Shown: positions 1 through 64,000 of the stretch, piece after piece | Layout of the letters: each line of letters starts with the position of its first letter | How positions within the stretch are numbered: the stretch's first letter is position 1 | NCBI GenBank assembly: GCA_951406725.2 | Contig: OX597814.1 | Location: 119,164,001 to 119,228,000 of the forward strand | Reading direction: 5' to 3' | Length of the DNA: 64,000 nt | Source: Octopus vulgaris | Taxonomy: Eukaryota | The notes under the pieces: generated by a model | Databases searched by the model: none | What the model was told of the DNA's origin: nothing | The model's input: the letters and a program-made list of their open reading frames with translations, nothing else | Translations under genes and position numbers: made by a program

Positions 1-360
1 ATTTTATTTGATAATAGCACACTAACTTGGCCATAGCCAAGATGCCATATCAAGTAAACCTGTATATATTAAGTACAGGAATAAAATCATTTCAATATGA
101 GATATTATATTTACAACTTGCAGCATTCTCTTATTAATACGAGACACCACTCTCTTCTATTCTTGTCATACGGAATGAAACCAAGGACGAAGATGGTTTG
201 TTCCTCAAGCCATGTGCCTCTGCCCATTTCTCTTTTCCTCTCCATTTTAGCGTCCATTTTATTCTAGTAGCCCTTACATTTTCAGTGGTCTAAGGACCTT
301 GTAACGAGCGAATGCTTTAAAAAAATTTAATGCACTTCCATCCACTGAACAATAAAAAGC

Positions 361-505
361 ACATGCGCATGCATGCATACATACATACATAGATACACAT
401 ACATACATACACATACATACATACATACACATACATACATACACACACACACATACACACACACATATATATCTATCTATATATATATATATATATTTAT
501 ATATT
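361..505. repeat. Compound microsatellite (CATA)n/(CA)n/(TA)n
   Basis: Directly visible; explains ORF 274..462. Confidence 0.95.
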
Positions 506-606
506 TTAATATGGCCACGCTCTCAGCAGTGTGATTGATCCATCCTAGTCAAAATTCACCTGCTGGAATTTTTGTTTCCTGATGGTAATACGAAATTGAT
601 TGTTTG

Positions 607-796
607 TTTACTTATTTCAGGCATTAGATTATGTCATGTTGGGGCACTGCATTGAAGGATTTTAGCTGAATGAATCGACCCCAGGACTAGTATTTGTAAA
701 GCCTGGTACTCATTCTATCGGATACTAAGCCGAACCGCTAAACTATGGGATGTAAACATGCCAACCTCACTTGTCGAGTGTAAACAAAAACAAAAT

Positions 797-828
<32 letters not shown>

Positions 829-996
829 CATAGATGACGAGCTTCTTTCAGTTTCCGTCTACCTAATCTGCACACAAGGCTTTGTCGGCTCGAGGTTATT
901 GTAGAAGACGTTTGCCCAATGTGCCAGGCTGTGAGACTGAACCCGGAAGTATGTGGTCGGAAAGCCAGCTTCTTACCACACAGTCACGTTTGCACT
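607..996 (-). mobile_element. tRNA-derived SINE family A (octopus OK/OR-like), diverged copy
   Basis: Reverse complement matches the 28685-29057 copy: tRNA-like head, TTGGGCAA central motif, GTAGACGGAAACTGAAAGAAGC, internal (CA)n, TGGGGTCGAT tail. Confidence 0.85.
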
Positions 997-1578
997 TATT
1001 GGGGGAATTTGCAGTTTAAATTAACAATCAAAATACAAAGTGAGAGGACACTTAGCAAATATCAATTACATTTTAAAATATAGCAATGATATCTTTCATT
1101 ATTACCGCACAAATAAATGACCAGCTGTTTACCATCTCATTTCTCGATCTCTCTATGTTAGAACTCCTAATATACGATGACCTCTTTAAACTTTTCTTCG
1201 TAAATATATTGTTTAGGAAACATAACTTCCTTCCTTAGCAATCATTAATCTATGTCTCTTATAACTTTTCATTGAAGATATTAGTTATTTTCGTGTGTGT
1301 GTGTGTGTGTGTGTGTGCGCGTGCTTCTGTGTGTGTTTGTGTGGGTGTGCGTGTTTTCTTTGTATTATCATTAACCTTCAGAATATGTCAATATTTATGT
1401 TGCCTCCAATGATGCTGTTTCTCTCTATACAGTCACGTACTTTGTAACAAGTAATAAATACATTATTTTTACCAATATTTTTAGAAATTACTATTACACG
1501 CACACACAGAGACATATATGTATTTCAAATATTTATGCATATATGTATTTTAAAATATTTATGTATGTATGTATGTAT

Positions 1579-3169
1579 CAACGAGAGCCAGGTGGAGTTC
1601 TGTAATGTCGACACAGAAGAACTGGGCCTCCTACTTAGACTGACATATAATAGTGAATACTTAGATAAACATAATCTTAGTAGTTTCTGCCCCAGTAGAT
1701 GTTTAAGAGGTAGACCGCCTACAATTACTTCTATGGCTAGGAAGACACATATAGAAAGATGGCGCGGATGGACCAGAGCCATACGGAGCCCCGCAAATGT
1801 CCATCAGGTAAAGAAAATGATCGCACATGCACTAGGAGCTAGTATAAGAGTTACCCTAAAAGGCCACACATTTAAATTTAATAATAAAATATATGCCCAG
1901 GACGAGGGGGCAGCCATCGGTGTTAGTATCGCTGGTGATGTGGCCAACCTCTTCATGGTATGGTGAGACAGAAGGCTTAAAGAATGCCTACTGCAGAAAT
2001 CCATACTCGTAAACATGTACTCTCGCTATGTTGATGATATCAATATAGTAGTAAAGGCACCCCCACAAGAGAGTACTGTTGATATAGTAATAGAAACTAA
2101 TACTATGGAGAGCATCCAGCAAATAGCTAACTCCATCCACCAGAGTATTAAGGTCACAATAGACTACCCCACTAAACACCCCAACCATAGACTACCAGTA
2201 CTAGACACTGAACTCTGGCTAGAAATTGTGAAAAATAAAACCCAAACCCAAATCCTTCATTCATACTATGCAAAACCTATGGCCTCAAAATACCTGATCC
2301 ACCGGAACTCAGCCATTGCGGGCAATGCCAAATTCAATATTTTGATGGCAGACCTCGTCAGAATAATGAGAAATGTGTCACGCATGTGCGAGCCTACAGA
2401 ATTAAAGAGACACATACAGTATTTCATTCACCGCATGCAGTTCTCAGGTTACAGCCATAAAGAAAGGATCAGAGTATACAAAGGAGCCATGAAAAAATTT
2501 GATAATATATTATGTAATGATAGGAATGGGATTTGCCCACTCTATAGGAACAAGTCATGGAACACTATAGAAAGGACAAAAAAGAAAATAGGGAAGGCCA
2601 ACTCTTGGTATGATAGCCATAAATACCAGAGTGTCATGTTCGTTGACACCACCCCTGGAGGTGAACTAGCGTACCGCTTTAGAAGGACCCTAGATAAACT
2701 TAAACTAAGAATTAAGGTTGTTGAAAAGCCAGGCAACCCTATCAGATCTATAATTGGTAGAAGCTATCCTTTTAGTAGAACTCTCTGTACGGATAACTAT
2801 TGCACTGTATGTAGATTTAGCCCACAAACGAACTGTAAAGCCAGAAATGTGGTCTATAGTATAAGATGTATAGAGGGACAATGCAGTAACAAGACAGTAA
2901 CATACGTAGGGGAAACTGCAAGAAGCATTGGTGAGCGGGTGAATGAACATTGGAGACAACTCAAGGAAGGTAAAAGCTCATCGATTCTGTACCAACACGC
3001 CGAACAAGAACACGGGGGATCAATCAATAACATAGAGATTAAGATATTGTCCACACATAGAACAGATGCAACAATTAGACAAATTACAGAAGCTACACAT
3101 ATAATAGAAAATAAACCTAGCCTGAATAGAAAACTAGAATGGAGCAATAGCGCACACCACAACATATGA
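1579..3169 (+). pseudogene. Penelope-like element RT + GIY-YIG endonuclease ORF (Naiad-like), 5'-truncated, one in-frame TGA
   Basis: ORFs 1535..1966 and 2015..3169 share a frame and are separated only by TGA at 1964-1966. Motifs: QDEGAAIGVSIAGDVANLFMVW*D (RT motif B), YSRYVDD (motif C), LPVLD, Cys-rich linker CTDNYCTVC..C, VVYSIRC...[16 protein letters not shown] (GIY-YIG), EATHI..KPSLN. RT motif A is missing (truncated at a (TATG)n repeat). Confidence 0.93.
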
Positions 3170-3800
3170 CAATAGTGGATCCTGCAAACATAATAAATAC
3201 ACAGGTAATTAAAGAAATAGAAATGAATATCTATATATATGTATATGTGTATATATATGTATATGTATATGTGTATATATGTGTGTATATATGTATATAT
3301 GTATATGTATGTGTATGTATATATATATGTGTATATGTATATTCTTTTTTTTTTTTTTTTTTTTTTTCGATTAGATTTATTATTATTATTACTAATATTG
3401 TTGTTATACATACATACAAGCATATGTAATGATGATAATGGGTGGATGTAAACACATGAACAAAATTAGAACAAAAGCAACAACAACAAAAACAAAATAC
3501 AAATTACAAGAATGTATATAACCAGAAGATACAAATATTACAGGCATCCCCCCCACACACACACTAAATAAACATAGACGCACATAGAGATATAAGCATG
3601 CGCAAATGAAGACATACAATAGAAATACAAAATGGCTGACGGTTAGTAAGGAGAGACACAAGTAAGTGAGAAGAAAACAAAGGACCACTGATGCGGTCAC
3701 AGGAGTGTGACGAAAGAACTTTGGCCGAAATAAGATTAAGATTAATGTAAAAAATAAATATCACTGAAGCAAAATAACACCAAATATATAGTGCGTGTGT
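3170..3800 (+). mobile_element. Probable PLE 3' UTR/pLTR with internal microsatellites
   Basis: Directly follows the PLE stop; A-rich; hammerhead-like CTGATGC-GGTCA..TGGCC-GAAA at 3688-3730. Right boundary uncertain. Confidence 0.5.
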
Positions 3801-3910
3801 TTTTATTGGCTAAACTGGCAATATGACCATTCCGAAATATAACAATATCTGTTTCAACACACGACTTCACATAAAAAATCTTGCACAACAAATATTTAAA
3901 TATATATATA

Positions 3911-3955
<45 letters not shown>

Positions 3956-4072
3956 CAAATATTAGATAGTATACTCTGTAAATGACATTTACTCGATATT
4001 TTAACATTTTTTTTCCTTTATATATAATGCATTCAATATGTCAGTAGTAGCTGTGTAGCCTACTAAATATAA

Positions 4073-4467
4073 ACGTAGGTACGGCTGTGTAATGAAGGTG
4101 TTCACCTTGCAATCACGTGGTTTTGTGCTCAGTTCCATTGTGCCGTATCTTGGGGAAGTGTCTTGCACTATATCACTGGGCTATGCGATGCTTTGTGAGT
4201 GAATTTTGTAGATACAAACTATGTGGATGCTCATCGTAAAAATACAAATCTTTCTGTGAGTTTTTTGCGTCTACACTTGTAACCCACCACCACTTGACTA
4301 CGAATTCTGGTTTGTTACGTTCCTACAACTAGCGATTTGGCAAGAGGAACCAAAAAGGTCCAGTACAAGACTTAAAATGTCAGTGTTAATGTCGACTTGA
4401 CCGAACCCGTTTAGTCAGTACTCCAGCTTGGCCATAGTCTTATAACTAAAACAAGTAAAATATAAAA
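4073..4467 (+). mobile_element. SINE family A, old diverged copy
   Basis: GGCTGTGT..GTTCCATTG..TTGGGGAAGTGTCTT head/body and CTCCAGCTTGGCC..AAACAAGTAAAA tail, colinear with other copies. Confidence 0.75.
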
Positions 4468-5242
4468 ATGTAAATATTGAATAACTGCTAATAGACACAC
4501 TAATTTTAATCTTGAATTTGTTTCTCAGTCATAATTTCAGCAAAGTGTATCTTTCTCAAACATGATATAGCACGGAATTTTGTCAGTGAACAGGTCTTGG
4601 TCTGAAGCGACGAGATTTTGACAAATTAAATTTAAATGTTGAAGTGAATCTAACGGATTTTTAGTGTTTCTTAAATGGCTTATAAACACCTTCCACGCTG
4701 CAATTGATTTTCTTCCAGCACACGATCTCAGATCAGGTCAAATGCTAAGCAAGTACATCTCTATCTTTCTTCTTGAGAAGAAATGTTTATCTGCTTATAA
4801 ATACTAACTTCCTCTTATTATACCACAAATATAGACGACTAACTGGATATCATTGAAAATCTATGCTGAATTCTGCACTTGTATAGTAGTAGGTAAAAAA
4901 TGATTTAGCTAACTTTTGACAAGTATGCTAATGTATACATAATAATGTAGATAACCCTTCAATAAAACAGAATACAGATCTTTGGTGTATATAATATTAA
5001 CAAATTTTATGTCGTTTTGTGACATGGAAAATAACAAGCCGGATCTCTACGTACTTTTCTATCACCAAATAGGTGACTGCGTTACCGATTGCAGTATAAA
5101 ACGAATACCTGTATCAGTTCTCAAATGAAGCACTGGCTGTACATTTCTCCTATTTCAACAACAAAATTTATTTCCGTAACCGAAAGATATGCCGTTGAAT
5201 TCCAGTCTATTTCATTTTATCTCTGCACATTCATACACATAA

Positions 5243-5482
5243 TCTTTTATTCTTTTACTCTTTTAATTGTTTCAATCATTTGACTGTGGCCAAGCTGGAG
5301 CACCGCCTTTAATCGATCAAATCGACCCCAGGACTTATTCTTTGTAAGCCTAGTACTTATTCTATCGGATCCTTTTGCCTAACCGCTAAGTTCCGGGGAC
5401 GTAAAGACACCAGCATCGATTGTCAAGCGATGTTAGGGGGACAAACACACACACGCAAACGTATACACACACACACACACAT

Positions 5483-5543
<61 letters not shown>

Positions 5544-5715
5544 CATATATACGACGGTCTTCTTTCAGTTTCCATCTACCAAATCCACCCACAAGGCTTT
5601 GGTCGGCCCGAGGCTATAGTAGAAGACACTTGCCCAAGGTGCTATGCAGTGGGACTGAACCCGAGACCATGTGGTTCGTAAGCAAGCTACTTACCACACA
5701 GGCACCCCTACGTCT
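5243..5715 (-). mobile_element. SINE family A, full length
   Basis: Close reverse-complement match to 28685-29057 and 55141-55518; internal (CA)n(TA)n; (TCTTTTAC)n tail. Confidence 0.92.
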
Positions 5716-7059
5716 ATAATAGCCAATAATATATAAAGCATGTACAATATTACTCCGCGAAACGGTTTATATTTTCACTAAGCTTATTGCGTATGATGAT
5801 ATCTCTATAGATATTTATTCATAAACAAGTTGCATTTGTACGTTTGTTTCTCAGCAGCATGTATATAATTGAAAAAACATTCCTGCATTTGAAAAGCTTT
5901 GTATGAATTTACAACAATTAGCATAGTTCTAAAAATAAATGCATGACCTCAGAACCTATTTCATTCAGCTTTATTGCTGGAACATAATAATAGTAACAAT
6001 GAAATTTATTGTCTTTTATTTTCTTTATCTATATAACTTTCTAAGAATTGAACAAAAAAATCTTGCTATTCACTAATATTTCAAAATCTACCTTTTGACC
6101 AATTGTTGTAAAGAAAAGCAACATCGCTGTACCACGTTTTGTTAATTGTATCATCACATTTTTTGCGCCGCAGGAACTTTCAATTAGATATAACATTAAG
6201 TATTCGCAAAAGAGTCACGACTTCGAACACATTATTATCTATTATTTAAACGATCAATGCATGCTGACAATTATTACGGCTTGCCTACGAATTCGCTTGC
6301 GGAGAGATGTGCAAACATAGAACTGAATTAACATGAACGGCTGTAACTCATTAACCTCTTCTTTGGCAAAATATATCTACTTTCGGAACACTGCAGCAAT
6401 CATATAAATTCGGTAAGATTCTAAATCATTAATTTATTTAAAATATTAGAGTTTTACTTTTTATCGGAACTTTACAATACGAAATAAGATGACTTTTAAA
6501 ATAAATTCTTTCTTTTTGTAACTATTTCTCTATATTGTCCTGTATCTGCATGATATATAGCTAATTTTTCCGTGTATTTTAATTTAAAACCATTTCTTTT
6601 TGTTTTTCTGTTGGTTTGTTTTTTTTCATATAACGTAATCATTTGTGTCGCCAAAACTTGACCATAGTATTTTACTGTGACTTTTTGTCTTTTTCGTTCT
6701 CCATAAATTATTCGAATCAATTATCTTATTTTTCTCTGGTTTGTCAAATCTTGTTTCCCAGAATCTCCACATGTTTGATTGTGTTACCTGTTCTAATTGA
6801 AATCGAAATCTGATAACTACAGTCTCCCTTTTAATTTGGATTTCAAGTAAACATCATTTGCATTTTCTTTTTAATGTATTGATCGAGATATGTTCAGACT
6901 TTTCTCTCATTCTTCTAATGAAATATCTAGAAAATAGTAACCAATATAAATATCATTCATAATTAACCTCAAATGTGGCATTCTTTTTAAGGATCTCTTT
7001 ATCAAATATGTTCACTTTCTTTTCATCAGTATATATATATATACTTTACATTTATATGT

Positions 7060-7320
7060 AGGTGGGCATGGCTTAGTGGCTGAGTGTTGGTCTCATGATC
7101 GAAGGATTGTGTTTTCGATTCCTGGACAGGGCAATACATTGTGGCCTTGAGCAAAACTTTTCTTCTTACGTTGCTCCAGTCCACTCAGCTGATAAGAATG
7201 TATCAATTTGCTGTGGACCGACCTCCTGCCCACAGGGGAGCATATATACGCAAGAGAAACCGGGAATTCGGCTCTATGCTCCTTACAGAGTAATGTGGAC
7301 TAATCATACGTATGGGTAGG
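7060..7320 (+). mobile_element. tRNA-derived SINE, separate family (CORE/Meta-like body)
   Basis: A box TGGCTTAGTGG, B box-like TTTCGATTCC, then CCTTGAGCAAAAC and TGCTCCAGTCCACTCAGCTG, typical of SINE central domains. Confidence 0.65.
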
Positions 7321-8618
7321 TATTAGTTTCGAACACAGCAGCTACAATAAAATATATACTTAACTGATGAAATCAGAACAAAGGCGAAATGTGTTCCAAT
7401 ATGTCTCTTATATTTGTCCAACGTAATACGCTATATGCACAAGGCTATGATAGTCAATTAAAAATCAAATCAATATTTGTTAGTGACTAAAACCTACACG
7501 TTTCTCCTCACAGGTATAGTGACTTATAGTCAGCTCATTGAAATTCCACAGATTGTGTTCATGCATTTTATGCCTGTCTGGAATTATATGATAAAATCAA
7601 ACAAAAAATGTTACTGTAACAAACAGGAAAATGAAACTACTTTAGTCATTTTTCAAGACGTTAGTTATATCATAGTTTAGCTCTTTCCAAATATATAAGA
7701 AATAGGTGGAAAAATAAAACTAAAGCAACTGTAAATAGAGCTGAATATAAAGAAAGTTCGGTAGAAAATGCCCATTTAATTGCATTGGATTTGATGGGGA
7801 CGACGTTTATAGATTATAATACCACAAACGAATATCAAGATACGGGATTTCAATATACTATTCTGAAGCTAATGAACATGTTTAAGAAACCAAATTTAAG
7901 GTATTTTATTTGTTCCTTTTATCGACTTGTGTTCCATTATCATTCATTGTTTGACCCGTATTTCTATACTGCTTGCAACTCCACGAATAGCAGGTGATTG
8001 ATATATGCGTCTTTATCACATCATTAACTATTCTTACTGCAAGAATTATCTACCGATATTGTGATGCCATTAAAGATGGCAATTATGCAAGGTAAATGCT
8101 TATTTCTTCAGGTTTCCTAACTCCTGTATCACTATCTATACCTCTAAGCCCTCTATTTCATATTCCTTACAACAGTTCACTTATCTATTTCGTTGCTATA
8201 CCAGTATCGCTTTTTAGCATAGGTTTAATGCTTTGTAGATATCATTTCTAAATTACTAATGCACTTTTGCTGTAGCTGCTACTTTCGTTATTGTTGCTGA
8301 TACTGGAATTATAAATATTACTTCCTTATCTATTACCAAACACTTCATATATTAAATCTACTTTTCTTCTAATTCCTTCCATCTTCATGCAGTTTCATTG
8401 TAAGCTGGTGCATTTAATGCATTAATGGCTACACGGGCATAGAGATTTTGCATATTCCTTTCGAACATAACATACCGTCCAGTTATTTCATCATTATCAC
8501 CGACGTTATCTACAGAACGTCATCATCAGCTTCAGTAGCAGCCGCCACTTCCGCAGCGGCAACAGCAGCAGCAACAACAGTAGCAGAAACGGTAGCAGCA
8601 GCAACAGTAGCAGCAGCC

Positions 8619-8707
8619 GTCCAAGAATTTGAACCTGGAGATCTCCATTTCGAGCGACTTCGAGGGCCACCTCCCAGTGGTGTTGGGCGTCAACGAAGAG
8701 CCCTCGA
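8619..8707 (+). ncRNA. Candidate minimal (P4-less) HDV-like ribozyme
   Basis: P1 GTCCAA(8619-24)/TTGGGC(8683-88); P2 TCGAGGGC-C(8660-68)/GAGCCCTCGA(8698-8707, one bulged A); P3 ACC/GGT around L3 TCCCAGT; then GT, CAA in place of P4, and J4/2 CGAA (C8694). Folded by eye. Confidence 0.55.
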
Positions 8708-8820
8708 CTACAACAAGACGACCAATGTTTTTTTTCTAAGGTCTGGGGTCTCCCGGTCCTAAGCCCCAGACCATCATCTAATCACCCTTACCCGACTTGT
8801 AGCTTAACAACAACAACAAT
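8619..8820 (+). mobile_element. Short non-autonomous retroelement (SIDE-like) within CAG-type repeats
   Basis: GC-rich island between (CAG)-type repeats; 3' hairpin GGTCTGGGG/CCCCAGACC (8740-8772); ends in an (AAC)n tail. Confidence 0.55.
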
Positions 8821-8861
<41 letters not shown>

Positions 8862-9170
8862 TAGTAGTAGTAGTTGTGAAAGCATTTTGTTAAAAGTTCA
8901 GAAAAACTATGATGCAAAACACCGATAAAACGACCACCACTGCATATGTCTCCTCGAATAACATATATTACTTCCTGTAATATATGACCCAATGTTTGTA
9001 AATAATATGAGAGTCCAACGAGGAAGCTCGAGGGGCAACTACTAAGTCGGTGCAAGGCGAGAGTTCATATTGATTTATTCAGTAGAAATATATAATTGAA
9101 AAGAAGTTGTGCAATCACTGTTTAACAATACCACTACACTGCAAGTCGTTTACAAGTTCTCTAAGCATCG

Positions 9171-9221
<51 letters not shown>

Positions 9222-9492
9222 TGCTGATACATGACCTAAGTTGGACTCCTAATTCGTATCATTATCGAACCTGGAGCTTAACTATAGTTTGTCCATAGCA
9301 CTCACTCAACATTACCTGACAACTTTGGGTCTTCTTGACACCAATACCAATCATACCCTATATATATATATATAAAACTTGTGTGCTGAAGTAGAAACAT
9401 GTTCTTTGTCTGTCTCCTTAACATCTTGGAGATTTTAAGTATAATTATACTAATGTGTCCCTCTGTTCTAATTAATTAAGTTCTATGTCTTT

Positions 9493-9579
9493 GTGGACCT
9501 GAAGATTGCTCTACATTTTAAATTGATTTAATGATTGCATCGTTCAATTAAATGGAGTTGCATGAAACAATCGTACTGC
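9493..9579 (+). ncRNA. Degenerate hammerhead-like motif
   Basis: CTGAAGA (9499-9505), long imperfect stem II, GAAAC-AATC-GT-A with near-palindromic stem III ACAATCGT; stem I poor. Sits in an island between (TA)n tracts. Confidence 0.35.
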
Positions 9580-9741
9580 ATTACCTCTGGACATTCTCAC
9601 TGCTTATTTAGATTATATATATATATTATATATATATGTATATATATATATATATATAATCGTGCTCGCGTGTATATGCACGTATGCTTATATCTAGGTG
9701 TACATAAACACTCACACATATATGTGCGGGTGTGTATTTGA

Positions 9742-9822
<81 letters not shown>

Positions 9823-9830
9823 TGTGTGCG
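9742..9830. repeat. (TA)n(TG)n microsatellite
   Basis: Directly visible. Confidence 0.95.
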
Positions 9831-10041
9831 TATGGATGTATATTGTGATGGTAAGTTGTCAAGCCTAAAAAAGAGGGGTATTTTTTACTATTGATTCAGA
9901 AACATATTATTGGAACGAAAAGTAACAAATTCTACTTTCAAAACTAAAAACACAAAAGAAAATTTTGCGAATGGTCAAGTTGCGAGATATACCCAGAATC
10001 AGTATTTTCAAATTAATCGTTATGACTGCCCAGACGTTTCC

Positions 10042-10044
<3 letters not shown>

Positions 10045-10116
<72 letters not shown>
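10045..10116. repeat. (CT)n microsatellite
   Basis: Directly visible. Confidence 0.95.
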
Positions 10117-10117
<1 letters not shown>

Positions 10118-11673
10118 TTTAAACTATATGGGAAGGAAATTTGAAGCTGGGGATAATGTAAGTTTTATTTTTTGTTTCCATTCACAGGCTCTATAGTATT
10201 GTTATTTTGAAGAAAGTTTACTTGATTGTAATATTGTGTGTACACTGTTGTGTTTAAAAAAAACTCTATTCCCAGCAGAGGCAGTATTCATACGGAGAGG
10301 TAATATTTATCTCCGCTTAATTGTGGATATTGCTTTAGAACAAATTATCGTAGTGACCATGAGAGAAATTCTGATATCTTGGAGACCACTAGATCATGTG
10401 ATTTCGGCCTTCCTTGGTCTTATCCATGATAAACACTCGACCGATAGACATAGCAATGATTCATCTCCCCAGCAGCGATATATATAATAACAGTGAAGAA
10501 TTTGTTTTGAAATAACTATTAGCGACAGTATTAACACTGAGAGCCAATATTCATCCTCACTTAAACATGGATGTTGCATTAGAACAAACTATACTGCTGC
10601 AGTTACCATGAGAAAACCCTTCGTATTGGATTTTGGTGCAAAATGCACTCTTGACGATAACCATATGAATATGTAAAACTTCCTTATACAGATGTACTGA
10701 AAAGTGTTATATCACTCGTCCGCTTATATTTCTGCTTGGGTGTTCACAGACTCGCGCATTTGGTCAGGCTCTAGCGCGCACAAATATAAGACCAATTAAT
10801 AAAGTATCAACAGAGGAAACAGAGAGTAAAGTAGTAGGAAGGATAAAAGGATGGAAGTAAAACGGAAAATAAATTTCCCTAATGTTGACACTAGACATTC
10901 ATGAACGATAAACGAATTCTACCACCTATAAAACAAATACCAAATTTATACATGGACCTCAAAACCGCTCTAAAATACATAGAAATGACAGAATGATCCT
11001 TCAAGCAAACATTCCTGAAACCCATTCCAATTCGTTAGGCTCAAAATATTGTATAGATACACGGCATGTGTGAAGTTACATCCAGTTGCATTAATCAAAA
11101 AGGCCTGCTTGCCCTCTACATGTGTCTTCAATTACACGCAAACATTATACCACAGAGCCTCGAGAAACTGTTTAAACAATCATACTCTAGGGAAGATGCA
11201 TACCTGATATTCGAGTGTAAGCTGCAGTGCCTCCCGTTCCGAAGGACAGCTGCCATTCAGAACTGACCAGCCAATAGGGGTGAAATAAGTGCCCCGTATA
11301 TTTGTTATGCGATGCGGGAATGATTTTTATCGTGGGCAGACAGCACAGGGCCCGCAAACAATGTAGCGCTCACGGTGGTGTTGGAGAGAATAAAGCTTGC
11401 GCTTTTTTAGTCGACCCAAATAGTTAAGGCCTGTCATGCCCTATATATATATATAATGTGTATAATGTATAAATAATGTGTATATATCATGTGTATATAA
11501 TGTATATATATCATGTATATATAATGTATATATATATATACATATATATATGTGTATATGTATCTATATATGTATATGTATACATATATATGTATGTGTA
11601 CGTATACGTATATATGTATGTGTAGGTATACATATATATGTATGTATCCATATGTATATATGTATGTATTTGT

Positions 11674-12197
11674 GTGAGGTCACTTTCGAGTGCTACTGGT
11701 AACATGTAACATAGGACAACCTGTTGCATGGTCGGGTCGTCGGCGACTAAACCGGCAACCCCACCAAGCTTGCTTGGTGAGGAGGGTGTTTATTGGGCAC
11801 CCTGCGGGATGTAAAACAAAACCCGTCAAAGGGCGGAGGAACTCTTGAGAGTCAATGGCCATGTGCGGGGACAGAAATAATCGGACTGAATACCCGATTG
11901 CGCGGTTAAACCATTGGGAGTGAAGGACTCCTAGCCTTTGTTAGGGCGTCCTTCTAGGAGAAGGTAACTCAGGTAACTGGGATAACTCCGATATAAAACC
12001 TGCGGCTCAGTGGTTACCGATGATGTTGACTTGTATTTTTTTTCGGATTATGGCTGCTGTTGCTTAGTGAGCGGGATTGACTCAGTGCACAGCCTTTCTT
12101 CACTTTAAAAAAATCTTCTTGCACAGGCATTGCACGATAACAACATTGATTAAGCTTCGTGCAATGGCCATACTCGATAACGATGGGGCAGCCACCA
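11674..12197 (+). mobile_element. Non-coding GC-rich element resembling an RTE-clade 5' UTR (non-autonomous derivative)
   Basis: GC-rich island between (TATG)n tracts; TCTAGGAGAAGGTAACTC...ATAAAACC resembles RTE 5' UTR motifs (from memory); multiple hairpins; no ORF. Confidence 0.5.
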
Positions 12198-12299
12198 TAT
12201 GTATGTATACATATTTATATATATAAGAACTGAACATCCACCATTATTCATCTGAATAACTGTTATATAGAAAATCTTCCAACGACTAATCATATGCAT

Positions 12300-13900
12300 C
12301 TATTCGCTAACCAAGTAGGAACATCATGTAATTCCTATATATTTTTAGTTTTTTATAGTCAGTATTTATTGTGTACTTTGAAAACAGTATTGCATGTCAA
12401 ATCCTTAATAAGTGTAGATTTTATAGCAAACAGCGTGACCGTTTGTAGAAGTACTGAGGAGTTTCTCGGTTCGCAATTGGTTCCAATTTTACATAGAAGT
12501 GAGATGATTTGAACATATGCAGTAAAGTTCATTGCATAGTTTTTTGCAAACCATTTCATATTTCTTGATTTCCCATACCGTTCTAGAATATTAGATGATA
12601 AAAGATAGTGAAAAGTAATTAGCATAACCAGATCCCCTTCCAGTGTATGATTTCTAGGATCTATAACGCAAAAAACGAACAAAAATATTAATATCTGCCA
12701 TGCCTTCTTAAAATACGAATAAAGATGTACTCTATGACATGTTGAAATCCAATAATATTTCCACATTTGAAGCTATTCCTCATAGGCTGAAAGTAAATTA
12801 TAAGGTATCCTCAGAAATAGATAGTAGTAGACTAAACAGAATCTGTTGGAAACATCAAATAACTTATATATTGGAAAAAGAAACACTAAAAGTGCATTAC
12901 AAATTAAGAAGGAGGCTCACAGTAAATATCTACGTGCAATAGATAACCAAGAGTAAACTTAATTGAAGAGTGAATAAACAATTCAATAGTGTTCAATGCC
13001 CTGCTTGTAGATATCCAACTAAATTAATTAGAGTCTTCAAAGGTCTTCATCTGTATAGAGAAGTTGCTGTCTTCAGTTAAATCGATTAGTATAAAAAGAT
13101 ATGTGAAATATCTGTAATAGATAAGATTTTGCAGAATAACTGTATCAGGCAGTGGTGGTTATTTGACATTGCCTAGTTAAGCTTTCAGATTTCTTTTTCT
13201 CAAAGCTTAATTGAAATTGTAAATCTGCCCACTAGCTTAGAATATACACGGTATATCTTAAATATAAGGAAAAAAAGCGTGCAGATATCTAATAAAGGTT
13301 CAAGTACAAATTACGTTAGTGAAAGAAAGAAATTATTCTGCTGCTTTGGAAATTAGACATATTCACAGATATATGTTTTGGCCACTGGCCCCAAATATAT
13401 AAAAAGGTTCTCTTATCAGCTGGAGTTGTTGATGTACTGTAATTAGGAATACTAGTAGTACCCTATATTGATGCTTTCGAAATTAATCCTATTTTAAATA
13501 TATTTGGGTCTCTCTGGCATTTCAGCTTTGATAGTTAATGCTTGCTATATTGAAACTTTAATAATTATCAATATTAAAGTTAATAATATATTGCATTCTG
13601 TTACAACAACTTCTGATTAGGAAATCAGTTTATTCCCTAATAAAACTTGAGAGCACCACCATATTATATTATAGTAATTATCCTTTTTTTCTGGGGCTTT
13701 CTTGATGTTTGAGATTTATTAGTATAATCCCGGTAAAGTTTTCACCATTGATCAACCATATGCATGGTTGTCTCCCACCTTATCTGGTACTTCTTTGGCC
13801 TAAACATTGATTAAATATTTTGCTGTTATTTTTTCTAAAAGAGCTAAACTTTCCGGAAGATGATCTAAATGATTGCCGTGAAAACATATATCAACGCTCA
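12300..13900 (-). pseudogene. Possible highly decayed LINE (L1/Tx1-like) RT remnant
   Basis: Only faint motif traces, e.g. DFEKAF-like near 13465-13490 and HTLEGDL near 12630; no intact frame. Confidence 0.25.
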
Positions 13901-16900
13901 TTTTTACTGCCAAACTGGAGTTTAAATTGTTAGAAATGGGATAGAATATTTGTGAATAGAGATATTAATAAAATATACATGAAAGAGTTTACATATAAAT
14001 ACAAGAAGTGGGATTAAAAGCAAATGAAGTGGGGTGTTTTACGAATGATAATAAAGGTACCAGTATATTTATAAAGAGGTAGAGAGAAAAAGCATTTGTT
14101 TAGACGGGGAAATTTCATGAATGAAGAGTAGCAAGTGTGAGTAGTAACATAAAAGAAAGAAAGGAGTAACTATTTTCTGTGTAAATAAAGTGAAGTCGTA
14201 AATATTTAAAATCTATATGTGTATTTAGAATACAATTATCCACACACTTGTTTAATGTATATTTGTCTATATTTATGATCTTTTAGCATTTCGTCAACCA
14301 TGAAATTTCGACAAAACCGTAACATCAGTATAATGTCAGATAGCTTCTGGCAGTATAAAGTTGCTTTGTTCCAGTCGATAAAATAAGGTACAAGTGAAAT
14401 ACAGGGATCACGTTCGCCGAGTTTTACCTCGCATGAATATTGATGTTCTTGTGTTTAAGTTAGAAATCATTATTAAAACGACAAACAACTATAAACAGAC
14501 TGAGTATAAACACCATTAATTTCAAACAATATACATGATAAACAGTAATATAATGCAATGATACATCAATGATATCGTTTAAAAGGTATATTTATACATC
14601 TTTGTATGTAATGGATGTAAGAATTGATTTAAAGTGTTATTTGTACTTAGCAAAGTATAGGAAAGGAAAACAATTTAAAAAGTAATTGTGTCTTCTTCAT
14701 AGAATCATAAAAATGGTTGCACTGTTTCTAAGATGACAGCTGACTACTAAACATCATTTTAGAAATAATATAGATTAGGAAAGATAGAAAAGTAGGACAA
14801 GTCTAATGATGGACAAAGAAAACGAATGTCCAAATTGTAGCACGGTTCCTTTCCGTACATATATCTCTGCTATAAATTAAGGTATTTTCTGCTTTTAAAC
14901 GTCTCAACAAGAAATCTATCAATGATATCTTGTGAAATATGATATTATATGTCATGCTGTGAAGCGTTTTGCAATTTTCTTCTCTCCATATCATGTATAT
15001 CAGTCTCCAACATGAGACATAATGATAGTAATATATTTTGGTAACTAATATTCCAGGCGTGTCAACACTTTTATCTCCTTTCAGAAATGATTGGCATTTA
15101 GATTTGAGATTTTATATATTACGTGTTAATATCTGAATTGTCTATTACTGTAATGTTCTCAGATGTATATTAATATTCTGTATTGATGAAGAAACGAAAA
15201 TGCTCAGACATAGAGCTTTCAAAATCATTTGTCGAATATGCTTTGAATAATCCATAAGACACTTTGTTTTGTGTCAGTAATTATGCCAAAGGATCTGCCC
15301 CTGTCGTAAATTGTTTCATTTATATAAACACAAAATATATATGATTCATTCACGTCTGTGTTTCATATTAACTTAAAAATAAATATTGACATCAATATTA
15401 ACTCTTTATTCTTGTTGTTTACATGCCATCTACAAGAAATAAATCTGATATTTACTGACAGTTATATAACGCTACAAGAGTAAATGTAGAAGAATTAAAT
15501 AGCTACAAACTAGTAAGGTTGGTATCTCTAATTAAAAACGTCATGCTATTCCGTGATAATTACTTAAAAGCTATGTACGTAATTAGAATTCTCACCAGAC
15601 GAAATAAATTATATTCTATTATTTTTTAAATTATTCATTTTTATCATCTAATATGTCTAAAACGCATTTTTTCTGGTTCAATTTACTGACAATAACTAAT
15701 ATTAAATACATTTTCTGCTTGATAATATTGATGTTAATCAATGCAAAGCAACGATGACATTGTTTTAATAATTGTAATAATTCCTGTTATATATGAATAA
15801 TAATTTCAAAGCTTCGGCAGGATATTACACACACAGACACACACAAAGATTTATATACTATTAACGTTTACAAGCGCAACCGCACTACAACCATGCATAA
15901 ATTTATCCAACATACATAAATGTCAACGTCAGTCGTTTATATTTCAAATTGAAGTCGACACTCGTCAAAGAAAGTCTTCTTTCTCCTCCTATCTGTAGTC
16001 TACAATGTCAAATAAATATATTTCATGACTGAAATAACCTATCAGATTAAATACACACCTGTTCGACTTTTTATTCCCCTCTGTTCATTTCTATGTTACA
16101 TTATCTGAAGTATTCTAAGGAAAATCTATTTCAATGTTAAGCACAAATTATTTGTATCACACGCCATCAATCGGTAGAAAAGATATGTTCCTAGAAATAG
16201 GAAAAACTTGTAGCACAGACACTTGTCAAAGTTAATTAAGGTAAACTATATCATTATTGCTAAGAGCTTGTTTGCATGAAGAACTTCTCTGGCATTCATT
16301 TATAATGTATCTTTTGAAGTCACTCATCACGTAATTACTATTGGTATATATATGCAGCTTAGTCAATCTCATGAAGATGATGATGGTGGTGATGATGATC
16401 ACCAACTTGAATACCTGCCCATTCATTTTGTGAATAAGAGGCTGCGTATTCCATAGGCCACCGTAATTTTCAAACAGAATCGGTTTGACATCTTTAAAGG
16501 ATGACTAGACAACCTAGTGCTTAAACACGAAAATGACACCATCGGTCGCTTTGACACCATTTTCCATTAACCCGGTTTTGTTCACAAGGCTTTTCTTTAT
16601 GAACTCGCATTTGGTATAAAAGACATTTGCCCAAGAGACTAGTCACTGTGTGTATGTGTGTGAGAGAGAGAGAGAGATATACGGCGACATTTGATAAAAG
16701 CAAATCAAATCGGTGTGTCACAATTACCTTATTTGATGACTTGAAATAATAGAGGATCTAATGAAATAAATAAGAGCGTGCATAATCATATACGATAAGT
16801 CTTATATGTAAGATATATAGAACAATTAGATTCATACAGAGCAACAATATCTCTTTCTCCCTACACACACACATAATGAGTTAAAATATATAAATGCACA

Positions 16901-17149
16901 AACAAACGGGAAACAGACACAGATAGTTTCCAACTCCTCATCAGTTATCAGCCAGTTGGCCATTGAAATTGTTGCATAAATGCATTCTTTTCTCTAAATA
17001 TTTAATACTCTTTCATTCAAAGTTTTAATATACTGTTGTATCCCTTATTTCATAATCTCTGTAAATGCTAACAACTAATTTCTGAACACACACACACACA
17101 CACACATATATACATCCGCAGTTCTTTCCGCAGTTCCGGTTCCAGACGA

Positions 17150-17320
17150 GCACTTGATTGGAACCCGCTGGGGGAAAGGAAGTGAGGACGCCCGAAGTAG
17201 ACTTGGAAGCGGAGCATTTTGGACGAGCTCAGGACCACCGGCCAGACATAGGAAGCAGCCAAGAAAGACGCCAATGATCGGAAAAAGTGGAAAACAACTG
17301 TTGAGGATTAAGGATTAAGA

Positions 17321-17322
<2 letters not shown>
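17150..17322 (+). mobile_element. RTE-clade LINE 3' end fragment
   Basis: Translates RRALDWNPLGERK*GRPK*TWKRSILDELRTTGQT*EAAKKDANDRKKWKTTVED, the typical RTE C-terminus (WxPxGKRxRGRPxxTW), followed by a short repeat tail. Confidence 0.85.
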
Positions 17323-17362
<40 letters not shown>

Positions 17363-17464
17363 ATAAAAACGGTAAGATATCAAAACAAAGAAAGAAACCT
17401 CGATATTATGTAAATAGAGGAATTTATCTGTAAATGTAATATGTGACAATTATTCGATAGCCAT

Positions 17465-17525
17465 GACTAAACTCCGAGTTTCTGATGCCGAGGTGGCAAT
17501 CTACGCTGCCGCCTCTTCAGTTATC
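17465..17525 (-). ncRNA. Minimal type I hammerhead motif (degenerate copy)
   Basis: RC reads GATAA-CTGAAGA-...-GAAAC-TCGGA-GTT-TAGTC; stem I partly mutated. Confidence 0.55.
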
Positions 17526-17792
17526 CGGCCATCGGAAAAATGCTATGAAAAATGACCGTTATACAAAGGGAAATTGCTGTGTGATTGACCGTTATTAAGA
17601 CAAAAGAGCTATTCGAAAGACCGCTAAGTAAGGGGGTAAAGAGTTCATAGTATTCGCGTAAGCGCACCTGTTCATACCTACACATGTGCGCCCACCTAAA
17701 ACTATACATTTATCCACCCTCACTTGAAAACTTGAAAACGTACACATCCTCACTCGCATCCTTCGCCAAATGTATATGCATATTCATGGCCG

Positions 17793-17853
17793 GATAACTG
17801 AAGAGATAGCGGCGTGGATTTCCACCTCGGCATCCGAAACTCGGAGTTTTATC
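17793..17853 (+). ncRNA. Minimal type I hammerhead motif
   Basis: Stem I GATAA/TTATC, core CTGAAGA, imperfect stem II with inner GTGGA/TCCAC hairpin, GAAAC, near-palindromic stem III ACTCGGAGT, GUU site. Confidence 0.7.
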
Positions 17854-17891
17854 ATGACTACCGAATAATTGTCACATATTACATTTACAGA

Positions 17892-17922
<31 letters not shown>

Positions 17923-19030
17923 GGAGAAAATAATTCGAAAGCTGAAATTCGCTTATATAACGCTTCAATGTAGCAATGCATATAACTAAAACTAATTAAA
18001 GCATCAGCGTATCATGCACTATCATGCATTATTGCACTGTCGATAATCAGCACAGGGTAAGTACTGAATGTTCTAAATCCACAGTGACCAAATTATAATT
18101 GAACTATTTTGCTAAATGTGAAAACTTAAATAACCTATGCGCGTATGATATTATATTCCTAAAATCCAAATGCTTTAGCCAAGAGAGATATAAATCGTGA
18201 TATCAATATTTGTGTTTTTCACTCGTTGGGAAACCTATGAAAAATTTTAAAGAAACAAATAACCGAATGACAAGATTATTTCAGTAGCTAATACGCATTA
18301 TTCATAGTTTGCATGATAACAATTTGAAAACAAGGCTGTTTATATTACTTCAAATCCATATATAACTCATGTGTATAATAAAGATAATGTTTTTTTCGAA
18401 AATGCCGGGAAATAGCTGACATACAGCATGATAAAATACAGATATAGGAGATAATAAGTATAAATCTTTAAAAATATGTTTCTGATAAAACATATATGAC
18501 ATATTTTTATTACAAGAACGTACATATTTGGCGTAAATTTACTTTGCTATTTACATTCATCGATACATGTTCATGATATTCGGTTGTTTGTCATTTTTCT
18601 GTCTATTTGACGTTTATTGATAATTCTTGCATTATATTACCGTCGCAGTACTCCCATGGGTAACTTTTTATCTCTAGTAAAATACAGTATGTGGAATATT
18701 CTTAAATATAGCCAATAATAATTTGGTAAATATATGCAGTTAAGTTTTATAATTCAGTCAAAATGACTCATCCCTTTTCAATGTACCTTTTAAAGACAAG
18801 AATTTTAGATTACAAAATGCTCTCTTGGTTTTATTTTTATTGTATCATTGAAATAATATAAAAACGCCGGATATTTCTTTATAATTTCAACCACTTCACT
18901 CTGTCAAATATATTCCTGTTTTGCCCTATTAATGCGTTTATAAGGCTTTAGGTAGTCTCATGTGTTTCGTTCCTATATCATGAAACTTTTTTTGTATTTT
19001 GTGTTTTCACAATCATTACTAAATGCTAAG

Positions 19031-19097
<67 letters not shown>

Positions 19098-19103
<6 letters not shown>

Positions 19104-20313
19104 CATCCCATAAATAATGCTGTGCTTTCAATTGAATGAACTAAAAGTCGGAGGGAAACGGAATAAATTACCTGCATCAACTTGCTATAATAGCAGGTAG
19201 TAAATTTTCCATGTAATTATTCTTATTGAATGTTTTGAAGAGTGCAGTTCGATTTCAACAGTTATTTTTTCAAAGCTACATTGGAAGTAACAAGATGCAT
19301 ATTCGGCATATTTTGCTTTATGAGTTCAATAAAGGCAACAACGCAGCGGAAAGTACGAGGAATATTACAGCAATACTGGGATCGGCCAATAAGCATAAGC
19401 AAGTGTCCAGTAGCTCCAGGAATTCTGAACCGGAAACTACAGCCTAGAAAATGAGCCTCGTTCTGGAAGATCTGTAGTGCTCTACGAGGATGCCCTACAA
19501 ACCCTGGTGGAACAAAATCCTATCTTGTTGAGGAACTAGCGGAGAACCTTGGATATAGTCATTCAACCATTCATCGACACTTACGTGCCATCGGAAAAGT
19601 CAGCAAATTGGATCAATGGGTTCCTCACAAAATTTCCGGGTCTAATCGCACGCAGAGACTGAATGTGTGCTCTTCTTTGCTGCCACGTCTCACGAATGAA
19701 CCTATTTTGGACCGAATAGGGAGTGATGACGAGACATGTGTTGTCTATAAAATTGTCTTGCACCGAAGACAGTGGGTAGAGAATGGAGAAGCACTGGCAC
19801 CCCAGGCTAAAGAAGGTCTTCACCCACGTAAGTTGTTGTTATCTGTTTAGTGGGATATGAAAGGTTTAGTCCCCTTGAGCGACTTAAGTCAGTGCTAGAA
19901 GAAAAACGACGAGCTTTTGTTTCAAGACGAAAACTGTTCTTCCATCAGGATAATGCTCGACCACATATAGCGAGGACGACATTCCAAAAAGTTTGAATGG
20001 AAAACCATATTCGCCGAACATTGCGAACATTGCCGCAGCTGTTTATCATTTATTTCGCAATCTTCAAAATCATTTGGACGAAAAAAATACGAATTCTGTA
20101 GAGGAGGTCTGAACAGTACTGCAAGAGCATTTTTTGTCACGGAAAAGTGAATTTTGGAAGAGACGCCTTGCAACTCTACCAGATAGATAGAAGAACATTG
20201 TAGAAAATGAAAGATAGTATATCTTGGATTAAAAAGGAAATTTGTTTATCGCAATTTTGAAACATAAAAGAAGTATGAAAAACAAAAACGAATTATTTAT
20301 GGGACGACCTAAT
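19098..20313 (+). mobile_element. Mariner (Tc1/mariner) DNA transposon, decayed and internally deleted
   Basis: TIRs GGTCATCCCATAAATAAT (19101) / ATTATTTATGGGACGACC (to 20309), in (TA)n. Transposase fragments: MHIRHILLYEFNKGNNAAESTRNI, WVPH, DET, HPRKLLLSV*WD, FHQDNARPH, LQNHLD; stops and frameshifts. Confidence 0.93.
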
Positions 20314-21244
20314 TTTTTTATATATATATATGTATGTGTGTGTGTGTGTGTGTGTGCGTGTGTATATATATATATATATATATCGAAGGGAAGGAAGAGA
20401 GAGGGAAATTTATCCTTTATGTTCCTTAGAAGCCTAGATTCAGTAGACTTTTGTGACAGTTCGTAATATATTTCCATTCATACACTGGTATCATTTCACA
20501 GGGAACTATATTGCTAATTAAGAGGTCGCAAAGCAAATTATATCAAAATCGATGCCAGGGTAATGATTTTATTTTTGTCATTGACCTCGAATACATATAA
20601 ATTAAAGTGAATCCCATCTTAATTTCGTCTCAGAATATAAAGTGATATAACTATACTGTAGCCTATTTGCTCTAGTTTACTTACTGTTTATTCCACTACT
20701 ATATCTCATCTATTATTAATAATCCACACATTACATGTCTTAATCTATTCTCTGTTCCTCAAATTTAATATACGTTTCCTATTATTGATTATATGTATTG
20801 TCTTCTAGGTATTGTATTATGTCTTTATTAGATCCTTGTATCAAAATCTCGGAATAATTACCTATGAAATTATATCAGACAATAGAATGAAATCCGAGAT
20901 ATATTGATTTTCGTCCCTTATGTATCTACACATTCCATATACACGTAAGTAAAAATACAGGGAAATATGATAATATTAATTCCTCACAGTAGCAAAATAC
21001 CCCGAATATTCATAACATGTCCGTTGATTTCAACGCTCATCTACGTTAATTTTATTTACTCACAATTTCAAACGTTTGATATTAGTTATTTCCGTTATTA
21101 CTTGCTTTCAGAATTTAATCCTCTTGATACCGTGCTTTTATATACTAATTGCATGGATAATCGTAGATATTCAAGTCATTATGTTACGTAGGTCAACTTC
21201 TATTGTAGAATGGTGAAACTGAAGTATTTGAAGAAAAATTAGTG

Positions 21245-21325
21245 AAGAATGCTGGAGTAAGGAATGATTAAAGGTATAACAAAATGCACTCCGTTGAAGT
21301 GGAGTGCATTTTGTAGCATTCTTTG
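21245..21325. repeat. Short palindrome related to PLE 3' UTR sequence
   Basis: AAAATGCACTCC/GGAGTGCATTTT 12-bp perfect stem (21281-21312); TGCACTCCACTTCAA recurs at ~32879 downstream of the PLE EN. Confidence 0.5.
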
Positions 21326-23235
21326 GAACCAGGTCATCCAATGATCTGAATATAACTTATGTATCCCTCCCTTTTTCTCTTCTCTATTATTCGAGAGGTT
21401 GACTAAGCCACAAAAGAATGTTTCTCTTCTCTGTATTTCTGATATTGTTGATTAACTAGAAGTCATCTCTGAAAAATCAGATATATGAATTTGTCTGCAA
21501 TTCTAGGATGTCTGCGAATCGCAATATTTTATTGACTCACAGATATATGGGAGATAATATTGATTCTGACGGTATTTCCCCACCGAAGGTAAACAGATTG
21601 TATATTATTTGCTACATTTCATCGACGTCTGCTAATCTATCACTCTTAACGTGTATGTGAGTTTGTGTACATATATGTTTTCCGGTATTATAAGATTTGC
21701 TCCAGTTATCAATGATCTCAGAAGTATTTACCAGCCTTCATTGATTAAGCTTCCTTGTGAGGTCTCTTTCTGCTCCTACCTATTCTGCTAATAGCTATAA
21801 GGATAAAGATTTTTCTTCTGCTGACTAACATATGGTACAAATGCAAGACAGTTTAGTTACTATACCTATCCTGCAGGCGTTCGGCTTTGAAGCTTAACAT
21901 TCGTAAACCTATTTCAAAGAGAATATTAACTGTTATAAACTAACAGTTGTTCTTGACAGACTGAATTAATCAGATTTATATGTATGATTTCTTATGTAAA
22001 CACAAAATCTTTCAACTGAAACTTCACAACTGGTGACTTCAATTCATTTACATAATGCGAAATTACATATTTAATTAGAGCTATACATTTTGTTCTTCGT
22101 CACATTTTAATATATTGCCATTTGGTAGCATTTGTTCCTACCCTTTGAAACTTTACCTTCATGCTATTTTACCTGAAGTATCTTTTATCTACAGATTGAT
22201 ATATTGGCACCAGTTATCTCTAGAAATATTTTGTATGCCTAATATTAAGTTTACATTCGCATTCTTTCTAATTACTTTAACCGTAGAGAAAACTATTGCT
22301 TACAATTATACATAAAATGTATAGTTTTAATGAACCAATTAAAAGAAGAATATATTAATATTCTACATTATATTATCAGAATGTTTCCAAGAGTTCTGTA
22401 GCATATAAATAGTACAAAACTATAAGGTTGGAAGAGCAATTTTGGAAGTCCTCAATGTGAAACCAACACGAAAATATACCTATTTTAACTGTGTAATAGA
22501 TCGTATTAACAAATCCTTCGTATAAACTAATGAATTGTTACTGTCGCATATACAATATATGAAAACAACTGAAGAATATTCTTTAAACCTTTACCATTCA
22601 GATTATTCTGTCAAATATACAGCTTATTCTAGGTTTTCATGATGTGACTGTTAGAAAGACATTGTAGGATAAGTATGAGAGACTGGATCCTGTTGTAATG
22701 AACATAAGACAGTTTGAATGATAAAGGTTTAAAATTCCTACTAGGTATTTAGTAAGTCTCTTTTAAAATAATACTCGTATTCAGATCAACAACACAGCAC
22801 GCTCTTACGATTCTTTTCTGATTTATAATATTCTCAGCGGCTTATTATCATCTCAAGGTTAATTCTTGATAATACAACAATGTTTTTTTTAAATTTCATT
22901 TCATAGAAAAGCTAGCACGTTCCCTTTCTCTGTCTGTTTCTGTCACTCCCTTCCTCTCTATGTATGTACACACACAAATAGCATTTACATTTCTCTATCA
23001 CCAGAACTATACATATTTAAAGCCCATTCTTTATAGAATTCACCTTGTCAGATATTAAAATGATTACTTCAAAGACAGGGAAAAGGTATTTTCAATATTT
23101 GAATAAATGAATAAAAATATAACATTTTGTAATTTATAATATCCTTGGTGATATTATAGGAAATATGCCTTATTCATTCTTGCAGAACATTAAAATATTT
23201 TTAGAAATGTTCAATATAGTGAACAGAACTTTTCC

Positions 23236-23280
<45 letters not shown>

Positions 23281-25569
23281 CCTCCTTTTCTTCTTTCCTT
23301 CCTTCTTTCTTTTTAGCAATATTCAAATGGTTTACTACAATTGTGGTAAAAATAATTAGAAATTGAGAACAGAACCAGAGTAAATATGTTTGCTCGCTTT
23401 AGTCATTTATGATATCCAATGCGTTGTAGATTTAGTATTGTTTTAATTACAGGAATTATTTCGAATTTCTTCCATTTCTAACATAATGGTAAGTTATTCT
23501 TTCTGAAGAGCATCACACATCAATAATCTAAATCGTTTCTATTTCAGGATTTACTTTGATCCCAAAGCCAATAAAATTTAATAAGGGCCTCTAATTACTA
23601 CTTTTTTTCTTAAAAAAAAAATCAAGTGGACTTTCAAGATATTGATTACCTAATGATAATTAGAAGCATTGATTCCAAACAACAATGCATATATAAACAA
23701 TAGATTCAGAACAGAATTACAATCAGAGTAGACTGTGAATCACGTGTCTGCATAAAATATAGAATAATGATTTCCAGGGATAATGAAAATAAAATAAAAT
23801 CTGAAGCCAATGCAACTAATTACGTTATGAATGTACTTAAAAAATATAAGGTCACAAAAAATATTTCTCATTGAAAATTCAATTAGAAATTGTGGAATAT
23901 GTTTAATCTATCTACAATAGTTAGATATTTAACTTGAAGATAAGTTCTATACATTTGGAGTATTATTATTTAGTGTTATCATTGAGTGAAGAGCAGTACC
24001 CGCATGGTATTTTTGAGGATCACTTCAGTTTTGGTAAAGTGATTATGTGGGAAAGATTTTTGGAGGGTTATTCTTCTGGTCAAGAAATATTGAGAAAGTA
24101 TAGGTTTGGAAGTTTAATGATGAAAAATGAAAAAAAGTTGCTCTTGGGGTGGGCTTCATTGAATATGATACACAACCTATAAGTTTGAAATAAACATTGC
24201 AATAGGGGCAGAGACATGTCGATGAATCCGTGATCTCAGGTGGAAAGTTTATTGAACGACGAAGGTTTTTTTACTCAGCCGAATTCTATAGACAACTTCA
24301 TCTAGCATCTATAAATCTTAATACGTTTTCTTGTGAGCGAAAAACAATCAAAATTTAAGTATCTTCTGATTAGAGGAAGTGAAACCTGTATGAGTTATAA
24401 TGAAAAAAAACGGAAATGTGGATATGTTGTCCACAGCGTTGGCAAATATTATTTAGCAGTGACATAAATTAGTTTCTCGTTTAGCAGTAGAATAAATTGG
24501 TTTGACTTAAGAAGCAGAAATCATCATATTTTTTGGTCATGACTGTTGCCTACATCACTTTGAACTAAAAGTATTGTCCCAAACACTAGATTTTTCATCT
24601 TCCTCGCAGTAAACCAATTTATTATACACGCGTGAATCAATTTTCAAACTGTTGTTCTTTTCTTTTATCAATCTGCCTTGAGAGATTGTAAGGCCTTCGG
24701 TTTACAACGAATTTTCTGTTTTTAAATGAAAATAAGTTTAGTAATTCACATCCAACTCTAACCATCAAAACAATACAGAATAATGATGTCTCACATTGGA
24801 ACGAAGCCATATGTTTGTAGAAAATTGAGCTTGCAAATTGTTAACACTCATGTCACAGAAATAATATAGAGACTAACGTTGTACTAATTCTACTACTTCA
24901 ACTTCAAGTGAAATGTAATGCAATTAATTTAAATGAATTTGCATAAGGATTTATTGCATTGCGTAAGATGTCACAAACTTGTTTCAGAGTTGTACCGTCG
25001 ATTAAATTGCGAAACCCAGAACATGTCAAGTGTTTCATTTATCGACTACAGGAACATGAATAGGAAAACTGACTACATAGAACTTCATATTGAACAGATA
25101 GTCGTAACTACATACGCACTCAATGCATTGAAAACGGAGCACTACCGATTCGGCAACTACACTATAATATAACAATTAAGTGAATTTATATAATTGCTTG
25201 TTATAAAGTTTGCCTGTGGGATATTTCTATAACTTCATAAAGCATCAAAACTCCAAAGACTTTTGCATACGAACATTATATGAACATTTTACCCATGAAA
25301 ATGTTTTGCATATTTTTAGACTAATTAATATTTGATTCTTCCTGAATAATAACAGTTACTCTCAGTGGAGTTATGACAGTGAATTACGTGATAATATATT
25401 ATATCAAATGCATTTTCCTAAATATAATTTCCTTTTTATAGTCGAAGCTAATTGGAAAGAGAGAAAAATGTATATTATCGGTATTAGTGTTACCGAGATG
25501 TAATGAATAAATGTAAGAGTTGCCTCTTTCGGGACTTGAAATCAGAAACTAAAAGTTTATTGCTTCTTT

Positions 25570-25880
25570 TTATGACTTGTCTGGAGGGGCGGTTGCAATC
25601 ATGACCTTCAGTAATTTTGCGGTGTTGATGAGATCGCTGAAGTTGTGTTCATTTTGAAATCTGTAAATATAGGTGGCGAGAGAACTCTGGAGGGGTGACA
25701 TTCTGCAGAAAAGCTTTGGTTGTACGAGTAACATGGGAAGAGAGACGAGTGTGTTGTGTGCAGATGAGAAGTGTATAATTAGCCCTGATGAGTTTGCACT
25801 TGCGTTTTGTTTAATAGCAATGAGAGTTGGTTGATTTCTCAGGACGCGCTTACTAAATTTGATTTCGCTGACATTCAAGA
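25570..25880 (-). pseudogene. Possible PLE GIY-YIG C-terminal remnant
   Basis: QSSLATYIYRFQNEH resembles the STxLSxxIWxLK block seen in the 32.6 kb and 50.4 kb EN remnants. Confidence 0.35.
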
Positions 25881-28684
25881 CGTACAGGTATCAATTATCT
25901 ACTTAGTTCTGTAAAGTGGAACGAGAGTAAAGCTTAGGAAGTTAAGAGATTGGGCGTCTGGTGGAGTGAAGTGGAAATCATTTGTAGAAGCTTTCCATGG
26001 TATATATAGTGAAAAACGATAATGTGCGAAGAAAAGCTTTACGCACATATATAGCTTACGGAACTGCTATGGTTAGAAATACCAGAGTAAACATTACTGG
26101 GTAGAGATCGTTTTCATATGTCTCCCAAAAATAAGCTGTGAGAAAACTTCGGCACTAAAAGCACAAAATTTAAGTTTTTGTTTCCGATGGTCACATTGTT
26201 AGTGTCTTCTCTTGTTTTCAACATGGCTGTCAAACTGGCATGTGTGGGTCATTTCCCCAGTCGTTATTGACTGTGTTCTTCGATTGTGGTACTGTAATGA
26301 AGCTACGAGTGAACTATTGTTCACTTGTAGCTTCATTATGGAGTTCGTGTATATGTGCTTTGTTTGTGTAGGATGTGGACGGGAATGCTGAAGAGGACAG
26401 CTGCATCGCTGTTTAAAAGGCAAGGATGGGTTGCAAGTTAGGGTTAGACAGACGGAGATTTAGTTGGGGCGAGTGCTAGATAGTTTTATCGGTAGATAGG
26501 ATTAAGTACTGATCCGAATCTAAGAGGACCATAGTTGGGAATTCGTATAAGCCTGTTTTAAAGACAATAAAAATACAAAGAGTGTTCAAAGCGTCAGTCT
26601 ATGAGGATTAGTGCGGTGACACTAGTAAATGTGGAGAAATTATGATTGTATAATTTCCCCTATATGCTCCATAAGCGTCGGTGTAGGGGGAATGAGTAAG
26701 CCAAGAACATTTGTGAATAATTGAATTATCAAAGCAGTAGAGACATGACCTGGATGAAGTTAGGTGGATTGTGGTGATAATGATACCGCAGAATACATGC
26801 ATTGCACCATCTCTGTGTTCTACCTAATTACCTGTTATAGACCTTTGTTCTTTTGTTGTTGGCAGGAATTGTCCGTCAGTGAGGAATCAGAAGCATGATC
26901 AATAATCGCAATCTAATCAAGCACTTGTTTACGGAGCAGATAAATGAATTTATAGATGTAAATAAAAGTGTGACTAATGAATGCAACGTGTGTAGTGGAT
27001 TTGAACGTAAAAGCTATTAGTCAGTACTTAATCTATTCATGTATTTCGCCTTTAATGCTGTAATGAATGAATATGCAAAAGCACATGCCTATACCATATG
27101 CCAGTTCATTTATATGCAGCAATGGCATAGAATAGACATTTACTGTCTTTAAAGAATGCAATGCATGAATAGATTTCAACTAACTGAATTTCGTTTAAAA
27201 AATATTTCTGCTAAGTGCTAGCTACTCGGGACAAAATATTTAAAATTAAATTAAGCTATATATAACATCTTGTTACGAAACAGAACAAGATGGAAAAACT
27301 TCTTCAATATTGATTTTTCTTAAGATAAAAATAAAGATAGAATTATATAACAAAATGTATTGTTCTATATTCTGTTATACAAATGGAATCGATTGCTTTT
27401 CGCGGTTTAGAAAATATTTCTATACTTTTTCTATCTCTTTTGTGTTAAGTTGTCCTAGACAATATCTGCATGCTTCCGAATCACTTATTTCATCCAAAAT
27501 GTTCTTTCAATAATCTTACTAATAATTTATATGCCATTCTTTCAAAGCCAATGCAAACACGTCATGTTCTTCATACCTCAGCTAGCTTACACACGAAAAG
27601 GAAATGCAGAATATTTATTTGTTTCTCTATGATTTTATATAAAAAAACAATAATGAAACAGGAAGAAGAATATAGCAAATTATACAATAGCGACATGGAA
27701 AGGAAACGACAAAAAGATTTTAATAACGGAAAATACCATGAATTAATTTGAATAAAATATTATTCAAAATACAACATACGTAACAATCCTTTGAATGTCA
27801 GTATTGTGACACGAAACGCAAAATCCAAGTTTTAGCAAGTACAAATTCTTATGCTTTAATAAATCATCATCTGAGTCCTTTCAGTTCAAATCCTGATCCT
27901 CTCAGCGCATGGACCTTTTTTCTTTAACAGTAATTCATTTTGAAATGTGCAAATTATACAAATTATAAGGCCTTCTGTAATGTACCTGAACAAACCCCAT
28001 CTAATTTCTATAGAAGTCGTGTTGAATATAATAATATATTAACCAATGTCATCTAAGATGTTATATTTTTGAAAGAATGTAAAATGCAACCAAAGAAAAT
28101 CTGGTAGCTATTTATAGTAGTTTGAACAATTATAAAGCAGCTTCCTTAATTCTGCGAAGGAATTTTATTATTATTTTCTGGTTCGAAGAGCATTGTTTAT
28201 GTATAAGAATTATGAAAATATTACATGACAAAGACTCCAAAGTTTTGACTTCATCACTCTAACCACATTATTTCTGTAGAGGAAACAGTTGTTTCCAGTT
28301 GAATAATTCATATAATGTTCATGCAATCGTTCACAAAGAAATGCAGGTAGGTAGAAGTTTAGGCTGGTCACGTCTTTACTGTTGTTATTTAGAGTCTTGT
28401 TTTCTTTCTCTTTCCTTGTACTGAAAACAAGGAATACATTAAATACAAGTAAAGAAATTAGCATCATCCTAAACTTAACACCTGCCGACATTCTTTTGGG
28501 AAATAGATTGGACAAACCTAGTTACTAAAGGCTTAAATACTGAATGTTGTTCCTTTGACATTTAAACCGTCAAAATCCAATAATACCAAAATCAACAAAG
28601 ATATTATCACATCTACTGCCAACCTAACAATGAGAAACACCCTGTTTACAAAGTTCTACATGCATAACTATATTCTAATCGATA

Positions 28685-29057
28685 GGCGTAGGAGTGGCTG
28701 TGTGGTAAGTAGATTGCTTACCAACCACATGGTTCCGGGTTCAGTCCCACTGCGTAGCACCTTGGGCAAGTGTCTTCTACTATAGACTCGGGCTGACCAA
28801 AGCCTTGTGTGTAGATTTGGTAGACGGAAACTGAAAGAAGCCCGTCGTATATATGTGTGTGTGTTCCCTCAACATGGCTTGACAACCGATGCTGGTGTGT
28901 TTACGTCCCTGTGACTTAGCGGTTCGTTAAAAGATTCCTATAGAATAAGTACTAGGCTTAAAAAGAATTAGTCCCGGGGTCGATTTGCTCGACTAAAGGC
29001 GGTGCTCTAGCATGGCCGCAGTCAAATGACTGAAACAAGTAAAAGAGTAAAGAGTAA
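28685..29057 (+). mobile_element. SINE family A, full length
   Basis: GGCGTAGGAGTGGCTGTGTGGTAAG (A box), GGGTTCAGTCCC (B box), CCTTGGGCAAGTG body, internal (TA)(TG), AAAAGAGT-type tail. Confidence 0.93.
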
Positions 29058-29711
29058 TAACATATCCCCAAATTTAATCAACTGAAAATCTTCCAAACAC
29101 CTTTCTATAACAACCGGATAACGGAAGTACCACCCTCAAACCCTCAGACCCAAAGATGATCTTAACTCAACTGAGACTATATAAAGGTAAGCCTAACTCT
29201 AATGCATCGCACTCCGGTGATGACGTATTTGGCCAAAACTTCAAAGTCACTGTCAACATTCTTGTATAAAGAATAATAAAGTTGTACTCTAAAAAAAATA
29301 TTGTAAGCCATCAGATTCACGAAGAATGGTTTTTATTATAACTAAATATAAAAATAAACTTGAGCATATTTGCATGTATGTACGTGTGTATGTGTGCGTG
29401 AGTGTGTGTGCGTGTGTGTGTGTGTTTATGTGTATGTAAGTAATGGGGTGCGCGCGCTAGAGATGAGTGAATCTAGTCATGCATATAAAAATGCATTCTC
29501 CTACATCTGTTTATCGAGATGGCGTACCAAATTCAGTAATCTCGCAATGATGTGATAACTGAATATTTATATTTATTTTTAGATTTGATGAAAAAAGCAG
29601 CAGACGCGAAGCATATTAGCTGTTAATGATCTATATGTGTATGTGTGTGCCGCTAGCTTCTGCACGCATTTTTTTCTCTCCTTGTTTGTCTCCGTGTTTC
29701 TTTTCTGTGTA

Positions 29712-29749
29712 TCTTTCTGTTGAAGAGTGTAGGCTCGAAACCTAAAAGA
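29712..29749 (+). ncRNA. Minimal hammerhead-like motif, variant core
   Basis: TCTTT-CTGTTGAA-GAG(TGTAGG)CTC-GAAAC-CT-A-AAAGA; stems I and II intact, stem III mutated. Confidence 0.55.
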
Positions 29750-29960
29750 CTTGTTTTATTTATATTCCTGAGCGCCATACTAATACAATTGTTTGTTTGT
29801 ATTCCACCTGCCTTCGTCTTTTGTTTATTTTCATTAAGCTTCCCGTTATATATATATATATATATATATATGGATAATTCACCCAAAAATTAAAAAGACG
29901 AAGACAGGTGGTATAGACAACAAACAGATGTATTAGTATAACGTTCGGGAAGTGAAAAAA

Positions 29961-29998
29961 TCTTTAACGTTTCGAGCCTACGCTCTTCCACAGAAAGA
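29961..29998 (-). ncRNA. Minimal hammerhead-like motif, variant core, palindromic stem III
   Basis: RC: TCTTT-CTGTGGAA-GAG(CGTAGG)CTC-GAA-ACGT-T-AAAGA. Confidence 0.65.
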
Positions 29999-30039
29999 AG
30001 CAAGGAGAGAAAATACAGAATGTGTAGTAGCTAGCGATC

Positions 30040-30156
<117 letters not shown>

Positions 30157-30394
30157 GACACACTATTTTCGCCATTACATTTTCGAAAAAGAAGTTTAGT
30201 GTACCCCAATCAGCTCAAAGCAATATCTGCGTACCAATGGTTTCTGGGTTATTTCCACCATCAGCACAGAATAACTGCTCGGCTAGAGATGGCGCCACTA
30301 AACTTTTCAAAGTGATACACATTCACTGATCTAATAAACAGAAAAATATTATTTCTAAATCTCTAAACAAGAGACATTCAGTAACAGTACTCTA

Positions 30395-30550
30395 GAGAAA
30401 AGATTATTTGCCATCATAATGTGGCAGCCCTGGTTAGGACAATTGTTACTATTATTTAGCCAGCTGGAGACGATGTTTCTTGCGGCTAAATAACAGTAAC
30501 AATTACCCTAACCAGGACTGCCACATTATGTTGGCAAATAATCTTTACTC
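30395..30550. mobile_element. Foldback/MITE-like palindrome
   Basis: Arms 30395-30461 and 30484-30550 are near-perfect inverted repeats (AAAGATTATTTGCCA.CATAATGTGGCAG.CCTGGTTAGG). Confidence 0.8.
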
Positions 30551-30595
30551 TCCCGCTGTCTCTCCCTATCTATCTGTCTCTCTCTCTCTCTCTCT

Positions 30596-30643
<48 letters not shown>

Positions 30644-30659
30644 TTCTATATATATATAT

Positions 30660-30715
<56 letters not shown>

Positions 30716-31253
30716 GAGTGAGAGAGCAGTGCATGCCATCAAAGTGATACTGGGGTAAAATATACGAAGCCCACTATACCCATCATGACTACCCGTCTGA
30801 TAAGAGTACACTAGGCACATGCATGACAACCATATGTGCGCGACATGGTGATCTCATATAAAGATACACAGCACATGACTTTGCAGGTGGGGCCCAGTTA
30901 GAATTTTCTTCTGGTCGAGTAACCCTTCACTCTCAAAAGCTCTCTGAATAAGGGTTGTTGAAGGATTTGAACGAAACACCCATGTTTCCAGAGGGGAATT
31001 ATTCAAACCCCAAAGAATCCCTCTCAACACATGGCTATGATGCTCCCCCACTACTTCTGCTCGTGATCAGAGAAGCCAATATTGTCAGCCACTAAGGGAC
31101 ATGGTCAAGTAGTTAATGTCAAACAACTGAAAAGGGAATCTGTGGTATTGAGCAGAATATTTGTTGTAGCCCATCTTTTATACCAAGACAAAACAAATGT
31201 ACAGTAAAGATGAGAAGCCATGAGAGCCACTGCCTGGTACTGCATCAAGGCAT
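30716..31253 (-). mobile_element. Non-coding family C retroelement in (TAA)n, probably R4/Dong-related
   Basis: Colinear second copy at 40827-41360; both abut (TTA)n; no ORF. Strand inferred from a (TAA)n tail. Confidence 0.75.
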
Positions 31254-31268
31254 TTATTATTATCATCA

Positions 31269-31317
<49 letters not shown>

Positions 31318-31379
31318 AAATAATATGCACCCGGGTCTTTAGTCATCCGTCAAAATGCCCAGTTAATGTACCTATGGCA

Positions 31380-31700
31380 GGGAAACTAAATTTAAGGACT
31401 TCTAACAGGAATAAGTGGAAAAACGAACAGAAATGGAAATAGCGGATAGCAGCTGAAACGTCTAGTAAGCATCTGTCCATATAAAAGTATATAACCAATT
31501 GTAGATTTGAGTATTGCAAGTGAAATACCAAAGTCAACAACCTTATTGTCGGTGTCACTGGCATCGGGTCAATAAGATAGTGCTTTGAGAATTTGTCTAA
31601 CTCTGTTTCGCATGTTTATCCATGCGTTTTTAAAAGCTTGTTAATATATTAGTAGTGACACATGCCCATAGCCTCACCGTACAAAATAAACACAAAACAG
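31380..31700 (+). pseudogene. Decayed R4/Dong-type C-terminal remnant
   Basis: Traces such as LIVGVTG, resembling the PVIVGALG block of the 40.2 kb remnant; next to (TTA)n. Confidence 0.35.
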
Positions 31701-32074
31701 ATACATCATTGTATATCCGGTGTTATCTGCACAAATTTATTATCAGCAAAAATTAAATATAGTCCCTTAGAAATTATATTTTAGAATCATCACAGCAAAG
31801 TGCTGTAATGATTCTGAAATACAGCACATAAAACACTAACGGTATAGATTTTTTCTACACCTCTGTACATAGATACGCACACATACATACACACACACAA
31901 ATTTCTGTTATAGGGCGTGCGCTTGTGTACACGCGCGTACGCCTTGTTTTGGTACAGAAGGAATTTTGTCTCCAGTTTTTATTGCCTTAGAAGTTCAAAT
32001 CACACTGTTCTGGGTACAAAGTGACAAACTTTTCAACAACATCAAATAACAACGTCATATATATACACACACAT

Positions 32075-32112
<38 letters not shown>

Positions 32113-32317
32113 CGATAGGTGAATGAATTATCCTATGTTTACCGTGAACATGGATAATTCGATGAACCAATACCAAGGTAGCAAATTCACGTCAAAAACA
32201 CGGTTGGAACGACCTATCCAAGGGTAGAAACTTCGGGTTCATGTGCAGAAATTTGTGTGTTATACATGAATAACTAAATAAATGGGGTTGAACGAAGATG
32301 TTAACAAAATTCATTTA

Positions 32318-32385
32318 CTTTCGACATATGTTTCGAAGACAACATGGAATAAATGGTGCACGATGCAATCTTCTCATCAGGAAAG
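32318..32385 (-). ncRNA. Canonical minimal type I hammerhead ribozyme
   Basis: RC: CTTTC-CTGATGA-GAAGA..TCTTC-GAAAC-ATAT-GTC-GAAAG. All three stems pair; stem III ACATATGT is a perfect palindrome; GUC site. Confidence 0.88.
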
Positions 32386-33114
32386 AAAGGGATCCTCTCT
32401 CAACAACAAGACAAAATAATAATTGCGATGACTGCCTACATGGTAAACAAAACGATAATAAGTGTTTTAAAAAACCCGTTAGTAGAATTGACGTCAAAGT
32501 CATCGGTACCGATGTCTTCTTCTATATAGGTGCGTCCACTTCCCAGTTATCCAAGATAATTTCAAACCATTATTCATCATTTAGGGATAGTAAAAAACGA
32601 CATAGTACAGGCCTAAGTAAATTAGTTTGGCGTCTTAAAGACAATAATATAGATTTTAAGTTAGATTGGTTCATACTGTCTGTATCCTTTCCTTTTGATA
32701 AGGGCAGGAGATTTTGCAACATTTGCAACTCTGAACTCTTCCATATTCTCTTCTCTAAGGATCCCCTTGTAAACACACTTACAGAGAAATCGTACAAATG
32801 TAAACACTGGCAGAAACATACTTTTTACTCATATAAATGATTTCGATAGTCATTATAGTTTGAACAATTAGTTTAACGTGCACTCCACTTCAATAGAGAA
32901 ATTCTTTCCTAAGCCTTTGAACAGTATTTTAATCAACTTACCCCTCCCTCTCTATTTGTTCCCTACTTATTATTTCTTTAACCCTTCTCTTCCTACTATC
33001 TAACTTTGACGTCAATTCTACTAAAGTTTTTTTTTAAACACTTATCGTTTTGTTTACCATGTAGGCAGTCATTGCAATTATTATTTTGTCTTGTTGTTGA
33101 GAGAAGCTCTCTTT

Positions 33115-33196
33115 CTTTCCTGATGAGAAGATTGCTTATTGCACCGTTTATTCCTTTGGAATAAAACCATGTTGTCTTCAAAACATATGTCGAGAG
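33115..33196 (+). ncRNA. Hammerhead motif with G12->A core mutation
   Basis: CTTTC-CTGATGA-GAAGA..TCTTC-AAAAC-ATAT-GTC-GAGAG; sister of 32318-32385. Confidence 0.75.
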
Positions 33197-34224
33197 TAAA
33201 GTAATTTTGTTAACATCTTCGTTCAACTCCATTTATTTATTTATTCATTCACATATATATATATATACACAGAGGGAGAGACAAATGATTAGAGAAAGGA
33301 AAGAGGAAGTGACAGAGTTACTAAGGGATGTGTGTGTGTTTGGTATACGTCTATCTCTTCCTCTCTCTCTCTCTCTCTGAGCAGGCCAAATCCTTGTCAA
33401 TGGACTTGTTTCACCGAAGCAGATAAAAGCCAGACGTATACATGTATGTGTTTGTATGTATGAATGTGTTGACGTATGGCTGTGCGCGTATATTTGTATG
33501 TATGTTTAAGTATGCATCCCCACATTTCATCACCGTTTTTTTCCGTTGAGGTTGTTAATCTTTTCATTGTTTTGGATTTCTTTCGTTTCTCTTTTATCTC
33601 CCTAGGGAATTCGTTGAAAAGCTATTTTCATTTAGTTTTTTCGTTTCTTTTAAATTTATTTACGGTATCCCTCGTATCCTTTTTCTCGTCTGACCTTTCG
33701 TCTGAAATTTCCAGTCAACATCTTAGCCAAAGTAAATAGATGGCTCATCTACGTAGTTTGATCTTAACATGAGCCCCCCCCCATCCACGGAGACCACCTG
33801 CGACCGTAAGTGTCGCAGGGGCTTAGCGACGGCCCTGGATCTAGGCATCTACTAAACAAGCTACCAACACAATTTTCACAATCTGCAGATACCTAAAATT
33901 AATTATAAGTCATTTATGTCTTCCATTCATAGGAAGCCTTCTGGCGTGTTTTTTAATAAGGGTTAACCAATTATATTACAGCCATGTCCAAGTCCTGTAC
34001 ATACTATATTTTATTACATTGTATTCACATTGTACTCTGTTGGTCATGTAAAGCCTCAACCAATCTCTTGGGTGCTTTTCTTGCTTCAAATTTCTGTGCG
34101 GTGTTCTCTACTTCTTACTCTTTTCATTTGTCTATGTTGATAGCAGATGGTAATTTTTTTTATCGTTCTCTCTCTCGCAGCCTGTGTTGCATTGTCACAA
34201 ATGTCACTCTCCCATGTACATATT

Positions 34225-34469
34225 TCTTACTTGTTTCTGCCATTTGATTGTGGCCATGCTGGAGCGCCGCCTTTAGTCGAGCATATCGACCCCAGGACTT
34301 AATCTTTGTAAGCCTAGTACTTATTCTATCGGCCTCTTTTACCGAACCGTTAAGTTACGGGGACGTAAACACACCAGCATCTGTTGTCAAGCGATGTTGG
34401 GGGAACAAACACAGACACACAAACATATACACACACATACATACATACATACATACATACATACATACA

Positions 34470-34518
<49 letters not shown>

Positions 34519-35000
34519 AATATTAGGGAATAAATCCAAATTTACAGGGAAAATCAGATTTAGGATTGAATCCAATTTTATAGTAAAATATTATATAATA
34601 TTAATTAGAGACAAAACCCCTATTTTGCAAACCAAACAAAGAAAGACTTAATCCAATACATAAAACAATTTTAATATAAATTAAATAAAATATTAGTGGC
34701 GAATATAATTTTATTTAATTTATATTAAAATTGTTTTATGTATTGAATTAAGTCTTTCTTTGTTTGATTTGCAAAATAGTGGTTTTGTCTCTAATTCATA
34801 TTATATATATATATATATATATATGCATATACATATACGACGGGCTTCTTTCAGTTTCCGTCTACCAAATCCACTCACAAGGCTTTGGTCGGCCTGAGGC
34901 CATAGTAGAAGAGACTTGCCCAAGGTGCCACGCATGGGGACTGAACCCGGAACAATGTGGTTGGTAAGCAAGCTACTTACCTCACATCTACTCCTACGTC
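34225..35000 (-). mobile_element. SINE family A split by an insertion in its internal (TA)n
   Basis: 3' half at 34225-34430 and 5' half at 34835-35000 match family A. Confidence 0.9.
34515..34807. repeat. AT-rich foldback insertion
   Basis: Arms ~34592-34691 and ~34708-34807 are near-perfect inverted repeats. Confidence 0.85.
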
Positions 35001-35639
35001 TATATTTATACTGATACACGTTCATGCACTCAATCTGAATTTAGCTACTATTGCATCACTCACCCTTCCTCTCATATTCTTTTTTCTCAAACCAGTCATA
35101 CTGCTTTTATTTCCTCACACACACACACACATACACACACATTGACACAAACACACTCATACACACACTTACCACACACACACACGATCCTCGTACATTC
35201 GATTTATAATGCATCATAAATGTCTATAAATTCATGACAATTACAAGAGACGAAGTTCAGCAGATGAAGATATAAGTGAAATACTTACCATAGATCCGAG
35301 TAAATAATGATATCCAAATTTATTCATGCCGACTTCACTGATCTGAAAAATAAGAAAATAGACATTTTGAGATATAGAATTATTTTTTATTAGGAATTAT
35401 ATTTCTTAGAGTATATTTTTTGAACTTATTCTTTTCATTGTTGCTCATGTTAGCCGTAAACTGTCACGTTTCGTTTAGCAGTAATGCATCGATATTAAAA
35501 ATTGTTTTCTTTTTTAGGTTTATTTATTTATTCATTTGCTTTTTTACTACCAAAAAGTTTAGGGACAATTTAATTCTAGCGATATCCGTGTATAGTTTTC
35601 ATTTAAAAGCGAAGATGAGCCCAGGCATCGATTATCCTC

Positions 35640-35780
35640 CTCATCATCAGTAGCAGTAGGAAGAAGAAGAAGAAGAAGAAGAAGAAGAAGAAGAAGAAGA
35701 AAAAGAAGAAGAAGTAAAAGAATTAAAAAAAAGAAAAAGAAGAAGAAAAAGTAAAAGAAGAAGAAGAAGAAGGAGGAGGA
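35640..35780. repeat. (GAA)n-type trinucleotide tract
   Basis: Directly visible. Confidence 0.9.
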
Positions 35781-35943
35781 GGCAGCGAACTGGCACAGAG
35801 TTTAAATTCCGCCGAGGACAACTTTGCGTTTCATCCTTTCGAGACCGATAAAATAAGCACCTGTTGAGCACCGGACCCCAGGAATGCTAGATACCTCTCC
35901 CCCAGACTTGCTCATCTTGAGCCAAACTTTCAAACCGTTGTTT

Positions 35944-35975
<32 letters not shown>

Positions 35976-36180
35976 ATTATTATTCGTGCGATGAGCTGGT
36001 AGAGTCGTTAGTACGCCAGGAGAAATGTTTAACGGCATTCGTCCGTCTTTACTTTCTGAGTTCAAATTCCACGGAAGTCGACTTTGCTTTTCATCCTTTC
36101 GGAGTCGATAAAATAAGTACGAGTGTAATGAATTAGTCTCTTCCGCCAAAATTTCAGGCATTGTGCCTATAGCAGAAAGA

Positions 36181-36241
<61 letters not shown>

Positions 36242-36490
36242 GTGTTGTTGTTGCTGTTGTTGTTATTGTAGCAGTAATAAAACTGTAGGAACGTTAGCGC
36301 TTCGGACTGATTGCGTAGCAACATTTCTTCCGGTTCTTCATGTTCTGAGTTCAAATGCTGTTGACACCAACTATCTTATTGATCTCAGGAGATGGATGCA
36401 TTAAAATATTAGTAAATTACTAGGATCCATGTAATCGACTTTCCCCCTCCCCTCAAACGTTGTGGCTTTTGTTCCAAAATTAGAGTGAAT
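35781..36490 (+). mobile_element. Three head-to-tail copies of tRNA-derived SINE family B separated by (TTG)n/(TTA)n
   Basis: Copies ~35781-35936, 35988-36180, 36281-36490 share GAGTTCAAATTCC (B box), then GTCGACTTTGC.TTTCATCCTTTCGG.GTCGATAAAATAAGTAC; the third is more decayed. Confidence 0.85.
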
Positions 36491-36659
36491 TATTACAATT
36501 ATTATTAATACAAGCCTCATAATAGTCTACGTTATGTTTTTTCTTTTACTTCTGCTGATGCGATTCAATTATTTCAAAGAATAGGGAGTGAGGATACATC
36601 TTTCGCCCAATTAAGTTACGAAAAACATGCTTATGAATACTCGTGTTGTTACTTGATGC

Positions 36660-37030
36660 TCAACAGAAAATATTTGTAACACTCTCTTAAAATTAGATGA
36701 TCCGAACACGTAAGCAATATGGAGCTATGGCAAAGAACAAATCAAGTTTCGATTAGGGAGCAAATATTTAAGAAAATCTGAAAGTGGATTGGTAGCACAA
36801 TTAGAAAAGACACACCAAATGTAGCGAAAAGTGCTTTACGGTGGAATCCGGATGGATATAGAAAGAGAGGTAAGCCTAAGAACTCGTGGCGTAGACCAAC
36901 ACAAAAGGAACTAGAGAAAGGGGGACATTCATGGCAGAGTATAAGTACAGAAGCGAAAAATTACGTGACATGGAATTCAATTATAACTGGCCTATACTCC
37001 GCGTTGAGAGGTTAAAGGCAGGAAAAAGAA
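36660..37030 (+). mobile_element. RTE-clade LINE 3' end fragment
   Basis: SNMELWQRTNQ..KWIGSTIRK..AKSALRWNPDGYRKRGKPKNSWRR..ELEKGGHSW..AKNYVTW..GLYS. Confidence 0.88.
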
Positions 37031-38606
37031 AAAACACTGTCTTAAAAATAATCTTTGACAGATGGATGGAAATTTCACAAGAAATACAATGAATGAAAAA
37101 CAAAATGCTAAAATACTGAACAAACATTTTGAAACAATCAAGAAATATTTCTCTTCTTTTTGTTTTTATGACTCATTTATGAAAACCAACAGCAACAAAA
37201 GAACAACTGCGACACATTGCGAATATCCAATAAGGTAACTTGTCGTGTAGACAATGTCCAGTCAGAGAAACAAATTTGGCGGTGGCTTGTCACAGAAGTG
37301 TCTGTTTTCCTGCCAAACGAATTTGTCCAAGAGCCGGCAACGAAAAATATTAATACAGCTCTACATTAAGGTTTTGAGTAGGATGTTTTTATCACATCTT
37401 CAAAAAACGATTTGAATAAGGTTCGGTGTGGAACAGTATCTTGCCCATACGTATAGTAGTGTCTGCATGTTTTGTTTTTTTTTAGTGATGGAACGATATG
37501 CTGAGAACAGTGAGACACCCGTGAATATATTTCTACCACAGTACAAAACACGGATGAATGTCAAGGTCATTGGTAGTAACATTGGCGTGTGAACATCGCT
37601 TTGCATATATTTGCAAATAATAATGACTACGAAAGAGTAGAAAGATATTCAAGACCCTTTTTTGTTGTAGGAACAGTAATCTGAGTGATGGAAGTTGCCG
37701 TGCAGTAATTGAAGATGTGGATGGATAAGCTATTTGAGGATTTTCAACAACGGGTATCTCACGAAAACATCGACCAAATGTTGAACAGAAGCAAAACCAG
37801 AAGATTCTGCTCCTCTTAGTAGGAGTACCGGAAATGAGAGAGAAGACCGCTTCCTTCTATTCCAGAAGTAGATAAAGTTAAAAGCGCACATCCTAATGGT
37901 CCTACTATATCAACTTCTGATGGCGAGAAGTGAGAGTGGACAGTGACAGATGTTTCAGGAGTAAAAGACAACAAAATGACGATATAGAATGAAAATAGGG
38001 AAACTGTAAAACACATTACACTGTTACAATTCATCAAAAGGAAGGATGAATTTTCTTGTGGAATTCTTTATAATTTCGCTCAGATTAGAGTTGGGCCTCT
38101 AAACTAATGACGTTAAATGTATATTATACGAGGCAGAACGCGTAAGATTAATATACAGTAGAGGTGCAAGCAATTGGCTGTTGGGTAAGGGCTGTATCAA
38201 TGATTTATCATAGAATGAAGGAGAAGCATCCCCAAGGCTTTAGGTTACATTACATTTTAGTATAGACAACAGCGGCTGAATATTGAAGATCTCGGGTCCG
38301 AGACCCCTTATTCAGTCCCACTCCTCATTGCATATCTCTCCACAAGCTTGCATTATCCAAGTTTAAATTATATCTCAATTCAATTAATGTCGTATTGAAT
38401 TTAATGTATTTTATATGTATTTTATACAATTATAAATGTATGCTATTTCGTTAGTCTTCATTAGAATTTTAATAATAGCATAGTATAATCTACTACGTTT
38501 TTATGTAATTTATCTCAACCATCCCACGTTTTTGTAAAGATATGAAAAGAACAATAGGTTAATTGATACGAGAACATCAAGTTTCAGAAAACGCCTAAAG
38601 CATATA

Positions 38607-38628
38607 CTCTCTCTCTCTCTCTCTCTCG

Positions 38629-38674
<46 letters not shown>

Positions 38675-39342
38675 GCACACACACGCATTCACATACATAC
38701 TTATACATGGATATATATATATATATATACATATATATATTCATATATGTATATACATATATATTCATAAATATATATTTATATATATATACATATATAT
38801 ATACGTATATACATATACTTACATAAATATATATTTATATATATATATACATATATATATACGTATATACATATACTTACATATATATATATATATATAT
38901 ACATATACTTACATATATATATATACATATATATATACATATATATACATATATATATACATATATATATACATATATATATATACATACATATATATAT
39001 ATATACATATATATATATACACATATATATATATACATATATACATACATATATATATACATACATATATATACATATACATATATATACATACATATAT
39101 ATATACATACATATATATATACATACATATATATATACATACATATATATATATATATATACATACATATATATATATATACATACATATATATATATAC
39201 ACATACATATATATACATATATATATATATACATACATATATATATATATACATACATATATATATATATACATACATATATATATATACATATATATAT
39301 ATACATACACATATATATATACATATATATATATATATACAT

Positions 39343-39390
<48 letters not shown>

Positions 39391-39430
39391 GTATATATAT
39401 ATATACACATATATATATACGCATATATAA
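38607..39430. repeat. ~820-bp cryptic (TA)n/(TACA)n simple-repeat tract
   Basis: Directly visible; source of ORFs 38779..39424. Confidence 0.95.
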
Positions 39431-40079
39431 ATTACTTTATAAATGTAAAGTGAAGCCTATATTCAATTAAAGTTTAGGTTTCAAAACACGTGGGTGTACT
39501 CCTCTACGTTACACGAAAATGAAAGCTTAAAGAACCCTCTCTAATTTCAGAATAGAATTATGTGACATAGTGTCATGATTTGAAATCTCAGAGCACTGTT
39601 AATGGCAACCCTTATTTGGATCTTTAAGTGACATGTATCTGTCAATGTGTCTTGTATTTTTGCAAAATACAGGTACACCTATCGTTTGTTTATAGTAATA
39701 CCTAATAAATTTTAATATTCACAGTACAGACTCGATTTCTAACCTCACTCATTAATGTCCTCTTACACAAACAATTGTAGTATTTTCCACTGCATGGTGT
39801 AATATTGTTTTGTGTTATCGGTTATTAATTTTTTATTACTCTGGGTAGCCAGGCATTGGTCTGGTGCAGCGAGAGTCAGTGCTTCAGTTTCGGCTTTTAG
39901 TCAAGAACTTTTGGACTATTGTTAGCTTTTAATTAGGCCAGTTCCTCTCTGTCAGGCCTGTCAGTGTATTCCCGACTCAGAGGGCAAACAAAACTCACTG
40001 TATACATTGATGTTCCATTAAACTAAACACACCACATTGTTTAATTCCAAAATGAAATAAAGTTATATAGGCGGGGGAT

Positions 40080-40385
40080 CAAAACTTGGAGTAATTGTTC
40101 TTATATCGATAATGCTCTTTTCAAAACATGTGACGTACCAGCTAAACCAACCTTTTGCAGTTATTGCATGAAATTTCAGTTCCTTTTTTGATCACCTGTA
40201 GTGCTCCTACAATCACTGGTATTGTAACCACCTTGAGATACCAAATTTCTTTTCAATTTCAATGTGTATGTCTTTATATATTCTGAGATAGTCAAATTCT
40301 TTTGCCGAGTTATGATTTCAAAGAATACTCATATCGATCAAAAAGCAAAATTGATTGTTCTGGTTCTTCACAAGTCCTGATATTT
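40080..40385 (-). pseudogene. R4/Dong-type RLE endonuclease 3' remnant (copy 2)
   Basis: RC gives ..CFLIDMSI..KEFDYLRIYKDIHIEIEK..WYLKVVTIPVIVGALQVIKKG. Confidence 0.75.
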
Positions 40386-40815
40386 CGGCTACATATCTGA
40401 CTGTAAATTTTTAATCATACCTACTGCACCTACAGTTTGATCCTGTTTTTAGGTTCCACTTTTGGTTGATATTTATTTCCATATCTTTCTATTTCGAGAG
40501 TTTCTCCGTTTCCTTTATACAAACATTGTCATCTACTGGACTTGATATGTTGATTAGAAGGCACCTTTACCATTTATGGTTTCTGACAACTATATCCGGT
40601 CCTTTGACCATGATACCTCTGCCTGTGTGTATAGGCATATCACAAACTATGATTGTTTTGTCGTTTTCTGAAGCCTTTTTGAAATATGTCTATACCATCT
40701 TTTTCTGTTCTCATTCAACAATACTGGGATATCTTCCAGTGTATATAGGTCCCAACTCTATCATGTCTGTGACATATATTCCTTCTTAGCCAGGATTCGG
40801 GAGCCAGAGACAATA
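40386..40815 (-). pseudogene. R4/Dong-type RLE endonuclease remnant (copy 1)
   Basis: RC with frameshifts: IVSGSRILAKKEY/HRHDRVGTYIHWKISQY/WYRH/ENDKTIIVCDMPIHTGRGIMVKGPDIVVRN..CLLINISSP.DDN..KETEKLSK*KDMEI. These are the RHD and PD..D..K motifs of RLE-type non-LTR elements. Confidence 0.88.
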
Positions 40816-40826
40816 CTATTTTTATT

Positions 40827-41360
40827 GTGGAGTGAAAGAGCAGCGCATGCCATCGAAGTGACACTGGGGTAAACTATAAGAAGCCCAATACACCCATCAT
40901 GACTACCACGTCTGATAAGAGTAAACCAGGCACATACATCACAACCATATGTGTGAGGCATGGTGATCTCATAACAAGATAAACAACGCATGAACATGCA
41001 AGTCGGGACCAGTTAGAATTTTCTTTAGGTCGAATAGCCCATCCCGTTCAAAAGGTCCCTGAATAAAGATTAGTTAAGGATATTGAACGAAACACCCATG
41101 ATTCCAGAGGTGAATTATTCAAACTCTAAAGAATTCCTCTCAACACATGGCTATGATGCTCCCCCACTACTTCTGCTCGTGATCAGATATCTAAATATCG
41201 TCAGCCACCAAGGGATATGTTCAACTGGTAATGATCTAGCAATTAACAAGTAACTCTGTTACTGAGCCAAAGTTTTGCTGTAGCGCATCTTTTACACCAT
41301 AACAAAATAATGTACATGATAACACTTCTAATCAGTTAAGATCAGAAACCATGAGAGCCA
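40827..41360 (-). mobile_element. Family C non-coding retroelement, second copy
   Basis: Colinear with 30716-31253; abuts the R4/Dong remnant on one side and (TTA)n on the other. Confidence 0.78.
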
Positions 41361-41385
41361 AAGGCTTATTATTATTATTATTATT

Positions 41386-41590
41386 AGCTGGCAGAAACGT
41401 TAGCACGCCGGGCGAAATGCGTAGCCGTATTTCGTCTGCCGTTACGTTCTGAGTTCAAGTTCCTCCGAGGTCGACTTTGCATTTCATCCTTTCGGGGTCG
41501 ATTAAATAAGTACCAGTTACCTACTGGGGTCGATCTAAACGACTGGCTTCCTCCCCAAAAATTTCGGGCCCTGTGTCTAGCGTAGAAAAG
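41386..41590 (+). mobile_element. SINE family B, well preserved
   Basis: AGCTGGCAGAAACGTTAGCACGCCGGGCGAAATG..ATTTCGTC..GAGTTCAAGTTCC..GGGGTCGAT; flanked by (TTA)n on both sides. Confidence 0.9.
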
Positions 41591-41654
<64 letters not shown>

Positions 41655-42409
41655 TCATTAGCGCCATCCTTCAATTCCGTTTCCATTTCTTACCGAGTGT
41701 CTTCTTGACACCTAGGGCAGAGAAACGTGTTGTATATTGTGTTGTTGTTCTTCTTCTTCTTATTATTATTATTATTATTGATGTTAGTGGTGGCGGTAAT
41801 ATCGCTGTTTGAAAAATTTGCTTCGAAGAAGATTTCTTCCAGAACTGCCTGAGGAAAAAAATGTTTCTTTCAGATTACTAACTAAAGTCTTCAGAAAAGA
41901 TGATCGTCCAGTCATTTGCCCTGGAGTGAAAAATGAATTTCGCCGGAACACTGGTTTTAGCATTGTATAGAATTTTAGTTATTAACATTTTTTATTATTA
42001 TTATTATTTGTGGCTAAAGCTGGCCTCAGAATTAGCTGGAGGAGATGCTCAAAACTGTGGTGGTATCCGTGATCTCAAGAAGATAAACACACATTGAAAT
42101 TATAAATAAACAATGAAACAGACTTATGAAAATAGACGGAGTGAAAAACTAAACAGTCTAAAGTGTAAACACTTAAATTTTGCGCAATGATTAACTTATA
42201 AATAGAAGTGTTGAAAATAAGAATTGGAGTGCAAACAAATATAAACATTTTGTAAAGCACCGAACACACCATTGCCAACGAAATTTCATCGTTTACGAAA
42301 GTTTCCAACCATAATTAGCTCTTTGGTGTGCGCCAGGTCATGACAATGTATGTAAATAAATACACTTCTTTGTTGGGATCAATGAAGGGTCATTATGTTT
42401 TTGCCTACT

Positions 42410-42431
42410 ACTACTGCTATTGTTGCTGCTG

Positions 42432-42490
<59 letters not shown>
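42410..42490. repeat. (CTA)n microsatellite
   Basis: Directly visible. Confidence 0.95.
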
Positions 42491-42503
42491 GGTTATTTTA
42501 TCT

Positions 42504-43545
42504 AGGCTGTGAGCAGATAGAATCGTTACCTCACCGGGCAAAATGCTTAACGTCATTTCGCCTGTCAATCCGTTCTGAGTTCAAATTCCGCAGTAATCAA
42601 CTTTGGTTTTCATCGTTTTGGGCTCGATAAAATAAGCATCATTTTGAACACTGGGATCGATGTAGCCGACTCATCCACTTCCGAAAAATTGCTGCTCTTG
42701 TGGAAAAATTTGAAACCATTATCATTATTTATTAAGGCAGCGAGTAGACAGAATGATTTTGTACGCCGGACAAAATGTTTGGCAACATTTCTTCCAGTCT
42801 CCCGTTCTGAGTTCAAACTCCACCGACGTCGACTTTGGCTCTCACCTTTTCAGGGTCGATAAAATAAGAATCAAATTATCTTAAATATTGAAGTCGATGC
42901 AACTGTCGATAAGTCTCCAGAAAATTTTCGTTCTTCTGACTTTCAAAGGGGATGAGATCACTTTATGTTTACATCTGGGACAAGATGTGTTCAGCATAGT
43001 CTTAGATCAGTGCAATTCCTCGACTCGCTGCTCATGGAGGTCTTCCTCTATCACGAGTCGAGCTTTGTCCTAATTTGTCATTTGCATGGCATATTTTCAC
43101 GTTTGTCTTTTATTTGATCCACTCATTTCATTTTGGCGGTGCGTCCGTCATTACGATCTGAGTTAAAATTCCACCGACGTCGACTATGCCTTTCATTCTT
43201 CAGGATTCGATAAAATAAGTACCAGTTGAACACTGAGGGCGATGCAATCGACGTACATTATCCCCGAAATATCAGGCCTTGTGCCAAAATTTGAAACAAT
43301 TATGATTATTATTATTATCATCATCATCATCATCATTAAGGCGGTGAGGTAGTTTGAATACTTAGCACACCGGGCGAAATGCTTAACGGTATTTCGTCCG
43401 TTTTGATGTTCTGAGTTCAAATTCCACCGAGGTCTACTTTACGTTTCATTCAATTGGATTCGATAAAATATCTACCAGCTGATCACTGGTTCGAATCAAC
43501 CCCGCTCGAAAAATAGCTGGCCCCTTGTGCATTAAGTAGAAAAGA
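42504..43545 (+). mobile_element. Cluster of four same-strand SINE family B copies
   Basis: Copies ~42504-42718, 42735-42940, 43130-43300 (partial) and 43339-43545, each with TCTGAGTT.AAA.TCC and TCGATAAAATA. Confidence 0.85.
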
Positions 43546-43570
43546 TTATTATTACTGTTGTTGTTGTTGT

Positions 43571-43636
<66 letters not shown>

Positions 43637-44917
43637 CAACAACAACAACAGCAGTGTTCGTAATGTATTCACCATGAAAATCATCATCATCATCATCGTC
43701 AGTCGTTATTATCTTTTCAAACATCACTTCAAATATGGTTATCGCAGACAAAATTTGCAGAAAGTCATGGAATATCGTAAAATGTATTTAAAGTTAAATT
43801 AAATTTACAGATGAAATGATTTTCTATATGAACTCATCAATTATGTAAAAGCCACTTGTATTTAATCAAACGACTTTTCTTAATAGGTTTTAGGAATTTG
43901 CAAAAGCTATTGGTTTATGGTTCTTGTTGTTGTTGGTGGTATTCTGTTTGTTTGTTTGTTTTTCTTTTTTGTATTTTGAGCGTAATTCTAAAATGTTTCT
44001 TTACTGATTACGTGAGAATTCAACTTTGAACGGAGTTTGAACATAAGAATATAATTATTTTATCTACGATAGAGAAAAACATTAAGGGCGATTGCAGTGA
44101 TTTTTTGGTGTTATTTTTTTTTGTTTTTAGTTAAACTACAAGTAACCCTGGTGCTTGGTAGTTATCATGATGACGGAGATGGATGAGGGTAATGAAAGAG
44201 GCGGATGAGGATGACGAGTAGTAGTGGTGATGATGATGATGATGATAATGATGATGAGGAAGAGGAGGAGGAGGGGCATGGATGAGGACGATTATGCTCG
44301 TTGTGTTAATAATGAACGAAGTTAGTAGAGATGGTGATGAACGAAGATGGCGTAACTGATAGTGCTACTGCTGATGATGACGGTTGATGATTGGAGGATG
44401 ATGATGAGGATGATGGGGGATGGTCATGGAAGAGAATAGTGATGTTGAGGATTACAAAGGGCAGAGAATAAGTGATGACGAAGAGAAAAGTGCTCAGCCG
44501 CTTTTCATCCCCCACCAAAAAAGATATTATGAACGGCGTCCCATTGTTGACCTTCACGCGTAGTCGTACATCGAAGACTGCGACATTCTCTAAATATGTC
44601 CTTCCAATATTTAAGGCAGAATGTTAGCATTTTATGGAGATACAGCTTCACTTTCTCGCCGCTCTGGCTTCCTCTTTAGCTGCTTGTTGTTGCTACTACT
44701 ACTAGCAATGGTGGTGGTGGTGGCGAGTAGTGAAATTAATGGCGTGCATAATGGCGAAGGTAAGCATGTGATGGTTTCTGCTGCTGCAGATAAATATCGT
44801 AGTTGTGATGGTGGTTTCGTGCTGGTGGTGGTTGAGGTGGTGGCAGTTGTAATGATGATGATGATCATCATCATGCCGCTAATGGTTATTTCCATGTTGA
44901 TGTTAATGTTGTAGTTG

Positions 44918-44979
<62 letters not shown>

Positions 44980-44980
44980 G
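43546..44980. repeat. Trinucleotide-rich low-complexity zone ((TAG)n, (GAT)n, (GGT)n)
   Basis: Directly visible; interspersed with short unique stretches. Confidence 0.8.
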
Positions 44981-46104
44981 TATAGTTATATTGATGAAAA
45001 GTAATCTTATGACCAGTTAGGATATGATAGTTTGCTTTCATCTTTGTACGCATGCACCTTTATTTCACATTCATTTTCCATTAATTTAACCTCGAATATT
45101 ATCACTAATTCACCATATCATTTACCAGAATTTCGTGATCACGTGATGTAGCGGAAAATATTTTTCTAATATTGCGATAAACAAATGGTTTATTAATGAT
45201 AAACTGACATGGTGTGTGGATGATAACTCTTGTTATAGATTTAATATTTCTTTCCTTTTATACCCTCTCCCCTTTCCCTCTCTATATCTCTCTCTCTTTC
45301 CCCCTCTCATTCTCTCTTCCACCTCTCTCTTAAACACATGGACAGACACACATTCCATCAGTATCTGAATGTTCCCACTTTCAATCTCTGCCTGCCCAAC
45401 TCTTTCATGTCATCTCTTTTGAATTAACTAAAACTCTAAAATTATCAGAGATAAGCATTTTAGAAATGAAAGGACAAAAATAATTCCTCATTATATATAG
45501 CCATGTTGTTAAGATGATAAGTTTAATATATAAGCATGTTGTTAAAAGGTTCAGTTCAAAGGAAACTGGTCCTGGGTTCCAATCCTATTAGGCACCCTCC
45601 TGGTCAAAATTGCATTCAAAATGTCTCTGGCCAGAATGAAGCATTGTAAAAGTTATATCAGCCATTTCAAAGATGCAGCAACACGATGGCCGATGCATAA
45701 GCTTTTGTTAGACATAGAGGATCATGTAACTTCATGAAGATAAAACTGAAGGTTATTTAGATCTGTTGTTTTACGATTTCTATACGCATTTTACGGCATA
45801 TGGGCAGGTCAGCACTCCCATTTTATGTAGATTATCTCGTAGGGATGATACTTCAACAAACTGCTGTTGCCTTCTCAAACATCGCAATGAGCGTGTATCG
45901 ACAGAGAGAATGACGTTCTTACAAATGCCTCTTTACACAAATGCATAGATAGACAGACATATCTATCTATCTATCTGTCTATCCATCCAACCATGTATCT
46001 ATCTATCTGTCTGTCTATCAATCCATCCATCTATCTATCTATCTATCTATCCATCCATCTAGCTAGCTATATGTGTGTGTGCGTGAATTAAAACAATATA
46101 CGAT

Positions 46105-46153
<49 letters not shown>

Positions 46154-46529
46154 GCACGCTCACACAACCAAAAGCTGAAGCTGATACTTCTGCACAAAAG
46201 AGATATGCACATTCATTGCCTAAGTGTTGTCAGCAGTATTCAAACATTCAGAAACACTACCATGCAAACATAGATTGACATACATTAACAAAATAGCACA
46301 CAATCACATGTTTCTAAATCCTTAGAACTGTCATCATTCAAACAAAAAAGACTTGTCACTTTGTTAGTGACAGATTTGAATTCACCGAAGAATTTCTCAA
46401 AATATGAAAGAAAAAAACATGTCATACGCACACACACACACACACACAAATGCATGCTTACATACAAACGAATATATGGATACATTCTTACATACATTTA
46501 TATTCAAATGTGCGTGTACAAATTTCCTC

Positions 46530-47950
46530 ATGACTTTTCCAGTACTATACTTTTTTTGAGCCTCCACGGCATAGGCCATGCTGTAGCACCGACTAAGATT
46601 TGAATATTCTGCGTCTTCCATTGCGTTTCTGCACAGTTCCAGTGCTGTAACATCGTTTTGTTATGTTTGCCAATATACATAGTGTTTCTATTTGGATGAC
46701 TAAGAAATTGGTAGAGATTGCCCTGCTTCGTTTGCAGCACCTTGCACATGCATCATCCTGTATGTTATATAGCAATGCAATGATATGCTTTTTATAAGCG
46801 TTTGTGAACATTTTTACATACACTTTAAGCGAGACATTTAGCCTGCTGCAGAGACATAAACGCGAAACTGTTGGGGTATACGTTTCTGGATACGAGACCA
46901 GGTAACAGAGTTCATCCCATTCACCTTTCTTTTGTTCAGTCTTGTATGCCACATCTTAATAAATCGATTTTCTGTAAACATCCATGTTTGGGTCTTGTCA
47001 GCTTTACATTGCTCAGAAGCGTTGTTCTGGTCTTTGAATTTGTATATTTTATAGGGAAAAACATGGTTCAGAATCTCCGCAGTTTCTGCTTAAGAGATGG
47101 CCTGCGGGGAGCGCATGTTTACGAACCGTAGTCCAAAACGAACGCTTACTCTAGTTGTTTTTGTTATAATACTCAGTAACTGGGATCTCCACAGTTTATA
47201 ACAAGATTGTAAGTATGAATATATTTAGAGAAGTGTGCAGTCATAGCTCTGCCAAGATCACGAACGTTCTTAGAGATTGCAACTATTTACCTGTTTGAAA
47301 TGAAGTAGAACAATTATTGGTGATTAATTTTCTGTAAGGGAGGGTATAAAAATTTGCCACAGCTCTTTCGGAAGTGCACAAATCTCATTCTATCTGTTGA
47401 ACTTAAGTTTATCTCTATAGTGCCAACATGCTCACTGTAGCTTATTGAGTAGTTTTTATCTATGTCTGTCAACATCAGGAGAAACAACTTAGGACCAAGA
47501 TTGTGCCGAGCAGTAATTCAATTTTCGATTTAGGTAATAAGCACAGACGTTCCGCGTAACGCTCCTTTGATCTAAAACAGAATTCCAATATTCCAATCAT
47601 GCTAATGTCCATCAATTTATGCCACAAATTTCTATGGTTGACCTTGTTGAAGTTTTTGCCGCAGTTAAGACATGTGCAGTAAAACTGATGATCAGAATAA
47701 TAAGTCATTTAGAGTTTGCTTGTATTTAGCAGATGTATTGAACCGATCCTTCCTGAGCGTATTTGTTGTTAAAAAGCAACTGCTGTTCAAAATTGTTTAT
47801 TAGAAAACTGCATAAAATAATCTACAACAGTTTGAGAAAGTGCGATGTTGGTGATAAAAGACTGCAATGGTTTATATTTATTGTACTGCCACATTAATAA
47901 ATCGGTCATATTACTACCTCTGACATTCCTTGCAGCATGCTAGAACACTA
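46530..47950 (-). pseudogene. Decayed LINE RT remnant (L2/Crack-like)
   Basis: CLNCGKNFNKVNHRNLWHKL (~47600-47680) matches LDxSKAFDxVNHxxLxxKL; CSRLNVSLKVYVKMFTNAY resembles the L2-group C-terminal block. Confidence 0.5.
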
Positions 47951-48409
47951 TTGACGGAGCTAGCTGACTGCAAATATTAATAGTGTTGGAAGGATGAGTT
48001 TGAATATTAATAATTGAGTTTCCTTAGCTTTATTCGAATATATTTTAGTTTAAAATATATTTTTAAAATACTTGAAAGCAATCGTATAAGAGGAAATGAC
48101 AGACGTTAACAGAAAATACCATACAGAAGGTTATCATACAGAAGTGTGAATATTTCATGAATTATGGTGTGATATGTGAAATGTCTTACAATGTATACTT
48201 CTTACGAAAACAAAAGTAATGTAATCAAAAGGACAATTTTCTGATATCTGGTGATAGTCTTTTACATAACATACATCAAAAACAAACAAATACCGTGCTA
48301 ACTTGGATGGCACGAAAAGTGTGTGTTCCATATATTTATATATGATTATATATTAAATTTTACTGACATCATGATACATAAAATTTTGTATATATAAGTC
48401 TTGCATATA

Positions 48410-48745
<336 letters not shown>

Positions 48746-48952
48746 TGTGTATTAAATTGAGATTATTATTTGAAAGCAAGTTTAAGGAATACAATGGAAT
48801 ATTTTCCTACTGAATGACATAGTGTCACCATTTTGAGAGTAGACTGAAAATTATTGTACATTTGGAAAGGGATTAACGTCACACCTGACGGCTTTTACAC
48901 TCAACCTGTCGGCACATACTTATGTAATGAATATACATACACACATATGTGA

Positions 48953-49028
<76 letters not shown>

Positions 49029-49251
49029 AAGTATGGGGGTTTAGTTCACAGGTGATCTAAACGATTGGGTACGTTAGGTTAGTGCTGTAACGGATTACTG
49101 GGGCTCCAAGGTTATAGCCGAGGCATTAGTTATAGTGCCATTGCAGATTTCCGATGCAGTGGATTTATAATTGTTAAACAGGACGTCAAACGCTAAGACA
49201 AGGCAAATATCTGCAGTCATATAAAATATTATTATAGGAAGAAATTCAAAA

Positions 49252-49305
49252 TCTGACAACTGTTTCTGGAATATCCCCGAATATAGGATATTCCGTCATC
49301 AGAGA
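49252..49305 (-). ncRNA. Minimal type I hammerhead ribozyme
   Basis: RC: TCT-CTGATGA-C-GGAATATCC..GGATATTCC-A-GAAAC-AGTT-GTC-AGA; 9-bp stem II, near-palindromic stem III, GUC site. Confidence 0.8.
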
Positions 49306-50741
49306 CAAATAGAGCGAAAAGAAATATGGAAAACGAGAATGGTATATATTAATAAGATGATAACATAGAGGAAGAGTGTAAAAGAATAAGGGGACGGAAA
49401 GAGAGAAGAAAAAAGCATAAAAGTTCATTGTTCAACTTCCCGAAGTTATAGACACTAGAAAATGAGTCCTTAGGTGCAATCCTGCGTAGATCCATGAGCA
49501 TAAGTCCTTAGGTGCAATTCTTTGTATATCCATGTGGGTTAAAGCCCTAATATGATAGACATACCAAGAAAAAGACGTGAATATATCAACGTTCAATAAC
49601 AGAATGGTAGCGGCAGTGGCTGTTAATTGGTAAAAGTACAGAAAAGAAAAGAAATAGAAAGAGAAGTAGATAAAGTGAGGTAGGGGGGATTGTAAGAATT
49701 GGCTATAGGATAAAGTAAGGTGCATAAGTGTATATTGTCTAAGAATTGTGTACGGGGTAGCCGAGAAGATAAGAGAGAGGATGAGAAGGTAGAGGAACAT
49801 AGAATAAAACAACAGAGCGAAATGAAAGGAATTTAAAGAGAGTAGTAGATGTCTAGTAGTCTCAATGTTTAAAGTTGTTGGGGAGAAAACTTGGTAGTAA
49901 TTGCTTGTGTCCGTCTTGGCTAAGGTCAGTGACTGTAGAATTATTTTTAGCAATGGGGTTATGTGTGCGTAGGTAGTCCAGGAAGGAAGAACTTCTTGAA
50001 TGTTAAGTTATTTATGAGTTTCAGTTAGAGTTAGGGGTTAATAGTAGAGGATTTATTGGGTAAAGATTTAAAAATAAATTAAGGATAAATTAAAGAATTA
50101 ATATTTATCTCATAGTGTGGTAAGCGAAGGTAGATAGAAGAAAGGTAAGACATAAGGTAGAAATAAGAGCTATAGAGATATAGAAGGGGTATGTGTTAAT
50201 GATCATAAGGGTTTGTATGTGGGTGGGGGTGAGTTTACATTAAGATTTATAAAAGATTTTAAACGTGTGGAAGAATTTGTGCTTACACGTTGTGAAGGCC
50301 TCATTGTATTTATTAAGCAATTGTGTTGAGGTGTAGGTTAGAATTTTGAGAGCTTCTTTTAAGCAAAGTCCACAACTGGAGTGTTGGTCCTGGACTCTAT
50401 TTTTTTGCTATTAATTAGATGGTGTATGTGGCTGGCTAGTGACGTGGAATTGATATTCTCATATTTGAACGAGTTTTAAACTCATTGATTTGTTCACGAA
50501 TTTTTCTTGGGATGTCTACTAAATCACGGACTTTAACCCACATGGATCTACGAAGAATTGCGCCTAAGGACTTATGCGCATGGATCTACGCAGGATTGCA
50601 CTTAAGGACTCATGCTCTAGTTTCTATAACTTCGGGAAGTTGAACTATGAATTTTTATGCTTTTTTTCTTCTCTTTTCCCATCTCCTTATTTTTTACGCC
50701 TTTCTTCTATGCTCTCCATTCCATATTTTTCCCTCTATTTG

Positions 50742-50795
50742 TCTCTGATGACGGTATATCCCATACTCTGGGATATCCCAGAAAGAGGTGTAAGA
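50742..50795 (+). ncRNA. Hammerhead motif (sister copy, stem III mutated)
   Basis: TCT-CTGATGA-CGGT-ATATCCCA..TGGGATAT-CCCA-GAAAG-AGGT-GTA-AGA. Confidence 0.65.
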
Positions 50796-50874
50796 TTTTG
50801 AATTTCCTCCTATAATAATATTGAATAAGACGTGAGATGTTTGCTTTGCCTTAATGCTTGACGTCTTGTTTAAC

Positions 50875-50917
<43 letters not shown>

Positions 50918-50920
<3 letters not shown>

Positions 50921-51340
50921 TATGATGTTTCCCGATGCATTCACAAATTTTCATTCACACCACAAAAACCCTTCGAATGAGCAACACAGAATCCGCGGCT
51001 CCATTCTTAGACATGACTAAACATGAGTTACTTTTGGAATTTACCATGTACAGGAAACTTTTTTACCACTTCTGTACACTACTTTACTTGAATAATGGAA
51101 CTGCAACTACAATGTTTTACTTTTACTTTCATTCCCTCTATATTCCCTTTCTCCTCCTTTTCCACAATAATTCCATATTTTGAGCTCAACCATTTACCTC
51201 TATTTAACCATCTCACAGAATCTCTGATGAAGAGGTATCCATAATATCCGAGAAACAGCTGTAAGACTGTTTCTATACCGCTTTCAGTATAAATGTTCTG
51301 AAAACTCCTCACAGCCTTGGTTTTGTTATCTGTTTTTGTG

Positions 51341-51342
<2 letters not shown>
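50918..51342 (+). mobile_element. PLE 3' end between (TA)n tracts
   Basis: Begins with SRCIHKFSF (the EN C-terminal CxH..F motif) and contains a hammerhead related to the 49.3/50.7 kb ones. Confidence 0.7.
51221..51266 (+). ncRNA. Minimal type I hammerhead motif
   Basis: TCT-CTGATGA-(decayed stem II)-GAAAC-AGCT-GTA-AGA; stem III ACAGCTGT is a perfect palindrome. Confidence 0.7.
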
Positions 51343-51391
<49 letters not shown>

Positions 51392-51919
51392 TTTTATTGT
51401 ATATATTTATAGCGTATGCGTTATAATGAAACTTGAAAGGATGTTATATGTTTGAAGAGATTCTTGCAATGCTAAAGTAGAAATGAAAATCTAGAAAATC
51501 CTTATATATTTTCGGTCAATCTCACATCTACAGAGGAAATATGTAATAATGGTCAAAATAATAGAATCCAGCTTTCGCAATGTTTTCTCGGCCGTAAGTA
51601 TAAACAGTAGCATTGACGGATATCGGTCTCCTTTCTTCAATTAACTTCACCGCCCCAAACACTGATAATAGAATAAACCATACAAATCAACCAACGTCTG
51701 CTCTCTGAAAATACTACAGTGCACGAAATAACCCAAACGCTCCCACTAAACAGAGACAACTATTCATCGTTTATTTTTTTCGGTAACATACAGCGACATC
51801 TACCTTATCAATTACAATCGTGCTCACGACAACAGCCCATGTATCAATGAACAAAAACTAGAAAAATGTCCCACATATTGAGTACTTAATTGTACATCAG
51901 AAACAATCATTGTTGTTAT

Positions 51920-52750
51920 TTATCTTAATTTAGGCCTAAACCAAACACTTTCCCTTAAACGTTAGATCACAAATTAGAGATTTTATGTCCATTTTAGGGT
52001 CATGCACAAGTCGGAGAAAGAGAGGAGCAGCTATTTTCATCTACGATCCCTTTATCACAAATTCAAAGGAAGTATTATCTAATGGCTACTCGGAATCTAC
52101 CCATTTCAAAGAAAGCTTCTTATGGTGTCTCCAGTATTTGAAATTCTTCATCCAGTAATGCAAATATTGGAAAGAAACAATAATGGGCGATTTAAACCTT
52201 GCTTTTAGGATCGGTCTAAAAGTAACCTTAAAAATGGGATTTTCATCTCGACTTCGGTCAAAGGCACTTTTTAAACTTTTTAATCACTTTTTAAGTGTTT
52301 CTCAGCTTTCCCAATTCTTTCTTCAGCTAACATAACACAACAAAGCCGTTCTGGAATTTGTGATGAGTAACCAAGCTCGCTCTATTCATAATACCATATT
52401 ATGAATATAATATGATATATAATATTCATATATAGTTCATATATAATATTCATAATATCAAATTATATCTCAAAAACGATAAGTTACTGTGTAGTATCGC
52501 TTTCTCAAGTTCAGAAAATCATTGACCTCAGCGCAATCATTTTGCAATCTGAATTTACATAAATAGCTTAATTAAACTTTATCGCATATTGACTAGATGT
52601 ATTGTCTAGATACCATCAGGGGTAAGAGTATTTTTGCAGCACTTAAAAACACTATTCCACCCCTATGTGTTAACCACACACCATCACGATCTAAAAACAA
52701 AAGTGAATTAAGGCTCCTGCAAAATCTGATTTGCGCCACATAACATTGCA
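51920..52750 (+). pseudogene. Decayed LINE apurinic-type endonuclease remnant (L1/Tx1-like)
   Basis: Traces in the expected order: GLN (~51933), RGAAIFI (~52021), TIMGDLN (~52177), SHID (~52582). Confidence 0.45.
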
Positions 52751-53216
52751 TCACAATTTTTTTTTTTTTTTACCTAAACTGGTATTGGCTTATTCAACAT
52801 TACAAACAAAGCCATTAAAAAAAAAGTGCCCCATTTCATTCAGTCTGTAACTGGCAAATTTCCTTCAATAAATATCAGACACCAACACATTTCGGCGAGA
52901 ATCACTTCCTGCTGGACTCCTAAAACAATACTAAAAACTATCCTAGCTACTGGTATTACGCTAGGCATGGCCAGGGCCAACATACACACATACATACATA
53001 CACGAGGAGAAAGAGAGAGACAATAAAACAATAGAAATATATTCAGAAATAAGTATATTGTATGGATATATAAAATATATCTTTTACCAGTCTGTTATTA
53101 ATATATGGGTTTAATAATTTAATTTGCCAAAATTAAAATACATCTTCCTGTACGACTTAAATTTATAGTGACCCTAAAGTGACGGCAGAACGCGTTCGTT
53201 AAACTTTTTCTAGTAT

Positions 53217-53631
53217 TCTTTTATGCTCTTTTACTCTTTTACTTGTTTCAATCATTTGACTGGCCACGCTGCAGCACCGCCTTTAGTCGAGCAGAATCGA
53301 TTCCAGGACTTATTCTTTGTAACCGTAGTACTTATTATATCGGTCCCTTTTCCCGAACCGCTAAGTTACGGGGACGTAAACGCAAAAACATCGGTTGTCA
53401 GCGATGTTGGGTGGGGGGTGGGGGTGGGGCAAACACGGACACACAAACATATACACACACATACATATATATACATATATACGACGGGTTTCATTCAGTT
53501 TCCGTCTACCAAATCCACTCACAAGGCTTTGGTTGGTCCGAGGCTATATTAGAAGGTGCCACGCAGTGGGACTGAACCCGGAACCATGTGGTTCGTAAGC
53601 AAGCTACTTACCACACAGCCACTCCTACGCC
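53217..53631 (-). mobile_element. SINE family A
   Basis: Close match to other copies; ends CCACACAGCCACTCCTACGCC. Confidence 0.92.
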
Positions 53632-54244
53632 TATTGAGAGAAATTATTGTCTAACAACCGGTGTATTTTTTACACTTTCTTTATTACGTTTTTTATTACC
53701 TAATTATTTATTTACAATTGAAGTCACACTCGGCTAATGATTTAGCGAATAACACCGACTTTTCCCTAATCATTGTCCTATAATCAGTAGCACTTTCGTC
53801 TGAGCTTATTACACTGTTTATTGGACTCGATATTGGAATCTGATGATCTTCCTCATTTGCTGCATACAAATATTTTCCTACTTTCTAGTGTTTACTCTTA
53901 ATATGTATTAGTTCCACTATCGCAACCGTCAGACATTCTTTCTCAAGAATGGGAACCAAGTCTGTTTGTTAATAAGGCTTATTTAGAATCCATTTCGTGT
54001 GAATTATTCTGCTCTAATTATTGCTAATCCACGATGTGTTTGTTTATTTCCTAGTTAACGTTGCATCTGTAAGTTTTGTTTTCACTCTCTTGGAGATTGG
54101 ACTCCATTTCAAGTAGTAATCCTTTAGGAAATATATTTCTCACATTGTTCGAGATGATTGTCAGTCAAAACAACAACACATCCTCAGAATAAGACATGAA
54201 ACTTTAAATATTCTAGCATGCGCGTAAGACAGAGAATTTAACTG

Positions 54245-54284
<40 letters not shown>

Positions 54285-54400
54285 TATACACACATACACA
54301 CACAAACATAAGTGGAATTACAATCTCCATTAAGAATAAATGTTGTATATCTAATACAACTGAATTACTATAGGCATATGTATTTTGATTTTCACGTCTA

Positions 54401-54435
<35 letters not shown>

Positions 54436-55140
54436 TACAACTTGTACATGCAAGTATATACGTGTATGGATATTAAGTAATAATGATATAAATGTATGCT
54501 AAAACTAAGTTTAGAACTCTCCAACTTTTTCCTTTATTCTAAACTAACTTTTGCCAAACATACTTGCTGTAGTCTCTAATGGTATGTACATATTTAAAGT
54601 AAACACAAGAGATATATTTCTTTCTTAAGAATTCACATAATTACTCACTCAGCTTCTGAGAAATTATGGCTTCTATAAAGCACTTCCAATGATTTCCTAT
54701 ATTCAACACATTATAAATATTTTCAAGATACTTAACATTTCCATCATATATAAGAACTGTAAGACATCATGTAATCTACTCTTTAGACTTGACTATCAAT
54801 TATGGAATTTGTTCCCGGAAACACTGAAGATGCATTACGCACATCCAGACGGTAGCAGTAGTTGGCTCAAACGTTACAGTGTTTGAGAAAATCTCTGAAG
54901 GTATTTAATGATGGCGTGAGCATTCTGGTTTCAAATCGACGAATTATCCTCCTCTCCTCTCGAGCCAAATGTTAAACATAAGGCTACTCAACACTGGTCA
55001 CCATCATTTTGTGTCAATGGTTCTCAGCTAGAATCCATATGACCCTTGAGGTTCCAAACAAGATTCTGCTGTTAAAATTTATGTGCAATAAATTGGTTAT
55101 ACTTCTGACAAATTTTTATACATAAAAAAAATTTTTTTTA

Positions 55141-55518
55141 GGCGTAGAAGTGACCGTGTGGCAAGTAGCTTGCTTACGAACCACATGGTTCCGGGTTCAG
55201 TCCCAGTGCGTAGCATCTTGGGCAAGTGTCTTCTACTATAGCCTCGGGCCGACCAAAGCCCTATGAGTGGATTTGGTAGACGGAAACTGAAAGAAGTTCA
55301 CCGTATATATGTATATACATATATATGTGTGTGTTTGTGTGTCTGTGTTTGTCCCTTAACATCGCTTGACAACCGACTTAGCGGTTCGACAAAAGAGACC
55401 GATAGAATAAGTAGTACGCTTACAAAGAATAAGTCCTGGGGTCGATTTGCACAACTAAAGGAGGTGTTCCAGCATGGCCGCAGTCAAATGACTGAAGCAA
55501 GTAAAAGAGTAAAAGAGA
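55141..55518 (+). mobile_element. SINE family A
   Basis: GGCGTAGAAGTGACC.. head to (AAAAGAGT)n tail; small internal deletion. Confidence 0.92.
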
Positions 55519-56113
55519 ATATTGTTTCCAATACTATTTAATTATATAAATATTAAAGGGAATGTTTTAAAATATCGAATGGCTATGGAGGGGCAAAGGA
55601 TAAAACAGGAATCAAAGAGTTCCCCAAGCAAAAAATAATTGCAAACCAATATGTTATGAGCAGAAGTGCATCAATAAATATATATAATTATTACACATCA
55701 ATAATTCAATTTATGCCATTGAAAAATATTTATTAAATGATATATGTACATAAAGTATCCTCATTATATTTTGTACAACATTTTAAAAATTATATGAGTG
55801 AGCATTCTCCATGTTTGTTATATTGGTATTACACAATTTCCCTCATGCAATATTAAATACAATGACGTACTATCAATGAAAGTTAACGTCTCCTTGAGGA
55901 CTAATTTCCCTTATAGAGTGTATTCGTTTGAGATTATCTTGTATTTATATACATCTTTAGCTATCTAACTTTATGAACTATATTGAAATTTACATACATA
56001 AAAGATGTATCGAGATACAATCTCTTTGAGTGTTTAGCCTGATTATTAAGCTCTGTCTCGAAAGTAAATCACATTGTTCAAATGACCAAATATTTGATTT
56101 ATGATTTTTAATT

Positions 56114-56270
56114 GCGCATGAGTGACCGTGTGGTAAATAGCTTGCTTACCAAGCACATGGTCTTGGATTCAGTTCCACTGCGTAGCACCTTGGACAAGTG
56201 TCTTCTACTCTAGCCTCGGGCTGACCAAAGCCTTGTGAGGGAATTCGGTAGACGGCTGAAAGAAGCCCGT

Positions 56271-56339
<69 letters not shown>

Positions 56340-56535
56340 GTTTGTGTGTCTGTGTTTGTCCCCCCTTCACCATCGTTTCACAACAGATGCTGGTGGGTTT
56401 ACGTAGCGATTCGGCAAAAGAGACCGATAGAATAAGTATTAGGGTTACAAAGAATAAACTCTGGGGTCGATTTGCTCGTCTAAAGGCGGTGCTCCAGCAT
56501 GGGCGCAGTCAAATCATTTAAACAAGTAAAAGAAT
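56114..56535 (+). mobile_element. SINE family A
   Basis: Colinear with 55141-55518. Confidence 0.9.
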
Positions 56536-56607
56536 GAAATAATCTAAAACTTTGCACAAAATATTTTGTCGGCAATCATAGTAATCGATCATATTACATT
56601 TATTCTC

Positions 56608-57017
56608 TCTTTTTCTTTACTTTCTTTTACTTGTTTCAGTCATTTGACTGTGGCCATGCTGGAGCACCGCCTTTAGTCGAGCAAATCGAACCCAGGACAT
56701 ATTCTTTTTATGCCTAGTACTTATTCTATCGGTCTCCTTTTGCCGAACCACAAAGTTACGGGGACATAAGCACACCAGCATCGGTTGTCAAGCGATGCTG
56801 GGGGTAGAAACACAGACACACAAACATATACACACATACATATATATATACATATATACGACGGGCTTCTTTCAGTTTCCGTCAAACAAATCCACTCACA
56901 GGGCTTTGGTCAGCCCGAGTCTATAGTAGAAGAGACTTGCTCAAGGTGCCACGCAATGGGTCTGAACCCGGATCATGTGGTTCGTAAGCAAGCTACTTAC
57001 CACACAACCACCCCTGC
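56608..57017 (-). mobile_element. SINE family A
   Basis: Reverse-complement copy about 70 bp downstream of the previous one. Confidence 0.9.
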
Positions 57018-57308
57018 AAATAAAGCCTTTGAAATCCATATGCGTTAATCATAATGTAAATGTTAATAACTAAAAGCAGATCTCCATATATTTTCCTTAC
57101 TCTCTCTGTAGGGAAAGATTGGCGATTGCACCAACAACAGATTTCTAACTTATAATAATGATATTCAACAGTCATATAGCTTCATTCTTAAATGTCAATA
57201 AATTGCGAAAAATAAGTAATTGTTATAAATGTGGACGTAATTATATAATATAAATATGTATACATGCGTGTGTGTGTACGTATATATCTGTGTGCTTATA
57301 TACACAAA

Positions 57309-57361
<53 letters not shown>

Positions 57362-57748
57362 TATACAATATAGAATTGAAAAGTGTTACGTCAATGTGAT
57401 ATTTCTTCCTGATGAAACCAGATAGATACAATGTCAGCAATATTCTCTGAAAATTATTCTGTATCGATAAAAGCTTAATGTGTCTTAGATAAAATAAAAT
57501 CTTACGAGTCTACACTTAAGTGAAATTAAAGTAATATTTCCTGTATTCTTGAAGGAAAGATTATAAATGCAAGTATAAACCTCAAGATTTGTATTTGTAA
57601 AAAAGAATAAGAAAAAATATATTAAGTGAATAGTGTTCCTCACTTGGGCAACTTATGTTTTTCTTTTTTATTTCGTAGGGATAATAGATGAGATATATAT
57701 ATTATGTAATATAAGAGTTTTCTATCATCAAAATATTTTCAGTGGATA

Positions 57749-57810
<62 letters not shown>

Positions 57811-59409
57811 GGGAAAATGTTAGTTAATATAACTTGAAAATGAAGACTACTAAATGCAATAGAAAAAACAGAAATATAATGTTTACACTCGTCCACAAAT
57901 CTGGTGAATATACGGAGAGTATAATGGGACATAACTTGAAAACGATGTAAACTGTATAGTAGAATACTAACTCCATTACAGACTTTATATGAAATATAGT
58001 ACATTCGTATTAACATAATTTCATTTTTATTAAGTCTACAATAAATTTAATACTAGAAAGATTTTAATGTATTTTTTTCTTCTTATTCTGAAACTGTTTT
58101 GGGTTGTGAATTTACCGTCTCTTTCCAAATTCGAATGGAATGCTTTTTCTAGGTATGTTTTTGCTAAAATATATATTCCTTATAGTTTATAAGTGCAACT
58201 GAATGAGAGAATGATTAGATTATTTAACTATATAAATACGTTTTCATACGAGCGAAACAATTCTGAACTCAAGGTGATATTTCAATGAAAGCTCTATCCA
58301 TATAAGTAAAGACACAAAATTTTTTGCCAGTGTTTATATAAATTTGGTCAAAATTTTATATTTTATATTGAAACATATAACACTTGCTAAAGACAGGTAT
58401 ATTGAGAGGAAGCTACAACACGTTTATAAGTCTCATATGTAGAAACCTACGGTTGAATTTTTTCTATATTTTGTGCGGGACATAATTGAATTTTAAATAA
58501 TTTTCCATCTGAAAGCAGTGAGAAAACATAAAATATATCTTATCATATCCTCATATTACACAAAAAATTACTAATTCATATTGACAGAAATTCATTTAGT
58601 AATACATCAACTACGTTTTTTTTATTTTAAATTTTGAGTGTTTAATACAACTTTCAAACATATATTTAAAGTTTAGGATTAATGATAATATTTATTAAAT
58701 ATCTGATTTTACATTTAATCATATTTTCTAATTGTGCGTAAGATGTGACATTATATGTAATATAATCAAATGAAAATTTTCTCAAAGTATCCGATTTATA
58801 AATGTAATATGATCAAATAAAATACTGTACACATATCTTCTTGAAAATTGACACTTCTTAAGGACAATTTGTATATACGTAAGGAAAAGAAATGAAATAA
58901 AAATTTTGTTTTTATAGTTTTGCATAACGTTACTAAATTATATCTGAAAAAGGCGAATGTATTTCAGAAGCCAGTAGAAAGAACGAATGAAATGATTTTA
59001 ATGAGAAAAGATTCATTCTGAATCTTACATCTAAAACCAAATGCTCTCAGACTTTCCTATCCACTGAATTCAAAATGAAGATTGATATCCGAAACTCAAA
59101 ATTACATGATATTCAACGATGAATTTTAAATTAAATCTAGCGTATAAAGTAAATCACTTATATATATATATGCGTGTGTGCGTACGCGCGTGTGTTTATG
59201 TGTGCGTGCGGACATGCGTGTGTGCGTGCGGCTATACACGTGTGTGTGCATACGTATGTGTGAGTATGCGTGTGTATATATCCGTTTATATGTATGTTCG
59301 TATGTGTATGTATATGTATGACAATAAATACCTGCATATATATCAACATAATGTTATATTTATGTGTTTACATATCTATTTGCATATCTTTGGAAATGTA
59401 ACATCAACT

Positions 59410-59456
<47 letters not shown>

Positions 59457-59473
59457 CATAGATACATAGATAC

Positions 59474-59527
<54 letters not shown>
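59410..59527. repeat. (GATA)n microsatellite
   Basis: Directly visible. Confidence 0.95.
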
Positions 59528-59609
59528 GTGGAGAGAGAGAGCGCGCAACTCGTGTATGCAACTGTACATCTATACGCCTATACATATGTGTGTGTGTTTG
59601 TGTGTATAC

Positions 59610-59992
59610 TATTCTATATTTTTCAGATGATGAATTATGTATATTATTTACAATGGACGGATAGGAGTCCGGCCTTTGCTTGTTGATATCAGAACATTTC
59701 AGCTGATGTGCTCTCCAGCCTTCATCAAGTGTTCTGGTGGAACTTTGCACCAAGCACTTTAGTTGACTAATGGGCCACTCTGCTCTCATTCCTAAGGTAT
59801 TCTTTTCCTTCGTTTCTTTTGTTTTTGCTTTTGCTGAAGTTAATTTTTGTTGATATTGTTTCTCAAGTCCCTGCCTGAGATTGAACTTAGGATCCGAAAG
59901 TTAGTAGCCCGCGCTCTTATCCACTACGTTAGTCAAAAAAAGATTGGGTTCAAATTCCACCACAACACCTCATGAAGGCTGGAGAGTATATC
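59610..59992 (-). mobile_element. tRNA-headed SINE-like element with hammerhead-like tail and inverted partial 5' copy
   Basis: RC 59928-59868: CGTAGTGGATAAGAGCGCGGGCTACTAACTTTCGGATCCTAAGTTCAATCTCAGGCAG (A/B boxes). Then an A-rich linker, then TTGATGA-A-GGCTG..CAGCT-GAAAT-GTT at 59735-59689. 59929-59992 is an inverted copy of ~59705-59770. Confidence 0.7.
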
Positions 59993-60018
59993 TTATATAT
60001 ATATGTATATACACACAC

Positions 60019-60073
<55 letters not shown>

Positions 60074-60217
60074 AATTAAGGACTGAACACGAAAAGTGGA
60101 CAGTCAACATGCTAGATATAGACGCCAAATCGTCATTCACCACAAAAGATTATGTTCTCAGATCAAACTCAACACAAAACCATAGCAATAAACAAGTGAA
60201 AAATATACGAAATAAAA

Positions 60218-60268
<51 letters not shown>

Positions 60269-60619
60269 GTGTGCCTGTGTTCTTGCACCTACGTACGTAT
60301 ATATACTTCAATATGTGCATAACATTACAACTGTTTATGTTACAAGCAGTTAGAATATTTTGCCTTCATGTTAATACTCTGTGGAATGCATATTTATTCT
60401 CTTGAGTTCTCAGTAAAATGCAACAACACTAAGATTTATTTTCATTGAATCTGTGAAATATGCGGCCATTTTCATATTACACACTTTCGCGTACGCATAT
60501 GTGCTAGCACATACAAACATATATATGTATATATTGAAACATGAAACATATACATAGATATATACATGCATGTTTATATTTACACGCACATATGTGTACA
60601 ACACTTATATGAACACATT

Positions 60620-60666
<47 letters not shown>

Positions 60667-61323
60667 GTATATATATATATAAGTGAGATGGATATTGAAG
60701 TGCATATAAAACGTATACACATGTCTGTGTGATCTTATGTGTCTGTTGATTTATATAATTAGATATTTTCCTACTTGTTATCTCTCCTATTCAGGCACAT
60801 CTATTGAGACGTAGTCTTATTGTCTTATCTTACTTGAATGGAATGTTTGTTTGTTTTTTTTATAGTGAGAATCAACTCGGATTATTATTGTTTGATGAGG
60901 ATATTTATATCGTAATGAACTTACTTGTTTAAGAATAATCTCATATCCTCCAGGTGAAGAAAGATCAAGTATAATACACTTGTAAAATTCCAATACCGAA
61001 CGGTCAAGCATTCGTAGATCATCATGTGCTTGGGATACGTCTTCAAGTCGATGCATGTATATGGATACATTGTATTGTTGTCGTGTAAACGTGCTCAATA
61101 TTTGTTCGATTCGCATAAGTCCTGTTGGAAAAAATAGAGAAATAATTTATATGTGATTAGACGTGTCGTTTCTATGAACCAAATCAAAGAATGTTCTTTA
61201 ATCTTTAAGGCATCATCAACAGTGCAGAATCAAACAAGACAATGGTAAGAAAGGTTTTTGGTAACAAAGATAAAACCGACATTTTGAGATAAATATCGAA
61301 TTATTTGAAAGTCATTAATTCTA

Positions 61324-61363
<40 letters not shown>

Positions 61364-61390
61364 GATAGATATGTATTTGTGCGTGCGTGA

Positions 61391-61427
<37 letters not shown>

Positions 61428-61515
61428 TAGATAGATATGTATTTGTGTGTGCATGATTGTATATATATATATATAAATAAATGTATGTATACATATTATT
61501 TATGTGTATGTATAT

Positions 61516-62275
61516 CAGAGACCTGGGTGTAATTGTTGATGACACGATCTCAGTTTGAGTGCACACATCAACATGAAGGTCGATATAGCTCGTAGGATGA
61601 GTTCCTGGATCTTAAGAACTTTCCGGTCCAGAGAAGAAGGTGTCATCATACCACTTTTCTCCTCCTTTGTACGGCCACACCTCGAATATTGCTGCCCACT
61701 GTGGTCTCCCCATACAAGACAAAACATCTCCAGGATTGAGTCACCCTAGTGGGCACTCACTAAACGAATTTAAGGCATGGCTGCTCTCGATTATTGGGAT
61801 CGCCTTAAAGCCTTTAAACTTTACTCTCTCCAGCGTCGCCGTGAGCGGTACATCATTTGTACGATGTGGAGAATATACCACCAACTTTGCCCAAACGACC
61901 TTAACATTAGCTTCAAGGTTCATCCAAGACTGGGACCACGGGCCATACGTCCCCTGCCCAATTCAAGATTACAACATACATGTACACTGCAACATAATTT
62001 CTTTTCCTCAACAGGCCCTGCCCTATTTAACATTGTCCCGAGGGAAATCAAAGAGGAAAAGGATCCCATCAACTTTAAACGGAGTCTGGATAGATTCCTT
62101 CAAAGAATACCAGATAAGCCACCCATAATTGGATACAACTCACCCAACAAGAACTCACTACTTGAATGGACCATAAACAAAACTTGACTTAAACAGGATT
62201 CGAATAATCCTATCAGGCGGTGCTATTAAGTTAGACATGGCCTGGACCAATCTTTGGTCGAAACATATCTAAGTT
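61516..62275 (+). mobile_element. CR1-clade LINE 3' fragment (RT C-terminus + 3' UTR), pseudogenised
   Basis: [93 protein letters not shown]; stops and frameshift; 3' hairpin; flanked by (TA)-rich repeats. Confidence 0.92.
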
Positions 62276-62754
62276 TATATATATTTATATATATATATAT
62301 AATATGAAACTAAAATTAATGGCATGTTTTGTAATATTTTTGCATTTTTATTTGATTTTTTTCACATTATATCGTGTTCAAATATAAGCAACAGGAGTCT
62401 TTTAAAAATTATTAGTAATATCATACCTAGCTATGTGTCATTACTCACATTATTAGAAACAAAACTTAGAATTTATGGAATTTTCTGATATTTGAAACAA
62501 GAAAACCAAAGTCAAATAATTGATATTTTTATCTTATAATGGCACAAGTAAAATGACAGAATTTGTGCAGATATTTTCTAACTTTAGACCAATGCCTCAA
62601 TTGGACCATTCACATTAAATAAATTCTTCAAAATTGAGACTTGCTGATATTCACATGAATATCAAGTAAATTTATCGACTGCTATTTCCAGTAAACAGTG
62701 GCATTTTGTTGTACCTCTACTCTCTTTCTCTTTCCATCTCTCTCTTTCTCTCTC

Positions 62755-62835
<81 letters not shown>

Positions 62836-62870
62836 GAATTGGTTTCAAGTGTTTAAAATGTTATGTAAAT

Positions 62871-63149
62871 GTGAGTGGACAAACGAAAGAAGGGCACGCA
62901 ACACGTTTATTGGAGCACGTTACACGTATGGAGCAAAACAGTTTCATTAAAATTCATTGGTACTCCGAATTTCAAGTGTGATGCTAATCTTCAGCCATTG
63001 GAGATTTGAAATTCAAATTCCCAATGCCTGACGATTAACATCACGCTTGGAACTCGGTGTACCAAAGAATTTGAATCAAACTGTTTTGATCCATACATGT
63101 AAGTCTCAATAAATGTGTTGCGTACTCTTCCTTCGTTTGTCCACTCTCA

Positions 63150-63150
<1 letters not shown>
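62871..63150. repeat. Spacer-less ~280-bp palindrome between (TA)n tracts
   Basis: Arms 62871-63010 and 63012-63150, centred on TTTGAA-A-TTCAAA; arms visibly diverged. Confidence 0.88.
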
Positions 63151-63209
<59 letters not shown>

Positions 63210-63245
63210 TATATACACATATATATATACACATATATATATATA

Positions 63246-63297
<52 letters not shown>

Positions 63298-63309
63298 TAT
63301 ATATATATA

Positions 63310-63364
<55 letters not shown>

Positions 63365-63412
63365 CGTTAGCGCGAAGCAGTGTTTTCGTATTAATCATAA
63401 TTAAGGTTAGTT

Positions 63413-63795
63413 GAAATATGGTTTTCACATATTTCAAGAGCTAAAAGGCAAATGCACTGCAGTTTCCGCAGAGAAAAAGTCTCGCTTATGGTAAAAGGTG
63501 TCAAAACATTAGGTTCGTTCAATATCGCCAAACATTAGGAATCCCAGATATCGTATTAACCGAATTACATATAAAGGTACGGCTTTATTAAGTTCGTTCA
63601 GAGTTGCCTCTCTTGGGTACATCTCATTGGAATGAATAGAAAATCTTGAAACATCGATGTTTGGGATTCCTAATAAATGACGACACAGAATGAACCAGGT
63701 GTTTTCACACCTTTTTACCATAAGAGAGAGTTTTCTCCACGGTAACTTCAGTGTTTCTACCTTTTAACAGTAGAAATATGTGACAAACATTTCAA
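63413..63795. mobile_element. MITE-like element with long imperfect TIRs
   Basis: ~63413-63555 is inverted at ~63652-63795 (CTTATGGTAAAAGGTG/CACCTTTTTACCATAAG; TTAGGAATCCCA/TGGGATTCCTAA). Confidence 0.75.
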
Positions 63796-63813
63796 GTAGC
63801 CTAAATTCTGCCC

Positions 63814-63875
<62 letters not shown>

Positions 63876-64000
63876 GTGTGTGTGTGTTTTGTTTCCCGTC
63901 GAAGCTTCTATGTTGATTAAAAAAAACTGTGTGTGTGACTGTCGAGTTATAATAAAAACAATGTCATATTAAACCAAATGATTAGTTTTTGTTGAATACT

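Follow-up and report, generated by a model that had tools for sequence, protein, structure and literature searches.

A short octopus retroelement with both ends in common with an RNase H-bearing LINE and a predicted HDV-like ribozyme head whose P1 is split

Short, ribozyme-headed derivatives of Ingi-clade LINEs are established in trypanosomes, where the cited passages describe the NARTc, RIME and SIDER elements (PMC3185411, PMC4035085, PMC4748587, PMC5814959). Judged against these passages, the octopus element reported here resembles NARTc beside L1Tc, RIME beside ingi, and SIDER in being, in all likelihood, a short non-coding derivative of a LINE that bears RNase H and a 2A motif. Its head also resembles Pr77, the head of L1Tc, in that the ribozyme runs from the first base, P1.1 is a single pair, CCACC precedes the loop and GTG follows it; target duplications are a further likeness. 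The same passages show differences as well. The L1Tc ribozyme (L1TcRz) has a P4 and, going by the text, lacks an insertion in P1, while L1Tc and NARTc end in poly(A) rather than (AAC)n, reside in trypanosomatids rather than in an animal, and have promoter activity that was shown directly.

More broadly, bipartite non-autonomous LINEs are described for the RTE, Ingi, Vingi and R2 clades, with a ribozyme proposed for RTE, Ingi and R2 (PMC5786205). In these elements, as in the octopus element, whose 3′ end and 5′ end are both common to a coding LINE, the two LINE ends are joined by an internal deletion and there is no Pol III head; the passages cited from that paper contain neither a fold nor end-to-end pairing, and octopus is absent from their examples. 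Another likeness is to R2 ribozymes and R2 SIDEs, whose 5′ end has an HDV fold and which include P4-less silkmoth forms and non-autonomous derivatives, but according to these passages R2 is rDNA-specific, has large insertions in J1/2 or L4, and builds P1 from one segment of ~7 nt (PMC3774820, PMC6765202). Where R2 SIDEs insert at the 28S rDNA site, copies of the octopus element are dispersed and their flanks unrelated. An earlier reading of this DNA made from its letters alone (the sequence-only reading) had placed P4-less forms mainly in microbes and phages; the silkmoth R2 and an abalone ribozyme place them in animals too (PMC3774820). Finally, drz-Agam-2 and other ribozymes with a large P1.2, which are of retroelement type, carry a peripheral helical domain near P1, but P1.2 of drz-Agam-2 lies in J1/2 between P1 and P2, whereas here the hairpins break the 5′ strand of P1 three pairs from the cut (PMC4908430). 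In the literature covered, which excludes the main 2011 survey, figures, supplements and Repbase/Dfam, we found no account of the element, of a split P1 or of a cephalopod example, and none of end-to-end pairing or twin priming in Ingi or Vingi elements. The element type is known; the split-P1 layout and the pairing of the ends appear to be new.

Within the window, by which we mean the whole 64,000-nucleotide stretch that was analysed, one such element occupies a GC-rich island (52% GC vs 34% for the window). We consider it probable that this is one decayed copy of a 190-base element whose two ends are also those of an RNase H-bearing LINE, itself likely a member of the Ingi clade, and that its split-P1 HDV-like head is predicted to cut before G8616. 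Its overall features are listed here.

8616-8819, + strand: whole element, a member of family A, with a ~190-bp body (8616-8805) and an (AAC)n tail (8806-8819); non-autonomous and probably of Ingi type.
8602-8615 (left) and 8814-8827 (right), + strand: probable target-site duplication, with one mismatch and edges uncertain within the repeat.
8728-8735, + strand: T run, a Pol III stop; inverted heads stop just before it, and a T run also lies behind the arm in the family B copy L244.
8740-8772, + strand: 9-bp hairpin, seen in family copies and, in other copies, an insertion hot spot of a small DNA transposon.
8780-8819, + strand: 3′ end and tail common to the element and the RNase H-bearing partner LINE, from a pattern search.

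The element is one member of a dispersed family, family A. In the 2.8-Gb genome a 16-base core has 1,721 occurrences and its reversed control one, and a second motif has a single match in the 64-kb window. A DNA search of the genome returned 1,136 candidates, 40 of which were scored, with full-length matches at 91-94% identity. Among the first 30 core matches, taken unselected, 27 extend to the family start and 28 to its end; unselected copies differ from the 191-base majority by a mean substitution of 4.3%. Family A is non-coding, with target duplications and a simple-repeat (AAC)n tail, and its copies are nearly all full length. The element is also present in contigs of four runs coded as four other organisms (a single contig in one run), where loose ends pile up at its first base or the base before. 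The core count, the target duplications and the defined 5′ end bear out the sequence-only reading of a multicopy non-autonomous retroelement, and the tail and the 9-bp hairpin that it listed are both in place. Its proposal that trinucleotide repeats are targeted holds in part: CAG/CAA-type targets are preferred, with CAVCAVCA immediately upstream in 11/29 unselected copies vs 0.25% of flank positions, and the upstream flank ends in CA in 18/29, but many copies lie in non-repeat DNA. The preference is therefore real but not strict.

Several side observations concern the copies themselves. At L010:1146-1685 three copies stand head-to-tail, joined via a short match of the element's 5′ and 3′ ends. 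A search for a LINE continuing behind the 3′ hairpin gave 23 matches, comprising only rearranged copies, chance matches and transposon insertions; 13 of the 23 enter the end of a small DNA transposon lying within the element's 3′ hairpin, for example at G000 C7:22432416, C4:10139998 and C26:41155833 (L324, L326, L325). Three such loci were read, two with an insert of ~200 bp and an 8-bp duplication and the third in opposite orientation. The element is an insertion hot spot for this small DNA transposon, which we take to be a hAT. In the window, a 114-codon open frame (8418-8762, + strand) crosses the repeat and the element and looks incidental.

The start of the family was determined from 55 copies (59 examined, less 4 that had no called 3′ end). 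The bases G, C and C at 8616-8618 are present in 46, 46 and 47 of them, respectively. Duplications were detected by script in 41 of these copies; they end at offset 0 in 12, +1 in 7, +2 in 10 and elsewhere in 12, a scatter that arises mostly because the targets are repeats. At the non-repeat sites L017, L018, L032, L048 and L053, duplications of 11-15 bp stop exactly before G8616. From the copy counts and these clean duplications, the family begins three bases before G8619, which the sequence-only reading had taken as the first base and as the point at which 5′ ends should pile up. The 5′ end in DNA is thus fixed at G8616, and we infer cleavage as its cause.

A pattern that kept the 3′ end and excluded the middle of the element revealed a second family whose final 26-28 bases and tail are those of the element. 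This partner encodes an RNase H (PF00075, E 1.1e-11) and a C-terminal CCHC motif, and its full-length relatives, at 48% identity, encode APE, RT and RNase H. At three different junctions (L112, L157, L093) the head is joined directly to LINE parts. A search for a LINE continuing behind the head (66 matches vs 31 in the control) gave only rearranged copies, chance matches and transposon insertions. No full-length family A LINE was found in the assembly, in which the longest piece is ~1.15 kb; the autonomous parent is therefore missing or decayed in this assembly, and the 2A motif, endonuclease and reverse transcriptase of family A are taken from a sister, family B. In family B, the locus L221 runs from head through 2A-like motif, Cys-rich region, APE, RT and RNase H to the tail within a 12-bp duplication. 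Its frame is broken; a single long ORF with N-terminal 2A-like motif, APE and RT is seen in family B and in P0004/P0005.

By domain content only, the partner likely belongs to the Ingi clade; no named Ingi sequence was among the 120 matches listed. According to the cited passages, the Ingi clade is marked by 2A motifs in elements that lack an ORF1, and a mollusc Ingi carries such motifs (PMC3708506); Vingi elements are without RNase H (PMC13708176). The partner does not fit the Vingi clade in this respect, since RNase H is present. The sequence-only reading had drawn its comparison to R2, R4 and RTE elements, a frame that does not suit an RNase H-bearing, Ingi-like partner. Other LINEs were met in these searches. 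Loci L061-L066 and L077-L080 form a young, abundant family, presumably CR1, with intact 949-aa frames, 94-99% identity and an ATT tail. A third RNase H LINE family (L224-L232, L239; ~31% identity) has AAC-type tails and, at two loci, internally inverted pieces; heads were looked for in this family and not found.

The head of family A fits an HDV-like ribozyme on every testable feature except an unbroken P1 and a P4, and on this modelling self-cleavage is predicted. Its parts are as follows.

8616-8707, + strand: HDV-like ribozyme head, predicted to cut just 5′ of G8616 (from copies, fold scores and family B).
8616-8618, + strand: P1a, the opening 3 bases of the split 5′ strand of P1, predicted to pair with 8686-8688; same three pairs in family B.
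8619-8634, + strand: H1, inserted 6-bp hairpin; 170/180 cells paired across copies, one pair broken by A8632 in the window copy.
8635-8654, + strand: H2, inserted 8-bp hairpin; 237/240 cells paired, one pair broken by G8652 in the window copy.
8655-8658, + strand: P1b, the remaining 4 bases of the split 5′ strand of P1, predicted to pair with 8682-8685; G-C to A-U compensatory change in family B.
8659-8661, + strand: J1/2 linker, of which 8660-8661 can lengthen P2 by two pairs; 2-nt linker in family B.
8662-8668, + strand: P2 5′ strand; three compensatory changes in family B.
8669-8681, + strand: P3 (3 bp, 8669-8671/8679-8681) and 7-nt L3 (8672-8678); identical in family B, with a G-C/TCCAAGT variant in L253.
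8682-8688, + strand: P1 3′ strand, 7 nt and continuous, from copies and family comparison.
8689-8693, + strand: J1/4 GT (8689-8690) and 3-nt CAA (8691-8693); one-pair P1.1 C8674-G8689, CAA being a remnant where family B has a short P4.
8694-8697, + strand: J4/2 CGAA with predicted catalytic C8694; C in 28/30 copies, CGAA in 3/4 family B heads and in L253.
8698-8707, + strand: P2 3′ strand with bulged A8699; A in 30/30 copies and 4/4 family B heads.

The order is that of the HDV nested double pseudoknot (P1, P2, P3, L3, P3′, P1′, P1.1, J4/2, P2′) with a 3-bp P3. It departs from HDV in that the 5′ strand of P1 is interrupted, its seven pairs split 3+4 by 36 nt in family A and by 1 nt in family B, and in P4, which is 3 nt in A and a 3-4 bp hairpin in B. 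In family A the head is predicted to form a four-way junction with the two hairpins between P1a and P1b. The 7-nt L3, GU junction, one-pair P1.1 and CGAA are also those of the CPEB3 ribozyme, which differs in being single-copy and intronic and in having an unbroken P1 and a P4. U8672 and G8677 are presumably the positions of the conserved U-G pair of HDV.

Copies of family A support this arrangement. The split P1 is complete in 21/30 best-matching and 17/27 unselected copies (3 of 30 were skipped for indels), and every core feature is intact in 9 of those 27. One H1 pair occurs as C-G, U-G and U-A variants. In L3 the conserved U is found in 30/30 and the G in 29/30 copies, and the P1.1 pair in 27/29 cells. 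On the family majority, the split P1 scores -23.9 vs -11.3 kcal/mol for the P1 of the sequence-only reading, with pair probabilities of 0.96-1.0 when P2 is blocked. A core descriptor without P1 matches once in the window, at 8669, with no match on the minus strand, and it matches 5 of 20,000 shuffled versions of the element. P1 is missing from the plain MFE fold, which cannot accommodate the pseudoknot, so folding order matters. Rfam gave no ribozyme match at the locus or in L223, L253 and L025, which is uninformative since the canonical head of L253 has none either.

Much of the earlier fold stands. Its P2 strands (8660-8668/8698-8707), P3, 7-nt loop, GT, CAA and CGAA with C8694 are all found, and copies and family comparison support an HDV-order fold without P4. 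The J1/2 palindrome that it noted is present, but in the family it is part of H2. Similarly, P2 is not a damaged form of a perfect 10-bp helix that the consensus would restore, because C8668 and the bulged A8699 are constant in 30/30 copies; family B keeps the bulge. The window copy is decayed and, from its broken pairs in H1, H2 and the panhandle described below, probably a poor cutter. The cited passages report that P4 is dispensable (PMC3774820) and that a 1-nt J1/2 left little activity in another ribozyme (PMC4908430); the one-pair P1.1 and the loss of P4 could slow the predicted cleavage further.

Covariation of P1, P2 and P3 was sought at two levels. Within family A, whose copies decay from one master, none exceeded shuffles (240/500). 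A protein search with the partner RNase H region led to two further LINE families in the genome, and one of these, family B (42-53% identity), supplied four heads. P1 in these heads opens with the same three pairs as in A, continues with a single bulged base in place of the hairpins, and ends in four pairs, one of which has changed in a compensatory way. Three compensatory changes fall in P2, among them a flip from C-G to G-C next to the kept bulged A; P3 and L3 are identical to those of A, and a short P4 replaces A's three bases. In total, 4 of 17 core pairs differ between A and B, and all 4 changes are compensatory. Two family B heads are damaged: in L221 two P2 pairs are broken and J4/2 is changed, and in L233 the first two P1 pairs are lost. 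A relaxed scan of 79 metagenome loci gave one match, L253 (349-430), on an Ingi-like contig, tandem or circular, that encodes a 2A motif and an APE-RT-RNase H protein. This head is canonical, with an unbroken 7-bp P1, a 7-bp P2, a near-identical L3, GG, P4 and CGAA. A strict descriptor run on 18 of the 79 loci gave no matches, and neither did the core pattern in metagenome contigs. Cross-family covariation, based on one sister family with four heads and one outgroup, supports an HDV-order fold with a split P1. The simplest order for P1, read tree-free, would be unbroken, then bulged, then branched.

Other candidate heads fell short of this pattern. A loosened core pattern (14 matches vs 6 in the control) yielded a candidate new family on C17 (44493910, 56865805, 67601366, 79298224), rejected when three loci were read and proved to be a segmental duplication without a P1 partner or CGAA. 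Among 2A-bearing, Ingi-like metagenome loci, the 5′ ends of L246, L250, L256 and L257 have a P1-like 6-bp pair after CAA-rich flanks, and their cores depart from the usual HDV pattern.

A second feature may join the two ends of the element. In family A, ten bases behind the ribozyme are complementary to ten bases before the tail.

8711-8720, + strand: predicted panhandle 5′ arm; 280/292 cells paired across copies.
8793-8802, + strand: predicted panhandle 3′ arm; two mismatches in the window copy.

Ten 5′/3′ end pairs were tested. The complement is 10 bp long in both family A tests (reached by 4 and 5 of 200 shuffles), 15 bp between copies in family B, and 17, 19, 14 and 14 bp in L250, L252, L256 and its twin in L257, each with 0/200 shuffles. 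L221 itself reached only 7 bp, L253 9 bp (34/200 shuffles) and copy 1 of L257 6 bp; non-cognate 5′/3′ pairs gave 6-11 bp. In three metagenome families the partner of the complement lies 89-124 nt before the tail. End complementarity thus occurs in five Ingi-like families, in a search made after it had been seen in A and B, and is marginal in A.

The partner LINE shows a related arrangement. Of 37 partner 3′ loci (36 distinct), ten carry a long inverted head, two a short inverted one, two a direct one and 23 none, giving inverted heads in 12/36 distinct fragments. Of the ten long inversions, seven start immediately past the arm, at position 108-112 of the element; six extend to position 1 and none past it, although microhomology at the junctions leaves that end uncertain by as many as 4 bases. 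The same arrangement is present in two fragments of family B, and we take it to be the twin-priming pattern from L1 work. We infer that the stem holds the 5′ portion of the RNA close to the target, where the second DNA strand primes on it.

These observations suggest a life cycle. A host or element transcript would read through a copy; P1a and P1b would then stack across a four-way junction with two hairpins and no P4, in a fold that cross-family covariation supports, with C8694 acting as it does in HDV. Cleavage would leave the fixed 5′ end at G8616 that is seen in DNA. The stretch behind the ribozyme, complementary as it is to the 3′ end, may pair with it and so join the RNA ends. The endonuclease and reverse transcriptase of the partner would prime on the AAC tail at CA-ending sites, often CAG/CAA repeats, to give the short duplications found in the copies (11-15 bp in clean cases). 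A 5′ end held near the target would explain the frequent second priming behind the arm and the inverted heads. Taken at its fullest, this reading posits an active natural HDV-like ribozyme whose P1 is broken, three pairs in from the cut, by a perfect four-way junction. The Ingi-type RNA that carries it would be looped by clade-wide end pairing, which would bring the cut 5′ end to the insertion site and account for the full-length short copies as well as the one-in-three inverted heads; we advance this reading tentatively, at somewhat under an even chance.

The sequence-only reading had called the element promoterless, a term that finds no support given that the closest known head, Pr77 of L1Tc, is described as both promoter and ribozyme (PMC3185411). 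The head might instead be an internal Pol II promoter that sets the 5′ end, as in Pr77, with cleavage secondary or lost in family A. The fixed 5′ end is compatible equally well with this, the DNA data fitting a transcription start and a cut alike; in the cited passages the Pr77 promoter start coincides with the cut site (PMC3185411, PMC4748587), and family B is in register with Pr77 (CGACC at 16-20 and AGTG at 25-28, against CCACC and CGTG in the paper). However, the family A insertion shifts the motif 36 bases downstream and leaves GATC at positions 25-28, and the compensatory changes between A and B preserve RNA pairs, not DNA sequence. Promoter and ribozyme functions can coexist, and a promoter in place of a cut seems unlikely to us. 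A slightly smaller chance goes to a fold that is real but that its four-way junction makes catalytically dead or very slow, and that is retained to cap and protect the RNA or to bind the partner protein. A four-way junction can stack two ways, and the dependence on folding order noted above points in the same direction. P1 mismatches are reported to be uncommon and to impair cleavage in other HDV-like ribozymes (PMC3774820), and several folded SIDER heads did not cleave (PMC4035085, PMC5814959), as far as these passages go. Against a dead fold, the catalytic C, CGAA, the U and G of L3 and the count of seven P1 pairs are kept in A, B and L253, and the family has spread to >1,700 full-length copies bearing the head.

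Two further readings carry very little weight. In the original register the cut falls before G8619 and P1 is 8619-8624 with 8683-8688. This is indeed the predicted fold of the window copy alone (pair probability 0.78-0.99; -11.5 vs -10.9), a result of private changes at 8632, 8652 and 8684. That P1 is complete in only 5/30 best-matching and 2/27 unselected copies, the element starts three bases earlier, and family B is without 8619-8654, all of which make this register highly improbable. The element could also be an ordinary Pol III SINE, or an RTE, R2 or R4/Dong derivative, being short and multicopy with a triplet tail and target duplications; RTE and Dong-R4 are reported active in octopus in the passages cited (PMC13282606). 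It has no tRNA, no A or B box and no Rfam match, and it contains an internal T run. None of 20 reverse-transcriptase loci fetched and compared, out of at least 150 listed, matches the element, most being one young family with an ATT tail, and the family that does share its ends encodes RNase H. We regard this origin as equally improbable, and retain an Ingi-type derivative with a split-P1 ribozyme head.

Should the head prove to cut, P1 can accommodate a large branched insertion; the HDV fold is then wider than described, and genome searches that require an unbroken P1 have overlooked members. L253 with its unbroken P1, family B with a 1-nt bulge, and family A with two hairpins and no P4 form a natural test series. 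End pairing in Ingi-type RNAs, if true, would give a testable rule for how 5′ ends are handled; the sister Vingi clade is described in the cited passages as under development for gene insertion (PMC13708176). Host transcripts that read through any of the >1,700 copies could also be cut, the core being intact in about a third of them.

Elsewhere in the window, frames at 1448-3169 and 32292-32840 (both + strand) resemble, by eye, Penelope-type reverse transcriptase and GIY-YIG endonuclease. Also by eye, a mariner-like transposase fragment lies at 19455-19850 (+ strand) and a LINE C-terminal fragment at 61774-62187 (+ strand).
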